A stretch of DNA of 64,000 nt from Clostridia bacterium. Lineage in GTDB: Bacteria; Bacillota; Clostridia; Oscillospirales; CAG-272. The stretch spans positions 15,740-79,739 of the forward strand of contig JAFYLH010000010.1 of the NCBI GenBank assembly GCA_017537175.1, written 5' to 3'. Below the pieces are notes generated by a model. The model did no database searches, was not told where the DNA came from, and was given only the letters and a program-made list of their open reading frames with translations. This document shows, in pieces, positions 1 through 64,000 of this stretch. The position numbers and the translations under genes were made by a program. Each line of letters starts with the position of its first letter. The first letter of the stretch is position 1.

Positions 1-2
1 CA

Positions 3-341
3 ATACCCGCCACCACCTTTGACTATATATGGGATACCATCGATACCACCGACACAAGTGATGGGTTTATAAGCTCGATTGCCGACAAATATATTACCGC
101 CGACGGTAAAGGCGGAGATATAGTAAAGGTGCTTGAAACAGGAGGATATCCCCTCTTTATCACCCATTGGCAGAGCCTTATTTCTAACGGTCTGTGTACC
201 GGAATGGATGTGCTTGAGCTTATAGCCAAGCGGGTAAACGAGCATCTGGGTGACCGTGTGGAATGGTGCAGCTATGAGGAAATAATGCACATGGTTATTG
301 CGGATAAGAAAAGCTATCCAAAGCCTGTATTCGATAATTAA
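3..341 (+). CDS. 3' end of a gene starting upstream of the window; function unknown
   Basis: The frame is open from nt 3 (IPATTFDYIWDTIDTTD...) into the listed 129..341 ORF. The stop at 339-341 is followed by a hairpin+T-run at 349-374. Confidence 0.55.
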   Translation: MPATTFDYIWDTIDTTDTSDGFISSIADKYITADGKGGDIVKVLETGGYPLFITHWQSLISNGLCTGMDVLELIAKRVNEHLGDRVEWCSYEEIMHMVIADKKSYPKPVFDN

Positions 342-348
342 AAATAAA

Positions 349-374
349 GGATGTTGCGTGCAACATCCTTTTTT
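349..374 (+). terminator. Rho-independent terminator of the truncated upstream gene
   Basis: GGATGTTG-cgtg-CAACATCC followed by TTTTTT. Confidence 0.8.
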
Positions 375-413
375 CATCATTCACTTTTCACTGTTCACTT
401 TTCACTATTCACT
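371..413 (+). repeat. Heptad array, 6 units NTTCACT (TTTCATC ATTCACT TTTCACT GTTCACT TTTCACT ATTCACT)
   Basis: Strict 7-bp periodicity read directly; it starts at the T-run of the terminator at 349-374. Confidence 0.9.
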
Positions 414-498
414 AAAGAAACGGTCGGGATAATAAAACTTGATTTGCTGTAGTTTATCATTTTGCTGACTAAATATTATTATATTAAACCCAAATTAA

Positions 499-526
499 GT
501 GAATAGTGAATAGTAAAAGTTGAAAG
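499..526 (-). repeat. Inverted heptad array, 4 units (GTGAATA GTGAATA GTAAAAG TTGAAAG)
   Basis: GTGAATA is the reverse complement of TATTCAC; the array runs into the hairpin at 522-549. Confidence 0.85.
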
Positions 527-560
527 CAGCGGATCGCTCCGCTGCTTTCTTTTTGTTTTT
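522..560. terminator. Hairpin terminator downstream of the peptidase gene (bidirectional shape)
   Basis: GAAAGCAGCGG-atcgct-CCGCTGCTTTC flanked by T-rich runs; it lies 3 nt from the stop at 563. Confidence 0.6.
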
Positions 561-562
561 GA

Positions 563-3500
563 TTATTCTACTGTGATTACAAAGTAGTTATAAGACTCAT
601 CGTTGTACTGTACACAGAATGTGTATGTACCTGCCTTGAGGTTCTTAACTGTGATAACACCATCAACAGCTGCGGAAGCCTTAAGTGCTACAGAGCCGGG
701 AGCCTTCTTGATCTGAGAAGAAGTGGTCCACTCGCCTGCTGCATATCTTACGATATAGAGATCGTCGATATTACCGATGGTAACTACATTGTTAGACTGT
801 ACAAAGGTAGGAACCTTCTGCTCTACAGTATATGTGTAGATCTTGGTGTAGCCGTCGTTGTACTGTACTGCAACTGTTACCACACCGTTGTATCTGTACT
901 GGATCTTGTAGCTGTCAGCACCCTTGATATCGTTCTTTGCGGTGAACGCGCGTGCGCCTTCTGCCTTCTTGATCTGAGATACTGTGGTGTATTCGCCGTA
1001 TGCGGTTCTGATAACCTTAACATCTGCAAGGTTGCCAACTGTAAGCTGGAGACCGTTTGCAGAGAAGGTAGGCTCGGTTACGTCAACCTGCTGGTAGAGG
1101 AACTTCTGTGTACCGTCATTGTATCTTACAAGTACGGTGTAGTAGCCGCCTGCCTTAAGTGTGTAGGTGTAGCTCTCTGCACCTGCAAGCTTGTCGGGAG
1201 TGAGACGAACAACTGCGTTAGCCTTAACATCTGCGTAGGTGTTGTAATCACCGAGAGCGATGAATACATCCTTTACGTCAACCATACCTGCAACTGTAAG
1301 GTTGGGACCTTCTGCAGATACTGTAACACCGGTTTCGGGAGCACCGAATGCGGGGATGATCTCTTCAACTACGAGACCGCAACCACGGCGGCAAGTGCTG
1401 GTTCTGAGACCGTCTTCAGTCTCGGTAGCTTCCTTAACTACTACCCATGCACCCATAGCATGACCGAGTACACCTACGGTTTCCTCGTAGCTGTCGCCGC
1501 AAGAACATGTATAGGTCATAATACCGTTACCCTCACAGGTAGGCATTGTTGTCATCTTACCAACGTAGTTGTGTACGTGGGAGAAGTCACTCTCGTATAC
1601 TGCGTAGAGTGTGACAGGCTCGGTGATCTCATAAATCTCACCAACGTCATAGTTTGTACCGGAACCGTCTGCTCTGGTGTTCCAGTAAAGAACGGGCTTA
1701 CCGTCGCTTGCGGGAATAACGGTGAGACCGTTATAGCCTTCACGGTTTGCACGGAGGGTGTTCTTGTTATCCTTTGCAGGATTGAATTCAGAGGAAGAAG
1801 AATACTTGGTAACGTCAGCAGTTGCAAGAATCTGGTACTCATTACCGTCGGTAATGTATACGAAGTCCTGAATCTTAATGCCTGTGCCGTCGTTCATATC
1901 ATATGTAACGATGGGGTCCCAAGCTGCGTTAACAAAGATGTTTGTACCGTAAGGAACACGGTCGGTGTTAACCATAAATACGGAGTTCTTGTAGAGATGC
2001 TCGTAGATCTCGTACTCGTAACCGTTGTTGATGGGGTCATTGTAGGTAAGTCTGCCCTGACCGTTACCGGACCAGAACTCTACCTTGGTCATATCGTCCT
2101 TATCTGTCTGGAGTCTGTAGCCCTTGCGGTCAAGAGTAGCTGTTGCCTTGGGGAATACGAACTCGGTAGCAAAGGTCATAAGACCGTACTGAGACTCGGA
2201 CTTGGTGATGTTGGTGTTTTCGCCGTCCCAAGCACCGCCGTTGGGATCGTAGTATACTGCGTAGTAACCGCCGCCGTTAGTAAACGCGCCGTCACCGTCA
2301 CCCTTTCTCCATACGCCCTTAAGAGTCATGGAGTGGTCAAGCTTGATGGTCTGACCGGGGTTGTAATAACCGTTGTTTGTAAAGCCGTTTTCACTCCAGC
2401 CGATAAACGCCCAACCGGGGAAGGAAGGTGTATTGGTAGGAAGTGTTACGTATGTACCCTTAGATGCGTAAATCATTTCAGGGATATCCTCTGCACCGTC
2501 GATTGCAGGCTCAAAGCTGATAACACCTACAGTACCGGAGAAGTTGGAGTAAAGGAACTTATAAGCATTGGTAACTCTCTGCTTGCCGGGATCCTCAAGT
2601 GCAAGAACGTCTCTTGCCTGAGCCATAAACATATTGTCATCGGGAGAGAAGCCATACTTAAGAGCGGAGTCATAAAGCTCCTGAAGAGCGGAGGTGTCAA
2701 CCTCTACGTCCTCGGTAAACGCCTTGATATATGCGTTACAGGTGTCCATTGTCCAAGAACCGTCTTCGGGATCGTAAACGTAGGACTGACCGGGAAGTGC
2801 TTTTGCATAGGGATCGTACTCATACATACCGTAAGAGGGGTCGCTGCAGTTGGTCTGCATACCAACAACTACTGCAAATCTCTCACCGGGAAGAAGCTCA
2901 ACCGCTTCGGGAAGTCTGATAGTTCTGTAACCGATACCTGAGAAGGACTCGGATACGGTGGCACGAAGCTTACCTGTGTCAGGATTGTGAGGATCGGTCA
3001 TGTTGGTATAGATCTCAATGTGTGCGGTAGCAGCTTCGTTGTAAGACCATACGCCTACCTGCTTGAGCATCTCGTGACCCTTGGCGTGGAACATGTTAGC
3101 CTGCTTGAGAGTATGTCTCTCATAGCCGTTTTCGAACCAGAAGTAGTACCAACCTTCGCCCCAAGCACCATCATACTGATAGTTATTGTCTACATTGTCG
3201 ATACCCTCAAAGTCCATAATCCATGCATCATAGAGAGAGGTGTCATAGTAGGACAGCCAGAAATATCCGCCGCCGTTACCCCAGCTCTCATCCCAGGAGT
3301 TCTTCATAAGCCATGCACCGGGGCCGGGAGGGGGAGTCTTGAACGCAGACTGAGGAATGTTGTCATTCCAACCTACACAGTATACTGCGTGGTTAATACC
3401 TGTCTGGTAGTTCTGATAGTATGTAGTAGCACCGGGTATATCCTTAACCATACCGTGGTCATGATAATAAAGCGCATATACGCCACCGAAGGTCTGGATA

Positions 3501-4243
3501 GCAGACTTCATCATAGCTGCGTTTCTGGTATAAATCATGATATCGGTGATCATATGCTGCTCAGCGATATATCTCATATCGTCTGTCATACCCCAAGAGG
3601 AATATGCACCGTAGAAATCACAGGGAGGAAGCATAGCCTCGTGGATAGGACCGCACCATCTTGCAAGTGCAGAACCTGCGATAAGAGCGTTACCGCCTCT
3701 GTTGTGGGGATCGGGATCATTAACACCGTCGCACCACATGGGGTCGGTAGGATCTGTAGTTCTGGGTCTGTTGCCGAAGTAAGCAAGAGCAGCCTCAGAA
3801 TAGTTTACGTGGGTAGCATCGGGATTGTTACGGATAAAAGCAGTCTCAGCGCAAGCGATAGCTGCGAAAGCCCAACAGTTACCGGAACGACCCTGGTCCT
3901 GCACCTCAGTAATAATGTTGGTGCCGGCAGCATTGGTTACGCCCAAGCTGTTATATTCTGCAGGGAAGCCTGCAACATCGTCGATGATAGTACCTGCCTC
4001 GGAAGCAGCAGCTTCACGGGGAGTCTGAACTCTGTTGCCGTCTTCGTCAATAACGATAGTGTCGGTGACGCCGTATTCAGAGGTAGCTGTAGTATCGGGT
4101 ACAACGGCCATAACTACTCGACCGTCGTCCACTACTGTTACCGCTTCGGCAGCACTCAGTGTCATAGGAACCATAGGCACAAGCATCATTGCGACCAACG
4201 CTAATGCCACGATTCTTTTTGCGGGTGTGAAAAAGTGTTTCAT
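563..4243 (-). CDS. Secreted multidomain papain-like (C1 family) cysteine peptidase with Listeria-Bacteroides-type repeats, a Cys-rich module and three C-terminal tandem repeats
   Basis: ORF 563..4324, with the start moved to ATG 4243 (AAGGAAGG RBS, then MKHFF...signal peptide...LSAAEA). Motifs are QGRSGNCWAFAA (catalytic Cys), NHAVYCVGW (His) and NSWDESWGNGGYFW, plus GWAFIGW-type repeat signatures. Three roughly 80-aa repeats each end in YNDG. Confidence 0.85.
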   Translation of the reverse strand: MKHFFTPAKRIVALALVAMMLVPMVPMTLSAAEAVTVVDDGRVVMAVVPDTTATSEYGVTDTIVIDEDGNRVQTPREAAASEAGTIIDDVAGFPAEYNSLGVTNAAGTNIITEVQDQGRSGNCWAFAAIACAETAFIRNNPDATHVNYSEAALAYFGNRPRTTDPTDPMWCDGVNDPDPHNRGGNALIAGSALARWCGPIHEAMLPPCDFYGAYSSWGMTDDMRYIAEQHMITDIMIYTRNAAMMKSAIQTFGGVYALYYHDHGMVKDIPGATTYYQNYQTGINHAVYCVGWNDNIPQSAFKTPPPGPGAWLMKNSWDESWGNGGGYFWLSYYDTSLYDAWIMDFEGIDNVDNNYQYDGAWGEGWYYFWFENGYERHTLKQANMFHAKGHEMLKQVGVWSYNEAATAHIEIYTNMTDPHNPDTGKLRATVSESFSGIGYRTIRLPEAVELLPGERFAVVVGMQTNCSDPSYGMYEYDPYAKALPGQSYVYDPEDGSWTMDTCNAYIKAFTEDVEVDTSALQELYDSALKYGFSPDDNMFMAQARDVLALEDPGKQRVTNAYKFLYSNFSGTVGVISFEPAIDGAEDIPEMIYASKGTYVTLPTNTPSFPGWAFIGWSENGFTNNGYYNPGQTIKLDHSMTLKGVWRKGDGDGAFTNGGGYYAVYYDPNGGAWDGENTNITKSESQYGLMTFATEFVFPKATATLDRKGYRLQTDKDDMTKVEFWSGNGQGRLTYNDPINNGYEYEIYEHLYKNSVFMVNTDRVPYGTNIFVNAAWDPIVTYDMNDGTGIKIQDFVYITDGNEYQILATADVTKYSSSSEFNPAKDNKNTLRANREGYNGLTVIPASDGKPVLYWNTRADGSGTNYDVGEIYEITEPVTLYAVYESDFSHVHNYVGKMTTMPTCEGNGIMTYTCSCGDSYEETVGVLGHAMGAWVVVKEATETEDGLRTSTCRRGCGLVVEEIIPAFGAPETGVTVSAEGPNLTVAGMVDVKDVFIALGDYNTYADVKANAVVRLTPDKLAGAESYTYTLKAGGYYTVLVRYNDGTQKFLYQQVDVTEPTFSANGLQLTVGNLADVKVIRTAYGEYTTVSQIKKAEGARAFTAKNDIKGADSYKIQYRYNGVVTVAVQYNDGYTKIYTYTVEQKVPTFVQSNNVVTIGNIDDLYIVRYAAGEWTTSSQIKKAPGSVALKASAAVDGVITVKNLKAGTYTFCVQYNDESYNYFVITVE

Positions 4244-4307
4244 GGTTTTCCTTCCTTTACGGCATCGCCGTAGAAAATAATAATTTGCGGACCAAAATCC
4301 TTCGCCT

Positions 4308-4336
4308 ATTTTACCACAAAGCAAACACTTTTGTCA
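4308..4336 (-). promoter_or_regulatory. Sigma-70-type promoter of the C1 peptidase gene
   Basis: The minus strand reads TTGACA-18 nt-TAAAAT with a TG immediately upstream of the -10 (extended -10). It lies roughly 65 nt upstream of the ATG. Confidence 0.6.
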
Positions 4337-4410
4337 AATTTTATTTTTATTTTAGTAACATTTCGGACTCGTTTTGTTCGCATTTTATCTGTGTTTTTTG
4401 TGAACATCAT

Positions 4411-4448
4411 CCAAAAAAAGAAACAGATACACCGAGGTGTATCTGTTT
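4411..4448 (-). terminator. Terminator after the DUF89 gene
   Basis: AAACAGATACAC-cgag-GTGTATCTGTTT with an A7 run on the plus strand (a T-run on the minus strand). Confidence 0.75.
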
Positions 4449-4496
4449 ATATTTGTATATTTTATACGAAAATCCCTATTTTTGCTCCGCTGTAAT

Positions 4497-5339
4497 TTAC
4501 TTCATTTTAAGTACATATTTTCCCATTTCGACCTTAAAATGGCTTGAAATTACAGGGCATTTTACCTTAAAAAGGTAAAAAATTTCCCTGTTTGCGTCAT
4601 CAAGAGCCTCATAATTGCCCTGACCCTTGGATATGACCACGTCAGCTGTTTCAAATGCCGCTTTAAACTCATTGCTTGCCTCGGAGAGGATGGTACCGGG
4701 AGCAGTGGAGCCGCTGGAAATGATACGTGCATATTCTGCTATACCCGAACGCTCTGCTATCTCAACAGTAGCATCGTTTATACTGGGACAGTCACGGACT
4801 GCGTAGATTATCTCAACGTCACCCAATGCACGGAGCATAAGCACGTCAAAGTAGGTCTCACCCGAGTTGTCGGCTAAGATAAGCACCCTTTTGGCAGTTT
4901 TGAGCTTTTCACGCAGAAGCTCGATATCACAGATGCCGTAGGGTGTGTCAAGCTCTGCCGCCATAGATTCCTTAAAGGAGCCGCCGGGGTTTGCCGCACT
5001 GTCAAGGGTGTTGCCCGCACAGGCAGCCTTGATGCCCCAATACAGCGGATCATCCTTTGTAGCGATATACTCCTCTACCAAGGGGAAGTTGGCTTTGGCT
5101 GTGGCCATATCCTCTTCCTTTATATTATAATAGGGATCACGGCACCCGCTCATAGCACGTACACAGTTATGCATAGGTCCTGCGATATGAGGAGGAGAAG
5201 CGTAGCTCTCATAATCCGAGAGTATCTCCAGCTCCTTTTTCATTATATCGTGCTTTGTTTTATCGTCCGCCCCTGTCATGACAACTGCGTCAGTTACCTG
5301 ACGCAGTAAACAGTGCAGACATTCTGCCTGTATTCTCAT
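4497..5339 (-). CDS. DUF89 / ARMT1-like damage-control phosphatase family protein
   Basis: 280-aa ORF with an N-terminal CLHCLLRQ motif, ADNSGE..FD and KGQGNYE, as in DUF89 metal-dependent phosphatases. It overlaps the upstream kinase gene by 4 nt. Confidence 0.75.
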   Translation of the reverse strand: MRIQAECLHCLLRQVTDAVVMTGADDKTKHDIMKKELEILSDYESYASPPHIAGPMHNCVRAMSGCRDPYYNIKEEDMATAKANFPLVEEYIATKDDPLYWGIKAACAGNTLDSAANPGGSFKESMAAELDTPYGICDIELLREKLKTAKRVLILADNSGETYFDVLMLRALGDVEIIYAVRDCPSINDATVEIAERSGIAEYARIISSGSTAPGTILSEASNEFKAAFETADVVISKGQGNYEALDDANREIFYLFKVKCPVISSHFKVEMGKYVLKMK

Positions 5340-6313
5340 TTAAGCTTACCTACTGTCTTGCGGCAAACGTCGATCTCCTCAAGGGTGGGAATAGAGGGAG
5401 CGGCACCTGTCTTTGTGGTGGTAAGAGAGCCTGAAGCGTTGGCAAAGTCAAGGATATCATCAAGCTCGTCGGTGGAGAGCTCTGCGATCTCACAAAGTGT
5501 CTTGTCCTTTAATCTGAAAAGGATAGCACCGAGGAAGGCATCTCCCGCACCTGTGGTATCTACGGTTGCAACATCATAAGTATACATGAACTTAGAGCCG
5601 TTGCGATTGCAATAATAAGAGCCCTTGGCACCCATAGAGATGAATACCAGCTTAGCTCCAAGCTCGAAGAGCTTTGCCGCACCCTTATCAAGGTCATCCT
5701 CTTCGGTCAAGAGCTTAAGCTCCTCGTCGGACACCTTGATGATATCGGCAATTTTAGCACCCTCGGTCATACGCTCAACAGCCAGTTCCACGCTGTCCCA
5801 GAGAAGAGGACGGTAGTTGGGGTCATAGCTGATGATAGCACCCTTACTCTTTGCATACTTTGCAGCCTCTATTGTTGCAGTATATGCGGGATCGTCGGTA
5901 AGAGAAACAGAACCGAAGTGGAATATCTTTGCCGCTTCAAGCTGAGCCTTGTCAACCTCGGCAAAGTCGAGCATTACATCAGCTCCCGGCTTACGGTAGA
6001 AGCTGAAGGATCTGTCACCCTTTTCGTCAAGGGTAACAAAGGCAAGGGTTGTGGGGATCTTCTTGTCAAACAAAAGACCCTTGGTATCGATACCGTAGGA
6101 AACGAGAGTGTCGGATAAGAAGTTACCGAAGGCATCGTCGCCTACCTTGCCGATAAAGGCGGTGTGACCGCCAAAGCGGTTAACTGCCGCAAGCACGTTT
6201 GCCACAGCTCCGCCGGGATTGCACTCAAAGAGTGACATACCTTTTTTTGAAACGCCGTCGGGGGTGAAGTCGATAAGCACCTCACCCACGGCTACTACGT
6301 CGTATTTATTCAT
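5336..6313 (-). CDS. PfkB-family carbohydrate kinase, fructokinase-like
   Basis: N-terminal VVAVGEVLIDF, GGAVANV, and the C-terminal DTTGAGDAF PfkB signature. Confidence 0.8.
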   Translation of the reverse strand: MNKYDVVAVGEVLIDFTPDGVSKKGMSLFECNPGGAVANVLAAVNRFGGHTAFIGKVGDDAFGNFLSDTLVSYGIDTKGLLFDKKIPTTLAFVTLDEKGDRSFSFYRKPGADVMLDFAEVDKAQLEAAKIFHFGSVSLTDDPAYTATIEAAKYAKSKGAIISYDPNYRPLLWDSVELAVERMTEGAKIADIIKVSDEELKLLTEEDDLDKGAAKLFELGAKLVFISMGAKGSYYCNRNGSKFMYTYDVATVDTTGAGDAFLGAILFRLKDKTLCEIAELSTDELDDILDFANASGSLTTTKTGAAPSIPTLEEIDVCRKTVGKLK

Positions 6314-6315
6314 TA

Positions 6316-7269
6316 TTATAAACCAAGAGAAGCAGCACCGATGATGCCTGCATCGTTACCAAGCTCAGCGATCTTGATAACTGTCTTGTCATCGTGAGAG
6401 TTAGTGCCGTACTGATCACGGTCAACGATCTCCTTTACGGGGTTGAGCAGATAATCGCCCTCGCCGCAAACACCGCCGCCGATAGCAAATACCTGAGGCT
6501 GGAAGATGTTTACGATGTTAACCATACCGTATGCAAGGTAGTTGATGTACATGTCAACAACCTCTTTGCCTGCCTTGTCACCCTGCTTTGCAGCGTTGAA
6601 GGCAGTTCTGCCGCTGGTCTTTTCGATATCGCCCTCTACCATATCCCACATGATGGTGTCCTTGGTTTCCATGAGCTTTTCCTTAGTCATACGGATAAGA
6701 CCTGTAGCAGAGGAATAAGCCTCCCAACAGCCCTTTCTTCCGCAGGTACAAGGCTTGCCGCCGTACTCGATTGCCATATGACCGATCTCGGCACCTGCAT
6801 AGTTAAAGCCGGAGTAGAGCTTGCCGCCGATAACCATACCGCCGCCAAGACCTGTACCGAGAGTGATAAGGATAAGATCGTCACAGCCCTTACCTGCGCC
6901 TGCCTTTGCCTCAGCCAGAGCTGCAGCGTTAGCGTCGTTCTCGAGGTAAACCTTCTTTACGGGGATGTGAGACATAAGCTTCTCAGCGATGGGATAGTGG
7001 AACATCTTGATGTTGTTGCAGTACTTAACCACGCCGTTTGCGGGGTCAACGGTACCGGGAGCAGCGATACCAACGTATGCGATATCGTCAAAGGAGATAC
7101 CGGTACGCTCAACAAGGGACTTGATAAGATCAGCCATGTCCTTGATGATCTCGTCGCTGGGTCTGCCTGCAAGGGTAGGAACCTTGTCCTTTAATACAAT
7201 GTTGAACTCCTCGTCAACAATACCTATGGCGATATTGGTACCGCCAAGGTCAACACCTACATAATACAT
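6316..7269 (-). CDS. glcK: ROK-family glucokinase
   Basis: VGVDLGGTNIAIG ATP-binding motif, ENDANAAALAE, and the ROK zinc motif CTCGRKGCWE. Confidence 0.8.
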   Translation of the reverse strand: MYYVGVDLGGTNIAIGIVDEEFNIVLKDKVPTLAGRPSDEIIKDMADLIKSLVERTGISFDDIAYVGIAAPGTVDPANGVVKYCNNIKMFHYPIAEKLMSHIPVKKVYLENDANAAALAEAKAGAGKGCDDLILITLGTGLGGGMVIGGKLYSGFNYAGAEIGHMAIEYGGKPCTCGRKGCWEAYSSATGLIRMTKEKLMETKDTIMWDMVEGDIEKTSGRTAFNAAKQGDKAGKEVVDMYINYLAYGMVNIVNIFQPQVFAIGGGVCGEGDYLLNPVKEIVDRDQYGTNSHDDKTVIKIAELGNDAGIIGAASLGL

Positions 7270-7415
7270 ATATGTAAACCTCCAAAGTTTATATTTCTAT
7301 GATGATTATAACACTTTAATTATGAAAAGTAAATATTTTTGCGGGAAAAGAGTTGTTTTATTCTTTCTTTAATGATATACTTTACTTAATTTACAAAACA
7401 AAGGGGGAAATGAAA

Positions 7416-8102
7416 ATGAAAAAGTTAATATTAATTATTTCAGCAACATTATTATGTATTTCTTTTACTGGATGCGAATCCTATTTTAAAACTTTAGAAG
7501 ATGTTAGTTCTGCATATCAAGAACAATTGGAGAAAGTTACAGGAAACGAAACAAATGATACAACATATGTAAAAAATGAGCAAACCCAAAGTGATACTTC
7601 AATAGAAAGTAACACACTCAAAGCCAACGAAGATACATTAAATACCAAAATAATGGATGATGGCTATATTAACGGAACAAATGCACAAAACATAGAATCT
7701 TCATTAAAAAGTATAGAAGAATATAATTGGTGGGAAGATCATACCCTTACACAATCAAGAATCAACAAAGAGTGGTCTGTTTACTGTGCAAACAATGAGA
7801 GTACTACTTATACGAAATCATATGATTTGAGTGCACATGACACATTGGAAATCGAAATTGCGGAATTCAGAACATATGATTATGATTACGATTATTTATT
7901 ATTATGTGCATCATTTTTCGATACTGATTTAATAGATGCAGAAGAAGTAAAAGAATGGATACGAGAATATGATAAGTCCAAAGGTACCGTCGAAAAAACA
8001 TTTGGAGATGCAGAATTCACTATGAGCTATACTGAATATGATGATGGTGAGTGTTATGTTGAGTTTTCAGTATGGGCTTGCGGAGATATCAACTCTAATT
8101 AA
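7416..8102 (+). CDS. Lipoprotein of unknown function in an AT-rich gene
   Basis: ORF 7353..8102. The likely start is ATG 7416 (or 7410), downstream of AAGGGGGAA. It has a signal peptide with lipobox ISFTGC. Composition is visibly AT-richer than the flanking genes. Confidence 0.7.
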   Translation: MKKLILIISATLLCISFTGCESYFKTLEDVSSAYQEQLEKVTGNETNDTTYVKNEQTQSDTSIESNTLKANEDTLNTKIMDDGYINGTNAQNIESSLKSIEEYNWWEDHTLTQSRINKEWSVYCANNESTTYTKSYDLSAHDTLEIEIAEFRTYDYDYDYLLLCASFFDTDLIDAEEVKEWIREYDKSKGTVEKTFGDAEFTMSYTEYDDGECYVEFSVWACGDINSN

Positions 8103-8108
8103 AATGAT

Positions 8109-8139
8109 ATCAGCCTGTGAAAGCAGGCTGATTTTATTT
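8109..8139 (+). terminator. Terminator after the AT-rich lipoprotein gene (first of two hairpins)
   Basis: ATCAGCCTG-tgaaag-CAGGCTGAT followed by TTTATTT. Confidence 0.75.
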
Positions 8140-8140
8140 C

Positions 8141-8169
8141 GCCTTCCCCGCTGGGGAAGGCTTTATATT
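8141..8169 (+). terminator. Second tandem hairpin
   Basis: GCCTTCCCC-gct-GGGGAAGGC followed by TTTATATT. Confidence 0.55.
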
Positions 8170-8205
8170 ATAATTGTAAAAACTGAATTTTTTGTCGGAA
8201 ATGGG

Positions 8206-8258
8206 TTGTTTTATTTTTCTAATAGTGATATAATTTTCTTAATTATAAATATCACTAT
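8206..8258 (+). promoter_or_regulatory. Putative nagA promoter overlapped by a 10-bp inverted repeat (candidate repressor operator)
   Basis: TTGTTT-17 nt-TATAAT (8206-8234). ATAGTGATAT (8222-8231) and ATATCACTAT (8249-8258) form a perfect inverted repeat straddling the -10 and +1. Confidence 0.45.
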
Positions 8259-8273
8259 CACGAGGACAAAGCT

Positions 8274-9410
8274 ATGAAGTGTATCAAGAACGGCAAGGTT
8301 ATCCTTGCTGACAGCATCGTAGAAAAAGCGGTGCTTTATGATGAAAAGATCATCGGTATTGTGGATGATTGTGACATTCCCGCAGATGCTGAAGTGATCG
8401 ACGCCGAAGGCAACTACGTTGCTCCCGGTCTTGTGGACGTACATATCCACGGTTATATGAATGAGGATGCCTCCGACGGCAAGCCCGAGGGTATCCGCAA
8501 AATGGCACAGGGTGTTGTAAAGAACGGTGTTACCACCTTCCTTCCCACCACTATGACCGTTTCTATCGAAGAGATCGAGGCTGCTCTTGACATCGTCCGT
8601 TCCATGCAGGAGGAAAGTAAGACCTGGGACGGTGCTTACCTTGCAGGTGTTAACGCTGAGGGTCCCTTTATCAATGCATCTAAGAAGGGCGCTCAGGCAG
8701 AGGAGCATATCAAGAACCCCGACGCTGACTGGGTTATCAAGAACAGCGACATAATCAAGCTTGTTACCATAGCTCCCGAAACCGAGGGCGGCTATGATGC
8801 AATAAAGAAGATCAGAGCAAACTCTGACGTAAGAGTATCGGTAGGTCATACCGATGCTACCTTTGAGCAGGCAATGAAGGCATTTGAGTGCGGTGCGGAT
8901 CACGTTACCCACCTTTTCAACGCTCAGACCGCTCTTCACCACCGTAAGCCCGGTGTGGTTGGTGCAGGTATGGTAGGCGACGTTTATGCAGAGCTTATCT
9001 GTGACACATTCCACATCCATACAGGTCTGTTTGAGCTTATTGCAAAGTGCAAGGGTGACAAGTTCGTTATCATCACCGACTGTACCCGTGCAGGCGGTAT
9101 GCCCGACGGCGAGTACTCTCTCGGCGGTCAGCCCATATTTGTTAAGGGTATCCAGTGTCTTCTTGAGGACGGCACCATTGCAGGCTCCGTGCTCAAGCTC
9201 AACGAGGCTGTAAACAACGTGGCTAAGCATACTACTCTTCCCCTGTGGGAGGTTGTGGCTGCAGCTTCTCTCAACCCTGCAAACTCTATCGGCATGGGTG
9301 ACACAAAGGGCTCTATTGCAGTTGGCAAGGATGCGGATATGTTCATCGCTGACAGCGAATTTAACGTAAAGAAAACTATTATCCAAGGAGATATCAGATA
9401 TGAAGCTTAA
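8274..9410 (+). CDS. nagA: N-acetylglucosamine-6-phosphate deacetylase
   Basis: DVHIHGY metal-binding motif, EGPFIN, HLFNA and DTFHIH, with typical length (378 aa). Confidence 0.85.
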   Translation: MKCIKNGKVILADSIVEKAVLYDEKIIGIVDDCDIPADAEVIDAEGNYVAPGLVDVHIHGYMNEDASDGKPEGIRKMAQGVVKNGVTTFLPTTMTVSIEEIEAALDIVRSMQEESKTWDGAYLAGVNAEGPFINASKKGAQAEEHIKNPDADWVIKNSDIIKLVTIAPETEGGYDAIKKIRANSDVRVSVGHTDATFEQAMKAFECGADHVTHLFNAQTALHHRKPGVVGAGMVGDVYAELICDTFHIHTGLFELIAKCKGDKFVIITDCTRAGGMPDGEYSLGGQPIFVKGIQCLLEDGTIAGSVLKLNEAVNNVAKHTTLPLWEVVAAASLNPANSIGMGDTKGSIAVGKDADMFIADSEFNVKKTIIQGDIRYEA

Positions 9411-10776
9411 GGTTGAAGCTATACTTGACAAAGAGTTTACACCCATGATGCTGGTGTACAAGGAATTTACAGAAGGGGCAAAGGCTGCAGGCGGTACAAA
9501 GCTCGTTATCGGCATCGAGCGTAACAAGGGCTACGTTTCCGCATTTGAGACAGTTATCTACCCCGAAGGCACAGGCCATGACGACGAGAACTACGAGTTC
9601 ATCGAGAGACTTGTTAAGTCCCTTCTCTGGGTACGCGGCGGTCACAAGATCATCATCGCTGGCTCAAAGCTCATCGCAGACAAGCTGACAGAGGCTTACT
9701 CTGCTGAAGGTACTCGTGCATTTGACTTTGATTTTATGAGCGGTATCTACGAAACTACCGTTACAGTTGAATACAGAGACATCGCTGATGCTCCCGCAAC
9801 CAACGAGTCCGCTACTCCTATCGGCCGTCACCTTGACGGCTGCCGTATCGGCTTTGATGCAGGCGGAAGCGACAGAAAGGTTTCTGCAGTTATCGACGGC
9901 AAGAGCGTATACAGCGAAGAGGTTGTTTGGTTCCCCAAGACAAACTCCGATCCCGACTATCACTACGACGGTATTCTCTCCGCTATGAAGTCTGCGGCTG
10001 AGCATATGCCCAGAGTTGATGCTATCGGTGTTTCCTCTGCAGGTGTTTACGTTGACAACCGTATTATGGCTGCTTCCCTGTTCCTTAAGGTTTCTAAGGA
10101 AGAGTTTGACGCTAAGTGTAAGGATATGTACATCAACGTAGCAAAAGAATTTGGCGATGTTCCGCTGGAAGTAGCAAACGACGGTGACGTTACCGCTCTT
10201 GCAGGTGCTATGGATCTTAACGACAACAACGTTCTCGGTATCGCTATGGGTACAAGTGAGGCAGGCGGTTACGTTGACGGTCAGGGCAACATTACAGGCT
10301 GGCTCAACGAGCTTGCATTCGTTCCCTGCGACTACTCTAAGAACTCTATGGTTGACGAGTGGTCAGGAGATTATGGCTGCGGCGTTAAGTACTTCTCTCA
10401 GGATGCAGTTATCAAGCTTGCTCCCGCTGCAGGTATCGAGCTTGAGGAGTCCCTTTCTCCCGCTGAAAAGCTTAAGGTAGTTCAGGGTCTTATGGCAGAG
10501 GGTGACGAAAGAGCCGCAAAGATCTATGACACCATCGGTGCATACTTTGGCTACACCATCGCTTACTACTCTCTTTTCTATGATATAAAGCACGTTCTTA
10601 TCATGGGCCGTGTTACCTCCGGTGAGGGCGGTGTAATCCTTCTTGACCGTGCAAAGGAAGTTCTCGCAAAGGAATTCCCCGAGCTTAACGAGAAGATCAC
10701 ACTTCACATTCCCGACGAAAACAGCCGCCGTGTAGGTCAGTCTGTAGCTGCGGCAAGCCTTCCCGAAATCAAGTAA
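9400..10776 (+). CDS. ROK-like / ASKHA-fold sugar kinase homologue with an extra roughly 150-aa N-terminal domain
   Basis: GFDAGGSDRKV phosphate-1 motif, GVSSAGVY and ANDGDVTALAG. It overlaps nagA by 11 nt, so it is probably co-translated. Substrate is not inferable. Confidence 0.6.
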   Translation: MKLKVEAILDKEFTPMMLVYKEFTEGAKAAGGTKLVIGIERNKGYVSAFETVIYPEGTGHDDENYEFIERLVKSLLWVRGGHKIIIAGSKLIADKLTEAYSAEGTRAFDFDFMSGIYETTVTVEYRDIADAPATNESATPIGRHLDGCRIGFDAGGSDRKVSAVIDGKSVYSEEVVWFPKTNSDPDYHYDGILSAMKSAAEHMPRVDAIGVSSAGVYVDNRIMAASLFLKVSKEEFDAKCKDMYINVAKEFGDVPLEVANDGDVTALAGAMDLNDNNVLGIAMGTSEAGGYVDGQGNITGWLNELAFVPCDYSKNSMVDEWSGDYGCGVKYFSQDAVIKLAPAAGIELEESLSPAEKLKVVQGLMAEGDERAAKIYDTIGAYFGYTIAYYSLFYDIKHVLIMGRVTSGEGGVILLDRAKEVLAKEFPELNEKITLHIPDENSRRVGQSVAAASLPEIK

Positions 10777-10786
10777 AACTTGATTT

Positions 10787-10828
10787 CGGAATGCAGAATG
10801 CAGAATTAAGAGTGCAGAATGAAGGAAG
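10787..10828 (-). repeat. Heptad array, 6 units (CGGAATG CAGAATG CAGAATT AAGAGTG CAGAATG AAGGAAG); reverse complement ATTCTGC type
   Basis: 7-bp periodicity; it ends in the GAAGGAA junction to the hairpin at 10828-10857. Confidence 0.9.
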
Positions 10829-10857
10829 AAAACTGTTGCAGTAATGCAACAGTTTTC
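10828..10857. repeat. Variant of the GAAAAC...GTTTTC hairpin (GAAAACTGTTGCA-gtaa-TGCAACAGTTTTC)
   Basis: 13-bp perfect stem sharing the GAAAAC/GTTTTC ends with the GAAAACCGC family. Confidence 0.8.
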
Positions 10858-10861
10858 GACC

Positions 10862-10903
10862 ATAACTATTCTCTATTCACTATTCACTATTCATTATTCA
10901 CTA
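10862..10903 (+). repeat. Heptad array, 6 units (ATAACTA TTCTCTA TTCACTA TTCACTA TTCATTA TTCACTA)
   Basis: 7-bp periodicity between the hairpin at 10828-10857 and the terminator at 10907-10935. Confidence 0.9.
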
Positions 10904-10906
10904 AAT

Positions 10907-10935
10907 AAAATGTGCCTTCGCACATTTTATTTTTA
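10907..10935 (+). terminator. Terminator at the end of the nagA / ROK-like unit
   Basis: AAAATGTGC-cttc-GCACATTTT followed by ATTTTT. Confidence 0.7.
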
Positions 10936-10950
10936 TAAGGAGATAATAAT

Positions 10951-12699
10951 ATGGAAATCAACTTCAGAACAGAGTATCCCCGCCCCCAGTTTGTACGTAA
11001 GGACTGGCTCTGCTTAAACGGTGTATGGGATTTTACCATAGACGATGCTCACAACGGTGAATACCTCGGCTATCAGGTAAAGGATCACTATGACCGCAAG
11101 ATCAATGTTCCCTACTGCCCCCAGTCAAAGCTGTCGGGTATCGGGATCACCGAATTTATAAAGGGTGTATGGTATACCCGTTCCTTTAATATCCCCGCTG
11201 ACTGGAAGGCAAACGGCAAACGTACCATCCTCCATATAGATGCCTGCGACTACTTTACCAAGGTATTTATAAACTCAAAGGAGGTTGGCACGCACCGCGG
11301 CGGTTATACTGCATTTTCCTTTGATATTACCGACTTCATCACCGAGGGTGAGAACAGAATCACCGTTAACGCAACCGATGACGAAAAGGACAAGCGTATC
11401 GGCAGCGGTAAGCAGTCTACAGAGTTCTCCTCCTACGAGTGCTTCTATACCCGTACCACAGGTATCTGGCAGACTGTGTGGCTTGAGAATATTCCCGCTT
11501 CATTTATCAAGAACGTTAAGATGACTCCCTGTGCCAAGGACGGCGAGCTTCGTCTTGAGGTAAGCACAAAGAATGCCGAGCTTATGACCTTTAAGGCTGA
11601 GGTGAGCTTTAAGGGTGAGCATATCCTTACCACCGAGAGAGTTATCGACTGGGATAACGAGCAGTTCAGCATTATTATCCCCGAAGACAAAAGATATTTG
11701 TGGGATACAGAGAATCCTAACCTCTATGACATCAAGTTCACCTTGGGCGATGACGTGGTAGAAAGCTACTTCGGTCTTCGTGACATTGCTCTTCGCAAGG
11801 GTGTAACCTATATTAACGGTAAGGCTACCTTCCAGAGACTGGTGCTTGATCAGGGCTTCTATCCCGACGGTCTCTACACTGCACCCTCTGACGCCGAGCT
11901 TGAGGCTGACGTGCTTCGCGGTCTTGAGATGGGCTTTAACGGAGCAAGACTTCATATGAAGTTCTTTGAGCCCCGCTTCTTCTATCACGCAGACCGTCAC
12001 GGCTATATGGTATGGGGTGAGTACCCCTGCTGGGGTCTTGACACCTGTAATCACGAGATCATCTGCGCAAGCCTGCCTCAGGAATGGTTTGAGATGATAA
12101 TGCGTGACTACAACCATCCTGCCATCATCGGCTGGTGTCCTATGAACGAGACAGGCTATCTGGTTGACCGTGAGTGCACCAGAATGCTCTATGATATAAC
12201 AAAGGCTTATGACCCCAACCGTCTCTTTATCGGTGTATCCGGCTGGGGACACGTTCCCGGCACATATGATATGTGCGACACCCACGACTATACTCAGGAT
12301 GTTGAGGAGTTCAAGAACAAGTATCTGCCTCTCGAAAAGGGCGAGGCTGTCACCATACTTGACGGCTATACCCGTTGGGAAAAGAAGATGCTCACCACAA
12401 ACGAGGTTTGCTTCCTCTCCGAGTTTGGCGGAGCAAGCTGGGTAATCGACGAGGATAAGAAGAACAAGGGCGACTGGGGCTACGGTAACGCTCCCAAGAC
12501 CGAGGAGGAATTCATCGAAAGATACAAGGGTCTGTGCTATGCCCTCTTTGACAACAAGGCCATCGGTGCGTTCTGCTATACACAGCTCTATGACATCGAG
12601 CAGGAGATCAACGGTCTGTATACCTATGACCGCCGTCCCAAGTTTGATCCTAAGGTGATATCCGAAATTACCAAGAGAAAGGCTGTAGTGGAAGAATAA
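10951..12699 (+). CDS. Glycoside hydrolase family 2 protein (beta-galactosidase/glucuronidase/mannosidase-like)
   Basis: N-terminus EYPRPQFVRKDWLCLNGVWDF is typical of GH2. It has a sugar-binding domain, an Ig-like domain and a TIM barrel (NGARLHMKFFE, WCPMNE). RBS is TAAGGAGAT. Confidence 0.75.
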   Translation: MEINFRTEYPRPQFVRKDWLCLNGVWDFTIDDAHNGEYLGYQVKDHYDRKINVPYCPQSKLSGIGITEFIKGVWYTRSFNIPADWKANGKRTILHIDACDYFTKVFINSKEVGTHRGGYTAFSFDITDFITEGENRITVNATDDEKDKRIGSGKQSTEFSSYECFYTRTTGIWQTVWLENIPASFIKNVKMTPCAKDGELRLEVSTKNAELMTFKAEVSFKGEHILTTERVIDWDNEQFSIIIPEDKRYLWDTENPNLYDIKFTLGDDVVESYFGLRDIALRKGVTYINGKATFQRLVLDQGFYPDGLYTAPSDAELEADVLRGLEMGFNGARLHMKFFEPRFFYHADRHGYMVWGEYPCWGLDTCNHEIICASLPQEWFEMIMRDYNHPAIIGWCPMNETGYLVDRECTRMLYDITKAYDPNRLFIGVSGWGHVPGTYDMCDTHDYTQDVEEFKNKYLPLEKGEAVTILDGYTRWEKKMLTTNEVCFLSEFGGASWVIDEDKKNKGDWGYGNAPKTEEEFIERYKGLCYALFDNKAIGAFCYTQLYDIEQEINGLYTYDRRPKFDPKVISEITKRKAVVEE

Positions 12700-12713
12700 T
12701 CGGTCAAAGCTTC

Positions 12714-12742
12714 TTGACAAAAGGAAAAAATTGACGTAAAAT
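12714..12742 (+). promoter_or_regulatory. Promoter of the zinc-ribbon membrane protein gene
   Basis: TTGACA-17 nt-TAAAAT. Confidence 0.6.
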
Positions 12743-12779
12743 GGAGTTAACAAATATTTAATAATAGGAGGGTGAAACT

Positions 12780-13190
12780 ATGTTCTGTAACAACTGCGGA
12801 AAACCTATCGAAGATAATGCTCAGTCCTGCCCCTTTTGCAATGCCACTGTATATAATACAGAGCCTGTACTCGATACAGCCATAACCGAGGAGGAGGATA
12901 ACAAAAAGCAGAGTAATATACTCATTTTCGGTATACTTTCTTTGTTTTTCAATAACAGTATATGGGGTATAATAGCCGGTGCTATCGCCTTGTATCTCAG
13001 TAAATCCTATAAAGACCTAAAGGGTAATCTCCCTGCCTGTGCCCGTACCGGATCTATATTGGGAATTGTAGGTCTTATATTGAGCATATTTAATGTAATA
13101 AGCGCTTTGTTCAGTCTTGTTCTTGTTTTTGTTTTTTATATACTCTGGTTTATAATCATGACCGGAAATATAGCAATTATGAGCATATAA
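12780..13190 (+). CDS. Zinc-ribbon membrane protein (CxxC..CxxC N-terminus plus 3 TM helices)
   Basis: MFCNNCG...CPFCN zinc ribbon followed by hydrophobic helices. It has a strong RBS (AGGAGGGTG) and a consensus-like promoter at 12714-12742. Confidence 0.7.
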   Translation: MFCNNCGKPIEDNAQSCPFCNATVYNTEPVLDTAITEEEDNKKQSNILIFGILSLFFNNSIWGIIAGAIALYLSKSYKDLKGNLPACARTGSILGIVGLILSIFNVISALFSLVLVFVFYILWFIIMTGNIAIMSI

Positions 13191-13195
13191 TAACG

Positions 13196-13230
13196 AAAAC
13201 CCGATGGTTAAAACCATCGGGTTTGTTTTT
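13196..13230. terminator. Bidirectional terminator between convergent genes
   Basis: AAACCCGATGGTT-aa-AACCATCGGGTTT with an A-run and a T-run on either side. Confidence 0.8.
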
Positions 13231-14618
13231 TAATGCTTGAGGAGGTTCTCAATATATTCTATCTGTGCTTCAACTGATGCCACGCAGGTTCCGCCCTTAG
13301 AGATACGCTTGTTTACGCAGGTTTCAAGGTTTATCGCCTCGTAGATATCCTCCTCGAAAAGCTCGCTCATTTCCTTATACTTTTCTAAGGGAAGCTCTTC
13401 AAGAGTGGTGTGATTTTCGATACACATAGCAACGCTCTGTCCCACTATCTTGTAAGCTGTACGGAAGGGCATTCCCTTCTTAACCAGATAGTCGGCACAG
13501 TCGGTGGCGTTGATGAATCCACCGCCTGCGGCACGGTACATATTCTCTTTGTTTACCTTCATTGTTGCAAGCATGGGGGTTGCAATAGAAAGACAGGCAG
13601 AAACAGTTTCAACTGCATCAAATATGCCCTCCTTATCCTCCTGCATATCCTTGTTGTATGCAAGGGGAATACCCTTAAGCACGGTAAGTATGCCCATAAG
13701 ATCACCGTAAACACGGCCTGTCTTGCCTCTTATAAGCTCTGCCATATCGGGGTTCTTCTTCTGGGGCATGATGGAGCTGCCTGTGGAATAGCTGTCATCA
13801 AGGTCGATAAACTTAAATTCCCAGCTTGACCACATAATTATCTCCTCGCAAAGGCGGGAAAGGTGCATCATAATGATCGAGAAGCACGCAGTAAGCTCAA
13901 CACAGTAGTCACGGTCGCTTACACCGTCAAGGCTGTTTAAAGCAACACCGTCAAAGCCAAGCTCGGCTGCCACCATATCACGGTCTGTATCGTAGGTAGT
14001 ACCTGCAAGAGCACAACATCCGAGAGGAGATGTGTTCATAAGGCTCTTTGCGTTCTGTAATCTCTTGATATCACGGCTGAACATCATAGCATAAGCCATC
14101 ATATGGTGACCCAAGGTTACAGGCTGCGCCCTCTGAAGGTGAGTGTAGCCGGGCATAATTGTAGCCTTATGCTCCTTTGCGATCTCAAGAAGCGCCGACA
14201 TAAGATTGCGGGTAAGCTCTATAACCTCGTCGGTACGGGTCTTCATATACATTTTGAGATCAAGTGCGACCTGATCGTTACGGCTGCGCGCGGTATGAAG
14301 CTGCTTGCCGATGTCCCCTATACGCTTGGTCAGCTCCGCCTCAATGAACATATGTATGTCCTCGGCATTCATATCGAACTCAAGCTTTCCGTCGTCTATG
14401 TCAGCCAAAATATAGCCTAATGTTTCTATTATCTTTTCGCTTGACTCCTTGGGGATAATGCCCTTGGCACCAAGCATAGCCGCGTGTGCCATAGAGCCTG
14501 TGATATCCTCACGGTACATCTTAGAGTCAAATCTTATTGATGAGTTAAAATCGTTTGCCGCTACATCAAGCTCTTTTGCAAAGCGGCCTGCCCACATTTT
14601 TTCCATAGCTTTCTCCAT
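13230..14618 (-). CDS. argH: Argininosuccinate lyase
   Basis: MWAGRF N-terminus and the fumarate-lyase signature GSSIMPQKKNPD. The start is ambiguous among ATG 14618, 14606 and 14597; the track ORF extends to 14666. Confidence 0.9.
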   Translation of the reverse strand: MEKAMEKMWAGRFAKELDVAANDFNSSIRFDSKMYREDITGSMAHAAMLGAKGIIPKESSEKIIETLGYILADIDDGKLEFDMNAEDIHMFIEAELTKRIGDIGKQLHTARSRNDQVALDLKMYMKTRTDEVIELTRNLMSALLEIAKEHKATIMPGYTHLQRAQPVTLGHHMMAYAMMFSRDIKRLQNAKSLMNTSPLGCCALAGTTYDTDRDMVAAELGFDGVALNSLDGVSDRDYCVELTACFSIIMMHLSRLCEEIIMWSSWEFKFIDLDDSYSTGSSIMPQKKNPDMAELIRGKTGRVYGDLMGILTVLKGIPLAYNKDMQEDKEGIFDAVETVSACLSIATPMLATMKVNKENMYRAAGGGFINATDCADYLVKKGMPFRTAYKIVGQSVAMCIENHTTLEELPLEKYKEMSELFEEDIYEAINLETCVNKRISKGGTCVASVEAQIEYIENLLKH

Positions 14619-14677
14619 ATAATGATCAATATATAACAGAATACCATATTTCAATGGATAAATCAATAGTTTATAAA

Positions 14678-14699
14678 GAAAACCGCCAAAGCGGTTTTC
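14678..14699. repeat. GAAAACCGC-caaa-GCGGTTTTC hairpin (copy 1 of 5)
   Basis: Perfect 9-bp stem and 4-nt loop, located between argG and argH. Confidence 0.9.
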
Positions 14700-14738
14700 T
14701 TCCTTAATTCCTAACTCCTAACTCCTAATTTCTAATTT
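14700..14738 (+). repeat. Heptad array (TTCCTTA ATTCCTA ACTCCTA ACTCCTA ATTTCTA ATTT)
   Basis: 7-bp periodicity starting with the TTCCTTA junction directly after the hairpin. Confidence 0.9.
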
Positions 14739-14766
14739 AAAAAGCCATCGTTACCGATGGCTTTTA
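14739..14766 (-). terminator. Terminator-like hairpin immediately after argG
   Basis: AAAAGCCATCG-ttac-CGATGGCTTTT. On the minus strand it is followed by TTTTT. Confidence 0.7.
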
Positions 14767-14768
14767 GA

Positions 14769-15995
14769 TTACTTGTTTCTCTGATTGCTCTGAGCCTTAA
14801 CCTTGATGGGAAGACCGAAGAGGTTGATAAATCCGCCTGCATCAGACTGATCGTAAACATCGTCCTCATCAAATGTAGCGATCTCCTCGCTGTAGAGAGT
14901 GTAGGGAGATGTAACACCTGCATTGATCATGTTGCCCTTGTAGAGCTTAAGGGTAACATCACCTGTAACAGTCTCCTGGGTCTTGTCAACAAATGCGGTA
15001 AGAGCCTCGCGAAGAGGTGTGAACCACTGACCGTTGTAAACAAGGTCAGCAAACTTGACTGCAAGCATTTCCTTATAATGCTGGGTATCGCGGTCAAGAG
15101 TGATGGTCTCAAGAACCTGATGAGCTCTGTAAAGGATAGTACCGCCGGGAGTTTCGTATACACCGCGGCTCTTCATACCAACGAGACGGTTTTCAACAAG
15201 ATCAGCAAGACCGATACCGTTAGCACCGCCAAGCTCGTTGAGCTTCTTAACAAGGGATACCGAATCCATCTTAACATCATCGATTGCTACGGGAACACCC
15301 TTTTCGAAGCTGATCTTAACATATGTGGGCTTGTCGGGAGCCATCTCGGGAGATACACCCATTTCAAGAAAGCCTGGCTTGTTGTAAAGAGGCTCGTTTG
15401 CGGGATCCTCAAGATCCAGACCCTCGTGGGAAAGATGCCAGAGGTTCTTGTCCTTGGAGTAGTTGGTCTCACGGTTTATCTTAAGGGGAATGTCGTGTGC
15501 CTCGGCATACTCGATCTCCTCTTCACGGGACTTGATATCCCACTCACGCCAGGGAGCGATGATAGCCATATCGGGAGCGAAAGCCTTGATGGTAAGCTCA
15601 AAACGAACCTGGTCGTTACCCTTACCTGTACAGCCGTGACAGATAGCGTCAGCACCCTCTGCTATTGCGATCTCAACGATACGCTTTGCTATACAGGGTC
15701 TAGCAAAGGATGTACCGAGGAGATAGTCCTTTTCGTAAACTGCACCTGCCTGCATGGTGGGGAAGATGTAATCCTCTACAAATTCCTTTTCAAGGTTCTC
15801 GATGTAGAGCTTAGAAGCACCTGTCTTGATAGCCTTTTCTTCAAGACCGTCAAGCTCGGTACCCTGACCTACGTCACCGGAAACTGCGATAACCTCACAG
15901 TTGTTGTAGTTTTCCTTGAGCCACGGAATAATGATAGAGGTATCAAGACCTCCGGAGTAGGCTAATACTACTTTTTTGATATCTTTCTTGTCCAT
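14769..15995 (-). CDS. argG: Argininosuccinate synthase
   Basis: [15 protein letters not shown]-pyrophosphatase motif; 408 aa with full-length family-typical sequence. Confidence 0.92.
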
Positions 15996-16033
15996 TATAT
16001 ATCCTCAACTTTCGTTTTTTATTCAATTACATA

Positions 16034-16047
16034 CGAATAATTATACG
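16034..16047. promoter_or_regulatory. ARG-box-like palindrome upstream of argG (candidate ArgR/AhrC operator)
   Basis: CGAATAATTATACG matches 11 of 14 positions of the E. coli ARG-box core TGAATAATTATTCA and is a 12/14 self-palindrome. It lies 39 nt upstream of the argG ATG. Confidence 0.4.
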
Positions 16048-16095
16048 ATCCCATTTACTGTTTGTCAAGACTTAATTCATAATTTATTTTTATTA

Positions 16096-16124
16096 TTGCA
16101 AATATTGTTATAATATGCTAAAAT
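16096..16124 (+). promoter_or_regulatory. Candidate promoter of the MoxR operon
   Basis: TTGCAA-17 nt-TAAAAT. An alternative TATAAT is at 16109-16114. Confidence 0.4.
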
Positions 16125-16152
16125 AAATGTAATATCACTTAGGAGAACTTGT

Positions 16153-17091
16153 ATGAAAATTGCAGAATTAGCCTCATTGCTTAAGAATAATATAACCTCT
16201 GTCCTTATGGGCAAGTCAGCTGAGACAGATATGGTCATCTGTACCCTGCTTGCCGCAGGACATATACTTTTGGAGGATGTACCCGGCACGGGCAAGACCA
16301 CCCTTGCAAGGGCACTTGCCGCATCTATAGGCGGAGATGTCAAGCGTATACAGTTTACCCCCGACCTTCTGCCTGCGGATATTACGGGTATAGACTTCTT
16401 TAATATGAAGACCCAGGAATTTACCTTCCACCGCGGCCCGATATTCTCAAATATAATCATAGCCGACGAGATAAACCGCGCCACACCCCGAACCCAGTCG
16501 GCTCTGCTTGAGGCAATGCAGGAAAAGCAGGTAACTGTGGGTAATTCCACCTATGCACTTGCCGCTCCCTTCCTTGTAATAGCAACACAGAACCCCATAG
16601 AGACCAAGGGTACATTCCCTCTGCCCGAGGCTCAGACAGACAGATTTATGATCAAGCTGTCCTTAGGCTATCCCGACAACGAAAGTGAGCTTAATATCTT
16701 AAGAGGACACGGCAAGACAGATCTGCTGTCAGCTATAAGACCTGTATGTAATGCCAAGGATATTTCAGAGGCGCAGAGGCTTATACCTCAGGTCAAGGTA
16801 AGTGACGCGGTGGCAGGTTATATGGTGGCTATATCAAATGCCACAAGACAGGACAGGCGTATCCGTCTGGGTGTCAGCCCCAGAGGTACTCTTGCACTTA
16901 TGAGACTGTCTCAGGCATATGCCGCAATGCGCGGCAGAGATTATGTACTCCCGGACGATGTCAAGGCTGTGGCTGTTCCCTGCCTTGCCCACCGTATCAT
17001 ATCAAGTCAGGGCAGAAGTCTTTCGGTGGTAGAGTCAAACGAGGCTCTTATTACTTCCGTGCTCGATACAGTACCTGCTCCCATAGAATAA
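16153..17091 (+). CDS. MoxR-family AAA+ ATPase
   Basis: Walker A DVPGTGKTTLARALA, Walker B IIIADEINRA and ATQNPIE motifs; 312 aa. Confidence 0.88.
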   Translation: MKIAELASLLKNNITSVLMGKSAETDMVICTLLAAGHILLEDVPGTGKTTLARALAASIGGDVKRIQFTPDLLPADITGIDFFNMKTQEFTFHRGPIFSNIIIADEINRATPRTQSALLEAMQEKQVTVGNSTYALAAPFLVIATQNPIETKGTFPLPEAQTDRFMIKLSLGYPDNESELNILRGHGKTDLLSAIRPVCNAKDISEAQRLIPQVKVSDAVAGYMVAISNATRQDRRIRLGVSPRGTLALMRLSQAYAAMRGRDYVLPDDVKAVAVPCLAHRIISSQGRSLSVVESNEALITSVLDTVPAPIE

Positions 17092-18254
17092 TGCCGTTTA
17101 TAATTTTAGCAATAGGTGCCATACTTCTCTTTTTGATCAGAGCGGCATATTTCCGCAAAAGGGCACTTAACAACATAGTATACAAGGTGCATACCGACCG
17201 CCACGAGGTCATAGAGGGGGATGATATCTACCTCTATGAGACCATAGGCAACGGCAAAAGCATGCCGCTGCCCAATGTAAGGGTGGATGTATGCCTTCCC
17301 GACGGACTTGATTTTTGTCTGTATAATAAAAACGGAGATATGACTACCGTCTCCCATATGCATAATGTAGAAAGCCTGTTTGTCTTAAAGCCCCAAGCTG
17401 CCGTTGAGCGAAGATGGCGTATACGGGCAAGCCGCAGGGGTATATATCATCTGGGAGAAGCCCGTATGGTGGTAAACGACATTTTTGGCACAAACAAGCT
17501 ATCGGCATTTTACGATGCTCCAAAGGAAGAGGAAAACACCCTGACGGTGTTACCCCGAGCCATAGATCTTGAGGAATATTTTATTCCGGTAAGCGACCCT
17601 ATGGGAGAAAGGACCACCGATTTTTCGCTTATAACCGATCCCATACTCTATGCGGGAAGCCGTGAGTACCGTCCGGGAGACCCGATGCGCCGTATTAATC
17701 AGAAGGCCACCGCCCGTATGCATTATCCAATGGTGGATATAAACGAATACACCGAGCAAAATTCCTTTGATATAGTCTTTAACCTCCAGTCCAGAGGCAG
17801 AGAGGATGTGGGAGATACTCCCGAGTCCCGTGAGCAGGTGGAGCTGGGTGTTTCGGTATGCGCTTCGGTGTTTGAGCGGGCTCTTTGCGAGAACATTCCG
17901 GTAAGAATGATATGTAATACCACAAGCGAAAACGACGACAGGGATTATTTTGTTTCGGGATATTTTTCGGCAAGCTCGGACAATTTAGAGATGCTTCGTA
18001 TGCTTGCGGCAATAGAGATGAAGCTGTCCTGCCGTATAGAGGATATGTTAGGTGAGCTGCTTTTTGAAAACGAAAAGGATCCCACCTGCAAAAATCTTGT
18101 GCTTATTACCTCATATATTGACGAAACCATAACCGACTTTGCCTTAAGGATGATGGCGCTGGGAGTAGAGGTTATCATATTTGCCACCTCCACCCTCAGA
18201 AGCATGCCCGAGCTGCCAAAGGAGCTTAAGGTATTTTATAAGACTTATAAATAA
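17091..18254 (+). CDS. DUF58 domain protein (MoxR partner, vWA-like)
   Basis: It overlaps the moxR stop by 1 nt. It has an N-terminal TM helix and the YRPGDPMRRINQKATAR motif typical of DUF58. Confidence 0.8.
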   Translation: MPFIILAIGAILLFLIRAAYFRKRALNNIVYKVHTDRHEVIEGDDIYLYETIGNGKSMPLPNVRVDVCLPDGLDFCLYNKNGDMTTVSHMHNVESLFVLKPQAAVERRWRIRASRRGIYHLGEARMVVNDIFGTNKLSAFYDAPKEEENTLTVLPRAIDLEEYFIPVSDPMGERTTDFSLITDPILYAGSREYRPGDPMRRINQKATARMHYPMVDINEYTEQNSFDIVFNLQSRGREDVGDTPESREQVELGVSVCASVFERALCENIPVRMICNTTSENDDRDYFVSGYFSASSDNLEMLRMLAAIEMKLSCRIEDMLGELLFENEKDPTCKNLVLITSYIDETITDFALRMMALGVEVIIFATSTLRSMPELPKELKVFYKTYK

Positions 18255-18294
18255 AATATTTGACCTTTGGTCAAAAGCAAAAGGAGGAGAGTAA

Positions 18295-19734
18295 ATGAAT
18301 ACAAACAAAAGATTTGCCAAAACCGCAAAGCTGCTTTCGGTATTTGGTATTATGCTTATACTTTCTTCTTTTTTGTATGCCTTTACCGGTGCGGGGGATG
18401 GGGATATATTTGACCTTATCTTCTCGTCATTCGGGCCGATTTTGTTCGTTGGTCTCGGATATATGATCCAAAGCATTGTAGGAACCGTTACCCGATATAA
18501 GCGCAGGGACTCGCATTTTGACGGTGATGTAAAATATGTGGCTCTGTCCGCCTGCATCATTCCCATAGTCCTTTGTATACTGTGCGCCATACCTCTGGCA
18601 ATACTCTACCGCTACTACTGTGTGCTGACACAGAGCTCTATTGACATTTACGATCTTTCTCTTTATATCCCGCCCATACTTTCGGCGGCTATGATGATAT
18701 TGGGTGCTTTAGTGTGGTTCTTTCCCTATCACACCCTTATCCGTACCGAGTGGGTATACGGCTACGGTGCGCTATGGCTTGCGGGATTTATAGTTTCGGT
18801 GGTATTTGGTGTATCCCTTGTACCCATAACCCTGTGCTTTACCCTGTTTATAGGAATATTCTTTACGGTAAGTAATTTAGGCTGCATTGAGGAGTCACTT
18901 TCGGCATCCAAGTTCCGTGTTCCCTCAAATAATTTCAGATCATATAATCTCAAGCTGACCTTAAAGCACTATGCTCTGACCCTTATTGTAGCAGTGCTTA
19001 TCCTGTGCCTTATCATATTGGCAGTAGGCATAATACAGCCCAAAATAACCCCCATTGACCCCGAGAGCTCGGTCCAAGAGGATGATGAGGTAGTACCCGA
19101 GGAGCCGATAGTAAGCGGTGAGGGTGTTGCCGCCGACGGCTTCTGGGCAAAGCTCTTCTATGTAAGAGATGAGTCGGGTATGGCGGGAATAATGAATGTG
19201 GCTATGATAGTAGTTACGGTAGCATTTGCGGTATTTGTGCTTTGGTGGCTCTACCGCAAGCACCTGCTTAAAAGGTTTTTTGCCTTGCTGATCCTTTTGT
19301 TCTCAAGTATTTCCGAGTTTTTTGAGGCTCTTTTGCAGCTTTTTGAGGGCAGGATAAAGGTCAGCGCAACAGAAAGCTATGTGGACACCGAGGTGGATAT
19401 AGACTGCGTGGTGGAATACCGCGAATACAAAGCAGCAGAGGTGCTGACCCGACAAGGCTTTGATGCTGCCCTGAAGGAGCTGTCAACTCTTGAAGAAAAA
19501 TATACCTACGCATACTCGGTATATACCAAGCTTATAAGAGGTCATAAATACGGCATAAAGGCCTCGGATACCCCAAGAGTACTGACCGCAAAGCTCCTTG
19601 CCGCACGAAAGCCCGAGCTTGAAAGGGCAACTCCCGTCTTTGAGGATATACGGTACAGGGATATTTCGCCCGATAAGGCTGTTTGTGAAGCAGAATTAAA
19701 CAAGCTGGCGGGAATGGTGAGAAGGATACTTTGA
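18295..19734 (+). CDS. Polytopic membrane protein with a DUF4129-like C-terminal domain; third gene of the MoxR operon
   Basis: Roughly 8 hydrophobic helices, then a soluble C-terminus (...ASDTPRVLTAKLL...FEDIRYRD...) resembling DUF4129. I saw no transglutaminase Cys-His-Asp core. Confidence 0.6.
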   Translation: MNTNKRFAKTAKLLSVFGIMLILSSFLYAFTGAGDGDIFDLIFSSFGPILFVGLGYMIQSIVGTVTRYKRRDSHFDGDVKYVALSACIIPIVLCILCAIPLAILYRYYCVLTQSSIDIYDLSLYIPPILSAAMMILGALVWFFPYHTLIRTEWVYGYGALWLAGFIVSVVFGVSLVPITLCFTLFIGIFFTVSNLGCIEESLSASKFRVPSNNFRSYNLKLTLKHYALTLIVAVLILCLIILAVGIIQPKITPIDPESSVQEDDEVVPEEPIVSGEGVAADGFWAKLFYVRDESGMAGIMNVAMIVVTVAFAVFVLWWLYRKHLLKRFFALLILLFSSISEFFEALLQLFEGRIKVSATESYVDTEVDIDCVVEYREYKAAEVLTRQGFDAALKELSTLEEKYTYAYSVYTKLIRGHKYGIKASDTPRVLTAKLLAARKPELERATPVFEDIRYRDISPDKAVCEAELNKLAGMVRRIL

Positions 19735-19753
19735 GTTAGGAACTTAATTAGTT

Positions 19754-19781
19754 AAAAAAAGCCTTGCATTGCAAGGCTTTT
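19754..19781. terminator. Bidirectional terminator between the MoxR operon and the SLT gene
   Basis: AAAAAAAGCCTTGCA-t-TGCAAGGCTTTT. Confidence 0.8.
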
Positions 19782-20430
19782 ATCTATAGGTAAGTGTAGC
19801 TATTGTCCGCACTATCTGCCGTGTGTAGTCGGTAGAGTATATCCCCTTTTCCCACATTTCCTTTGCAGCGTTTTCTCCGTAGCGGTAGCACATTGCTATC
19901 TTATTAAAATCGGTATAGCGGTGGTAATAGTCGGACAGCATATATATTCCGCACAGGACATTCTGCTTGTAATCAAGAAAATCGCTGACACCCAGCTCCT
20001 CGATGAGCTTTTGATGGTTTATCTGATTTATCTGCATAATACCGTAGTCACCGTTATCCGATATCCTGTCCTCGGTATAAGTGCTTTCTGCCCCCATTAC
20101 GGCAAACACAAGCTCACAGGGGACATCATATTCCTTGCAGATGTCAAAGACATATGCCTGCTTTTCATCATCTAAGGGAATATCATAATAATAGGCGCTG
20201 TCGGTATAGCTGCAAACCTCGGTCTCTCTGGGTTCAAAGACGGTCTCCAGGGCCTCGGGACGCTTTTGCATATTATTTGCTCCTATACTGAACCCGGTCT
20301 CGCTTTCCTCGGTCACAGGTGGCAGGGTGTCCTCCCTGGCATAGAGCATACTGCCCAGAAACCAGGACATAAAAAAGAATATGACAAGAATACAGCACAG
20401 GCTGATATTATATACCGTATTGACGCTCAC
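19780..20430 (-). CDS. Membrane-anchored lytic transglycosylase (SLT/GH23 domain)
   Basis: N-terminal TM helix. SLT motifs are AVMGAESTY (catalytic Glu-Ser) and DYGIMQINQ. Confidence 0.8.
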   Translation of the reverse strand: MSVNTVYNISLCCILVIFFFMSWFLGSMLYAREDTLPPVTEESETGFSIGANNMQKRPEALETVFEPRETEVCSYTDSAYYYDIPLDDEKQAYVFDICKEYDVPCELVFAVMGAESTYTEDRISDNGDYGIMQINQINHQKLIEELGVSDFLDYKQNVLCGIYMLSDYYHRYTDFNKIAMCYRYGENAAKEMWEKGIYSTDYTRQIVRTIATLTYR

Positions 20431-20537
20431 TATATCAATCTCCTAATTTTTTCCAGTATTTTACCATATATTCCTTGTACAATACTGTCGGAAATTGAAG
20501 GTAACAAAAAACTTCCGTTTTTTAACGGAAGTTTTTG

Positions 20538-21680
20538 TTATTTAGAGCTTCTTACAAGGGTATCAAGACCCTCCTGCAATGCATTGATGAGTATATTTGC
20601 ATCATCGACTGTAAGGGACGCATCAAGGCTCAGGCGTATTGAGCTGTCTGCCTCTTTATCGGTAAGGCCGAAGTCGGGCAGGACATAATTTGCGTGTCCC
20701 GAGTTTGAGGAGCAGGCAGAGCCGCTGGAAACATATATACCCTTGGAGGAAAGGAAGTGGAGCATAGTTTCACTCTTTATTCCCGGGAGGGTAACATTAA
20801 GAATATGGGGTGCGGCTGTTGCCGGAATGTTGGGTCTTATCTCTGCGGGGAGGCTTTTAAGTATATATTCCCTTAACTTGCCCACCGACGAAGGATAGAC
20901 ACCCGCCCTTGCCGCCTCGGCAAAGCCGAGAATTGCGGGAAGATTCTCTGTACCGCTGCGAAATCCCTTTTCCTGTCCGCCGCCAAAGGTATGGGGGGAG
21001 AGAGTACGCTTTTTCATACACTCAGCCGATACATACAAGGCACCTATGCCCTTTGGACCGTGGATCTTGTGACCCGAAAGGGTCATCATATCGCACTTCA
21101 TTGCCTCGGGAGAAAGACGCAGCTTCATATATGCCTGGACCGCATCGGTATGGGTAACTATATCGGGGGATACAGCTTTTGCCATAGTGAACAGCTTTTT
21201 GAGATCGTATACCGCGCCTGTTTCATTGTTAACGGTCATAATGCTGACCATAACCGTATTCTTGTCAAGAGCCGCCATATATTCGTTTATATCCACCCTG
21301 CCGCCGCGGCAGGACAGATATACCACCTCAAAGCCCTCTGCCTCAAGCTGCTTTGCGGTATTGAGTATAGCGGGGTGCTCACTTTTGGTGGTTATGAGCT
21401 TTTTACCCTTATTTCTTGCCTTGGCACGCATTGTGCCCATAAGAGCAAGGTTGTCCGCCTCTGTTCCCCCTGAGGTGAAAAATATCTCAGAGTGAGTGTC
21501 GCGGATGTTAAGCGAGTCAAGTATAACTTTTCTTGCCTCGGTCAGCTTTTTTTCCGCCTCGTAGCCCTTGGTATGAAGTGAGGAGGGGTTACCCCAATAC
21601 TCCCTCATAGCACGGGACATTACCTCTATGACAGAGTCATAGGGCTTAGTGGTGGCGGAGTTGTCAAAATAGAGCTCCAT
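20538..21680 (-). CDS. Cysteine desulfurase (class V aminotransferase, NifS/IscS-like)
   Basis: PLP-lysine motif SGHKIHGPKG and active-site loop SSGSACSS. Confidence 0.85.
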   Translation of the reverse strand: MELYFDNSATTKPYDSVIEVMSRAMREYWGNPSSLHTKGYEAEKKLTEARKVILDSLNIRDTHSEIFFTSGGTEADNLALMGTMRAKARNKGKKLITTKSEHPAILNTAKQLEAEGFEVVYLSCRGGRVDINEYMAALDKNTVMVSIMTVNNETGAVYDLKKLFTMAKAVSPDIVTHTDAVQAYMKLRLSPEAMKCDMMTLSGHKIHGPKGIGALYVSAECMKKRTLSPHTFGGGQEKGFRSGTENLPAILGFAEAARAGVYPSSVGKLREYILKSLPAEIRPNIPATAAPHILNVTLPGIKSETMLHFLSSKGIYVSSGSACSSNSGHANYVLPDFGLTDKEADSSIRLSLDASLTVDDANILINALQEGLDTLVRSSK

Positions 21681-22216
21681 TATTTGTTGAATGAGAAGTT
21701 GCTGATTATCTGATCCACATCCTCGGAATACTCCTCGTAATCCTCGACTGTGGATGTAAAGGTGATAACATATGCATTGTTATTACGGATACATACAACC
21801 TGCATAAACTGATACTCTTCACCTGTAACGGTAGCGGTGTATACATACTTGTGGGCATCCTCCCCCGAAAGCTTGAAGGTCTGGGGATGCTTGCCTATAT
21901 ATTCCATATCACCAAGGGTGGACTTAAACTCTTCCTCATATTTTTTCCAATAATCCTCAAGTGTCTTGGGATCCTCGGCACCGAGAGTTATGGTTGTAAT
22001 GCTTATATTTGAGTTGGAGGTAGGCACACGGGCGCTGAGAAAAGCTGTCGATACATCCTGCTCCCAAAGAGAGGGAATATATGCGGTATAGTCGGTATGC
22101 TCGTTTGAAAAAAGCTTCATACCGTCGGGCACGGCAGCATCGGTAGTATTATTGGCACAGCCCGAAAGCAGCATAACTGCCAAAGTCAAAAGTACAACTA
22201 AATACTTAATCTTCAT
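21680..22216 (-). CDS. Lipoprotein of unknown function
   Basis: ORF 21680..22267, with the start moved to ATG 22216 (AAAGAGGTGA RBS). It has a signal peptide with lipobox LLSGC. Its stop overlaps the start of the desulfurase gene. Confidence 0.7.
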   Translation of the reverse strand: MKIKYLVVLLTLAVMLLSGCANNTTDAAVPDGMKLFSNEHTDYTAYIPSLWEQDVSTAFLSARVPTSNSNISITTITLGAEDPKTLEDYWKKYEEEFKSTLGDMEYIGKHPQTFKLSGEDAHKYVYTATVTGEEYQFMQVVCIRNNNAYVITFTSTVEDYEEYSEDVDQIISNFSFNK

Positions 22217-22347
22217 AAAAATCACCTCTTTAAAGTCAATTATATTACATTCACCCCTGTATTTCAAGCAAACTTTTTATGAACTATTGATTTTAAATCC
22301 TACATATGATAATATTTATATATATTATATCTATTGGGGGGATACAG

Positions 22348-23301
22348 ATGAACAAGGTTCCAAGACCGAGAATACTTACAGTAAGCAGCGCCAACATTGA
22401 CCTGACCGCCAATATGCCGTATATTCCCTCGGCGGGTCAGACTCTTAAATCGAATTACGGATACTCTATCACCCCCGGAGGCAAGGGCGCAAACTCTGCC
22501 TTTGCGGTCAGCCGTTTGGGCGGAGAATCGGTTTTTTGTGCCAAGCTTGGCCGCGATGACTATGCCGACAGGCTTATGGATATGTTCCGCGATGCGGGCA
22601 TCAATATCGACTATATCACCGAAGCCCCCGAGGAGCGCACAGGTCTTGCCCTTGTAATGGTAGAAAAGGACGGCGCAAACCGTATAGTTACATATCCGGG
22701 AGCCAACCGCTGCCTGAGCTATGACGATACCGCCTATGCTATGGAATGCTGCCCGGATGCACTTTTGGTCCAGTTTGAAATAGAAGAAAATACGGTCATA
22801 GATACCGTAAAGTATGCCCGAAGCACCGATGTTCCCGTAATTGTGGATGCAGGCCCCGCATCAAAGGATTTCCCCTTAAGTGCTCTTGGTGCCGTAGAGA
22901 TATTCTCCCCAAACGAGGAGGAGACCTATACATATACCGGCATCAGACCTGTGGGTAAGGAAAACTGTCTTAAGGCGTGTATGGCTCTGGCAAAGCTTGT
23001 CAAGGCTAAGTATTATATCCTCAAATTGGGGGATAGAGGCGTGTTCTTTTATGACGGGCTCTATCACGATATTATTACTCCCCATAAGGTAAAGGCTGTT
23101 GATACAACCTCTGCCGGAGATGTGTTTACCGCGGCTCTTGCGGTGGAATACCTGCGCTCGGGAGATATCAAGCGCGCCTGTGAATATGCCAACATAGCAG
23201 GTGCAATTACGGTTACAAGACAGGGCTCGTTCAATTCGGTTCCCTGCCACAACGATATAAAGGAATTTGCAGAGCAAAGAGCTCTCAAAATAAAAATATG
23301 A
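22348..23301 (+). CDS. rbsK: Ribokinase-family (PfkB) sugar kinase
   Basis: The start at ATG 22348 follows a GGGGGGA RBS. Motifs are GGKGANSAFAVSRLGG and DTTSAGDVFTAA. Confidence 0.7.
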   Translation: MNKVPRPRILTVSSANIDLTANMPYIPSAGQTLKSNYGYSITPGGKGANSAFAVSRLGGESVFCAKLGRDDYADRLMDMFRDAGINIDYITEAPEERTGLALVMVEKDGANRIVTYPGANRCLSYDDTAYAMECCPDALLVQFEIEENTVIDTVKYARSTDVPVIVDAGPASKDFPLSALGAVEIFSPNEEETYTYTGIRPVGKENCLKACMALAKLVKAKYYILKLGDRGVFFYDGLYHDIITPHKVKAVDTTSAGDVFTAALAVEYLRSGDIKRACEYANIAGAITVTRQGSFNSVPCHNDIKEFAEQRALKIKI

Positions 23302-24251
23302 AAGAAAAAACAGGAAGCTTTTTGTCCTCAAACGGCACAAGCAATATAACCTACCGCATCTGTCTGCCCGAGGGTAACGCCAAGGGTATAATACAGATAT
23401 CCCACGGTATGTGCGAGTATTTTGACAGGTACGAGGATACCATAAAATATTTTACAGACTGCGGCTTTGTTGTGTGCGGAAATGACCATATGGGTCACGG
23501 CAAGAGTGTGGCTGCAGAGGACTTGGGCTATTTTGGCTCTGACAACTGGAGATGCCTTGCCGATGATCTGAAGCAATTAAACGATATAGTAAGAAAACGC
23601 TACCGCACCCTGCCCTATATACTGCTGGGTCATTCTATGGGTTCATTTATTGTGCGGGATTATATCACAAGATATGCAGACAGTATAGACGGCTGTATCA
23701 TCTGCGGAACTGCAGGCAGTAACAAGGCTCTGGGCGGCGGACTTTTGCTCTGCTCGGTCATAGAAAGGCTCAAGGGTCCAAGGTACAGAAGCAAGCTGAT
23801 AAAGGATATATCCTTCTCCGGCTACAACAAGCTCTTTAAGAGCGAAAAGGATGAGCTATCCTGGCTCAGCCGTGACGAGGCGGTAAGAAAGGCTTATGCC
23901 GATGATGACTATTGCGGATTTACCTTTACGGTAAGCGCATATAAAAATCTTTTTAATCTGCTTAAATATGTTTCAAGCGAGGAGTGGGCGAAAAATGTTC
24001 CCCTCTGGCTTCCCGTATTCATTATAAGCGGACGCGACGACCCTGTAGGCGGCTACGGCAAGGGTGTTGACGAGGTGTTTGACGCTCTCAATGACTGCGA
24101 GCTTAATTTTTTGAAATACAAATTATACGATGACTGCCGTCACGAGCTTTTTAACGAGAAAAACAAGACCGAGGTCTGTGAGGATGTAAAGGCGTTTTGT
24201 GACGAGGTAATAGAAGGAGTGCTTGAGGCAAGAGGATATGGCTTACATTAA
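23298..24251 (+). CDS. Alpha/beta hydrolase (lysophospholipase / monoacylglycerol-lipase-like)
   Basis: HGMCEY...GNDHMGHGKS and the nucleophile elbow GHSMGS. It overlaps the previous gene by 4 nt. Confidence 0.75.
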   Translation: MKEKTGSFLSSNGTSNITYRICLPEGNAKGIIQISHGMCEYFDRYEDTIKYFTDCGFVVCGNDHMGHGKSVAAEDLGYFGSDNWRCLADDLKQLNDIVRKRYRTLPYILLGHSMGSFIVRDYITRYADSIDGCIICGTAGSNKALGGGLLLCSVIERLKGPRYRSKLIKDISFSGYNKLFKSEKDELSWLSRDEAVRKAYADDDYCGFTFTVSAYKNLFNLLKYVSSEEWAKNVPLWLPVFIISGRDDPVGGYGKGVDEVFDALNDCELNFLKYKLYDDCRHELFNEKNKTEVCEDVKAFCDEVIEGVLEARGYGLH

Positions 24252-24660
24252 GATATTGGCGGTGGATTACGGAGATGTGCGTACGGGACTTGCAATTTCG
24301 GATGCCCTTGGTATGATGGCAAACGGAATAGGTACGGTCAAGGCAAAGGGGATGCACGAGCTCTGTGACATAGTTATAGAACACGCAGTAAAAAACAATG
24401 CGGGCAAGATAGTAATAGGCGATCCCGTGAACATGAACGGCACAAGAGGACCGCGCAGCGAAAAGGCTCATTTGTTTGCAGACTTTTTAAGAGAAAAGAC
24501 AGACCTGCCGGTAGAGCTGTTTGACGAAAGATGCTCCACTATGGTGGCACACACCTATCTTGATGCCACAGGCACCCACGGTAAAAAGCGCAAAGATGTT
24601 GTTGATACTCTTTCGGCGCAGATAATATTGCAGGATTATTTGGATCGGCACAGGTCTTGA
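24223..24660 (+). CDS. ruvX: Putative pre-16S rRNA nuclease / Holliday-junction-resolvase-like protein YqgF
   Basis: ILAVDYGDVRTGLAISD N-terminal motif and SAQIILQDYL C-terminus. The start is uncertain (TTG 24223 or ATG 24238). Confidence 0.85.
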   Translation: MRQEDMAYIKILAVDYGDVRTGLAISDALGMMANGIGTVKAKGMHELCDIVIEHAVKNNAGKIVIGDPVNMNGTRGPRSEKAHLFADFLREKTDLPVELFDERCSTMVAHTYLDATGTHGKKRKDVVDTLSAQIILQDYLDRHRS

Positions 24661-24676
24661 TGCCTTGCATCAAGAC

Positions 24677-24757
24677 GCGATATAAATCCCTTATGGGATT
24701 TGCGATATTCCCCAAGGGGAGCGATATATCCTTCGGATGCGATATGCCCTGTGGGGC
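24677..24757 (+). repeat. Array of 4 units, each GCGATAT plus a different short hairpin
   Basis: The four units are GCGATAT-AAATCCC-tta-TGGGATTT, GCGATAT-TCCCC-aa-GGGGA, GCGATAT-ATCC-ttcg-GAT and GCGATAT-GCCC-tgtg-GGGC. Confidence 0.85.
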
Positions 24758-24852
24758 GCGGGGGATTTATATCATATCGCGTTGAACGAAGTGAGACATA
24801 TCGCGTTTGTATAGCAAACATATCACATACGAACAAAGTGAGTATATATCGC
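24758..24852 (-). repeat. Inverted continuation: 4 units ending in ATATCGC/ATATCAC
   Basis: The units are ...CATATCGC (24773-24780), GTTGAACGAAGTGAGAC-ATATCGC, GTTTG-tatag-CAAAC-ATATCAC and ATACGAACAAAGTGAGTAT-ATATCGC. Units 2 and 4 share GAAC[GA]AAGTGAG. Confidence 0.7.
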
Positions 24853-24883
24853 AAAACACCCCGAGGTCTCTCGGGGTGTTTTA
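24853..24883 (-). terminator. Terminator of the small Cys-rich gene
   Basis: AAAACACCCCGAG-gtct-CTCGGGGTGTTTT directly after the stop at 24884. Confidence 0.8.
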
Positions 24884-25039
24884 TTATATAATCTGCTCTT
24901 CCTTTAGTTTTTCCAGCTGATCGGCAGGAATGTCTACATAAATACATTCTATACACTTGCCTTGAATGTCAAGTGATATACTATCCAATACACATTTATT
25001 TTTTCTGTTATATATACAGTATTCGTTTTCACAGTTCAT
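24884..25039 (-). CDS. Small (51 aa) Cys-rich protein, putative zinc-binding; function unknown
   Basis: ORF 24884..25069, with the start moved to ATG 25039, which sits behind a strong RBS (GGAGGTG). Cys residues are at positions 3, 8, 16, 29 and 32. A terminator lies directly after the stop, and the region is AT-rich. Confidence 0.65.
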   Translation of the reverse strand: MNCENEYCIYNRKNKCVLDSISLDIQGKCIECIYVDIPADQLEKLKEEQII

Positions 25040-25060
25040 AATAGCACCTCCTATCGTTAA

Positions 25061-25123
25061 TTGTAGCACATTTGTAATGCATTTGCAATGGTTATTTGTA
25101 GCACAATATGTATTACAATTGTA
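25061..25123. promoter_or_regulatory. Operator-like repeats in the divergent promoter region of the Cys-rich/RHH gene pair
   Basis: TTGTAGCACA occurs twice, 35 bp apart (25061-25070 and 25096-25105). There is a perfect palindrome TACAATTGTA at 25114-25123. Confidence 0.4.
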
Positions 25124-25149
25124 TCAACAGCGGTACTGTGGAGGTAAGT

Positions 25150-25323
25150 ATGAAAAAATTTAAAATTCCGTCAACTCCCCTAACGACAAACAAATCCATA
25201 AGATTTCCCAATGATATCATAGAAAAAGTTGAAAACGCAATACAAGGTAAGGAATGTACTTTTACCGCATTTGTAGTAGAAGCTGTGCGCGTTGCTTTAG
25301 AAAATTTAGAAGAAGAAGAATAG
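25150..25323 (+). CDS. Small (57 aa) ribbon-helix-helix (CopG/Arc/omega-like) DNA-binding protein
   Basis: The start at ATG 25150 follows a GGAGGTAAG RBS. KSIRFPNDIIEKVENAI (beta strand plus helix 1) and FTAFVVEAVRVALENLE (helix 2) fit the RHH fold. It is divergent from the Cys-rich gene. Confidence 0.65.
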   Translation: MKKFKIPSTPLTTNKSIRFPNDIIEKVENAIQGKECTFTAFVVEAVRVALENLEEEE

Positions 25324-25414
25324 TCGATATGCTTGCTTCGTAAGCTCGATATGTTCGTCTTACGACGAACTCGATATGTCCCTTACGGGACTCGATATGT
25401 TTTGCAAGCAAAAC
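25324..25414 (+). repeat. Array of 4 units, each TCGATAT plus a different hairpin
   Basis: The four units are TCGATAT-GCTTGC-ttc-GTAAGC, TCGATAT-GTTCGTC-ttac-GACGAAC, TCGATAT-GTCCC-ttac-GGGAC and TCGATAT-GTTTTGC-aa-GCAAAAC. Confidence 0.85.
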
Positions 25415-25446
25415 GAGAAAAAGACACCCGAGGGTGTCTTTTTTAT
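25415..25446. terminator. Bidirectional terminator between the RHH gene and the NSS transporter gene
   Basis: AAAAAGACACCC-gag-GGTGTCTTTTTT. Confidence 0.8.
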
Positions 25447-26813
25447 ATCTTAACTATTCCAAGCACATCAAGCACGGAGCTGATAAGTATCAGCACTATG
25501 CATACGGGTGCAATATACTTTATCATAACGGTAAAGAGTTTTTTACGCTTGAAGGTCGCGCCCTGTGCCTCGATCTCGTTTACCATAGTCTTGGGCTTGA
25601 TGATATATCCCACAAAGATACAAGTCAAGAGGGCAACTATGGGCATAATGACAGAGTTACTTACAAAGTCAAACATCTCAAGGAAATAGAGCTTTTCGCC
25701 GTTGGATACTATCTTGATATTGCCCAGCACTCCGTAGCCCAGGGCCGAGGGCAAGCCCAGCAGAACACTTGCCGCCAGAACTATACCGCAGGCAGATTTT
25801 CTGCCAAGACCTGTCTTGTCGCGGATGATGGACACCACCGTTTCCATAAGGGAGATGGAGGAGGTGATTGCCGCAAAAAATACCATAATAAAGAATGCGG
25901 CACCGATTATATCTCCGCCGGGCATAGAGTCAAATACACGGGGCAGGGTCTCAAACATAAGACCCGCACCCTTATTGAGTGCTTCTTCATCACCGCCCGA
26001 GAAGCTGAACACCGCAGGAACTATCATAAGTCCCGCAAGAAATGCTATACCTGTGTCAAACACCTCTATCTGCTTGACAGACTTTTCGAGGTTGATCTCC
26101 TTTTTCATATATGAGCCGTAGGTTATCATAATACCCATTGCCAGCGACATTGAATAGAACAGCTGACCCATAGCCGCAAGCACCGTGGTTACCGAGAACT
26201 TGGAAAAGTCGGGCATAATATAGTACTTGACACCCTCAAGAGCTCCGGGACGGGTAACAACAAATGCCGCAATACACACGCTAAGTACAACAAGCACAGG
26301 CATCATTACCTTGGACATTTTTTCAATACCCTTGTCAACGCCCAAAAGCACCACAAGTGCAGTAAGTCCGATAAACGCACAGAACCAGATTATAGGCTCA
26401 TAGGGATGGGAAATGAAGTTACCGAAGAACTCCTCTCCTGCTGCTGCCCCGCCTTGTCCCGTAACATAAACACCGATATATTTGATGATCCATCCGCCTA
26501 TGACCGAATAGTAAGGAAGGATAAGCACGGGAACAAGAGCCCCTATCCAGCCCACAAAGGACCATTTTTTGTTAAGATATCCAAATGCCGCTATGGCACT
26601 TCTGCCTGTCCGTCTGCCAAGGGCGATCTCGGCACACATAAGTGCAAAGCCAAAGGTCAGAGCAAGGATAACATATACCAAAAGGAATATACCGCCGCCG
26701 TACTTTGCCGCAAGGTAGGGAAAACGCCATATGTTACCCAAGCCTACAGCCGAGCCTGCCGCCGCCAGTACAAAGCCTATTTTGCCTGTAAAGCTGCTTC
26801 TTTTCTGCTTCAT
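25443..26813 (-). CDS. Sodium-dependent transporter of the neurotransmitter:sodium symporter (SNF/NSS) family
   Basis: Signature GSAVGLGNIWRFPYLAAKYGGG; roughly 11-12 TM helices; 456 aa. Confidence 0.88.
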   Translation of the reverse strand: MKQKRSSFTGKIGFVLAAAGSAVGLGNIWRFPYLAAKYGGGIFLLVYVILALTFGFALMCAEIALGRRTGRSAIAAFGYLNKKWSFVGWIGALVPVLILPYYSVIGGWIIKYIGVYVTGQGGAAAGEEFFGNFISHPYEPIIWFCAFIGLTALVVLLGVDKGIEKMSKVMMPVLVVLSVCIAAFVVTRPGALEGVKYYIMPDFSKFSVTTVLAAMGQLFYSMSLAMGIMITYGSYMKKEINLEKSVKQIEVFDTGIAFLAGLMIVPAVFSFSGGDEEALNKGAGLMFETLPRVFDSMPGGDIIGAAFFIMVFFAAITSSISLMETVVSIIRDKTGLGRKSACGIVLAASVLLGLPSALGYGVLGNIKIVSNGEKLYFLEMFDFVSNSVIMPIVALLTCIFVGYIIKPKTMVNEIEAQGATFKRKKLFTVMIKYIAPVCIVLILISSVLDVLGIVKI

Positions 26814-26843
26814 TGTAAAACTCCTAAAAACAAAACTTTTGAT

Positions 26844-26872
26844 ATTATAGCACTATTGTTCCAAAAGGTCAA
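26844..26872 (-). promoter_or_regulatory. Promoter of the NSS transporter gene
   Basis: The minus strand reads TTGACC-17 nt-TATAAT, roughly 30 nt upstream of the ATG. Confidence 0.6.
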
Positions 26873-26891
26873 CTGTATATTCAAAATAAAA

Positions 26892-26919
26892 TTCCCCTGC
26901 CGAATAATCGGCAGGGGGA
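26892..26919 (-). terminator. Terminator downstream of the GH94-like gene
   Basis: CCCCTGCCG-aataat-CGGCAGGGG. On the minus strand it is followed by AATTTTATTTT. Confidence 0.7.
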
Positions 26920-27013
26920 TTAGCTTTAATTATGATTGCTGTTTTATTTTCAATCATTTGGAATGATATAACCTATCACCTTACGATCGCCTCTGTTAAT
27001 AAATTCAGCATTG

Positions 27014-29503
27014 TTATTTAATTACAAACCTCATTCCGTCCTGCAGATGCTGTTTGTCAAAAGCACAAGAGCCGTCGTCCCAGCAGATATCCTCGCCGTC
27101 AAAGTATACGCGGCGGTCCTTTTCGCCCTTGCCCTGAATTTCAAAGCAGAGCTGCTTGCCGTCTATCTTTATTTCAAGCTCCGCCTTTTCGCAGGGGAAG
27201 TACTTAGGCGGCTTGATATATAGCATCTCAAGTGTGGGCTGAATACCGAAGCCGTATTTTACAAGCTCCTTTAAAAGCACCGTGCCGCTGCCCGTGTACC
27301 AGTCACCCATGGAAACACCGTCAATAGAGTATTCCTCGCTGTAGCAGTAGGAGTTAGGCATAACAAAGGTTGTCATGGTGGGATTGTTATGGGTAATGAC
27401 CATAGTCTTTTCAAGCTGCTCCCAGGCCTCCTTTGAGCGACCCATAATAAACAGCGCCATAATACCGAAGGTGGAGGCGTGAGCATAAGCCGCATTGTTC
27501 TCGTATGTACCGGGAGTAATGGTGGAGATACGGCCTACGCGGGGGTCTATCTCGGCAAAGGCCTCGTCAAAGGTAAGAAGACCGTACTTTGAATCAAGCG
27601 AAAGAATATTTGCAATTATATCCTCCTTAAGCTCGGGGTATTTATCGGTAAGACCTGAAATTGCCGCAAAGGCGTGAGCGGTTAAGGATATACGGCTCTT
27701 ATTATCATAGTCGTTGTAGCTGCCTACATAGTATTCCTTTTTGTCGCCCCAGCCGTGGAGAACTCTCTTGACACCGTTTTCCTCGGTGATGGCGTTGTCT
27801 CTGTAGCCCTTTGCCAGCTTCTGTGCTATCTCGGTGTAGGTGAGAACGGTATCATTCATTCCCTCTCTGCCTTCAAGGATATCTATCATCTTGTTAAGTG
27901 CAGAGTAAAGCTGTGCCGTTGCCATAACGCTGACACCCGAGCCGAACTCCTTGCCCTCGTCCTTTGTGTGTCCAAGGCCGTCAAGGGCATCGTTCCAGTC
28001 ACCCCACAGGGCTCTCAGACAGAAGGTCTCGGTATCTATCTTTGAAACAAGATAGTTTGTAATATCTATCATATGCTCAAGGATACTGCTCTTTATCTCG
28101 CTTAAGGACAGCGCTCCGAAGGTGGAGTCTGTATGATAATAGGTACATTCCTCGTCAAGGATAGAGTAATCCCCGGTGAATGCAAGATAAGAATATATGG
28201 TCTCGATTATCCAGGGTCCCTGGTCGATATAGGGTCTAAGGTCAAAGTCGGGTATGGGCTTTTCGGCTGTGGGGAAGGATATCTGTCTTGGAGCTCTGCC
28301 GTCGTCAAGCATATAGTTCATAACCTTTACTATCTGAGCGCGGGATGCCTTGGGATCCCACATAAGGCTTGACTCCAGCTGCTGGAATACATCACGGATA
28401 CCAAGCATATTGCCTGCATAGTTCTTGCCAAGGGCGCAGAGGCTTACCTGACGCTTTACATATTCAAGGAAACGGTTGATAACCCCGGAGCCGATGCGCT
28501 CCTCGTCCCAGCCCTCAAAGCTGAGCTTGAGATTGTCATAGATCTTAGGCTCCTTTGCCGCCATTTCCGAAAGTGCCTGGTCTGCTCCCTTTGTATCTAT
28601 GGCAGATATGCTGAACAGCTCTGCGTTAAGCTCCTTGTCGGTAACCAGCATCTCATAGTCTACCCTTGCACTCTCTCCGTTTGCAAGATCAAAGTAGAGC
28701 ATATCCGAGGTAATGGGAAGCTCGGCGGTATTGGTGTTTGAAACACATCTTTCAAAGCAGCCCTTTTTAAGAGATTCGGCATTGGAAAGGCATCTGCCCT
28801 TGTAGCCTATAAAATCACCCTTGGAGGTGGTGTGGTATTCCCTTGTAGGTGTGCCTGTGACCTTGGTGCGTACAGACAGACAGTCCATACACATATTAAG
28901 GCTCTTGTGGATATAGCTGCCGTTGCCAAAGCGCTTGCCGTACTTGGTCATACGGTTAAAGAAGCCCTCTGCGGCAATATAGCGCAGCATTGGCTCAAAG
29001 AAGGAGGTGAGGTATATTTCCTTTTGGTCGCCCTCATTGTATGCGCCCATAGTAAAGCGCAGGTGCTTGTCGGAGTCCACATAGGCTCTTACCGCAAAGA
29101 TTATATCCTCTGCCTCGGTTATGTAATAAACGGCGGTGGGAGTAAATACGGTATAACGGTTAAAGCTGTCGCCGTATACCTGTGCCGCACCTGTTATGGA
29201 TACGGGCATATAAGAGTCCTCTCTCTTAAGACCTCCAAAGAAAGCGATAACGGTGTCCTCGTTGTAGTGAGCCTGTCTGAAAACATTGAACATACCCTCG
29301 GTTACATCAATATAGCCGTTGGTATGGGCAAAGAGCACAAGGCCGTCGGTCTGATAGGGATAACGGCTGTCACCGTATTTACGGGGATAGCAGAGCACAC
29401 TTCCGTCATCAAGAAAATATGAGTTGTCGGGAAGGGTGTTGTCCTTGGTTTTTCTAAGGTCATTTACCTTTGATACTATTTCTTTTACTTTTTCTGTAAA
29501 CAT
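27014..29503 (-). CDS. GH94-like (alpha/alpha)6-barrel glycoside phosphorylase/hydrolase homologue; specificity unknown
   Basis: ORF 27014..29509, with the start moved to ATG 29503 (GGAG RBS). The roughly 830-aa size and the motif LWGDWNDALDGLG resemble the catalytic DWND region of cellobiose/chitobiose phosphorylases. The N-terminus is divergent. Confidence 0.5.
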   Translation of the reverse strand: MFTEKVKEIVSKVNDLRKTKDNTLPDNSYFLDDGSVLCYPRKYGDSRYPYQTDGLVLFAHTNGYIDVTEGMFNVFRQAHYNEDTVIAFFGGLKREDSYMPVSITGAAQVYGDSFNRYTVFTPTAVYYITEAEDIIFAVRAYVDSDKHLRFTMGAYNEGDQKEIYLTSFFEPMLRYIAAEGFFNRMTKYGKRFGNGSYIHKSLNMCMDCLSVRTKVTGTPTREYHTTSKGDFIGYKGRCLSNAESLKKGCFERCVSNTNTAELPITSDMLYFDLANGESARVDYEMLVTDKELNAELFSISAIDTKGADQALSEMAAKEPKIYDNLKLSFEGWDEERIGSGVINRFLEYVKRQVSLCALGKNYAGNMLGIRDVFQQLESSLMWDPKASRAQIVKVMNYMLDDGRAPRQISFPTAEKPIPDFDLRPYIDQGPWIIETIYSYLAFTGDYSILDEECTYYHTDSTFGALSLSEIKSSILEHMIDITNYLVSKIDTETFCLRALWGDWNDALDGLGHTKDEGKEFGSGVSVMATAQLYSALNKMIDILEGREGMNDTVLTYTEIAQKLAKGYRDNAITEENGVKRVLHGWGDKKEYYVGSYNDYDNKSRISLTAHAFAAISGLTDKYPELKEDIIANILSLDSKYGLLTFDEAFAEIDPRVGRISTITPGTYENNAAYAHASTFGIMALFIMGRSKEAWEQLEKTMVITHNNPTMTTFVMPNSYCYSEEYSIDGVSMGDWYTGSGTVLLKELVKYGFGIQPTLEMLYIKPPKYFPCEKAELEIKIDGKQLCFEIQGKGEKDRRVYFDGEDICWDDGSCAFDKQHLQDGMRFVIK

Positions 29504-29574
29504 ACGCACTCCAAATATAAGGATAATGAAGGTTTTAAAATTAAAACCTTCATTATCTTTTTATTTAATAAATT

Positions 29575-30174
29575 TTATTCGCCTATAAATTTTGCAATGA
29601 TATCCACCGCATTGTCTATTCCGCATACGCTGGAATCAAGACAGAGGTGATAGTTAAGCGCATCTCCCCACTTGGTGTCCGAGTGATAGTTGTAATAGTT
29701 TATACGGCGCTTATCCTTTTTGCGGACATGCTCCTTTGCTTCCTTGGGATCGATATTGTCGATCTTGATGGCACGCTCAATACGGAAATCCATATCTGCG
29801 TGAACAAACACCTTGACAACATTGTCATAGTCAGAAAGGATATAGTCGGCACAGCGACCTATGATAACACAGGGACCCTGATCAGCTATCTTACGGATGA
29901 TCTCGGACTGTGTGGTATATACCGTCTCCTCAAGGCTCCAGGGTGTAGCATTGCGGTACTGATACTGCATTCCGCGAACGATGGAATAAAGAAATGAGTT
30001 GGTTGCGTTCTTTTCGGGATCCTCAAAATATTTTTCTGAAAATCCGCTTTCCTTAGCCGCCATCTCTATAAGAGCGTGATCATAAAAAGGGATACCCAAG
30101 CGCTTAGCCAGCTTATCTCCGATCTCTCTGCCTCCGCTGCCGTAATGACGGCTTATAGTAATTATCTTGTTCAT
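29575..30174 (-). CDS. Cytidylate-kinase-like family protein
   Basis: ITISRHYGSGGREIG P-loop variant typical of this family. RBS is GGGAGG. Confidence 0.75.
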   Translation of the reverse strand: MNKIITISRHYGSGGREIGDKLAKRLGIPFYDHALIEMAAKESGFSEKYFEDPEKNATNSFLYSIVRGMQYQYRNATPWSLEETVYTTQSEIIRKIADQGPCVIIGRCADYILSDYDNVVKVFVHADMDFRIERAIKIDNIDPKEAKEHVRKKDKRRINYYNYHSDTKWGDALNYHLCLDSSVCGIDNAVDIIAKFIGE

Positions 30175-30259
30175 ATGTGAACCTCCCTTTTACAGATTAT
30201 TCTCTGATGTTATTTTACCACACTATTAACAAAAAATCAATAATTTTTGGAAAGATTAT

Positions 30260-31375
30260 TCACAAAATTACAGGCTTATTTTTGAAAATTTTTGATACAG
30301 GAAGCCCTTTTGCAATCAAAAACAGCTTATCGGCTTTGCTTGAGAACTCAAACTGAGCCTCGACACCGTCGTGATCGGCAGGCTTGGTGATGACCGTAAT
30401 GCTTCCCTGCTTTTTGATCTGCTTTACCGCCTTACAGCCTGTTTGGTTTGCGGCAAGGAGAGTGGTATATGCGGGAATCTCTTCAAGTCTGTCCTTAGTC
30501 GTACCTAACAGTATGTTCAGAACACATCGTCTCAGTCTGGAATTGGTATATTTTTTCGATGCCGCCTTTTCCATAAGTGTATCATAGGTGTCTGATTCAA
30601 GGGCGGAGGATATGAGCCTTGATGCTATACCCATATCTATATCGGCATAACCGCAGAGCTCCTCCTTTGTTGCGTTGCAGAGCCTCCAAAGAACTATATC
30701 CCCTATACAGTCGTTGGATATGGGAGTATTACTTTCATACAGATCAAGCACCTCGGAGGGCACGGTGCTTTTGAAATCATCCGCCAGACCGTTTCGGTAA
30801 TACTCCCTTGCGGCGGTAGCAGATGAGGGGAAGGTGCGCTTGTAGGTTACGGGGATAATGTCCCCTGTATTTTTGAGATATTCTATTGCAAGAGTGTTGT
30901 TTGCCCCGTCGGGAATATCGCAGCCATAGAGCTCTCTGTATGCCCTGCGGGAAAGAGATATATATGAGGTGTCCTGCTCTTCCTTTACAAGAGAATCAAG
31001 GTGCTCGGTATATTCCTTGCTGCTTATGCGCTCTGCCGCAGACTTAAGCTCCTCTATGTCTCCCGACTCAGACCCAAAGCAAAGATAGTCTGCGCCTATA
31101 CCCTTGGCTATATCAACGGCACCCCGTGCAAAGTATCCTGCAGAGCCGCCGCACCAGGGATAGGGTAGCTCAAGCACCGCATCCGCTCCGCACAAAACGG
31201 CGCAGTGCGCCCTTGTGTATTTGTCAAGCACGGCAAGCTCTCCCCGCTGAACTATGTTGCCGCTCATTATTGCAACTATGGCGGTGTCCGGCAGATGCTC
31301 CCTTATATATTCGATTTGTTTCAGATGTCCGTTGTGGAACGGATTGTATTCGGTAATTACAGCACAGATCTTCAT
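30260..31375 (-). CDS. tmcAL: tRNA(Met) cytidine acetate ligase (DUF795 nucleotidyltransferase)
   Basis: N-terminus AVITEYNPFHNGHLKQIEY (HxGH nucleotidyltransferase motif); length and architecture match TmcAL/YlbM. Confidence 0.8.
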   Translation of the reverse strand: MKICAVITEYNPFHNGHLKQIEYIREHLPDTAIVAIMSGNIVQRGELAVLDKYTRAHCAVLCGADAVLELPYPWCGGSAGYFARGAVDIAKGIGADYLCFGSESGDIEELKSAAERISSKEYTEHLDSLVKEEQDTSYISLSRRAYRELYGCDIPDGANNTLAIEYLKNTGDIIPVTYKRTFPSSATAAREYYRNGLADDFKSTVPSEVLDLYESNTPISNDCIGDIVLWRLCNATKEELCGYADIDMGIASRLISSALESDTYDTLMEKAASKKYTNSRLRRCVLNILLGTTKDRLEEIPAYTTLLAANQTGCKAVKQIKKQGSITVITKPADHDGVEAQFEFSSKADKLFLIAKGLPVSKIFKNKPVIL

Positions 31376-31406
31376 TTTTTTAAATATAAATTATTCGTGA
31401 ACTCCC

Positions 31407-31435
31407 TTGAATTTACATTATATATATTGTATAAT
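31407..31435 (+). promoter_or_regulatory. Promoter of ackA
   Basis: TTGAAT-17 nt-TATAAT with TG at -15/-14 (extended -10). Confidence 0.65.
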
Positions 31436-31495
31436 GCTTATTATACTAAATAAATCAAAAAAATACAAGTAGATAAATTTTTGGAGGTTACAAAA

Positions 31496-32701
31496 ATGAA
31501 TGTTTTGGTTGTAAATGCCGGAAGCTCTTCACTTAAGTATCAGCTTTTTGATACAGAGACCGGTAATGTAATGGCTAAGGGCCTTTGCGAGCGTATCGGT
31601 ATCGAAGGCAGTAAGATCGAGCACAAGCAGGCTGACGGTACAAAGACCGTTCGCGAGGTTGCAATGGAGAACCACTCTGTTGCTACAAAGATCCTTGTTG
31701 AGACCCTTACCGACGAAAAGATCGGCTGCATCAAGGATATGAGCGAGATCCAGGCTGTTGGTCACAGAATAGTCCACGGCGGTGCTTACTTCTCCGAGTC
31801 CACCCTTATCACCGACGGTGTTGTTGAAAAGCTTGAGCAGTGTATCGACCTTGCTCCTCTCCACACCAAGGCTCACCTTATGGGTATCAAGGGCTGTATG
31901 GATGCTATGCCCGGCGTTCCTCAGGTTCTGGTATTTGACACAGCATTCCATTCCACAATGCCCGAAAAGGCATATCACTATGCTATCCCCTACGAAATGT
32001 ACGAAAAGTACGATATCCGTCGTTACGGCTTCCACGGTACCTCCCACCGTTTTGTTTCCGGTGAGATGTGTAAGATCCTCGGAAAGGTAGAGGGTACAAA
32101 GATTGTAACCTGCCACATCGGTAACGGTTCCTCTATCGCTGCTGTTAAGGACGGCAAGGTTGTTGATACCTCTATGGGCTTTACTCCCCTTGCAGGTGTT
32201 GAGATGGGTACCCGTTGCGGCGATATGGACCCCGCAGTTGTTACCTTCATTATGAACAAGGAAGGCTTTACTCCCGACGAGATGAGCGACTTTATGAACA
32301 AGAAGTGCGGCTTCCTCGGCGTATCCGGTATCTCCTCTGACAGCCGTGACATCGAGGCTGCTATCCTTGAGGGCAACCACCGTGCAGAGCTTGCTGCAAA
32401 CATCCTTGCTTACCAGATCCAGAAGTACATCGGTTCCTACACCGCTGCTATGAACGGTCTTGATGCTATCGTATTCACCGCAGGTATGGGTGAGAACAAC
32501 ACCGAGCTTCGTGAAAGAGTTTGCCGTAATATGGAATACTTCGGCATCGAGATGGACTACGAGGTAAATGCTGCTGCTCACCACCAGTCCAACATCGTTA
32601 AGCTCTCTACAGACAACTCCAAGGTTGCCGTATACCTTATCCCCACAAACGAAGAGCTGGTTATTGCAAAGGATACAGAGAATATCGTAAGCGCACTTTA
32701 A
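31496..32701 (+). CDS. ackA: Acetate kinase
   Basis: The start at ATG 31496 follows a GGAGG RBS. It has the MNVLVVNAGSSSLKYQLF motif and GFHGTSH, with an extended -10 promoter at 31407-31435. Confidence 0.92.
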   Translation: MNVLVVNAGSSSLKYQLFDTETGNVMAKGLCERIGIEGSKIEHKQADGTKTVREVAMENHSVATKILVETLTDEKIGCIKDMSEIQAVGHRIVHGGAYFSESTLITDGVVEKLEQCIDLAPLHTKAHLMGIKGCMDAMPGVPQVLVFDTAFHSTMPEKAYHYAIPYEMYEKYDIRRYGFHGTSHRFVSGEMCKILGKVEGTKIVTCHIGNGSSIAAVKDGKVVDTSMGFTPLAGVEMGTRCGDMDPAVVTFIMNKEGFTPDEMSDFMNKKCGFLGVSGISSDSRDIEAAILEGNHRAELAANILAYQIQKYIGSYTAAMNGLDAIVFTAGMGENNTELRERVCRNMEYFGIEMDYEVNAAAHHQSNIVKLSTDNSKVAVYLIPTNEELVIAKDTENIVSAL

Positions 32702-32725
32702 TTTACGCTTGGCGTAAATTAATTC

Positions 32726-32778
32726 GGAATGCGGCCTGAGGCAAAGCCTCTTGGCACTCCCTCCGGTCGGAGTGCGGA
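32726..32778 (+). repeat. 53-nt repeat element M1, copy 1
   Basis: The sequence is GGAATGCGGCCTGAGGCAAAGCCTCTTGGCACTCCCTCCGGTCGGAGTGCGGA. It contains hairpins GAGGC-aaa-GCCTC and CTCC-ggtc-GGAG. Confidence 0.85.
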
Positions 32779-32781
32779 TCC

Positions 32782-32852
32782 ATGACACCCCGTATCTTTG
32801 ATACGGTTGGTGGAATTATGCAAGGAGTTTGCGGAACGCAAACTGTCGCAAT
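32782..32852 (+). ncRNA. 71-nt conserved structured element M2, copy 1 (candidate small structured RNA or ssDNA motif; strand not established)
   Basis: The sequence is ATGACACCCCGTATCTTTGATACGGTTGGTGGAATTATGCAAGGA-GTTTGCGgaaCGCAAAC-TGTCGCAAT. It is identical to the copy at 49759-49829 except for a 2-nt bulge and 3 compensatory pairs in the second hairpin. Confidence 0.5.
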
Positions 32853-32867
32853 GCGGAATTAAATGAA

Positions 32868-32889
32868 GAAAACCGCCGAAGCGGTTTTC
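32868..32889. repeat. GAAAACCGC-cgaa-GCGGTTTTC hairpin (copy 2 of 5)
   Basis: Perfect 9-bp stem, 15 nt after M2 copy 1. Confidence 0.9.
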
Positions 32890-32896
32890 GACCTCG

Positions 32897-32931
32897 ATTT
32901 TGCATTTTGAATTTTGCATTTTACATTCTTA
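32897..32931 (+). repeat. Heptad array (ATTTTGC ATTTTGA ATTTTGC ATTTTAC ATTCTTA)
   Basis: 7-bp periodicity, 7 nt after the hairpin. Confidence 0.85.
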
Positions 32932-33002
32932 CAACAGTTTACTTCATCGGCAAAGTCTTTTGGGGCTTTGCCGATTTTACCCTAAATTTCAGGAGACCCA
33001 TT

Positions 33003-34586
33003 ATGAAAAAGATTCTTTCTATAATACTTATCATCGCAAGTATACTTTCCGTCTTTGCTGTTACTGCATCCGCAAAGACCCAGCGCGAGCAGGAGATCAC
33101 CGTAGGCAAGGCTACACCCACAGTTGATGCCGAGATCGATATGGCAGAGGGCTGGTCAGCTCCCCTCTATATCAACACAATGTCTATGAGTAACTGCTGG
33201 TCCACCGCCCCCCAGACCACCGAGGGAGTTATGTACTTTGCATACTCCGAGGAGGGTCTCTACTATGCGGCAGACATTGTAGAGGATGTGCACGCAACCT
33301 ATATTGACGGCACACCCACCGACGGTCTTAACAGCTTTGTATACTCTACAGGCTCGGACGATATCGACTACAGCTACGGCTACAACGGTGATGTTTTTGT
33401 TCTTGCCTTTGATGTAGAGCGTATGTGGTACAACGCAGGCTATACAGGTAACAGTAGCTACAGCCCCTGGTACTGTGTAGGTCTGTTTGAGGACGGTACT
33501 GCAAAAATGTACCGTCAGATCAAGCGTAACGGCCTTGACATTACCGAAAAGGTTGAGGTTGCAGCGACCGTTACCGAAAATGGCTGGAGGCTTGAGGCAT
33601 ATATCCCCTGGGATGTTGTTATCGAGGATGTAGAGACCTGTGCCACAAGAGAGCCTGTTACATATTCAAAGGAAATGCTTGCGGCAGGCGACTACACCGT
33701 TTATGCGCAGGCAGTTTACCACGACCGTTTCTACGATAAGGAAGCAGGCGAGGTTGACACCTGGAGCCGTTATGCGGCTGTTGCAGAGTGGCAGCCTGAC
33801 GGCAGACCCGGTTCTGAGTCCTCCAGCATCAATATTCCCTGCTACGGCTTTACCCTCAATATGACAAAGCACTCCCTTGAGCACAGAGTCATAACCGAGC
33901 CTTATATCTATGATGCAGGCAAGGTTGAGCTGTGGTGTACCGAGTGCGGAGAATATGTAGATAGCTACAACAAGTCTGTTGAAAACAATGTAGGCGAGTT
34001 TGACGATGTAAAGGCAAAGCAGTGGTATTCCGAGTCTATCCGTTACTGTGCACAGCATAAGTATATGGACGGCACAGGCTACCGTCTCTTTGATGCGGAC
34101 GCTACCCTTACCCGCGAAATGTTTGTAAAGATACTCTTTAATCTCTCAAACAATTCTGAGTTTGATTTTACCGAGGATATCCCCTATACCGATGTGGTTA
34201 AGGGCTCCTGGTACGAAAATGCAGTAGGCTGGGCTCACCTTACAGGTGTTACCAGCGGTTTGAGCGAGACTACCTTTGGTGTAGGCAAGTCCATTACCCG
34301 TCAGGAGCTCGTAACTATGCTCTATAACTTCTGCAAATACCGTGAATACAACCTTGACATCAGAGAGGACGCACTTCCTCAGTTCAATGATGTAAACGAG
34401 GTTGCAAGCTGGGCATACACAGCCTTATCCTGGGCCAACGACCGCGGCGTTGTCTCCGGCGACAACCTGGGCAATGTTTTGCCCCGCAAGACCGCACAGC
34501 GAAAGGAAGCTGCAGCTATAATCGAGCGTTTTGCCGAGTATGTTGTTAAGGCTGAATATGCTACCTCTGCTATGTTTCTGTATTAA
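33003..34586 (+). CDS. Secreted cell-wall-anchored protein with an N-terminal carbohydrate-binding-like domain and three C-terminal SLH domains
   Basis: The start is moved to ATG 33003 (AGGAGA RBS, signal peptide MKKILSIILIIASILSVFAVTASA). The track ORF start at 32829 runs through non-coding repeats. There are three SLH repeats (FDDVKAKQWY..., YTDVVKGSWY..., FNDVNEVASWAY...). Confidence 0.8.
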   Translation: MKKILSIILIIASILSVFAVTASAKTQREQEITVGKATPTVDAEIDMAEGWSAPLYINTMSMSNCWSTAPQTTEGVMYFAYSEEGLYYAADIVEDVHATYIDGTPTDGLNSFVYSTGSDDIDYSYGYNGDVFVLAFDVERMWYNAGYTGNSSYSPWYCVGLFEDGTAKMYRQIKRNGLDITEKVEVAATVTENGWRLEAYIPWDVVIEDVETCATREPVTYSKEMLAAGDYTVYAQAVYHDRFYDKEAGEVDTWSRYAAVAEWQPDGRPGSESSSINIPCYGFTLNMTKHSLEHRVITEPYIYDAGKVELWCTECGEYVDSYNKSVENNVGEFDDVKAKQWYSESIRYCAQHKYMDGTGYRLFDADATLTREMFVKILFNLSNNSEFDFTEDIPYTDVVKGSWYENAVGWAHLTGVTSGLSETTFGVGKSITRQELVTMLYNFCKYREYNLDIREDALPQFNDVNEVASWAYTALSWANDRGVVSGDNLGNVLPRKTAQRKEAAAIIERFAEYVVKAEYATSAMFLY

Positions 34587-34597
34587 GGAGATTTAAA

Positions 34598-35641
34598 ATG
34601 ATCCGTTTTAACTGTGATTATCTTGAGGGCGCACATCCCCGCATCCTCGAGGCTCTTACAAAAACCAATCTTGAGCAGACCGTAGGATACGGCTGTGACG
34701 AATACTGCGATATGGCAAGGGATGCCGTAAAGAAGGTGTGTAATGATAACAGCATTGATGTTCACTTTCTTGTAGGCGGAACTCAGACCAATCTCACCGT
34801 TATATCCTCAGCGCTGCGGGCTCATCAGGGAGTTCTGTCTGCCGAGACAGGACATATCAACTGTCACGAAACAGGAGCAATAGAGGCTACAGGCCATAAG
34901 GTCATTGCGCTCCCCACCGAGAACGGTAAGATCAAGGCTTGTGATATCGATCATTATGTTGAGAGATACCGCGCGGATGAAGCCTGGGAGCATGTTGTTC
35001 AGCCCAAGATGGTGTATATCTCCAACCCCACCGAAACAGGAACTATATATTCTAAGGCAGAGCTTACAGAGATAAGTGAGTCCTGCCGCAGAAACGGGCT
35101 TTATCTCTTCCTTGACGGTGCAAGACTGGGCTACGGTCTTGCGTGTAAGCGCAACGATCTTGATATCCCTGCCATAACCGCTCTTACGGATGTGTTCTAT
35201 ATCGGCGGAACAAAGGTCGGACTTTTGTTCGGTGAATGTCTTGTTATAACAAATCCCGCGCTTAAAGAGGATTTCCGCTGTGTAATAAAGCAAAAGGGCG
35301 GAATGCTTGCAAAGGGCAGACTGCTGGGTGTTCAGTTCTACGAGATGTTCCGTGACGGTCTCTATTTTGAGATATCAGAGCATGCTATGAATATGGCAGA
35401 AAAGCTCAAGGCGGATATAACAGCTCTTGGCTATGAGTTTGACGGAGATTCCCCTACAAATCAGCAGTTTGTAAAGTTGACAGGTAAGCAGGTTGAGCTG
35501 TTAAGCGAGGATTTCAGCTTTGAAAACATGGGGCTTTTACCCGACGGCAGAGTGCTTGTGCGCTTCTGCACCTCCTGGGCGACCAAGGAAGAAAATATAG
35601 ATAAGTTGATTGAGAAATTAAAGGAAATCAGAGAGGTTTGA
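34598..35641 (+). CDS. Low-specificity threonine aldolase / beta-eliminating lyase family PLP enzyme
   Basis: N-terminus FNCDYLEGAHPRILEAL, FLVGGTQTN and YIGGTKVG (PLP Lys region). Confidence 0.75.
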   Translation: MIRFNCDYLEGAHPRILEALTKTNLEQTVGYGCDEYCDMARDAVKKVCNDNSIDVHFLVGGTQTNLTVISSALRAHQGVLSAETGHINCHETGAIEATGHKVIALPTENGKIKACDIDHYVERYRADEAWEHVVQPKMVYISNPTETGTIYSKAELTEISESCRRNGLYLFLDGARLGYGLACKRNDLDIPAITALTDVFYIGGTKVGLLFGECLVITNPALKEDFRCVIKQKGGMLAKGRLLGVQFYEMFRDGLYFEISEHAMNMAEKLKADITALGYEFDGDSPTNQQFVKLTGKQVELLSEDFSFENMGLLPDGRVLVRFCTSWATKEENIDKLIEKLKEIREV

Positions 35642-35657
35642 CCTCTCTGATTTTTTG

Positions 35658-36005
35658 TTATCTGCTTACGATAACTGCAACAATAGCTGCCGCAAACACC
35701 GCAAAGGCTATAGCGAATATAAATCCGATCGCCACGGCAACATCAACAAGAAATCCGCTCACAAGCCCCAGAGCCAGAGTGTTTACAAGCACCGAAACAC
35801 CCGACAGAAGCAACGGCAGTCTTGATGTGCAGCAGAAGCATCTGAGCAGAGCATAACCGATAAATATAATTGCCGACAGTATCAGCATAAACAATACTGC
35901 AGCAAAATAATTTCCCAGCAATCCAAAGCCCGCAAGTAAGCCGGCTGCAACCCCGCTTATAACAGCGGCGGCAATAATGAGTAAAATGGTACAGATCTTA
36001 TTCAT
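35658..36005 (-). CDS. Small hydrophobic membrane protein (4 TM), unknown function
   Basis: The start is moved to ATG 36005 (GGGAGGGAAG RBS). It is almost entirely hydrophobic, with a central CFCCTS motif. Confidence 0.6.
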   Translation of the reverse strand: MNKICTILLIIAAAVISGVAAGLLAGFGLLGNYFAAVLFMLILSAIIFIGYALLRCFCCTSRLPLLLSGVSVLVNTLALGLVSGFLVDVAVAIGFIFAIAFAVFAAAIVAVIVSR

Positions 36006-36069
36006 TTTCTTCCCTCCCTTCATTTTCATAATATGCTTTGAAAACACATAAGTGCCGAGGGATAAAAAC

Positions 36070-36146
36070 GAAAACCGCAGGTTTTCTCATAACATCAGGT
36101 AAAGCCGGATCTATAACGCTCGCCAAAGGCAATCATAACTCATAAC
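36070..36146 (-). repeat. Array of hairpin plus TCATAAC units (inverted partner of 36606-36714)
   Basis: The units are GAAAACC-gcag-GGTTTTC + TCATAAC (36087-36093), then ...CTATAAC (36111-36117), then GCC-aaa-GGC.. + TCATAAC TCATAAC (36133-36146). Spacings are 24, 22 and 7 nt. Confidence 0.8.
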
Positions 36147-36198
36147 TGAAAGAGGTAGCTTTAAATCGTATTTTATCTCAGGTTTAGAGCATAAAATC

Positions 36199-36227
36199 TT
36201 GACATTCAAAATACTGTATGTTATAAT
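36199..36227 (+). promoter_or_regulatory. Consensus promoter driving the tRNA-Gln locus
   Basis: TTGACA-17 nt-TATAAT (perfect consensus), 111 nt upstream of the mature tRNA 5' end. Confidence 0.75.
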
Positions 36228-36244
36228 ACTACGGTAATAAATTT

Positions 36245-36268
36245 GAATATTGGGATATGGTGTAACGG
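36245..36268 (+). repeat. Duplicated 5' fragment of tRNA-Gln (24-nt direct repeat of 36333-36356)
   Basis: GAATATTGGGATATGGTGTAACGG is identical at both positions. This upstream copy continues into unrelated hairpins GCGGTC-cac-GACCGC and GATAAC-cgaatgaa-GTTATC. Confidence 0.9.
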
Positions 36269-36338
36269 GCGGTCCACGACCGCAGGGATAACCGAATGAA
36301 GTTATCTTTGTTTAACAATTATTCCGCGAACCGAATAT

Positions 36339-36412
36339 TGGGATATGGTGTAACGGCAACACACAAGACTTTGACTCTTGCTTTGTAGGTTCGAGTCCTG
36401 CTATCCCAGCCA
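36339..36412 (+). tRNA. tRNA-Gln (anticodon UUG), CCA encoded
   Basis: Hand-folded cloverleaf. The acceptor is TGGGATA/TATCCCA and the D stem is GTGT/ACAC. The anticodon arm is CAAGA-CTTTGAC-TCTTG and the T arm is GTAGG-TTCGAGT-CCTGC, with discriminator G plus CCA. A consensus promoter lies roughly 110 nt upstream and a terminator follows directly. Confidence 0.9.
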
Positions 36413-36441
36413 ATAAAAAAGATGCTTCGGCATCTTTTTTT
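36413..36441 (+). terminator. Terminator directly after tRNA-Gln
   Basis: AAAAAAGATGC-ttcg-GCATCTTTTTTT. Confidence 0.85.
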
Positions 36442-36443
36442 AT

Positions 36444-36463
36444 TGGCAGCAGGGCTCGAACCT
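36444..36463 (-). repeat. Inverted fragment of the tRNA-Gln T-arm/acceptor 3' end
   Basis: The reverse complement, AGGTTCGAGCCCTGCTGCCA, aligns with tRNA 36387-36412 (AGGTTCGAGTCCTGCT...GCCA). Confidence 0.8.
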
Positions 36464-36559
36464 TGAGAAGGTCCGGGCGTTAAGAAAACAGTCCGGTGGA
36501 CTGTTTTTAGCACGGATGCGTGAGCCGTCAGGCGAGGGTGCGATACGCGAAGCGTATCT

Positions 36560-36575
36560 GTCCTGCTATCCCAGC
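36560..36575 (+). repeat. Duplicated 3' fragment of tRNA-Gln (16-nt direct repeat of 36395-36410)
   Basis: GTCCTGCTATCCCAGC is identical at both positions. This copy is followed by its own terminator-like hairpin. Confidence 0.9.
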
Positions 36576-36604
36576 AAAAAAAGCATCCTTCGGGATGCTT
36601 TTTC
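36574..36604. terminator. Second terminator-like hairpin after the duplicated tRNA 3' fragment
   Basis: AAAAAAAGCATCC-ttcg-GGATGCTTTTT. Confidence 0.7.
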
Positions 36605-36605
36605 A

Positions 36606-36714
36606 GTTATAAGTTATGAGCTTGCCGTTGGCAAGCGTTATGAGAAAACCTTTGGTTTTCGTTATGAAAAAGCCTACGGCTTTTGTTATGATATGGCTGT
36701 CGCCATAGTTGATA
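36606..36714 (+). repeat. Array of GTTATGA plus variable-hairpin units with a constant 24-nt period
   Basis: It begins GTTATAA, then has four GTTATGA units. The first two carry GCTTGC-cgttg-GCAAGC and GAAAACC-tttg-GGTTTTC. The last two carry AAAAGCC-tacg-GGCTTTT and TATGGC-tgtc-GCCATA. It ends GTTGATA. Heptamer starts are at 36613, 36637, 36661, 36685 and 36708. Confidence 0.9.
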
Positions 36715-36741
36715 ATAAAAAACCACACTCAGGAAGTGTGG
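36712..36741 (-). terminator. Terminator of the CHAP/SLH hydrolase gene (the hairpin spans its stop codon)
   Basis: CCACACT-tcctga-AGTGTGG on the minus strand, followed by TTTTTT. Confidence 0.7.
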
Positions 36742-38957
36742 TTCTTTATTATCACAGCCGCTTGGGCTCTTGTTGCGTAATTGCGGGGCAAAAGCTTACC
36801 GTCGCTTCCCGAAATGACCTTGGAATACACAGCCCACGCCATAGCCTCTCTTGCCCAGGAGGAGATGCTTTGATTATCCGAAAAGTCTACAAGCGACTTA
36901 TCGTTAAAGTTGCCATGTGTACCCTTATACTTTTCGTAATTATAAAGTATCACGCAAAGCTGCTCTCTGGTGATGGGTGCATTGGGAGAAAACTTGTCCT
37001 CTGATGTGCCGGATATTATCTTACTGTTATATGCCCATATAAGATATTCGTAATAATAATGAGAGGATGACACATCGCTAAAGGGCAGATCCCCTGTTAT
37101 TCCCGCAGCTCCGTGGAGTCTGCCCAGGAGCGTAACAAACTGCGCTCTTGTAACTGTGGCGTTGGGTGCAAAGTGAGTTGCATCCACACCTGTCATAATA
37201 TTATTGAGATAGCAATATTCTATGGCATCATAGTACCAGGCTTTGCTTATGACATCGCTGAAGGGATTGATCCACAATCCGCCGTTATAGGTAAACTCTG
37301 CCGTTACGGTATGCTTGCCTGTGTCAAGCTCAATAACATACTCGCTCAGATCTCCCGGGATACCTATAGGCTTATCGTCTATCGATATATAGGAGATACT
37401 GTTCTTACTGTCGGCAAGTATACGCACACCCAGAGTGTCATCTGACATATACTTCTGTATTCTTCCGCCCTCGCCCGGGATAAGAGTAAGATCCGGTGTC
37501 TCTTTTGACCATACCGCATACAGGGTAAGAGATGCGTTTTTGTTATATACATCTCCTGCAAAAACACTTGCCCACTTGACATTGCCGGAGTACGCCCAGC
37601 CCTCAAAGGTATATCCCTGTCTGACAGGAGCCTTGTCGGTAATTGTGATCGACATTCCCTCGGTAAACTTTTCTGCCGCAGGAGGATTTTCGCCGCCGTT
37701 GGCATTGTATGTAACGGTAAATACATCGCGGTCTCTTTCCCATACCGCATAAAGTGTAATATCCTTGTTGCCGTCATATACAGAGGTATACTCCGGCTCG
37801 CCGTTCTTTGTACTGCTCCAACCCACCAGCTTGTATCCGTCAAGGACGGGCACAGAGCCCTCAAGTGAAAGAGCTTTGCCGTGCTCCTTTGTAAGGGTGG
37901 CTGTAGCGGGAGTGCCGCCGTTGGCATCAAGAGTAACGGTATAGGTGTTTACCTTCCACTGTGCATAGAGAACTATAGACTTGTTCTCGGTATATCTGTC
38001 CCCTGCCTTGTATACCACCTCACCGTCGGCCGAGGTACTCCAGCCTGTAAAGGTATAGCCTGTGCGTGCAGGCTTTGAGGAGGTGATGACAAGATCTGCA
38101 TAGATGGATTTTATCTGAGTCTGGGGGGCGTTGCTGCCACCGTTGGTGTTGTATTTTACGGTATATCCCATAGTACAGTAGTCAAGGGATATCCAGCCGG
38201 TCTTGCCGTTATAAGCTATCTTGCCCCATATCTCGTTTGCTACCTCGGTAACCTCAACCTCACTTCCGTAGGCAAGCTGACCGAGAGAAGCAGAGGACTT
38301 GGTAGGCTCGGAACGGACATTTAATGAGGATGCGGTAGTTATATATACACCCGGCTCGCGCTTTGCGGATTCTCCGCTATAGTCGGGAACACCATAACCG
38401 AGAACATAGGCAATATCCTTTTTATAGGATACGGTCTGTACCTTCTTGGAGCTGTTACCCTCAATAACATGTATACGGGTATCGTCTACCATATACACTA
38501 TTCCCACATGGGTAGAGTCATAGCCGTTTCCGCTGTTGTATGCCGCACCGAAGTATACTATGTCTCCCCTCTTGGGCTCATATGTACCGCCGTAATAGGG
38601 AGCAAACTGAAACTTACCCCTGTTTATAAACCAGTTCATACCCTCGTCACAGCTTGCGTGCTTGGGTATAACGGTGGTGGGAATGCCCGCCTGATCTGCA
38701 CACCAGGACACGAACATAGCGCACCACGCGTGGTAGTTAAGTCCGTACCACTCACCGTACTTGGTACAGTCGTTACTGCCCTGTACAGTTCCCTCAAGAC
38801 TGCCCTCCATATAGCCCTCCTGAGTGAAGGCTACAGCTAAGATATCATCAACACCGTTTCCTGTATTGACATGGGTATTTTCAAAGGCGGCAAAGACCCC
38901 TAGGGGGAGCATTGCCAGTATAAGAAGTATAATTACTGTTTTTTTCATAATATTCAT
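36729..38957 (-). CDS. Secreted cell-wall hydrolase: CHAP amidase/peptidase, SH3b, Listeria-Bacteroides repeats and three SLH domains
   Basis: It has a signal peptide, the CHAP motif AWCAMFVSWCADQAG...HVGIVY and an SH3b segment (LNVRSEPTKSS...). GYTFTGW/GYKLVGW/GYTFEGW repeats follow. The C-terminal SLH repeats are FSDVISKAWYY... and FSDVSSSHYYY... Confidence 0.85.
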   Translation of the reverse strand: MNIMKKTVIILLILAMLPLGVFAAFENTHVNTGNGVDDILAVAFTQEGYMEGSLEGTVQGSNDCTKYGEWYGLNYHAWCAMFVSWCADQAGIPTTVIPKHASCDEGMNWFINRGKFQFAPYYGGTYEPKRGDIVYFGAAYNSGNGYDSTHVGIVYMVDDTRIHVIEGNSSKKVQTVSYKKDIAYVLGYGVPDYSGESAKREPGVYITTASSLNVRSEPTKSSASLGQLAYGSEVEVTEVANEIWGKIAYNGKTGWISLDYCTMGYTVKYNTNGGSNAPQTQIKSIYADLVITSSKPARTGYTFTGWSTSADGEVVYKAGDRYTENKSIVLYAQWKVNTYTVTLDANGGTPATATLTKEHGKALSLEGSVPVLDGYKLVGWSSTKNGEPEYTSVYDGNKDITLYAVWERDRDVFTVTYNANGGENPPAAEKFTEGMSITITDKAPVRQGYTFEGWAYSGNVKWASVFAGDVYNKNASLTLYAVWSKETPDLTLIPGEGGRIQKYMSDDTLGVRILADSKNSISYISIDDKPIGIPGDLSEYVIELDTGKHTVTAEFTYNGGLWINPFSDVISKAWYYDAIEYCYLNNIMTGVDATHFAPNATVTRAQFVTLLGRLHGAAGITGDLPFSDVSSSHYYYEYLIWAYNSKIISGTSEDKFSPNAPITREQLCVILYNYEKYKGTHGNFNDKSLVDFSDNQSISSWAREAMAWAVYSKVISGSDGKLLPRNYATRAQAAVIIKNHTS

Positions 38958-39403
38958 GGTCTGTCTATCACCATCTGCATATAATCGAGTTCTTCAAAGC
39001 CGTAGCTGCGGTAAAGTGCTATGGCCTTTTCGTTTGAACGGGTCGCTTCAAGTCGCAGGCGCCGTGTTTCACCCTTTACAAGCGAAACACAATAGTCAAG
39101 GAATTCATGTCCTATACCCTGTCCGCGGTAGGGCTCGTCCACAAATATCTCCTCAATGAAGATATATCTTCCGCCCACCTCGGGAGAAAAGGAGAACGAA
39201 AGCTCGGCATAGCCGACAACCTTTCCTTCCTTTTCAAATATATAGCCTTCTAAAAAAGGACTGTCCGAGAGCATCTCGTCAAGAGTGCGCTGTATGACCG
39301 CGGGGTCAACCTCATGGAGTACCCCGGGACCGGAATAAAACTCCTTTGCCATACGCAGAAAGTCAGCGCTGTCCTTCTTTGTCAGCTTCCTTATCTCTGT
39401 CAT
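38954..39403 (-). CDS. GNAT-family N-acetyltransferase
   Basis: Acetyl-CoA motif YRGQGIGHEFL. RBS is AAAGGAAG. It overlaps the upstream gene by 41 nt and the downstream gene by 4 nt. Confidence 0.8.
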   Translation of the reverse strand: MTEIRKLTKKDSADFLRMAKEFYSGPGVLHEVDPAVIQRTLDEMLSDSPFLEGYIFEKEGKVVGYAELSFSFSPEVGGRYIFIEEIFVDEPYRGQGIGHEFLDYCVSLVKGETRRLRLEATRSNEKAIALYRSYGFEELDYMQMVIDRP

Positions 39404-42110
39404 TTTTTCTTCCTTTCAGTAATTTATAGAACTCAAACATACCCAGCACCACTACAGGCTGAATAAGCATGATTCCCCACTGAGGCAGGGTCAGCATACA
39501 GCCGTCAAACAGACCTGTCAATGCCGATAAAGCTATAAATGCCGCCATTATCAGTATACCGATGATCGCCCTCAGGGGAGAAATATATCCCTTTTTGAAA
39601 ACAGAGCGGCGATTGAGAGCCTCTAATGCACAAATAAAGCTTGACAGTATAAATCCGTAAAATACGGTGGCTGACATTGCCTTGCCTGTCATATCCATTC
39701 CGCAAAGAACGGCTATGACAGAGGGCAAAAGTGCTATAGCTCCCCATATTATACCAAAGAGCATATTGCCTGTAAGCTTGTCTCTGGTCTGCCGTTTTGC
39801 AATAATGCCCTTGGAGGATTTTGATGCAAATGCTATCACCGCACCAAGGTCAAATACCAGTCCCAGCAAAAGAAGCTGGACCGGAGTAAGTATGTCCTCA
39901 CCGCAGAAGGGTATTGCCTTTATTGGCAGCATTGCGGAATAGAGGAATATAAAAAGTCTTGCGCTCTGAGAAATAATGAGATATCTTACCGCACGGTGAA
40001 GAGATCCGAAGGCTCTTCTTGCCCTGGCAATAGAGTCTGTAATTGCGTTAAAGCCTCCTATATTGCCCTCGGCAGGAGAAACGATAACATCGCACGCCTC
40101 CTTTAAAGCCTCACTTCCCGTACCCTTTTCCTCACGGGAGCTTATGTAAACAGGAGCGTTCTCAGAGCCCACCGAAAGAGTGGAGTTACCTCTATGAAGA
40201 GTGATACCCGAGGAAAATCCAACATCCGCCTCCCGTACAGGAAGCATATCCTCAAGATCACAGCCGAAATAACCTACACTCTCGCCCGACTTCTGAAGAC
40301 GGAATATGAGCTGTCTCTTCTGAGCTATACTGAGTCCCTCATACAGGGTGTAGCTTGTGAGCTCATTATCTGCTAAGGCATCAAAGCCGACCGAGGTCAT
40401 TATCTCCTCGTCGGTGCCTATAATTCCCACCGATCTTGCATAATCGCGGTTACCCGAATCCTCTGAAAGCATTATCACCTTGATGTCCGCTTCACGGATA
40501 CGGTTGATATTTTCCTTTACACCGCCCAGCCGAGGCTGATTGAATGCAATAAAGCCCTCAAAGATAAAGCCCCTTGTATCCGATATGCTGTCGGTGTTTT
40601 TGGTTGCAATGCACAGAGCATACAGACCCTTTGAATACAGGTCGTCTATAATTGATCTTACCCTGTTCTTTTCGTTCTTTATATCCTTTACCTTTTCGCT
40701 TGCACGGTAATAGGAGCAGAGAGGAAGAATATCCTCTGCCTTGCCGCGGATACATATGCGGCTTCTGCCGTTGACCTCAAGTCTTGTGCGGGTGATCTCA
40801 CCCTCCACCCTGTGATCTGTCATAATGTGGGATGCCATATATACAGGTCCGTCAAAAACAGAGCTCTGCATAGCAAGCGTATAGATACAGTTTTCCTCTA
40901 CACTTGCCTCTCTTGCCTTAAAGCGGTTATAGGTCTTTTCGTAATCCCTTAAGGGATAGGTTGTAGAGTCAAATGCCGCGCTGATAAGAGCCTGACAGTT
41001 ATGGTGGAGATTTCTTTCATCCGGAGCATAAAGCACAGAATCGCAATACAGCTTTTTCAGCTTTATTCTGCCTGCGGTAAATGCGCCCTCTTTAGGCACT
41101 ATAAGGGTGGTTATGCCTGTCAATCTGTCTGTGGAGCCAATGCTTTTTATAACAGCTCCCATGTTTTTCTTTGCATCTCGGCCGGTAACATCAAAGAGCG
41201 AATAGCCCACTATGATATATCCGAATACAAGATAATACTCACACATTGCCGCCGTGGCAATAGACAGTCCCGTGATAAATATATTGAATATACTGCCGCT
41301 GCCAAAGCCTAAAATGAAATCCACAAGAGTAAGGCAGAACACCATTACCAGCATTATAAGGCTCCATACCGAGCAGTATTTTTTAAGCGAAACAAGATAG
41401 GGCGGAACATCCTCGGCTTTGCTCTTATGCTGTTCTTCATTCTTAAAGACAGCCTTAAGTGTATCCTCGCCTATCTCACATACCAGCGCTCTTGCCTCGC
41501 CCGAGAGCACCACCGTACCAGCAAACACCATATCTGCCTGCTTTTCGGGTGAGAGGTTGTTTGCATATATTATCTGTGCGCTTTTACTCTTCTTAACCTT
41601 TTCTCCCGAAAGAGTGGTCTCAAGCACCTGAAGGCGGTATGCCTCTATAAGTCTGGCATCTGCCGGCACAACATCTCCCGGGGTAAGGATTATAATATCT
41701 CCGCGGCAAAGTCTGTCCTGCCGTATAAGATACTGCTTTCCGCCCCTTATTACCGTAGCCGTAGGTATGCTCTTTTCTTCAGAGCGGGCTATGGCATTGC
41801 GTGCCCTGATATATGTGAACAGTACAAACAGGGAGTTGAGTACCACAAGCAGGATTATAAGGGGTGCGCCTACCTTAATATTAAATATCCAGGCAAGAAT
41901 GGCCGCCGCTATGAGCATATATGCACAGGGGTCGCGGAGCACATCCCATATAAGGTCAGAGGGACGGGGACTCTCTGTCCTGTAGATCGTATTTTTACCC
42001 TCTCGGCGCAGGCGGGCCTGTGCCTGCTTGGGACTAAGTCCCGAAGCAAGGTCTGTAGACAGTCTTGCCGCTATCTGCACCGGGGTAAGATTATACCATT
42101 TTTCAGCCAT
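39363..42110 (-). CDS. P-type ATPase homologue with all catalytic motifs degenerate (predicted non-phosphorylatable pseudo-ATPase)
   Basis: It has the Cation_ATPase_N-like start (LSPKQAQARLRREGKNTI), the A-domain GDVVPADARL, N-domain IRGKAEDILPLC and 10 TM-like helices. DKTGT is replaced by VPKEGAFT, TGES by LSGEK, TGD by SED, and GDGVND by GCDLED. Confidence 0.8.
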   Translation of the reverse strand: MAEKWYNLTPVQIAARLSTDLASGLSPKQAQARLRREGKNTIYRTESPRPSDLIWDVLRDPCAYMLIAAAILAWIFNIKVGAPLIILLVVLNSLFVLFTYIRARNAIARSEEKSIPTATVIRGGKQYLIRQDRLCRGDIIILTPGDVVPADARLIEAYRLQVLETTLSGEKVKKSKSAQIIYANNLSPEKQADMVFAGTVVLSGEARALVCEIGEDTLKAVFKNEEQHKSKAEDVPPYLVSLKKYCSVWSLIMLVMVFCLTLVDFILGFGSGSIFNIFITGLSIATAAMCEYYLVFGYIIVGYSLFDVTGRDAKKNMGAVIKSIGSTDRLTGITTLIVPKEGAFTAGRIKLKKLYCDSVLYAPDERNLHHNCQALISAAFDSTTYPLRDYEKTYNRFKAREASVEENCIYTLAMQSSVFDGPVYMASHIMTDHRVEGEITRTRLEVNGRSRICIRGKAEDILPLCSYYRASEKVKDIKNEKNRVRSIIDDLYSKGLYALCIATKNTDSISDTRGFIFEGFIAFNQPRLGGVKENINRIREADIKVIMLSEDSGNRDYARSVGIIGTDEEIMTSVGFDALADNELTSYTLYEGLSIAQKRQLIFRLQKSGESVGYFGCDLEDMLPVREADVGFSSGITLHRGNSTLSVGSENAPVYISSREEKGTGSEALKEACDVIVSPAEGNIGGFNAITDSIARARRAFGSLHRAVRYLIISQSARLFIFLYSAMLPIKAIPFCGEDILTPVQLLLLGLVFDLGAVIAFASKSSKGIIAKRQTRDKLTGNMLFGIIWGAIALLPSVIAVLCGMDMTGKAMSATVFYGFILSSFICALEALNRRSVFKKGYISPLRAIIGILIMAAFIALSALTGLFDGCMLTLPQWGIMLIQPVVVLGMFEFYKLLKGRKNDRDKEADKEGQR

Positions 42111-44438
<2,328 letters not shown>

Positions 44439-44459
44439 AGGTATTTCCTTTACTGTAAT

Positions 44460-45155
44460 TTATAATAAGTTGAATATTGTTAGCGGATTAAAGCTGTATA
44501 AAAGCTTAAGAACGATAGTTTCCTCTACCGTAAATGACCCGAAAAGCTCGGGAAATGCAGAGCCGAGAAGAGGCATTGCCGTTCCCAGCACCGCCGCGAT
44601 GACCCATACCAGAGCAAGTCCGCTCACAGCACCAAGGGCAGATCCCAAGGCTGCGTTGGCTGTCTTTAATACGGGCAGATCGCATAAACGATCGATAAGA
44701 CGGCCAAGGAGGATAAGAAGCACAAGCAGGACAACAAATACTGCAAGAAATGCCAGCACATCGGATATTCCCCGTGCAATAGGCTCTGCCATAAATGCAC
44801 TTATTGCCGAAATACTTTTTTCCAATGCGGTGTTATAAAATTCCTCGACCCTTTCGACAGTCGAAAACCTGTCAAGTATACCGAAAAATATATCGTTTTG
44901 TCCCTCAAAAAGCTCGGCAAGGCTTTTGCCCCCGCACTCGGTACGGATAGCGTTTTCTATGATCGAGCTGATCTTAGGTAAAAACAGATGCTTATACATA
45001 ATGTCTGCGGGAACAGGATAGAGAAAATAAGCACCCACCTGCGCCAGCACAAATGCCGCCAGCTTCATCACCGCAGAAACAAAGCCTCTTTTATAGCCGA
45101 TAAATGCAAGTATGAGGACTATACCGATCAAAATAACATCGATCGCTATACTCAT
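44460..45155 (-). CDS. cvpA: CvpA-family membrane protein
   Basis: N-terminus IDVILIGIVLILAFIGYKRGFV is typical of CvpA; 4-5 TM helices. Confidence 0.75.
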   Translation of the reverse strand: MSIAIDVILIGIVLILAFIGYKRGFVSAVMKLAAFVLAQVGAYFLYPVPADIMYKHLFLPKISSIIENAIRTECGGKSLAELFEGQNDIFFGILDRFSTVERVEEFYNTALEKSISAISAFMAEPIARGISDVLAFLAVFVVLLVLLILLGRLIDRLCDLPVLKTANAALGSALGAVSGLALVWVIAAVLGTAMPLLGSAFPELFGSFTVEETIVLKLLYSFNPLTIFNLL

Positions 45156-46402
45156 TTTTCATCCTCCCCCGAAAACAGCTCCGCTGTCTTATAGGGCTGT
45201 GCCATATTTGAATAGCCGATTACCACGCTGTTTTTGTCGGAGAGGTGTACAGAGGTTGCGGAGCTTTCGATATTACAGCTCATCTGCTCCCCTGTTTTCA
45301 TATTTATAAAATTCAGCTTGCCGTCGGTAAGCAGATACAGATCCTCCATAAAGAATGCCGTATCAAGTATCTTGTCCGAAACCGAGGTGTCCAGTATTAT
45401 TTCACCCTTGGTGTCAAAAATGCTGACATGGGTCTGGGAGCCTACGATGTTTTCGTTATAGCAAAGCACCGCATAATTGTCCATTATAAGACAGTTTGTG
45501 GGTACTGTGTTGCCTAATGGATGTTCGACGGCAGTCTTGTTATTCCTATCAAAGAAGACTAATGCCCCGTCGGTCAGAACTGCGTATCCGCCGTCCGAGA
45601 AGAAGCCGCAGCTTACAGCAAAGCTGCCCTGAAAAACGGTTGAGCTTTCCTCCTTGTCGGTATAGGGCGCATAGGTCACAACCTCGGATACAAAGTCGCC
45701 GTCCTTTGCTATCACGGCGGTACATACAAGTCTTTTACCCTGTGAATCTATACGGATATCGGTAATATATTTGTCCTTGTACATCTTTGAAACAAGATTG
45801 AAGTTATGGTCATACAGGTGTATAACCGACTGATACTCCAGGCTTTCGGTAACTATGGCATACATACCGTCACCCGAAATTGCCGCACAGGAAATGGGAT
45901 AATCATAGCTCTGGGTAGTCAAAAGAGAGAAGTTGTTAAACAGCCTTGCGTTCTGACCGCCAAGATCGTAGACCAGCATATATTTTCCCTTGGTGACCAC
46001 GGTGGGAGAGACCTGATTGATCTCATAGCTTGCCACATTACTGCCGTTCATATCATAAAGATCTATACTGTCGCTCTTTACGGTAACAAAGTCGGAGTTG
46101 AACATATCCACATCAATTACACCTGTGGTGTCATAATATATGCTCTCATAGTCACCCGAGTATACAGTATTTGCAGAGGAAAAGAATCTGACAAGATATT
46201 TGAAGTTTTCTAATGTGACATCGCTTCTGAACACCGATATCATAAAAAGTATAAATACCACCAGCAGTATGATGGAAATGAACTTTGCTGTCTTGAACTT
46301 GTTTGCAACATCAATATAATATTCGTTTACAGGGGTCTCGGGGGTGACCTCAAGCTCCCGTACCCGGTTTACTTCTATATCCCGTGTACCTTTATTCTTC
46401 AT
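45152..46402 (-). CDS. Membrane-anchored repeat (beta-propeller-like) protein, DUF5711-like
   Basis: ORF 45152..46435, with the start moved to ATG 46402 (AAGGAGGAAG RBS). It has one TM helix followed by a repetitive beta-rich ectodomain. The family name is from memory and unverified. Confidence 0.55.
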   Translation of the reverse strand: MKNKGTRDIEVNRVRELEVTPETPVNEYYIDVANKFKTAKFISIILLVVFILFMISVFRSDVTLENFKYLVRFFSSANTVYSGDYESIYYDTTGVIDVDMFNSDFVTVKSDSIDLYDMNGSNVASYEINQVSPTVVTKGKYMLVYDLGGQNARLFNNFSLLTTQSYDYPISCAAISGDGMYAIVTESLEYQSVIHLYDHNFNLVSKMYKDKYITDIRIDSQGKRLVCTAVIAKDGDFVSEVVTYAPYTDKEESSTVFQGSFAVSCGFFSDGGYAVLTDGALVFFDRNNKTAVEHPLGNTVPTNCLIMDNYAVLCYNENIVGSQTHVSIFDTKGEIILDTSVSDKILDTAFFMEDLYLLTDGKLNFINMKTGEQMSCNIESSATSVHLSDKNSVVIGYSNMAQPYKTAELFSGEDEK

Positions 46403-47162
46403 ATGCCTCTTCCTCCTTTGCATAAAATACCTCATACAGACACAGACCCTCGGGGGGTGCTGTCTGTCCTGAGTTTTTTCGGTCCTTTGAGTCTATAGCC
46501 GCTCTGATATCGGCTCTTGTACGCTTGCCGTGACCGACCTCGGCAAGTGTACCTGCAATTATACGCACCATATTATACAAAAATCCGTCGGCTGATATAT
46601 ATATTTTGACCTCGTCACCCTGACGGCTCACACGGCATTGCTGTACGGTACGCACCGTATCCTCTATTTTTGAGCCGCTTGCCATAAAGGCTCTGAAATC
46701 CTGCTTGCCTATGATCTCCCTTGCGGCATCATTCATAGCCGCCTCGTCAAGACGGGGAAGAATATGGGCTACCCTGCCATGTAAAAAGGGATCTCTTACG
46801 GCGCTGTCATAAAAGGTATATTCATATGCCTTGCCAAGGCAGGAATATCTGGGATGAAAATCCTCGGCTGCCTCCTCTGCCTGTCTTACCGCAATATCAT
46901 CGGGAAGATATCTGTTCATCACAAGGGGTATGCGGTCACAGGGGATACTGTTGGCGCTGCCGTCAAGGGCAACTGTACAGATAAATGACCTTGCGTGAAC
47001 ACCCGAGTCTGTACGGCTGCAGCCTGTAAGAGGATATCTCTTGCCAAAGGTCTTTTCTATTGCATCCTGTACCCTCTGCTGAACAGACACGGCATTGGGC
47101 TGGACCTGCCAGCCGCAGTAAGCTGTGCCGATATAGGAAATATTCAGTTTTATATTTTTCAT
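46392..47162 (-). CDS. truA: tRNA pseudouridine(38-40) synthase
   Basis: The start is moved to ATG 47162 (MKNIKLNISYIGTAYCGWQ). The catalytic motif is GCSRTDSGVHA. Confidence 0.9.
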   Translation of the reverse strand: MKNIKLNISYIGTAYCGWQVQPNAVSVQQRVQDAIEKTFGKRYPLTGCSRTDSGVHARSFICTVALDGSANSIPCDRIPLVMNRYLPDDIAVRQAEEAAEDFHPRYSCLGKAYEYTFYDSAVRDPFLHGRVAHILPRLDEAAMNDAAREIIGKQDFRAFMASGSKIEDTVRTVQQCRVSRQGDEVKIYISADGFLYNMVRIIAGTLAEVGHGKRTRADIRAAIDSKDRKNSGQTAPPEGLCLYEVFYAKEEEAYEE

Positions 47163-47196
47163 ATCAACACCCTTACCAATTCTCAATTCTTAATTC

Positions 47197-48009
47197 TTAA
47201 TTCCTAATTAGTACTATCCCCACACCGTAGGCAATAAATATAATAAGCATCAGCCAGTCGGTAAATCTTGTTTTTAAAACTGTCATTCTGGTTCTGCCCT
47301 CGCCGCCGTTATAGCAACGGCACTCCATAGCTGTAGCAAGCTCACCCGCACGCATAAATGCGGAAACAAACAGCGGAATAAGTATGGGTATGAGAGCCTT
47401 GACTCTGCGGACGAGATTTCCCTCGGTAAAGTCTGCTCCTCTTGCCTTCTGGGCATTCATTATCTTGTCCGTTTCCTCTATGAGGGTGGGTATGAAGCGC
47501 AGAGCTATAGTCATCATCATTGCAAACTCGTGCACCGGGAGCTTTATCAGCTTAAGGGGAGCAAAGAGCCTTTCTATTCCGTCTGTCAGCGCAATGGGGG
47601 ATGTGGTGTAGGATACAAGCACATTTGTTCCCATTAAGAGACAGGCAAGCCGCAGAACCATCTTGCCTGCGTGCTCAAGTCCCTCGGTATATATCCTTAT
47701 CTTCCAGAAGGACCACAGGGGCTCATTGTCGCCCGAGGTCCAGAAGATATTGAGTATTGCGGTAAAAACTATGATAAGCATAACAGCCTTAAAGCCGCTT
47801 ATCACTATCCTTAAGGGAATACGGGAGAAGAGGATGATAAGCACGGCACCCATAACCATAACAAGGTATGACCACCAGCTGTCAGCCAAAAATACCGCGG
47901 CTATATAAAGAGCGGTAAGAACTATCTTCATACGGGGGTCTGTACGGTGAAAAACCGAGTTGCCCGGAAAATACTGACCTAATGTGATATCACGAAGCAC
48001 CGCCGTCAC
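47197..48009 (-). CDS. ecfT: Energy-coupling-factor transporter transmembrane subunit
   Basis: Polytopic protein carrying the ARG...R coupling-helix motifs. It sits downstream of two ECF ATPase genes and upstream of truA, which is the canonical Firmicute order. Confidence 0.85.
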   Translation of the reverse strand: MTAVLRDITLGQYFPGNSVFHRTDPRMKIVLTALYIAAVFLADSWWSYLVMVMGAVLIILFSRIPLRIVISGFKAVMLIIVFTAILNIFWTSGDNEPLWSFWKIRIYTEGLEHAGKMVLRLACLLMGTNVLVSYTTSPIALTDGIERLFAPLKLIKLPVHEFAMMMTIALRFIPTLIEETDKIMNAQKARGADFTEGNLVRRVKALIPILIPLFVSAFMRAGELATAMECRCYNGGEGRTRMTVLKTRFTDWLMLIIFIAYGVGIVLIRN

Positions 48010-48859
48010 CTCCCTTGAAATAAGGAATAAGCGCTCTGTAGACCTCGCCTACGGTGTACAGGTTATCACCTAAGTCTACTCCCTCTGCCTTAAGCATACG
48101 CACAAAGCGTGCTATCTGAGGGATGTCAAGACCTATTGCCTCAAGCTCGTCAGCACGGTTGAAGATCTCATCACAGCTACCCTCTGCCCAGACCTGACCC
48201 TTTGACATAACAAGCACGCGGTCACAGTAACGGGCGATGTCCTCCATAGAGTGGCTGACTATGATAACGGTAGCACCTGTCTTGCGGCGGTACTCGCATA
48301 TTCCGCCAAAGATATCCGAGCGGCCCTGAGGGTCAAGACCTGCCGCAGGCTCGTCAAGTATAAGCACCTCGGGTGTCATTGCCATAACTCCCGCTATGGC
48401 TACCCTTCTTTTCTGACCGCCGGACAGCTCAAAGGGCGACTTTTTTAAAAGCCTTTGATCAAGACCGCAGAATTTTGCGGCGTCCGCTACACGGTGCCGT
48501 ATCTCCTCATCTGACAGTCCCATATTTTTGGGCCCAAAGGCAATATCCTTTTCTACCGTCTCCTCAAAGAGCTGGTACTCGGGATACTGAAACACCAGCC
48601 CCACCTTAAAGCGAAGATCTCTCATCCTTGCCCGCTTTTCCCATATGTCACGGCCGTCAAGGAGCACCTGACCCTCCATAGGGCGCAACAGTCCGTTGAG
48701 CAGCTGAACAAGGGTAGATTTGCCCGAGCCTGTATGTCCGATAAGGCCTGTGATACTGCCCGCCTCTATACAGGCATTGATATTATTCAATGCTTTCTTT
48801 TCAAATGGAGTTTTGCCCCCGTAAAGGTAGCTTACTCCTTTAAGCTCAATTTTTGTCAT
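47990..48859 (-). CDS. ecfA2: Energy-coupling-factor transporter ATPase (second)
   Basis: Walker A GHTGSGKST, ABC signature LSGGQKRRVAIAG and Walker B LILDEP. Confidence 0.88.
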   Translation of the reverse strand: MTKIELKGVSYLYGGKTPFEKKALNNINACIEAGSITGLIGHTGSGKSTLVQLLNGLLRPMEGQVLLDGRDIWEKRARMRDLRFKVGLVFQYPEYQLFEETVEKDIAFGPKNMGLSDEEIRHRVADAAKFCGLDQRLLKKSPFELSGGQKRRVAIAGVMAMTPEVLILDEPAAGLDPQGRSDIFGGICEYRRKTGATVIIVSHSMEDIARYCDRVLVMSKGQVWAEGSCDEIFNRADELEAIGLDIPQIARFVRMLKAEGVDLGDNLYTVGEVYRALIPYFKGGDGGAS

Positions 48860-49713
48860 TTATTCTTCAGTAAACGAGCCAACACACGGGCTCCTTCTTC
48901 CTCTGTAATTATGCTCTCGGGCAGATCTGCTCCAAGGCATCTTAACATATCAAACAATTCTGTAACCTGGGGAACAGCCAAGCCAAGATCCCACAGCTCA
49001 TAGGGATCGGCAAAGACCTCCGTGGGCTTCCCCTGCTTGACTATATGTCCGTTGTCTATAACAACTATACGGTCCCCCCGTACGGCCTCCTCCATATTAT
49101 GGGTTATGGCGATTACGGTTATCCCCTTTTCGCGGTTAAGCTTTTCTATGGTATCCATTACCTCCTGCCGTCCCTTGGGATCAAGCATTGCGGTGGATTC
49201 GTCAAATATAATACATTCGGGCAGCATTGCAATAATTCCCGCAATGGCAATTCGCTGCTTCTGTCCGCCTGAGAGCTGGTGAGGACTGTGACGGGCAAAC
49301 TCAGTCATACCCACGGTTTCAAGAGCATCGTCTACCCTTTGTCTTATCTCGGCAGAGGGGATACCTAAGTTCTCGGGGCCAAAGGCTATATCCTCCTCAA
49401 CTATGGTGGCAACAAGCTGATTGTCGGGGTTCTGAAACACCATACCCACACGGCGTCTTACCGCCATAAGCTCCTTGTCGCTAAGCTCCACGGCTATGTT
49501 CTTACCATCGATAATGACCTCACCCGAATCGGGGGTAAGGATCATATTTATGATCTTTGCAAGGGTGGATTTACCCGAGCCGTTACGCCCGAGGATAGTT
49601 ACGAACTCTCCCTTTGCGATATCTAAATTGATATCGTGTAACACGGGAATAGACTCGCCCTCGTCACCCTTATAGGAAAAATTAAGGTTTTTTATTTCAA
49701 TAAATTTGCTCAT
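48856..49713 (-). CDS. ecfA1: Energy-coupling-factor transporter ATPase (first)
   Basis: Walker A GRNGSGKST, signature LSGGQKQRIAIAG and Walker B IIFDES. Confidence 0.88.
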   Translation of the reverse strand: MSKFIEIKNLNFSYKGDEGESIPVLHDINLDIAKGEFVTILGRNGSGKSTLAKIINMILTPDSGEVIIDGKNIAVELSDKELMAVRRRVGMVFQNPDNQLVATIVEEDIAFGPENLGIPSAEIRQRVDDALETVGMTEFARHSPHQLSGGQKQRIAIAGIIAMLPECIIFDESTAMLDPKGRQEVMDTIEKLNREKGITVIAITHNMEEAVRGDRIVVIDNGHIVKQGKPTEVFADPYELWDLGLAVPQVTELFDMLRCLGADLPESIITEEEGARVLARLLKNK

Positions 49714-49758
49714 TTTGTGTAAACGCTTTTACTATATCAAATTTGCAGTTAATGATCA

Positions 49759-49829
49759 ATGACACCCCGTATCTTTGATACGGCCGGTGGAATTATGCAA
49801 GGAACTTGCCAAAGGCAAGTTGTCGCAAT
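49759..49829 (+). ncRNA. 71-nt conserved structured element M2, copy 2
   Basis: The sequence is the same as copy 1 except the bulge is CC (versus TT) and the hairpin is ACTTGCC-aaa-GGCAAGT (versus GTTTGCG-gaa-CGCAAAC). It lies between the methyltransferase gene and ecfA1, which are both on the minus strand. Confidence 0.5.
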
Positions 49830-49846
49830 AATGAATAATTGAGGTC

Positions 49847-49868
49847 GAAAACCGCTTTGGCGGTTTTC
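49847..49868. repeat. GAAAACCGC-tttg-GCGGTTTTC hairpin (copy 3 of 5; the loop is the reverse complement of caaa)
   Basis: Perfect 9-bp stem, 17 nt after M2 copy 2. Confidence 0.9.
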
Positions 49869-49910
49869 TTCCTTAACTCCTCACTCCTAACTCATAACTC
49901 CTAACTATTT
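49869..49910 (+). repeat. Heptad array (TTCCTTA ACTCCTC ACTCCTA ACTCATA ACTCCTA ACTATTT)
   Basis: 7-bp periodicity; the last unit overlaps the stop codon of the methyltransferase gene. Confidence 0.9.
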
Positions 49911-50774
49911 TGCTTGCCAACGGGAAGCCGCTCCGCAAGGAAGTGCTCCCCCGGTTCTCGTTACGGGAAGTCCTATTTCATCCGAATGAGTTTTGCCCTT
50001 GTGTGTGTCTGCTAATGCCAGATCAACTACATATCCCATAGTGCTTGCCGAAAGTCCTGTGGTATAGGAGTTAAGCAGGAAGAAAAGCGCGTCCGGAGCC
50101 AGCACCTTTGCGGTGAGCTTTACAAGATCATCTATAGATTCCTCAAGCTTCCATACCTCGCCGTTGGGACCTCTGCCGTAGCTGGGGGGATCCATAATGA
50201 TTCCGTCATAGAAGTTGCCGCGGCGAATTTCTCTTTCAACAAACTTCTTGCAGTCGTCAACTATATATCTGATGGGATGATCACTAAGTCCCGACAATGC
50301 CGCGTTTTCCTTTGCCCAGGCAACCATACCCTTAGAGGCATCTACATGAACAACGCTTGCGCCCGCCTTTGCCGCAGCAACGGTGGCACCGCCTGTATAG
50401 GCAAAGAGGTTAAGCACCTTAACGGGTCTGCCTGCGTTCTTAATAATGGGGGTAAACCACTCCCAGTTTGCCGCCTGCTCGGGGAAAAGTCCGGTATGCT
50501 TAAAGCCTGTGGGCTTTATCTTGAACTTAAGGTCAAGGGATTTGTATTCTATAGTCCATTCCTCGGGAAGTCTGTTTTCGTTCCAGGCTCCGCCGCCCTT
50601 ACGGGAACGGCGGTAGGATGCATCGGGCTTTTTCCACAGGGGATGCTTTTTTTCGCCCTTCCATATTACCTGAGGGTCGGGGCGCACAAGGGTATACTTA
50701 CCCCATCTTTCCAGCTTCTCACCGTCAGAGCAGTCAAGAAGCTCATAGTCATTCCATTTATCTGCGTAGATCAT
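49905..50774 (-). CDS. Class I SAM-dependent methyltransferase (RlmI/RlmK-like RNA methyltransferase fold)
   Basis: SAM-binding motif VLNLFAYTGGATVAAA and DPPSYGRG (the DPP[FY] motif of N/C5 RNA methyltransferases). Confidence 0.7.
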   Translation of the reverse strand: MIYADKWNDYELLDCSDGEKLERWGKYTLVRPDPQVIWKGEKKHPLWKKPDASYRRSRKGGGAWNENRLPEEWTIEYKSLDLKFKIKPTGFKHTGLFPEQAANWEWFTPIIKNAGRPVKVLNLFAYTGGATVAAAKAGASVVHVDASKGMVAWAKENAALSGLSDHPIRYIVDDCKKFVEREIRRGNFYDGIIMDPPSYGRGPNGEVWKLEESIDDLVKLTAKVLAPDALFFLLNSYTTGLSASTMGYVVDLALADTHKGKTHSDEIGLPVTRTGGALPCGAASRWQAK

Positions 50775-51850
50775 TAATTTTCCTCACTAAACATTCCGAC
50801 CTGCTCATTTGAACCCTTAAAGGGTATCTTTAAATGCTCGTAAGCAAGTCTTGTTACCATACGGCCTCTGGGTGTACGGCTTAAAAATCCTATCTGCATA
50901 AGATAAGGCTCGTAGACATCCTCTATGGTTATTGCCTCCTCGCCTACCGTTGCGGCAAGGGTGTCAAGTCCCACGGGACCGCCGTTGTAGATCTTGATGA
51001 TCGTCTCAAGCATACGCCTGTCAACGTTATCAAGTCCCAGGGGGTCTATCTCAAGACGGTCAAGGGCGTAAGCAGCCGCCTCACGGTCGATGCGCTCCTT
51101 ACCCAAGAACTGGGCAAAGTCGCGGACTCTCTTTAAAAGTCTGTTGGCTATACGGGGCGTGCCTCTTGAACGGGAGGCTATCTCAAGTGCGCCCTCATCG
51201 TCTATGGGCATATTGAGTATCCCCGCACTTCTCTTTACAATGCTTGCAAGCTCCTCGTTTGAGTAGAGCTCAAGCTTTGAAATTATACCGAAACGGTCAT
51301 GGAGGGGAGTGGAAAGCTGTCCCGCACGAGTGGTTGCACCCACAAGCGTAAACTTGGCAAGAGGCATACGGATACTGCGTGCCGAAGGGCCCTTGCCCAC
51401 GATAATATCAAGGCAGTAGTCCTCCATTGCGGGATAAAGTATCTCCTCTACCGAACGGTTGAGACGGTGTATCTCATCTATAAATAATATGTCATTTTCA
51501 TTTAAGTTGGTCAAAAGTGCCGCAAGGTCTCCCGCCTTTTCTATAGCAGGACCTGAGGTTATACGGAGATTAACACCCAGCTCGTTTGCCATAATGCAGG
51601 ATAGGGTTGTCTTACCAAGACCGGGAGGGCCGTAGAGCAGTACATGGTCAAGGGCATCCTTACGCATCTTGGCGGCGGATATGTAGACCTTTAAATTTTC
51701 CTTTGCCTTTGCCTGACCCACATATTCGTCAAAGGTCTGGGGACGAAGGGAGATCTCCTCGCTGTCCCGATCCTCGGCTACCTCCGAGGAGGACATTATT
51801 CTGTTTTCGTAGTCGATATCAAGATCAAAATCTTTGTTTTTTTCTATCAT
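50774..51850 (-). CDS. ruvB: Holliday junction branch-migration helicase
   Basis: Walker [21 protein letters not shown] and RTPRGR motifs. Confidence 0.93.
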
Positions 51851-51918
51851 AATTCCATCTCTGTTAGTTTGTGTAATGTGTTAAGCGGAATGCATAAATG
51901 CATTCCCTACATAAGGTA

Positions 51919-52518
51919 TCACTTTGCCATCTTTTTGAGTGCCAACCTGATAACCTCTTCTAAAGGAAGCGAAGCATCTATTCCCTTAAGGGCTGCCGCA
52001 GCCTCGCCCCGCTTATAGCCGAGAACGATAAGAGTATCTATTGCATCCGATATATTGTTGCCTGCAGGCTCCTCTGTAAAGACCTCGCCTGTGTCGGTGT
52101 CCACCGTTATCTGCTTTGCCATCTTGTCCTTAAGCTCAAGGATTATGCGCTGTGCTATCTTTGGGCCTACGCCCTGCGCCTTGGCTATCGCCTTTGCATC
52201 CCCTGCGCCTATTGCCATTGCAAGTCGGGAGGGTGTCATAAGCGACAGTATGGAAAGTGCAAACTTTGCACCTACACCGGATACCGATATTAAGAGCTTA
52301 AAGGTCTCAAGCTCGTCCTCGTCTGCAAAGCCGTAGAGATCTACTGCATCCTCGCTGACCTTCATATATGTAAAGAGCTTGACCCTTTCTCCCACCTTGC
52401 CCGATATCTTGCCGAGAGTATTGCCCGATATCAGTAATTTATATCCTACACCTGCGCAGTCTATGACCGCAACGGTCATATCGCAGAGCACTAATTCTCC
52501 GTTTAAATGGTATAACAT
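51919..52518 (-). CDS. ruvA: Holliday junction DNA-binding protein
   Basis: N-terminal OB fold (MLYHLNGEL...), HhH motifs (LISVSGVGAKFALSIL, AQGVGPKIAQRI) and a C-terminal domain III. Confidence 0.9.
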   Translation of the reverse strand: MLYHLNGELVLCDMTVAVIDCAGVGYKLLISGNTLGKISGKVGERVKLFTYMKVSEDAVDLYGFADEDELETFKLLISVSGVGAKFALSILSLMTPSRLAMAIGAGDAKAIAKAQGVGPKIAQRIILELKDKMAKQITVDTDTGEVFTEEPAGNNISDAIDTLIVLGYKRGEAAAALKGIDASLPLEEVIRLALKKMAK

Positions 52519-52531
52519 AATTTACCTTTCC

Positions 52532-52566
52532 AATTCTCAATTCTCAATTCTCAATTCTCAATTAAA
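52532..52566 (+). repeat. Heptad array (AATTCTC x4 perfect, then AATTAAA)
   Basis: It lies 13 nt upstream of the ruvA start codon (minus-strand gene). Confidence 0.9.
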
Positions 52567-52599
52567 TGTGGATTTTTGTTCCCAAAAGGAACAAAAATC

Positions 52600-52627
52600 G
52601 TCCTTAATTCCGCACTCCGCACTCCGA
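52600..52627 (+). repeat. Heptad array (GTCCTTA ATTCCGC ACTCCGC ACTCCGA) merging into M1 copy 2
   Basis: It follows the hairpin GATTTTTGTTCC-caaaa-GGAACAAAAATC (52571-52599). Confidence 0.85.
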
Positions 52628-52668
52628 CCGGAGGAAGTGCCAAGAGGCTTTGCCTCAGGCCGCATTCC
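52616..52668 (-). repeat. 53-nt repeat element M1, copy 2 (inverted)
   Basis: Its reverse complement matches 32726-32778 at 52 of 53 positions. Confidence 0.9.
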
Positions 52669-52685
52669 GCATTATTTTTGCAACC

Positions 52686-53183
52686 CTAAAGGTTGTAAAA
52701 ATCCTTCAGCCTGCTTCCGCCTGTATGGGCATTGCATACCGCTATCGCCAGCGCATCCGCCGTATCGTCCGGCTTTGGGATCTTGGGTAATCCCAAAAGG
52801 GTGGTGACCATAGTCTGCACCTGCTGCTTTTCGGCTCTGCCGTAGCCAACCACCGCCTGCTTGACCTGCAGGGGAGTATATTCGTTTATACGGACATTGT
52901 TGTTGCGTGCCGCAAGAAGAATAACTCCTCTTGCCTCGGCAACCTGTATTGCGGTCTTTTGGTTAGAGTTGAAAAACAGCTCCTCTATTGCCATTTCCTC
53001 TGGGCGGTAGTTTTTTATGAGGGTGTTCATATCCGCATAAATAGTCGCCAGTCTGTCCTCGGGGGGAGTATGTGCGGGGGTGGTGATAGCGCCGTAGTCC
53101 AGCACATGGAATTTTCCCTTTGAGTAATCTATTAACCCGTAGCCCACTATGGCTATACCCGGGTCGATACCCAATATTATCAC
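52686..53183 (-). CDS. ruvC: Crossover junction endodeoxyribonuclease
   Basis: The start is moved to GTG 53183, 7 nt after GGAGGTGA. It has the ILGIDPG catalytic Asp motif and ADALAIA near the C-terminus. Confidence 0.88.
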   Translation of the reverse strand: MIILGIDPGIAIVGYGLIDYSKGKFHVLDYGAITTPAHTPPEDRLATIYADMNTLIKNYRPEEMAIEELFFNSNQKTAIQVAEARGVILLAARNNNVRINEYTPLQVKQAVVGYGRAEKQQVQTMVTTLLGLPKIPKPDDTADALAIAVCNAHTGGSRLKDFYNL

Positions 53184-53354
53184 CGCCTCACCTCCCAAAG
53201 GATACTATTATCGCATTATATTAGTATATTATATCATAGTATATTAATTAAGTCAAATAAATGACAGCTTATTTTTATATTTTTTTGTAAATAATCTTTA
53301 TTAGTTCACAGTTTGGTGGTATAATGTTTTCATAATATTTTCTAAAGGTGAAAA

Positions 53355-53549
53355 ATGGATATAATAAAGTTCAATGTGGGTGACATCCTCACAATGAAAA
53401 AGAATCACCCCTGCGGTGCAGATACCCTTAAGGTACTGCGTACAGGCTCGGATATAAGGGTCCAATGTACCCTCTGCGGCAGAGATATGACCATCCCCCG
53501 CGAAAAGCTGGAAAAAAACATAAAGGCGGTAAACAATGAAAAAGCTTGA
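53355..53549 (+). CDS. DUF951 family small protein
   Basis: FNVGDILTMKKNHPCG...CTLCGR matches the conserved DUF951 pattern. Confidence 0.75.
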   Translation: MDIIKFNVGDILTMKKNHPCGADTLKVLRTGSDIRVQCTLCGRDMTIPREKLEKNIKAVNNEKA

Positions 53550-56193
53550 TATTAAAAAGGATATTCCCTATTTATTTGCGGCATTTCTTATACCTCTGCT
53601 CCTTATGGCGGCGATCCACGCCTGTATAGGCGTATGGCCCTTTGGCGAGAGGTCTATACTGGTGCTTGACCTTAACGGTCAGTATGTATATTATTTTGAA
53701 GCTCTCAAGCACAAGGTCCTTGAGGGCGGCAGCCTCTTCTACACCTGGTCAAGAGCCATGGGCGGAGAGTTTATGGGCATTTTTGCCTACTATGTAGCCA
53801 GCCCCTTTGCCCTTATCCCCTGTCTGTTCCCGGATAACTTTATGACAGAGGGTCTTATTACCATGATACTCTTAAAGACAGGTCTTTCGGGTGCGACAAT
53901 GGCATTCTACCTTGACCGTACAGGTAAGGGCGACCGCGTAAAGACGGTAGTTATCTCCACCATGTATGCCCTGTCCTCCTATGCGGTGGTTCAGGCGCAC
54001 AATACTATGTGGATAGATGCTCTTGTATATCTGCCTCTGCTTACCTATGGCCTTGAAAGCCTTATATCAAAGCACCGCTTTAAGATGTTTGTCATCATAC
54101 TGACCCTGACTTTGACGGCAAACTATTACATCGGCTTTATGATATGCATCTATGTGCTTATCTACTCGATATACTACTATATCGCCTACGGCGAAAACAA
54201 CGAAAATAACTTCTACTACGAGGAGCATCATCTCCCCAAATCCATACTGCGTGTAGGCGGTGCATCCCTTATTGCCGGAGCAATGTCCTCCTGGGTGCTT
54301 ATGCCTGCCTACTATTCTCTTACCTTTGGTAAGACCACCTTTACCGATCCCAGCTATTACCCCAGTCTCACCTTTAATCCCCTTGATCTGATATCCAAGT
54401 TCTTTATAGGCTCATACGACACGGTAGAGCCCTCGGGTCTGCCCTTTGTATACTGCGGAACCCTTATGCTGATACTGCTGCCGGTATATTTCTTCTCCAA
54501 GCGCTTCAGCGCCCGTAAGAAGATATCAGCGGGAATACTGCTTACGGTATTTTGTATTTCCTTCTCGGTATCCACAATCGATATCGTATGGCACGGCTTC
54601 CAGCATCCCAACTGGCTCAACTACCGCTACAGCTTTATATTTATATTCCTTGCGCTTATCTTCTCCCACCGCGTGCTTTGCGAGCTTGAAAAGATAAGCT
54701 TCCGCATAGTTACCGTGGTTACCTGTGTGGTGGTGCTTATATCCTTTATCATAAAGAGCATCGGCTTTGAGCATTTTGATACAGAGGCGGTGGTAGGCAC
54801 CTTTGCCTGCTGTGTAGTTCTGCTTCTGACCCTTCACGCAATAAGATACGGCTACCTTGAAAGAGGCGGTGTGCTGATACTCTGCGTTGTTATAATGGTA
54901 GAAATGTTCTGTGGAGGACTGCTTAACACCAACGCTCTTGATGAGGATGTATACATCAGCTCAAGAGCCTCCTATAACGATTTTATGAACCGCTTCAGAC
55001 CTATAGTAGAAAGCGTACAGTCACAGGATGACGGCTTCTACCGTATGGAAAAGACAGTCCACCGTAAGACCAACGACAACTTTACCCTCAATATGAAGGG
55101 TCTGTCAAACTCTACCTCTACACTTAACGAGGCGCAGATAGAGTTCCTTGATCGGATGGGCTATGCCTCCCGCTCCCATTGGTCAAAATATCTTGGCGGA
55201 ACTCCTGTATCCGATTCACTTTTAGGTATCAAATATATCATCTCGGATAAAGAGCTTGACAGCGATTTATTTGAGATAGTAGAGGAGGATGAGGCAAACA
55301 AGCTTACCGCTTACCTCAATCCCTATGCCCTGCCTATAGCATACGGTGTAAGCTCGGGCATTAAGGATGTTAAGTTTGATTCCTTTAAAACTCCCTTTGA
55401 ACGAATGAATACTATGGTTGCCGCAATGACAAGCGCCCCCGAGGCGGTACCCCTCTTTAAGGAGATACCCATAGAGGACACCACTACCGACAATCTTTCC
55501 AATTCCTTTGTGGACAGTCATATCAAGTATACTGTAGATAACACCTCTGACAAGGCGCGGATCACCTTTAAGATCACCGCGGTAAACGATGATGTCATAT
55601 ATATGTACATCCCCACCGACAAGCCTGTGGAGTGCGACCTCACGGTAAACTCCTACTCAAAGGGCACATATTTTGCTAACGAGACCAAGCGTATAGTAGA
55701 GTTAGGCAGCTACAGCAAGGGCACTACCCTCTTTGTTACCCTTACTCTTACCGAAAACTATGTGTATATCCTCAACAACGCCACAAATTACTTCTATTAC
55801 CTTGACAAGGAGCTCTATACCGAGACCATGACCGCTTTGGCGGACAGTCCCCTTAATGTTACAGCGCATTCTGACACCAAAATAAAGGGTAATATAACCG
55901 TATCCCAGGGCGATGATATGCTCTTTACCACCATACCCTATGACGAGGGCTGGCGCGTAAAAATTGACGGCAAAAGAGCCGAGCTTATAAAAACCGCAGA
56001 CTCTATGCTGGCAGTAAGCATAACCCCCGGAGAGCATACAGTTGAAATGATTTATCTGCCCAACCTGTTTGTGCTTGGTATCATAACCAGTGTTGCAGGC
56101 TTCATCGCTTTTGGCATAAGCTGGGGAGTTTATGACAAAAAGCGAAAGAAAAGGGTTCAAAAGTGGCTTATGTCGGTTGACATAAACAGCTGA
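53536..56193 (+). CDS. YfhO-family polytopic membrane protein (putative glycosyl-transfer/glycopolymer modification)
   Basis: 885 aa with roughly 13 TM helices plus a C-terminal ectodomain and a final TM. The N-terminal region is typical of YfhO. It overlaps the DUF951 gene by 14 nt. Confidence 0.75.
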   Translation: MKKLDIKKDIPYLFAAFLIPLLLMAAIHACIGVWPFGERSILVLDLNGQYVYYFEALKHKVLEGGSLFYTWSRAMGGEFMGIFAYYVASPFALIPCLFPDNFMTEGLITMILLKTGLSGATMAFYLDRTGKGDRVKTVVISTMYALSSYAVVQAHNTMWIDALVYLPLLTYGLESLISKHRFKMFVIILTLTLTANYYIGFMICIYVLIYSIYYYIAYGENNENNFYYEEHHLPKSILRVGGASLIAGAMSSWVLMPAYYSLTFGKTTFTDPSYYPSLTFNPLDLISKFFIGSYDTVEPSGLPFVYCGTLMLILLPVYFFSKRFSARKKISAGILLTVFCISFSVSTIDIVWHGFQHPNWLNYRYSFIFIFLALIFSHRVLCELEKISFRIVTVVTCVVVLISFIIKSIGFEHFDTEAVVGTFACCVVLLLTLHAIRYGYLERGGVLILCVVIMVEMFCGGLLNTNALDEDVYISSRASYNDFMNRFRPIVESVQSQDDGFYRMEKTVHRKTNDNFTLNMKGLSNSTSTLNEAQIEFLDRMGYASRSHWSKYLGGTPVSDSLLGIKYIISDKELDSDLFEIVEEDEANKLTAYLNPYALPIAYGVSSGIKDVKFDSFKTPFERMNTMVAAMTSAPEAVPLFKEIPIEDTTTDNLSNSFVDSHIKYTVDNTSDKARITFKITAVNDDVIYMYIPTDKPVECDLTVNSYSKGTYFANETKRIVELGSYSKGTTLFVTLTLTENYVYILNNATNYFYYLDKELYTETMTALADSPLNVTAHSDTKIKGNITVSQGDDMLFTTIPYDEGWRVKIDGKRAELIKTADSMLAVSITPGEHTVEMIYLPNLFVLGIITSVAGFIAFGISWGVYDKKRKKRVQKWLMSVDINS

Positions 56194-56245
56194 TTGGTAT
56201 ATAATATAATTTAACATTAATATTTGTAAAAGGATTTTTTTAAAA

Positions 56246-57682
56246 ATGGCAAACGATAAGAAATTAGTTGAAGAAATAACCTCTATGGATGAGGATTTTG
56301 CCCAGTGGTATACAGATATAGTCAAAAAGGCTGACCTTATAGATTATTCCTCTGTTAAGGGCTGTATGATCATCCGTCCCTACGGCTATGCTATCTGGGA
56401 AAACATCCAGCGCATCATGGATGCCCGCTTTAAGGAAACAGGCCACGAGAATGTATGCATGCCTATGTTCATTCCCGAGAGCCTTTTGAACAAGGAAAAG
56501 GATCATGTTGCGGGCTTTGCTCCCGAGGTTGCCTGGGTAACCCACGGCGGCAGCGAAAAGCTCCAGGAAAGACTCTGTGTAAGACCTACCTCCGAGACCC
56601 TTTTCTGTGAGCATTATGCCAACATCATCAAGTCCTACCGCGACCTGCCCAAGCTCTATAACCAGTGGTGCAGCGTTGTAAGATGGGAAAAGACAACCCG
56701 TCCCTTCCTCCGCAGCCGTGAGTTCCTCTGGCAGGAGGGTCATACCATGCACGCCACCGCAGAAGAGGCAGAGGCAGAAACAGTACAGATGCTCAACATC
56801 TACGCCGACTTCTACGAAAAGGATCTCTGCATCCCCGTGATCAAGGGTCAGAAGACCGACAAAGAGAAGTTTGCAGGTGCAAAGGCTACCTACACCGTTG
56901 AGGCTCTTATGCATGACGGTAAGGCACTGCAGGGCGGTACATCCCATAACTTCGGCTCAGGCTTTGCAGAGGCATTCGGCATTCAGTATCTTGATAAGGA
57001 TAACAAGCTTAAGCCCTGCTATCAGACCTCCTGGGGTGTTTCTACCCGTATGATCGGTGCTATCATTATGGCACACGGCGACAACAACGGTCTGGTGCTT
57101 CCTCCCGCAATCGCTCCCATCCAGGTAATGGTCATCCCCGTGCAGATGCACAAGGAGGGCGTTGTAGAGAAGGCAACCGAGATCCAACAGAGACTCAACA
57201 AGACCTTCAGATGTAAGATAGATGCAAGTGACAAGAGCCCCGGATGGAAGTTCTCTGAATATGAGATGAAGGGTGTTCCCCTCCGTCTTGAGATCGGTCC
57301 CCGTGATATCGAGAGTAACCAGTGCGTGCTTGTACGCCGTGACAACCGTCAGAAGTACTTTGTATCCCTTGACGAGCTTGAAAGCAAGGTTGCAGAGCTC
57401 TTAGACGAGCTGGCACAGGGTCTTTATAACGATGCTCTTGCCCGCCGCGAGGCTATGACCGAGACTCCCGCAGACCTTGATGCATTTATCGAAAGCGCAA
57501 AGGAAAAGCCCGGCTTTAAGAAGGCTATGTGGTGCGGTGACCTTGAGTGCGAAATGAAGCTTAAGGAATTAGCCGATGTCTCCAGCCGCTGTATGCCCTT
57601 TGACGAGGAGCCTGTAGGCGACAGATGTATCGTATGCGGTAAGCCTGCGCATAAGCTGGTTTATTGGGGAAAGGCATATTAA
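56246..57682 (+). CDS. proS: Proline--tRNA ligase (short archaeal/eukaryote-like type)
   Basis: [17 protein letters not shown]...[15 protein letters not shown]-terminus, class II motifs and a C-terminal zinc-binding CxxC...CIVCG; 478 aa. Confidence 0.92.
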
Positions 57683-57823
57683 GCAGGCAGTGCCTGCACC
57701 CACAATCGCGTGAAGACAGCATAAATTGCTTTAAATCACACGAGGTTGAGGTTCGGGAAATCCCGTTATAGCGATCCCTTAAAGTAAAAAAATTTTTTTC
57801 ACATAAGTGAAAGGAGATAAAAA

Positions 57824-59650
57824 ATGAAAAAGACAAGAATACTTATTGCTTTGATGCTCTGTGCAGCAGCGCTGTTTGTTCTGGCGTCCTGCGGCGGCGG
57901 TTCTACCAAAGCAACCATCGACCTTACCAAGGTTGATATGTCCCTTGAGGATGCTTGTGCCAAGGTTACCGAGGCAGGCTGTACTCCCGTTGTTGTAAGC
58001 GTTTACGACGAAAAGAACGAGGACGGCGCAGTTCTTTCTATCGGTGCGTTTAGCGCAAGTGACGAAAGCGGCTTTGTTACCGTTATCGTAAACGACCTTT
58101 CCATCAAGGAAACCGTTGAGGCTCAGCCTCTTGCTCCCCGTATGCTGACTAAGGACAGCTATGAGAAGAAGATCTTTTCCAAGATCTCCTCTGACGAGAG
58201 CCTTAAGAAGACCTTTGAATCCTTCTATACCTTAAAGGATGCAGATGCTGCCTCTGAGAGAGAAATTGAGGTAATGAACCGTTCCTACCCTGTTACAAAG
58301 ACTCAGGATATCTATGTTCTTGACACAGGTGTCAGCGCAAAGGAGATCGCTACCATTGCAGGCTACATCGCAGACATGACCGACTACAGCGCAACCGATA
58401 TGTTCAATGACTATGTTGCGGTAGGTATCGTTCCCACTCCCGAAGCAGGTCTTAAGGCTGAGGTTCTTTCCGCTGACAACTGTGAGTTTGAAGAGGTTGA
58501 CGGCGGTATCAAGATCACACTCTACAAGGGTGAGGGTCAGAACATCGTTGTTCCCGCAGAGATCGACGGCAAGGCTGTTGTATCTGTAGCTGACGGTGCT
58601 ATCCCCCAGTCCAATCTCCACGCATTTACCACAGTAAGCGGTCTTAAGTACATCGAGTCAGAGGCTTGCTCCAATGCATACGGTCTTTTGAATGTTACAC
58701 TTTCCGAAACAGTTATGGAGCTGGGTAAGGACGCATTTGAAAATGTTCTCTTTACCGAGACCGACGGCAGCTTTGTTACATTTGCAGATGATATCCTTCT
58801 CTCCTACACAGGCTCTGACGCAGAGGTTACAGTTCCCGACGGCATCAGATTTGTAGGTGCAGAGGCATTCCTCGAAAATGCTGCACTCACCAAGGTTACT
58901 CTTCCCGAGGGTGTTCAGTCCATCGGTACAGCAGCCTTCAAGCTCTGTGAAAATGTAACCGAGTACAATATCCCCTCCACCACTCTTAAGGTTTGTGACG
59001 AGGCATTCTACCGCATCAGACATGTCACCGTTCTTAACATTCCCGATTCTGTTATCGAGATCGGTAACTATGCATTCTATGAGAACAACGACATCGTTGA
59101 GTTCTCCCTGGGTCAGAATGTAAAGAAGATCGGCGACAACGCCTTTGAGTATCTCCACCTTGTAACAGCTCTTGATATTCCCGCATCTGTTGAGTATCTG
59201 GGCAACGGCGCTTTCCTTAAGTGTAAGGAGATCGCAACCGTTACAGGCGGTACAGGTCTTACATTTGTAGGCGCTGATGTGTTTGGCGAGGTTAAGTGGT
59301 TTGTTGATCTTGCAGAGGATTATAACTTCCTTGCAGACAGTATCCTTGTTAAGTGCAACTTAAACGAGCCCGAAATGACCGTTCCCGCAAAAACCAAGTG
59401 TATCTCCGGTGCGTTCAACGGTAAGAAGAAGCTTACCAAGCTGGTTATCAATGACGGCTGTACCACCATCGCAATGAACTCCTTTACCGACTGTGCTAAG
59501 CTTATCGATGTAGTTATCCCCGCATCTGTTACCTACATTGATGCAGGCGCATTTGAAAAGAGCAACAGCATCACATTCCATGTTGAGGCAGGCTCTGTAG
59601 CTGAGCAGTTCTGTAAGGACAATCATTATAAGTACGACAATAATATATAA
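57824..59650 (+). CDS. Surface lipoprotein with BspA-type leucine-rich repeats
   Basis: Signal peptide with lipobox LASCGG. It carries many roughly 23-aa repeats of the IP..V..IG..AF..C..L type. Confidence 0.8.
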   Translation: MKKTRILIALMLCAAALFVLASCGGGSTKATIDLTKVDMSLEDACAKVTEAGCTPVVVSVYDEKNEDGAVLSIGAFSASDESGFVTVIVNDLSIKETVEAQPLAPRMLTKDSYEKKIFSKISSDESLKKTFESFYTLKDADAASEREIEVMNRSYPVTKTQDIYVLDTGVSAKEIATIAGYIADMTDYSATDMFNDYVAVGIVPTPEAGLKAEVLSADNCEFEEVDGGIKITLYKGEGQNIVVPAEIDGKAVVSVADGAIPQSNLHAFTTVSGLKYIESEACSNAYGLLNVTLSETVMELGKDAFENVLFTETDGSFVTFADDILLSYTGSDAEVTVPDGIRFVGAEAFLENAALTKVTLPEGVQSIGTAAFKLCENVTEYNIPSTTLKVCDEAFYRIRHVTVLNIPDSVIEIGNYAFYENNDIVEFSLGQNVKKIGDNAFEYLHLVTALDIPASVEYLGNGAFLKCKEIATVTGGTGLTFVGADVFGEVKWFVDLAEDYNFLADSILVKCNLNEPEMTVPAKTKCISGAFNGKKKLTKLVINDGCTTIAMNSFTDCAKLIDVVIPASVTYIDAGAFEKSNSITFHVEAGSVAEQFCKDNHYKYDNNI

Positions 59651-59651
59651 A

Positions 59652-59680
59652 ATAAACGCCCGCAAGGGCGTTTATTTTAA
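59652..59680 (+). terminator. Terminator of the LRR lipoprotein gene
   Basis: AAACGCCC-gcaa-GGGCGTTT followed by ATTTTA. Confidence 0.8.
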
Positions 59681-59713
59681 TTCTCAATTCTTAATTCTCA
59701 ATTCGCAATTGAA
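59679..59713 (+). repeat. Heptad array (AATTCTC AATTCTT AATTCTC AATTCGC AATTGAA)
   Basis: It starts at the terminator T-run and ends in the GAAGGAA junction to the hairpin at 59718-59739. Confidence 0.9.
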
Positions 59714-59717
59714 GGAA

Positions 59718-59739
59718 GAAAACCGCCAAGGCGGTTTTC
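59718..59739. repeat. GAAAACCGC-caag-GCGGTTTTC hairpin (copy 4 of 5)
   Basis: Perfect 9-bp stem. Confidence 0.9.
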
Positions 59740-59746
59740 AACCACA

Positions 59747-59767
59747 ATTATTCATTATTCATTACAA
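59747..59767 (+). repeat. Short heptad array (ATTATTC ATTATTC ATTACAA)
   Basis: 7-bp periodicity over 3 units. Confidence 0.6.
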
Positions 59768-59802
59768 AAGCATCATAGGGAAAACTCCCTATGATGCTTT
59801 TG
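59766..59802 (-). terminator. Terminator of the 50-aa Cys/Gly-rich gene
   Basis: GCATCATAGGG-aaaact-CCCTATGATGC with A4/T4 flanks. Confidence 0.75.
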
Positions 59803-59804
59803 GT

Positions 59805-59957
59805 TTAGTGGCAGCAGCGGTCGCCTGAATAGGTATTGCCGCAACCGTTATTGTAGCCGCAACCGCAGCCGCTGTTGCAGAGTGCAGAGAGCACGAGAAG
59901 TATGATGATCCATACCCAGATATTTCCGTCTTCAAAAATATTGCAAAGGCAGTTCAT
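59805..59957 (-). CDS. Small (50 aa) membrane-anchored Cys/Gly-rich protein; not in the supplied ORF track because it is under 60 aa
   Basis: My translation is MNCLCNIFEDGNIWVWIIILLVLSALCNSGCGCGYNNGCGNTYSGDRCCH. It has a strong RBS (GGAGGATAAAATA-ATG) and a hairpin+T-run directly after the stop. Confidence 0.6.
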   Translation of the reverse strand: MNCLCNIFEDGNIWVWIIILLVLSALCNSGCGCGYNNGCGNTYSGDRCCH

Positions 59958-60058
59958 TATTTTATCCTCCAAGTTATCGGCAGCCCCTTTCGGGGTGCTC
60001 TGTTATTAGTTTATGGCGGAATGAAGGTTTTGTTACTAAAACTATAGAACACCATATT

Positions 60059-60093
60059 TTAGTTAGGAGTTAGGAGGGAGGAGTTAGGAGTTA
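60059..60093 (-). repeat. Heptad array (TTAGTTA GGAGTTA GGAGGGA GGAGTTA GGAGTTA); reverse complement of the TAACTCC type
   Basis: 7-bp periodicity. It is followed by GAAAACCGC hairpin copy 5 and is the inverted partner of 60236-60291. Confidence 0.9.
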
Positions 60094-60098
60094 TGGTT

Positions 60099-60120
60099 GA
60101 AAACCGCCAAAGCGGTTTTC
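60099..60120. repeat. GAAAACCGC-caaa-GCGGTTTTC hairpin (copy 5 of 5)
   Basis: Perfect 9-bp stem. Confidence 0.9.
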
Positions 60121-60235
60121 TTCTAATTAATCATATAATTAAGAAACAATTAATTATCAAATATTGCATTAATACAACATAACAAAAAAACAAATTATAT
60201 AATTAATCCGAAGCTTTTCGTATAAAACGAAAAGC

Positions 60236-60291
60236 TTCCTTAACTCCTAACTCCTAACTCCTAACTCCTAACTCCTAACTCCTAACTCCTA
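60236..60291 (+). repeat. Longest heptad array: TTCCTTA + (ACTCCTA) x6 perfect + ACTGTAT
   Basis: It follows the hairpin GAAGCTTTTCG-tataaaa-CGAAAAGCTTC (60210-60238) and ends 15 nt before the -35 box of the blaI-like promoter. Confidence 0.95.
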
Positions 60292-60305
60292 ACTGTATTC
60301 CCCTC

Positions 60306-60356
60306 TTGACAAATTCATTCTAATGTGTTAGAATATCTATACTAACAGATTAGAAT
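60306..60356 (+). promoter_or_regulatory. Promoter of the blaI/blaR1-like operon with two dyad operators
   Basis: TTGACA-17 nt-TAGAAT (60306-60334). Dyad 1, ATTCTAA-tgtg-TTAGAAT (60317-60334), overlaps the -10. Dyad 2, TACTAA-caga-TTAGAA (60340-60355), is around +1. Confidence 0.6.
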
Positions 60357-60371
60357 AGCGAGGTGAAGATC

Positions 60372-60722
60372 ATGTCCGTACCAAAAATCTTTGAAAGCGA
60401 ATACCGTTTTTGTCTCATACTCTGGGAAAACGAGCCCATTTCCTCAAGGGCTTTGTCAGAGCTTTGCAACGAAAAATTAGGCTGGTCTAAGACCACTACC
60501 TACACGGTCATAAAGAGGCTGAGTGAACGGGGTGTAATCAAGAACGAAAAGACAATAGTTACCTCCCTTGTATCAAAGGAAGAGGCACAGATATCCGAAA
60601 TTGACGAGCTTATCGAAAAGAAGTTTGAAGGCTCTCTGCCCGCATTTATTGCGGCGTTTACCAAGAGAAAGCAGCTCAATGATAAGGAGATCGAGGAGAT
60701 CAGAAGGCTGATAGGTGAATAA
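60372..60722 (+). CDS. BlaI/MecI/CopY-family winged-helix transcriptional repressor
   Basis: ESEYRFCLILWENEPISSRALSE...WSKTTTYTVIKRLSERGVI is typical of the family. The start is ATG 60372 (after GAGGTGA) or GTG 60363. It is followed immediately by an M56 peptidase gene. Confidence 0.85.
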   Translation: MSVPKIFESEYRFCLILWENEPISSRALSELCNEKLGWSKTTTYTVIKRLSERGVIKNEKTIVTSLVSKEEAQISEIDELIEKKFEGSLPAFIAAFTKRKQLNDKEIEEIRRLIGE

Positions 60723-63466
60723 TGGAAAATATCTTTTTAAGCTTTCTAAATATAAGCATAACCGCGGGCTGGATAGTTCTGGCGGTAGTTATCCTGAGAT
60801 TATTACTTAAAAAAGCACCCAAGTGGATAAGCTGTCTTTTGTGGGCGGTGGTGGGAATAAGGCTGGTTCTTCCCTTTTCTATAGAGAGTATATTCAGCCT
60901 TATACCGGCCAAGACCACCGTTGACCCGAATATTGTATATCAGGCAGAGCCCACGGTAAATACCGGCATTGATGCGGTAAACTCGATGGTCAATCCTATA
61001 ATTACAAGCAGCTTTGCTCCCAATCCCGGGGACTCGGCAAATCCTCTGCAGATCTGGACATTTATTGCGGCGTGGGTATGGGTAATAGGTATAGGCTTAA
61101 TGCTTCTCTATACCCTTATAAGCTACATCGCCTTAAGGGTAAAGGTAAGAGCTGCAGTAAAGCACGAGGGTAACATCTATCAGAGCGAAAGGGTGTCCTC
61201 TCCCTTTATTTTAGGCGTTATAAGGCCGAGGATATATCTGCCCTTTAAGATATCAAAGGAGGATATAGACCATGTTGTGGCTCACGAAAGGGCGCATCTA
61301 AAGCGCTGTGACCATCTTATAAAGCCGATAGCATTTGTACTTTTGTCGGTGTATTGGTTTAACCCTCTTATGTGGGTGGCATATATTCTTCTCTGCCGTG
61401 ATATAGAGCTTGCCTGCGACGAAAGGGTCATAGGCCGTATGGAGCATACCCAAAAGCAGGAATACTCAAAGGCTCTGCTTGATCTGAGTGTAAGACGCAT
61501 AAACGTTGCAGGGTGTCCCCTTGCCTTTGGCGAGGTGGGAGTAAAGCAGCGTATAAAGAATGTAATGAACTACAAAAAGCCTGCGTTTTGGATAATAATA
61601 GCGGCTCTTATAGTATGTATTGTTGTAAGCGTATGCTTTTTGACAGATCCGGTCGATAATAATATAAAACTATACGAATTAGAAGAAGGTAGAGTTTTTA
61701 TAAATATTTACGATAATATAGATCATATAGAGATAAACGATGATGCGCTGATATATTTGAGCACCAACGATACCCAGGTGGAACTGATAAAAAACAGACT
61801 TTTTGAAATAGAGATATCTGCCTCTGAAATTTCACAAAGTCGAAGTGAGGATCGGGACAAAATCCGCAGAATATATCTGCATTACAATCAGGACGGTACA
61901 TCCATAACCTCTATATACTTCAATGCTGATTGCACACAGCTCTGGATAGATGACGGAGTAAAACCCACCTATACTTACAGAGTTATAAATCCTGAAGCTG
62001 TAATTGATATTTTTGAGGGGAATTATCTGCCGCAAGTCACCAAAGCTGACGATCCTATATCATATAACAATATAGAAAATTGTATCCTTGAGCACAACAA
62101 GGATGCTTATCTCAAGGGAGATGTGGGGGTTTGCACTTACCGTGAGCTTCTCACCGAGGGCAGAGACGGCAAGATGTATATTTATCTTATGACCCTATAC
62201 GGTGAATATACACAGAACGATGATACCGGAGATATAGAGCTTATAAGCGGCGGTGCTGCTCCCGTAATGCTGACCTTTGAGCTTGAGAACGGAGAATATA
62301 TTTGTACCGAATATTATTCAAAGGAAAAGGGCTTTGAAAAGGATTTTCCCGAAGCGGCACTAAAAGCCCGTGACTCTGTCGATATGGACGAGATGTGGGC
62401 AGAGCTTGAAAACAAGGCAACACAGCAGTTAACAAGCGTAGTTTATTATTACAGCGACGGAGAGTCTGCACTTAAATCCGCATCCCTGGTCCTCTGGGGA
62501 AAGGAAAACTTTCAGTTTTCCTATTCCTATTTATCAAGCAATCTGTGTATGGGTAAATACACCCGTGAGGGCAACAAGCTGGTGCTGCGTGAGGATGACA
62601 GCGACAAGGTATATACCTTTATAATAAATGACAGAGAGCTTGGCAAATTGGTCTTTGATGCCGGAAATTCCTCGGAATTGCCTAAGTACAAGTACGGTAC
62701 GAATGCCCAACCCGAGGTGTGTCTGCCTGACGGTGCAGTTTTTAAAACAGCGGTTAATATAGATGCAAGCTATGATGCGATCTTGGATGTAGAGATTATA
62801 GACGGAGTTGTTTATACTCTACATGTAAATTCAAAGTTAGTAACTGAAAACAAGGTCAACACCTGTGGCAGTGTTATACTGATATCATTGATCGAAACCA
62901 TAAGCGACGATGTTGCAAATAAAAGAACCGACGGTGCTTTTCTCTCCACACCTATAAATAAAGCCATAGTTGATATAGACTATCCCTACACCGAAACGGG
63001 CAGGGACGGAACCACGGTCAGCGCCTATGAATATCATCTGAAGGATGTTCCGGCAGGAACTACCGTACACGTAACTATAACAAAAGAACTCCAAGAAAGA
63101 TTAGGTCTTGAAAGTGACGTTATAGAGATCACAACGGTTGAAAACCAAGTTAATACCGAGTCGGATATCTATACCGAGGATGATATTTTATCCGCCGCAG
63201 CCGTGATAGAAAAGGATTTTGAGGCAGGCTGGCAGGGATGCGTTCTGAACGAAATATATTATGCGGGGGATGAAAAGTCAAAGGAATATCAGGATTGGGC
63301 TGACAGAAATGATGCCGATGAAGCTCTGGTGCTTCTCTCCTCCTTCTACGTTGACCAAAGCTGTCCCATAGGCTCCTTAAACAAAGGCAATATCTACTCA
63401 AACTGGATGTGGATACTTGTCAGAACAGACGGCGGCGAGTGGATACACGTAGACCATGGGTACTAA
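60722..63466 (+). CDS. BlaR1/MecR1-like M56-family membrane metalloprotease with a roughly 600-aa C-terminal ectodomain of unknown type
   Basis: 4 TM helices plus the zinc motif VAHERAHLKRCDH. I did not see a penicillin-binding SxxK sensor motif in the C-terminal part. Confidence 0.8.
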   Translation: MENIFLSFLNISITAGWIVLAVVILRLLLKKAPKWISCLLWAVVGIRLVLPFSIESIFSLIPAKTTVDPNIVYQAEPTVNTGIDAVNSMVNPIITSSFAPNPGDSANPLQIWTFIAAWVWVIGIGLMLLYTLISYIALRVKVRAAVKHEGNIYQSERVSSPFILGVIRPRIYLPFKISKEDIDHVVAHERAHLKRCDHLIKPIAFVLLSVYWFNPLMWVAYILLCRDIELACDERVIGRMEHTQKQEYSKALLDLSVRRINVAGCPLAFGEVGVKQRIKNVMNYKKPAFWIIIAALIVCIVVSVCFLTDPVDNNIKLYELEEGRVFINIYDNIDHIEINDDALIYLSTNDTQVELIKNRLFEIEISASEISQSRSEDRDKIRRIYLHYNQDGTSITSIYFNADCTQLWIDDGVKPTYTYRVINPEAVIDIFEGNYLPQVTKADDPISYNNIENCILEHNKDAYLKGDVGVCTYRELLTEGRDGKMYIYLMTLYGEYTQNDDTGDIELISGGAAPVMLTFELENGEYICTEYYSKEKGFEKDFPEAALKARDSVDMDEMWAELENKATQQLTSVVYYYSDGESALKSASLVLWGKENFQFSYSYLSSNLCMGKYTREGNKLVLREDDSDKVYTFIINDRELGKLVFDAGNSSELPKYKYGTNAQPEVCLPDGAVFKTAVNIDASYDAILDVEIIDGVVYTLHVNSKLVTENKVNTCGSVILISLIETISDDVANKRTDGAFLSTPINKAIVDIDYPYTETGRDGTTVSAYEYHLKDVPAGTTVHVTITKELQERLGLESDVIEITTVENQVNTESDIYTEDDILSAAAVIEKDFEAGWQGCVLNEIYYAGDEKSKEYQDWADRNDADEALVLLSSFYVDQSCPIGSLNKGNIYSNWMWILVRTDGGEWIHVDHGY

Positions 63467-63473
63467 TTTAACG

Positions 63474-63499
63474 GATATCCGTGCATCCGCACGGATATC
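63474..63499. repeat. 11-bp-stem hairpin preceding a heptad array
   Basis: GATATCCGTGC-atcc-GCACGGATATC, 8 nt after the blaR1-like stop. Confidence 0.8.
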
Positions 63500-63541
63500 T
63501 TCCTTAATTCTGCATTCTGCATTCTGCACTCTGCATTAAAA
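63500..63541 (+). repeat. Heptad array (TTCCTTA ATTCTGC ATTCTGC ATTCTGC ACTCTGC ATTAAAA)
   Basis: 7-bp periodicity starting with the TTCCTTA junction directly after the hairpin. Confidence 0.9.
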
Positions 63542-63542
63542 C

Positions 63543-63580
63543 AAATAAGGAACTGCAACGCAGTTCCTTATTTATTTTCT
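63543..63580. terminator. Bidirectional terminator between the blaR1-like and dtxR-like genes
   Basis: AATAAGGAACTGC-aac-GCAGTTCCTTATT followed by TATTTT. It overlaps the dtxR-like stop codon. Confidence 0.7.
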
Positions 63581-63936
63581 ATAAACCTTTTAAGACATTC
63601 CACCGTTTCGGATGAAATATAATGCTCGATTCGGCAGGCATCCTCCTCGGCTGTTTCCTTGGATACACCTACAAGCATAAGCGCCTTTGCCAGTATTGTG
63701 TGGCGGGCGTAGACCTCCTCTGCTACCCTTTGTCCCTCGTCGGTTAAGTGGATATAGCCGTCGGGGTCAATGCTTATCATACCGCCGTTTTTAAGTATTC
63801 CCATGGCGCGGCTGACACTTGGCTTTGAATAGCCTGTGTGATTGACCACATCTATTGAACGGACATTTGCCTTTTCGCGGGAGAGCACCAGTATAGTTTC
63901 AAGGTACATCTGTCCCGATTCCTGTATATTCATCAT
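63568..63936 (-). CDS. DtxR/MntR-family metal-dependent transcriptional repressor (no SH3-like C-domain)
   Basis: ESGQMYLETILVL...VRSIDVVNHTGYSKPSVSRAM wHTH followed by a metal-binding/dimerisation helix region. RBS is GAGGAG. Confidence 0.82.
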   Translation of the reverse strand: MMNIQESGQMYLETILVLSREKANVRSIDVVNHTGYSKPSVSRAMGILKNGGMISIDPDGYIHLTDEGQRVAEEVYARHTILAKALMLVGVSKETAEEDACRIEHYISSETVECLKRFIENK

Positions 63937-64000
63937 CTGAACTCCTCGGGTAAAAATTCTGCATCTATAACATCACGCACTATATCGCTCAGACTTTCCT
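63933..64000 (-). CDS. 3' end of an upstream gene truncated by the window edge; unknown
   Basis: The minus-strand frame is open from nt 64000 (...ESLSDIVRDVIDAEFLPEEFR*). Its TGA overlaps the ATG of the DtxR-like gene (ATGA overlap). Confidence 0.4.
   Translation of the reverse strand, partial: ESLSDIVRDVIDAEFLPEEFR

Follow-up and report, generated by a model that had tools for sequence, protein, structure and literature searches.

The tRNA-Gln(UUG) locus described here probably represents one ordinary tRNA gene carrying two independent accretions, a module of the tRNA-linked repeat (TLR) type on its 3′ side and an 88-bp leader duplication on its 5′ side, and each belongs to a type seen repeatedly beside tRNA genes of this bacterial family. 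The original prediction had recognized pieces of the tRNA around the intact gene, and read the outer ones as a second tRNA-Gln whose interior had been replaced by a segment containing the functional copy. Our analysis retains the pieces and abandons the second tRNA. The 3′ pieces form a stand-alone module that recurs behind many tRNAs without any 5′ copy; in it, a conserved core is closed by pairing between the inverted copy and the direct copy further downstream, as in the Rfam consensus of RtT RNA. The 5′ copy, an independent and young leader duplication, is missing from all seven congeners that carry tRNA-Gln.

An intact tRNA-Gln gene between copies of its own ends

ARAGORN identified a single tRNA in the window, that is, the whole 64-kb stretch of DNA that was analysed, and no other tRNA-Gln(UUG) gene in the assembly. 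Rfam agrees, and a permissive Rfam scan of positions 35000-38000 returned the tRNA and no other RNA family. A split, permuted or intron-containing second tRNA is ruled out by this agreement. A second complete tRNA body was likewise rejected, since the outer pieces supply only tRNA positions 1-18 and about 59-74.

The three repeats noticed in the original prediction are real and far above chance. The 24-mer GAATATTGGGATATGGTGTAACGG occurs in two exact copies (36245-36268 and 36333-36356), as does the 16-mer GTCCTGCTATCCCAGC (36395-36410 and 36560-36575), and the number expected, from shuffles in the case of the 24-mer, is 0.00 for each; for the inverted copy of the T-arm, with its single mismatch, it is 0.01. 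The upstream copy takes in the 5′ strands of the acceptor and of the D-stem, and the D-loop as far as G18G19. The downstream copy includes the last part of the T-loop, continues through the 3′ strands of the T-stem and the acceptor, and ends with the discriminator and the first C of CCA. The inverted copy is part of a longer palindrome centred on the first terminator, T1 (36409-36447), whose far arm lacks the six nucleotides ATCCCA. The small hairpins named in the prediction were found both in the sequence and in the minimum-free-energy fold, and its view that the fragments differ from ordinary one-ended integration scars is supported. Simple tandem tRNA-Gln genes in related genomes, which it had named as evidence against itself, were seen in none of the relatives. 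The 3′ and 5′ pieces are two separate accretions on one intact gene (Table 1).

The gene is preceded by a consensus sigma-70-type promoter with a perfect 12/12 score and an extended TG, which had gone unmentioned in the original prediction; it sits just 5′ of the first 5′ tRNA copy and is conserved at the syntenic position in genome G007. Two intrinsic terminators follow the gene. T1 has orthologues in the T1 terminators of the G006 and G004 tRNA-Gln modules, and it travels together with the downstream module. T2, the ancestral terminator of the tRNA-Gln gene, matches the sole terminator directly 3′ of tRNA-Gln at the syntenic, module-free locus of G002.

Table 1. Features of the tRNA-Gln(UUG) locus, in coordinates of the window
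Feature	Position	Strand	Basis or remark
Sigma-70-type promoter of the tRNA-Gln transcription unit (TTGACA, 17 nt, TATAAT, extended TG)	36199-36227	+	scan, 12/12
Upstream leader duplication, 88 bp	36245-36332	+	first 24 nt repeated at 36333-36356
Upstream copy: 6 leader nt and tRNA positions 1-18	36245-36268	+	exact 24-nt repeat of 36333-36356
Leader-unit body, 64 nt	36269-36332	+	read from sequence
Leader hairpin GCGGTC-CAC-GACCGC	36269-36283	+	sequence
Leader hairpin GATAAC..GTTATC	36287-36306	+	sequence
tRNA-Gln(UUG), intact, CCA encoded	36339-36412	+	ARAGORN; Rfam tRNA score 62.6 bits
Terminator T1, stem AGATGC-TTCG-GCATCT and U-tract	36413-36443	+	sequence and inverted repeat
Downstream module, whole	36444-36604	+	T1-flanked anti-T, core, direct copy, T2
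Inverted copy of the cognate T-arm (anti-T)	36448-36463	+	differs at one position from the reverse complement of 36387-36402
Conserved structured core (type A)	36451-36541	+	covariance model R1, 95.7 bits
Core helix P2	36460-36472	+	part of type A core
Core helix P3	36472-36478 with 36510-36516	+	part of type A core
Core hairpin P3a, loop GGT	36485-36507	+	part of type A core
Core helix P4	36524-36533	+	part of type A core
Core motif CGAGGGTG	36533-36540	+	part of type A core
Variable hairpin P5, GATACGC-GAA-GCGTATC	36542-36558	+	sequence and fold
Direct copy of the last 16 nt of the tRNA	36560-36575	+	exact repeat; P1 in fold
Terminator T2, stem GCATCC-TTCG-GGATGC and U-tract	36576-36604	+	match to G002 terminator

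A conserved core clamped by two copies of the tRNA end

The downstream module begins 32-36 nt after the tRNA, on the same (+) strand, and its parts come in the order T1, the inverted T-arm copy, a folded core, the 16-nt direct copy from the tRNA 3′ end, and T2. The 149 nt between the direct tRNA-end repeats are all non-coding. In the in silico fold, 36448-36455 (AGCAGGGC) forms the 5′ strand of a closing helix, P1, by pairing with 36560-36567, and the remainder of the direct copy hangs unpaired as a tRNA-like 3′ tail. Inverted and direct copy are predicted to be the two strands of one closing helix around a conserved, covarying core.

This core is not peculiar to the tRNA-Gln locus. In the Oscillospiraceae-like family, covariance model R1 matched 26 of the 151 genomes, or 21 of the 97 genera, behind at least 15 kinds of tRNA as well as behind tmRNA. 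A tRNA or tmRNA lies upstream on the same strand for 35 of the 46 matches, with 38-58 nt between its end and the first unit, and the module always has the orientation of the upstream tRNA. The same architecture is present in the genome under study behind tRNA-Glu(UUC), tRNA-Glu(CUC) (twice), tRNA-Pro(CGG), tRNA-Pro(GGG), tRNA-Gln(CUG) and tRNA-Tyr (twice), and two further copies there have tmRNA-type ends. Loci hold one unit, as behind tRNA-Gln(UUG), two, as behind tRNA-Tyr and tRNA-Glu(CUC) of the same genome, or two to three in relatives. Massive numbers of copies of the core hairpin also occur in gut metagenomes.

The core is a conserved structure with strong covariation. Among 54 distinct sequences, 90.3% of cells are paired, against 69.3% in shuffles, and 173 cells show double changes, against 44 (slid controls, 34-42%). 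In about 30 modules the clamp matches the cognate T-arm over 10-15 nt. Of 34 modules examined, 30 have a downstream 3′ fragment, and P1 measures 6-11 bp in 29 of these and 5 bp in the last. G.U and A.C counts are close in the core (17 vs 14) and in P1 as summed helix lengths (193 vs 197), and favour neither strand, so the structure could also be used as single-stranded DNA.

Clustering of open reading frames over 42 module loci gave same-locus synteny only and no recurrent protein neighbour, and the modules hold no conserved promoter of their own. RNA runs with the 36-nt hairpin came down to one doubtful run, from another organism, and four metatranscriptomes on the tRNA-Glu module locus covered the tRNA body only.

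Turnover of modules at tRNA loci

Comparison of syntenic loci shows turnover of the modules. At the tRNA-Gln locus, G002 has no module, G007 retains just a remnant, and G006 and G004 carry a different core; a hairpin resembling P5 is present in a module remnant of G004. Within the genome under study, the tRNA-Arg(ACG) locus is an empty site whose terminator equals T2 of the filled G006 locus, and the core of the tRNA-Gln module is 94% identical to that behind tRNA-Arg(ACG) in G006 and G009. Tandem arrays of one to three units have variable right ends, and cores have been swapped between tRNAs at syntenic loci. Recombination between the direct tRNA-end repeats, and between modules, may account for this spread and turnover, and would yield tandem arrays, empty sites and core swaps. 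No excision joints of modules were seen in metagenome contigs.

A bolder reading, which we regard as distinctly unlikely, holds that TLR-type modules are self-retargeting structured elements. A lineage-specific core would move between tRNA and tmRNA genes, and at each new site the host gene would supply the rebuilt clamp in the form of an inverted and a direct copy; a 5′ sister class would do likewise, breaking at the D-loop GG, and where both are present, as here, leader and trailer RNAs could form a two-piece tRNA-like particle. The break points fall in the two elbow loops, the T-loop for the 3′ class and the D-loop GG for the 5′ class. These shared break points, the near-identical core behind Gln and Arg tRNAs with different clamps, and the coexistence of empty and filled sites are compatible with self-retargeting and do not require it.

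A young leader duplication upstream

The upstream element is an independent leader duplication, and a very young one because it is missing from all of the congeners, which lack both the leader-unit body and the 5′ copy. Besides its two hairpins, the body (36269-36332) holds an A+T-rich spacer. The first hairpin together with AGGGA is a dispersed repeat in other genera, with six copies in G132 and three in G197. A strain variant has the hairpin part unchanged and about 10 changes in the spacer (36300-36333).

Larger leader units occur at tRNA-Ser, tRNA-Pro and tRNA-Trp of relatives and break at the same point, after G18G19. The grouping of the tRNA-Gln unit with them follows from this common break point only. 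Alignments of the 64-nt body to the large "type C" units gave z-scores of 2.6, 0.2 and 0.4, none of them significant, and the idea that it is a decayed unit of that type was ruled out on these values. The leader-unit core has no Rfam match. Besides tRNA-Gln, at least the tRNA-Ser(CGA) locus of G013 combines leader units with a 3′ module. Leader units that cut the tRNA copy at G18G19 may constitute an undescribed counterpart of the 3′ modules.

Possible fate of the module and alternative explanations

With one gene and two accretions as the probable explanation, a course of events can be proposed by analogy with E. coli. The consensus promoter would drive heavy transcription, and a minority of polymerases would pass T1 and stop at T2. 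The trailer would then fold, its inverted and direct copies clamping the core while the acceptor 3′ strand hangs free as a tRNA-like tail, and the tRNA 3′-end machinery may cut it back to the tRNA-like end, in keeping with the processing shown for RrB of E. coli. This would leave a structured and stable RNA, about 130 nt long, in amounts that follow transcription of the tRNA operon. Weighing against this proposal, we only infer that the module is transcribed and from which strand, and T1, with its perfect stem, UUCG loop and seven U, looks strong, so read-through may be low.

An account without any RNA role would make the module a selfish or structural DNA repeat, with hairpins that act in single-stranded or cruciform DNA during recombination, replication or excision and insertion, and that persists by copying between tRNA loci while the direct repeats allow precise loss. 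We consider it unlikely, although several observations fit it: the modules lie between two bidirectional-looking terminators and lack a conserved promoter of their own, neither wobble test gives a strand preference, and presence and absence at syntenic loci, arrays of one to three units, core swaps and the massive repetition of the core hairpin in gut metagenomes are all as expected of a DNA repeat. The motif GCGAAGC, a very stable DNA mini-hairpin, also recurs in the modules. However, module orientation always follows the upstream tRNA, for which co-transcription is the simplest account, and the modules have neither a recombinase gene nor any other protein gene linked to them. The E. coli TLRs are, in addition, transcribed and processed (PMC8144298). 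Acting within the precursor itself, the inverted copy could instead pair with the tRNA's own T-arm around T1, sequestering or marking the precursor, for example for RNase III, and so tuning tRNA output. The palindrome 36387-36463 has T1 at its tip and forms in the whole-transcript fold, in line with the pairing foreseen in the original prediction, and the spacing between tRNA and module is tightly kept. Such cis-antisense regulation is nonetheless quite improbable, as the conserved core, the direct 3′ copy and the tandem units are left unexplained, the tRNA has folded and T1 has acted by the time the antisense segment is made, and an isolated module uses the same segment for P1.

The original prediction had also placed the outer fragments together, and the minimum-free-energy and centroid folds of 36235-36606 do both pair 36251-36258 with 36568-36575. 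On this basis, the outer 5′ and 3′ fragments might pair, either within a read-through transcript or as separate leader and trailer RNAs after their release, into a two-piece tRNA-like domain that has a 7-8-bp acceptor stem stacked on P1 and is recognised by RNase P or other tRNA enzymes; the 5′ copy includes six leader nucleotides, like an RNase P substrate, and the tRNA-Ser(CGA) locus of G013 combines both elements. Such a domain is very improbable, for 5′ partners are missing from most modules and 3′ partners from most leader units, the 5′ copy is very young, and the pairing is automatic when both pieces are copied from one tRNA. The predicted fold also unfolds the real tRNA, and is no guide to events in the cell. 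That the direct 3′ copy is an attR-type remnant of an integrase-borne island with its interior lost is scarcely tenable. tRNA and tmRNA genes are classic integrase targets, the topology fits at two loci (an intact 3′ end and a foreign terminator beside the insert, the displaced original end and the ancestral terminator distal to it), and the tmRNA-type module in G004 adjoins a candidate open reading frame that looks recombinase-like by eye. Yet the "island" is a gene-free stretch of 165 bp, the modules have no linked integrase, and independent deletions cannot give one covarying core behind at least 15 tRNAs, each with a matching inverted copy. The conserved, covarying core has already largely refuted this reading.

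Relation to tRNA-linked repeats and other known systems

Repeats of this kind behind E. coli tRNA genes were reportedly described by Egan and Landy in 1978, and tRNA-linked repeats of E. coli are said to have been treated again by Rudd in 1999. To our knowledge, the TLRs of E. coli stable-RNA operons have stayed unexplained for more than 40 years and are usually seen as an enterobacterial curiosity. We found no paper on a Clostridial family of such modules. Covariation, tRNA-matched clamps, arrays, empty and filled orthologous sites and core swaps place the tRNA-Gln locus in a large Clostridial family of TLR design, and together they argue that this design is widespread and under selection. 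The family opens the design to comparative study and offers concrete helices and break points to mutate. For annotation, the modules explain many of the "tRNA fragments" and "double terminators" beside tRNA genes in gut metagenome-assembled genomes.

TLRs are defined in E. coli by an 18-19 bp 3′-end identity to the upstream tRNA or rRNA gene and by one to five tandem units per locus (PMC8144298). Stenum et al. (2021) reviewed and tested these repeats, which are transcribed and processed; RrB lies between dual terminators, arises by read-through of a T1 that is 87% efficient, and has its 3′ end just beyond the repeat (PMC8144298). The Clostridial modules resemble them in lying directly 3′ of a stable-RNA gene in the same orientation, in unit ends that repeat the last 16-19 nt of the gene, in one to several tandem units per locus, in the layout of gene, T1, TLR, repeat and T2 as at rrnB, and in having no linked protein or known function. 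At tRNA-Gln the identity is 16 exact nt, or 17 of 18 (GTCCTGCTATCCCAGC followed by AA vs CA), which we judge equivalent; in other Clostridial modules the 3′ copy is at least 18 nt long and includes CCA. In contrast to the E. coli TLRs, the Clostridial modules belong to another phylum and have another conserved core, place an intrinsic terminator between gene and unit at tRNA loci too, lack the full CCA in the tRNA-Gln repeat, serve at least 15 tRNA species and tmRNA within one bacterial family, and have a counterpart 5′ of tRNA genes.

A further parallel is RtT RNA (rttR; RF00391), the 178-bp repeats of the E. coli tyrT-tyrV locus. Like the Clostridial modules, its four units there open with a degenerate inverted T-arm, followed by internal hairpins, a CGRAGGGYG-like motif and a last hairpin, and close with the tRNA 3′ end. 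The Rfam consensus closing helix likewise joins the anti-T to the direct 3′ copy and leaves the acceptor tail free, and in the 3-kb E. coli tyrT-tyrV locus R1 places its four best matches precisely on the four RtT units, with the strand correct. Unlike the Clostridial loci, the E. coli locus has no terminator apparent by eye between tRNA and RtT, and its tpr open reading frame has no counterpart at tRNA-Gln. RF00391 had no match in 35000-38000 at E ≤ 10. Its best score in the genome under study, 15.8 bits against a gathering cut-off of 45 bits, lies inside the tRNA-Gln(CUG) module, and homology argued from this match did not generalise to 14 other genomes, where only weak matches, noise in coding DNA, were found. 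Skipping-rope and other tRNA-mimic families were rejected as different RNAs.

The duplications at att sites of tRNA and tmRNA islands, with their gene-less CIME-type derivatives, also share features with the module: an insert lies between direct repeats of the tRNA 3′ end and contributes sequence to the restored intact gene, and its precise loss is possible. Here, by contrast, the insert is about 150 bp and non-coding, with an extra inverted copy of its target and a covarying fold, and neither its interior nor the neighbourhood of the 42 module loci supplies a linked integrase or recurrent element gene. In its parts and their order, the Clostridial module matches the design of E. coli TLRs and RtT, and homology in sequence to RtT is at most possible.

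Repeats around tRNA-Gln(UUG)

The window contains a single tRNA gene, tRNA-Gln(UUG), in keeping with the one functional tRNA of the original prediction. The exact 5′ copy, exact 3′ copy and inverted T-arm/acceptor copy described there are real and far above chance when compared with shuffles (Table). A consensus promoter lies directly 5′ of the first 5′ copy, and the inverted copy forms the outer portion of a palindrome centred on T1, the terminator behind the tRNA, whose far arm lacks 6 nt (ATCCCA). On either side of the 680-nt gap that contains the unit is a minus-strand gene, one a small ORF without annotation, the other coding for an SLH/CHAP/SH3 wall protein. Mutually inverted heptamer arrays, interleaved with private hairpins, bracket the whole unit; their inverted repeats I1, I2 and I4 are 90-93% complementary and 443-543 nt apart. 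Similar TCATAAC / GTTATGA-type arrays also flank the same tRNA-Gln locus in the congeners G002 and G007.

Table. Features of the tRNA-Gln(UUG) unit and of related elements (window positions unless a contig, C, of the window's own genome, G000, is named)
Feature	Position	Detail
Heptamer arrays TCATAAC / GTTATGA	36067-36160 and 36598-36715	mutually inverted
Promoter	36199-36227	perfect consensus (12/12, extended TG)
Leader unit	36245-36332	
24-mer (6 leader nt + tRNA 1-18)	36245-36268 and 36333-36356	exact; shuffle expectation 0.00
Hairpin GCGGTC-CAC-GACCGC + AGGGA(A/T)AA	36269-36291	also in loci L176, L177
Leader spacer	36300-36333	~10 substitutions in strain variant
tRNA-Gln(UUG)	36339-36412 (+)	Rfam score 62.6 bits
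16-mer GTCCTGCTATCCCAGC	36395-36410 and 36560-36575	exact; shuffle expectation 0.00
Inverted copy of T-arm 36387-36402	36448-36463	1 mismatch; shuffle expectation 0.01
T1	36413-36443	terminator
Module	36444-36604	
Core (type A)	36451-36541	95.7 bits with model R1
Deletion in anti-T/P2 region	36458-36466	9 nt, strain variant
Core hairpin	36485-36510	recurs in G000
CGRAGGGYG motif	36533-36540	by eye
T2	36576-36604	terminator
Leader unit example	G000:C6:8241-8441 (+)	
tmRNA-end module	G000:C18:86470-86640 (+)	
ssrA	G000:C18:83747-84099	
tmRNA-end module	G000:C13:63200-63400 (-)	orphan
tRNA-Pro(UGG)-like pseudo-copy	G000:C23:96040-96380 (+)	
Empty tRNA-Arg(ACG) site, ladder-like repeat and small ORF	G000:C27:1-330 (-)	
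ARAGORN "tRNA-Pro(tgg)"	G000:C30:42571-42672 (-)	102 nt

A structured module behind tRNA genes

BLAST of the tRNA-Gln locus against its own genome (2.3 Mb, 39 contigs, with the window at C12:15740-79739) revealed that the core hairpin recurs at several further sites. The modules found always lie on the tRNA strand and keep one order: tRNA, terminator, short spacer, reverse complement of the own T-arm (anti-T), core, direct 3′ copy and terminator, the direct copy comprising the own tRNA's T-stem 3′ strand, acceptor 3′ strand, discriminator and CCA. In G000 they follow tRNA-Gln(UUG), Gln(CUG), Glu(UUC), Pro(CGG) and Pro(GGG), with two-unit arrays at tRNA-Glu(CUC) (tandem) and tRNA-Tyr; in relatives they follow Arg(ACG), His, Lys(UUU), Ser(GCU, GGA, UGA), Ala(GGC), Thr(CGU), Leu(UAG, GAG) and tmRNA. 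No protein gene linked to the modules was found.

Two more G000 copies carry tmRNA-type ends, their clamps matching the tmRNA 3′ end CCTCGCCTCCACCA. The C18 copy lies ~2.4 kb downstream of ssrA. The two G000 copies may lie at the ends of islands that integrated into ssrA. In G004 an ORF judged recombinase-like by eye precedes a similar tmRNA-type orphan (L034).

Ten cores, located behind tRNAs of five types, served to derive a covariance model, R1, with 94 positions and 23 pairs. Besides the window's core it recovered the other G000 modules, and with strict filters it matched 26 of 151 genomes and 21 of 97 genera, all within the taxonomic family of the host, an uncultured Oscillospiraceae/Acutalibacteraceae-like gut bacterium. 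An upstream same-strand tRNA or tmRNA accompanies 35 of 46 R1 hits, ending 38-58 nt before a first unit and 230-385 nt before a second tandem unit. Pairs were counted in an R1-guided alignment of 54 distinct sequences, which, being fitted to the model, favours structure: standard pairs formed in 90.3% of cells (69.3% in shuffles), and double-sided changes occupied 173 cells (44 in shuffles). Slid registers paired in 34-42% of cells throughout, and even with the model-fitted alignment three to five types of pair are seen at most of the core's paired positions. The core is thus a conserved structure, with helices P2 (ACYYT-GAG-ARRGT), P3 (5 bp), P3a (a 10-bp hairpin with a GGT/GGG loop) and P4. 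Folded alone, the window's module reaches -60.6 kcal/mol (z = -4.3) with the core helices and the closing helix, P1, present. In gut metagenome contigs the core hairpin has a summed depth of ~1000x against ~22x for its flanks, indicating that the motif is hugely repeated across the gut community.

Over 10-15 nt the segment 5′ of the core matches the cognate T-arm in reverse complement, and the non-palindromic T-loops of His and Lys prove it antisense. Among 34 modules surveyed, 30 have the downstream 3′ fragment. There, anti-T and the start of this fragment form P1, which spans 6-11 bp in 29 modules and 5 bp in the remaining one, leaving the acceptor 3′ strand and NCCA free. The two 3′ fragments are therefore not relics of a second tRNA; each supplies one strand of a clamp that encloses the core. 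In gut metagenome run X4 a strain variant retains the two modules, with a small deletion in the anti-T/P2 region.

Turnover of modules at tRNA loci

The same tRNA-Gln is present in seven congeners, all of which lack the 5′ duplication. In syntenic G002 the tRNA is followed by one terminator, equal to the window's T2, and then flank; in G007, also syntenic, only a degenerate anti-T remnant follows the terminator. In G006 the unit's clamp, GCAGGAC...GTCCTGCTATCCCAGCCA, is the same and encloses another core (type B), and its T1 is an orthologue of that in the window; G004 is alike, with a truncated type A core start after the type B unit. Behind tRNA-Arg(ACG), G006 and G009 have a core that shares 94% identity with that of the window, and the tRNA-Arg(ACG) locus of G000 itself is an empty site, its terminator being the same as T2 of the filled locus in G006. 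From these filled and empty states at both loci, the variable part consists of the proximal copy, T1 and core. Comparative analysis of the locus, as originally proposed, uncovered module-free and core-swapped states; judged from these sequences, either insertion or precise loss between direct repeats would yield the two-locus pattern. After the empty tRNA-Arg(ACG) site, G000 has a purine/pyrimidine-rich ladder-like repeat and then a small ORF (MNSPLLDKSLDFATQIVLFYEEF...), which may resemble the four-helix "23S rRNA intervening-sequence protein" family.

Leader units and the 5′ copy

Only two G000 tRNAs, tRNA-Gln(UUG) and tRNA-Ser(CGA), have an upstream copy of their own 5′ end, spanning -6 to +18 at both. 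Leader units form a second class of element; at least ten genomes have them, as one to three tandem copies, upstream of tRNA-Ser(CGA, UGA), Pro(CGG, UGG) and Trp (L079-L089 among others). Each copies the leader and tRNA positions 1-18/19, breaking exactly after the D-loop GG. In the large units (type C) there follow a ~113-nt structured insert, the D-stem 3′ strand, a stub in place of the anticodon arm and finally the real tRNA. Covarying helices occur in the insert (GTAAC/GTTAC alternating with GCGGT/ACCGC, for example), which gave no match in Rfam and by eye has the motif GAGCGC...CAGCGAGG in common with the 3′ modules.

The window's leader unit has the same break point and is much smaller, and its 64 nt showed no significant similarity to type C (z = 2.6, 0.2, 0.4). 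The first hairpin of the unit, GCGGTCCACGACCGCAGGGA, occurs as a dispersed repeat in another genus (six copies in G132, three in G197). Over GCGGTC-CAC-GACCGC and the following AGGGA(A/T)AA, identity to these intergenic copies is 96-100%; they do not adjoin tRNAs, and those of G132 are partly ~95 nt apart. The hairpin looks like a small dispersed hairpin repeat. In run X4 the strain variant has unchanged leader hairpins and a substituted spacer. We conclude that the window's leader unit is a young, independent leader accretion.

The same D-loop insert is found in a tRNA-Pro(UGG)-like pseudo-copy that follows a consensus promoter, precedes the real tRNA-Pro(UGG) by ~200 nt and continues through an anticodon-like TTTGGGA loop; the motif GACCACAGTTTGTCCCACTTCT from the tail of this pseudo-copy recurs in G004 (L028). 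The "tRNA-Pro(tgg)" call on C30 reads like coding sequence and is probably a false positive.

Transcribed trailer or DNA-level repeat

Anatomy, conserved fold, tRNA-matched clamp, fixed strand and spacing, turnover and absence of a linked protein are established for the modules. By analogy with E. coli TLRs (tRNA-linked repeats), transcription from the consensus promoter would read through T1 and terminate at T2, and the trailer would be trimmed at its tRNA-like end. Against such read-through, T1 looks strong, the module has no promoter of its own, wobble counts favour neither strand, and four metatranscriptomes compared with the tRNA-Glu module locus covered the tRNA only; for these reasons a selfish repeat acting at the DNA level stays a serious rival. 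Pairing of the outer 5′ and 3′ copies does appear in a thermodynamic fold of the whole transcript, but such pairing comes automatically once both ends of a single tRNA have been copied, and one of the two partners is missing in most modules. The original observation holds; its unifying interpretation is only partly supported.

Comparison with tRNA-linked repeats of E. coli

What defines a TLR is an 18-19 bp stretch identical to the 3′ end of the preceding tRNA or rRNA gene; 22 are present in E. coli, spread over ten loci (Stenum et al. 2021, PMC8144298). No function is known for them, an early stringent-response claim for rtT having been retracted (PMC8144298). RrA, RrB and RrF, enclosed by the dual terminators at rrnA, rrnB and rrnD, arise when transcription reads through the first, 87% efficient terminator, end 3 nt past the repeat, and bind Hfq and CsrA in vitro (PMC8144298). 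In sequence, we verified the rrnB order 5S, T1, RrB, 18-bp repeat, T2; an inverted copy was looked for in rrnB/RrB and not found.

In the tyrT-tyrV locus of E. coli K-12 the last 19 nt of tRNA-Tyr occur six times in sense orientation, degenerate copies of the T-arm occur four times in antisense, and there are four units of the Rfam family RtT (RF00391, 133-137 bits). In the RtT consensus, anti-T and the 3′ fragment form the closing helix and the tail CACCACCA is free, the same as in the Clostridial P1. Run unfiltered on the 3-kb locus, R1 ranked the four RtT units top, on the correct strand, at only 7-10 bits (E 0.02-0.13). Conversely, RF00391 did not match the window; it gave one weak match in G000, inside the tRNA-Gln(CUG) module, and in 14 other genomes weak matches only, located in coding DNA. 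RtT and the Clostridial modules thus share an architecture, with homology unproven. By eye only, from the window, L077 and L174, CGRAGGGYG is common to RtT (CCCGAAGGGCGA), RrB (CCCGGAGGGTGG) and Clostridial cores, directly before the last hairpin and the tRNA/5S-end repeat. The tRNA-Gln element is a Clostridial variant of this known but unexplained TLR/RtT-like kind, with an added leader duplication.
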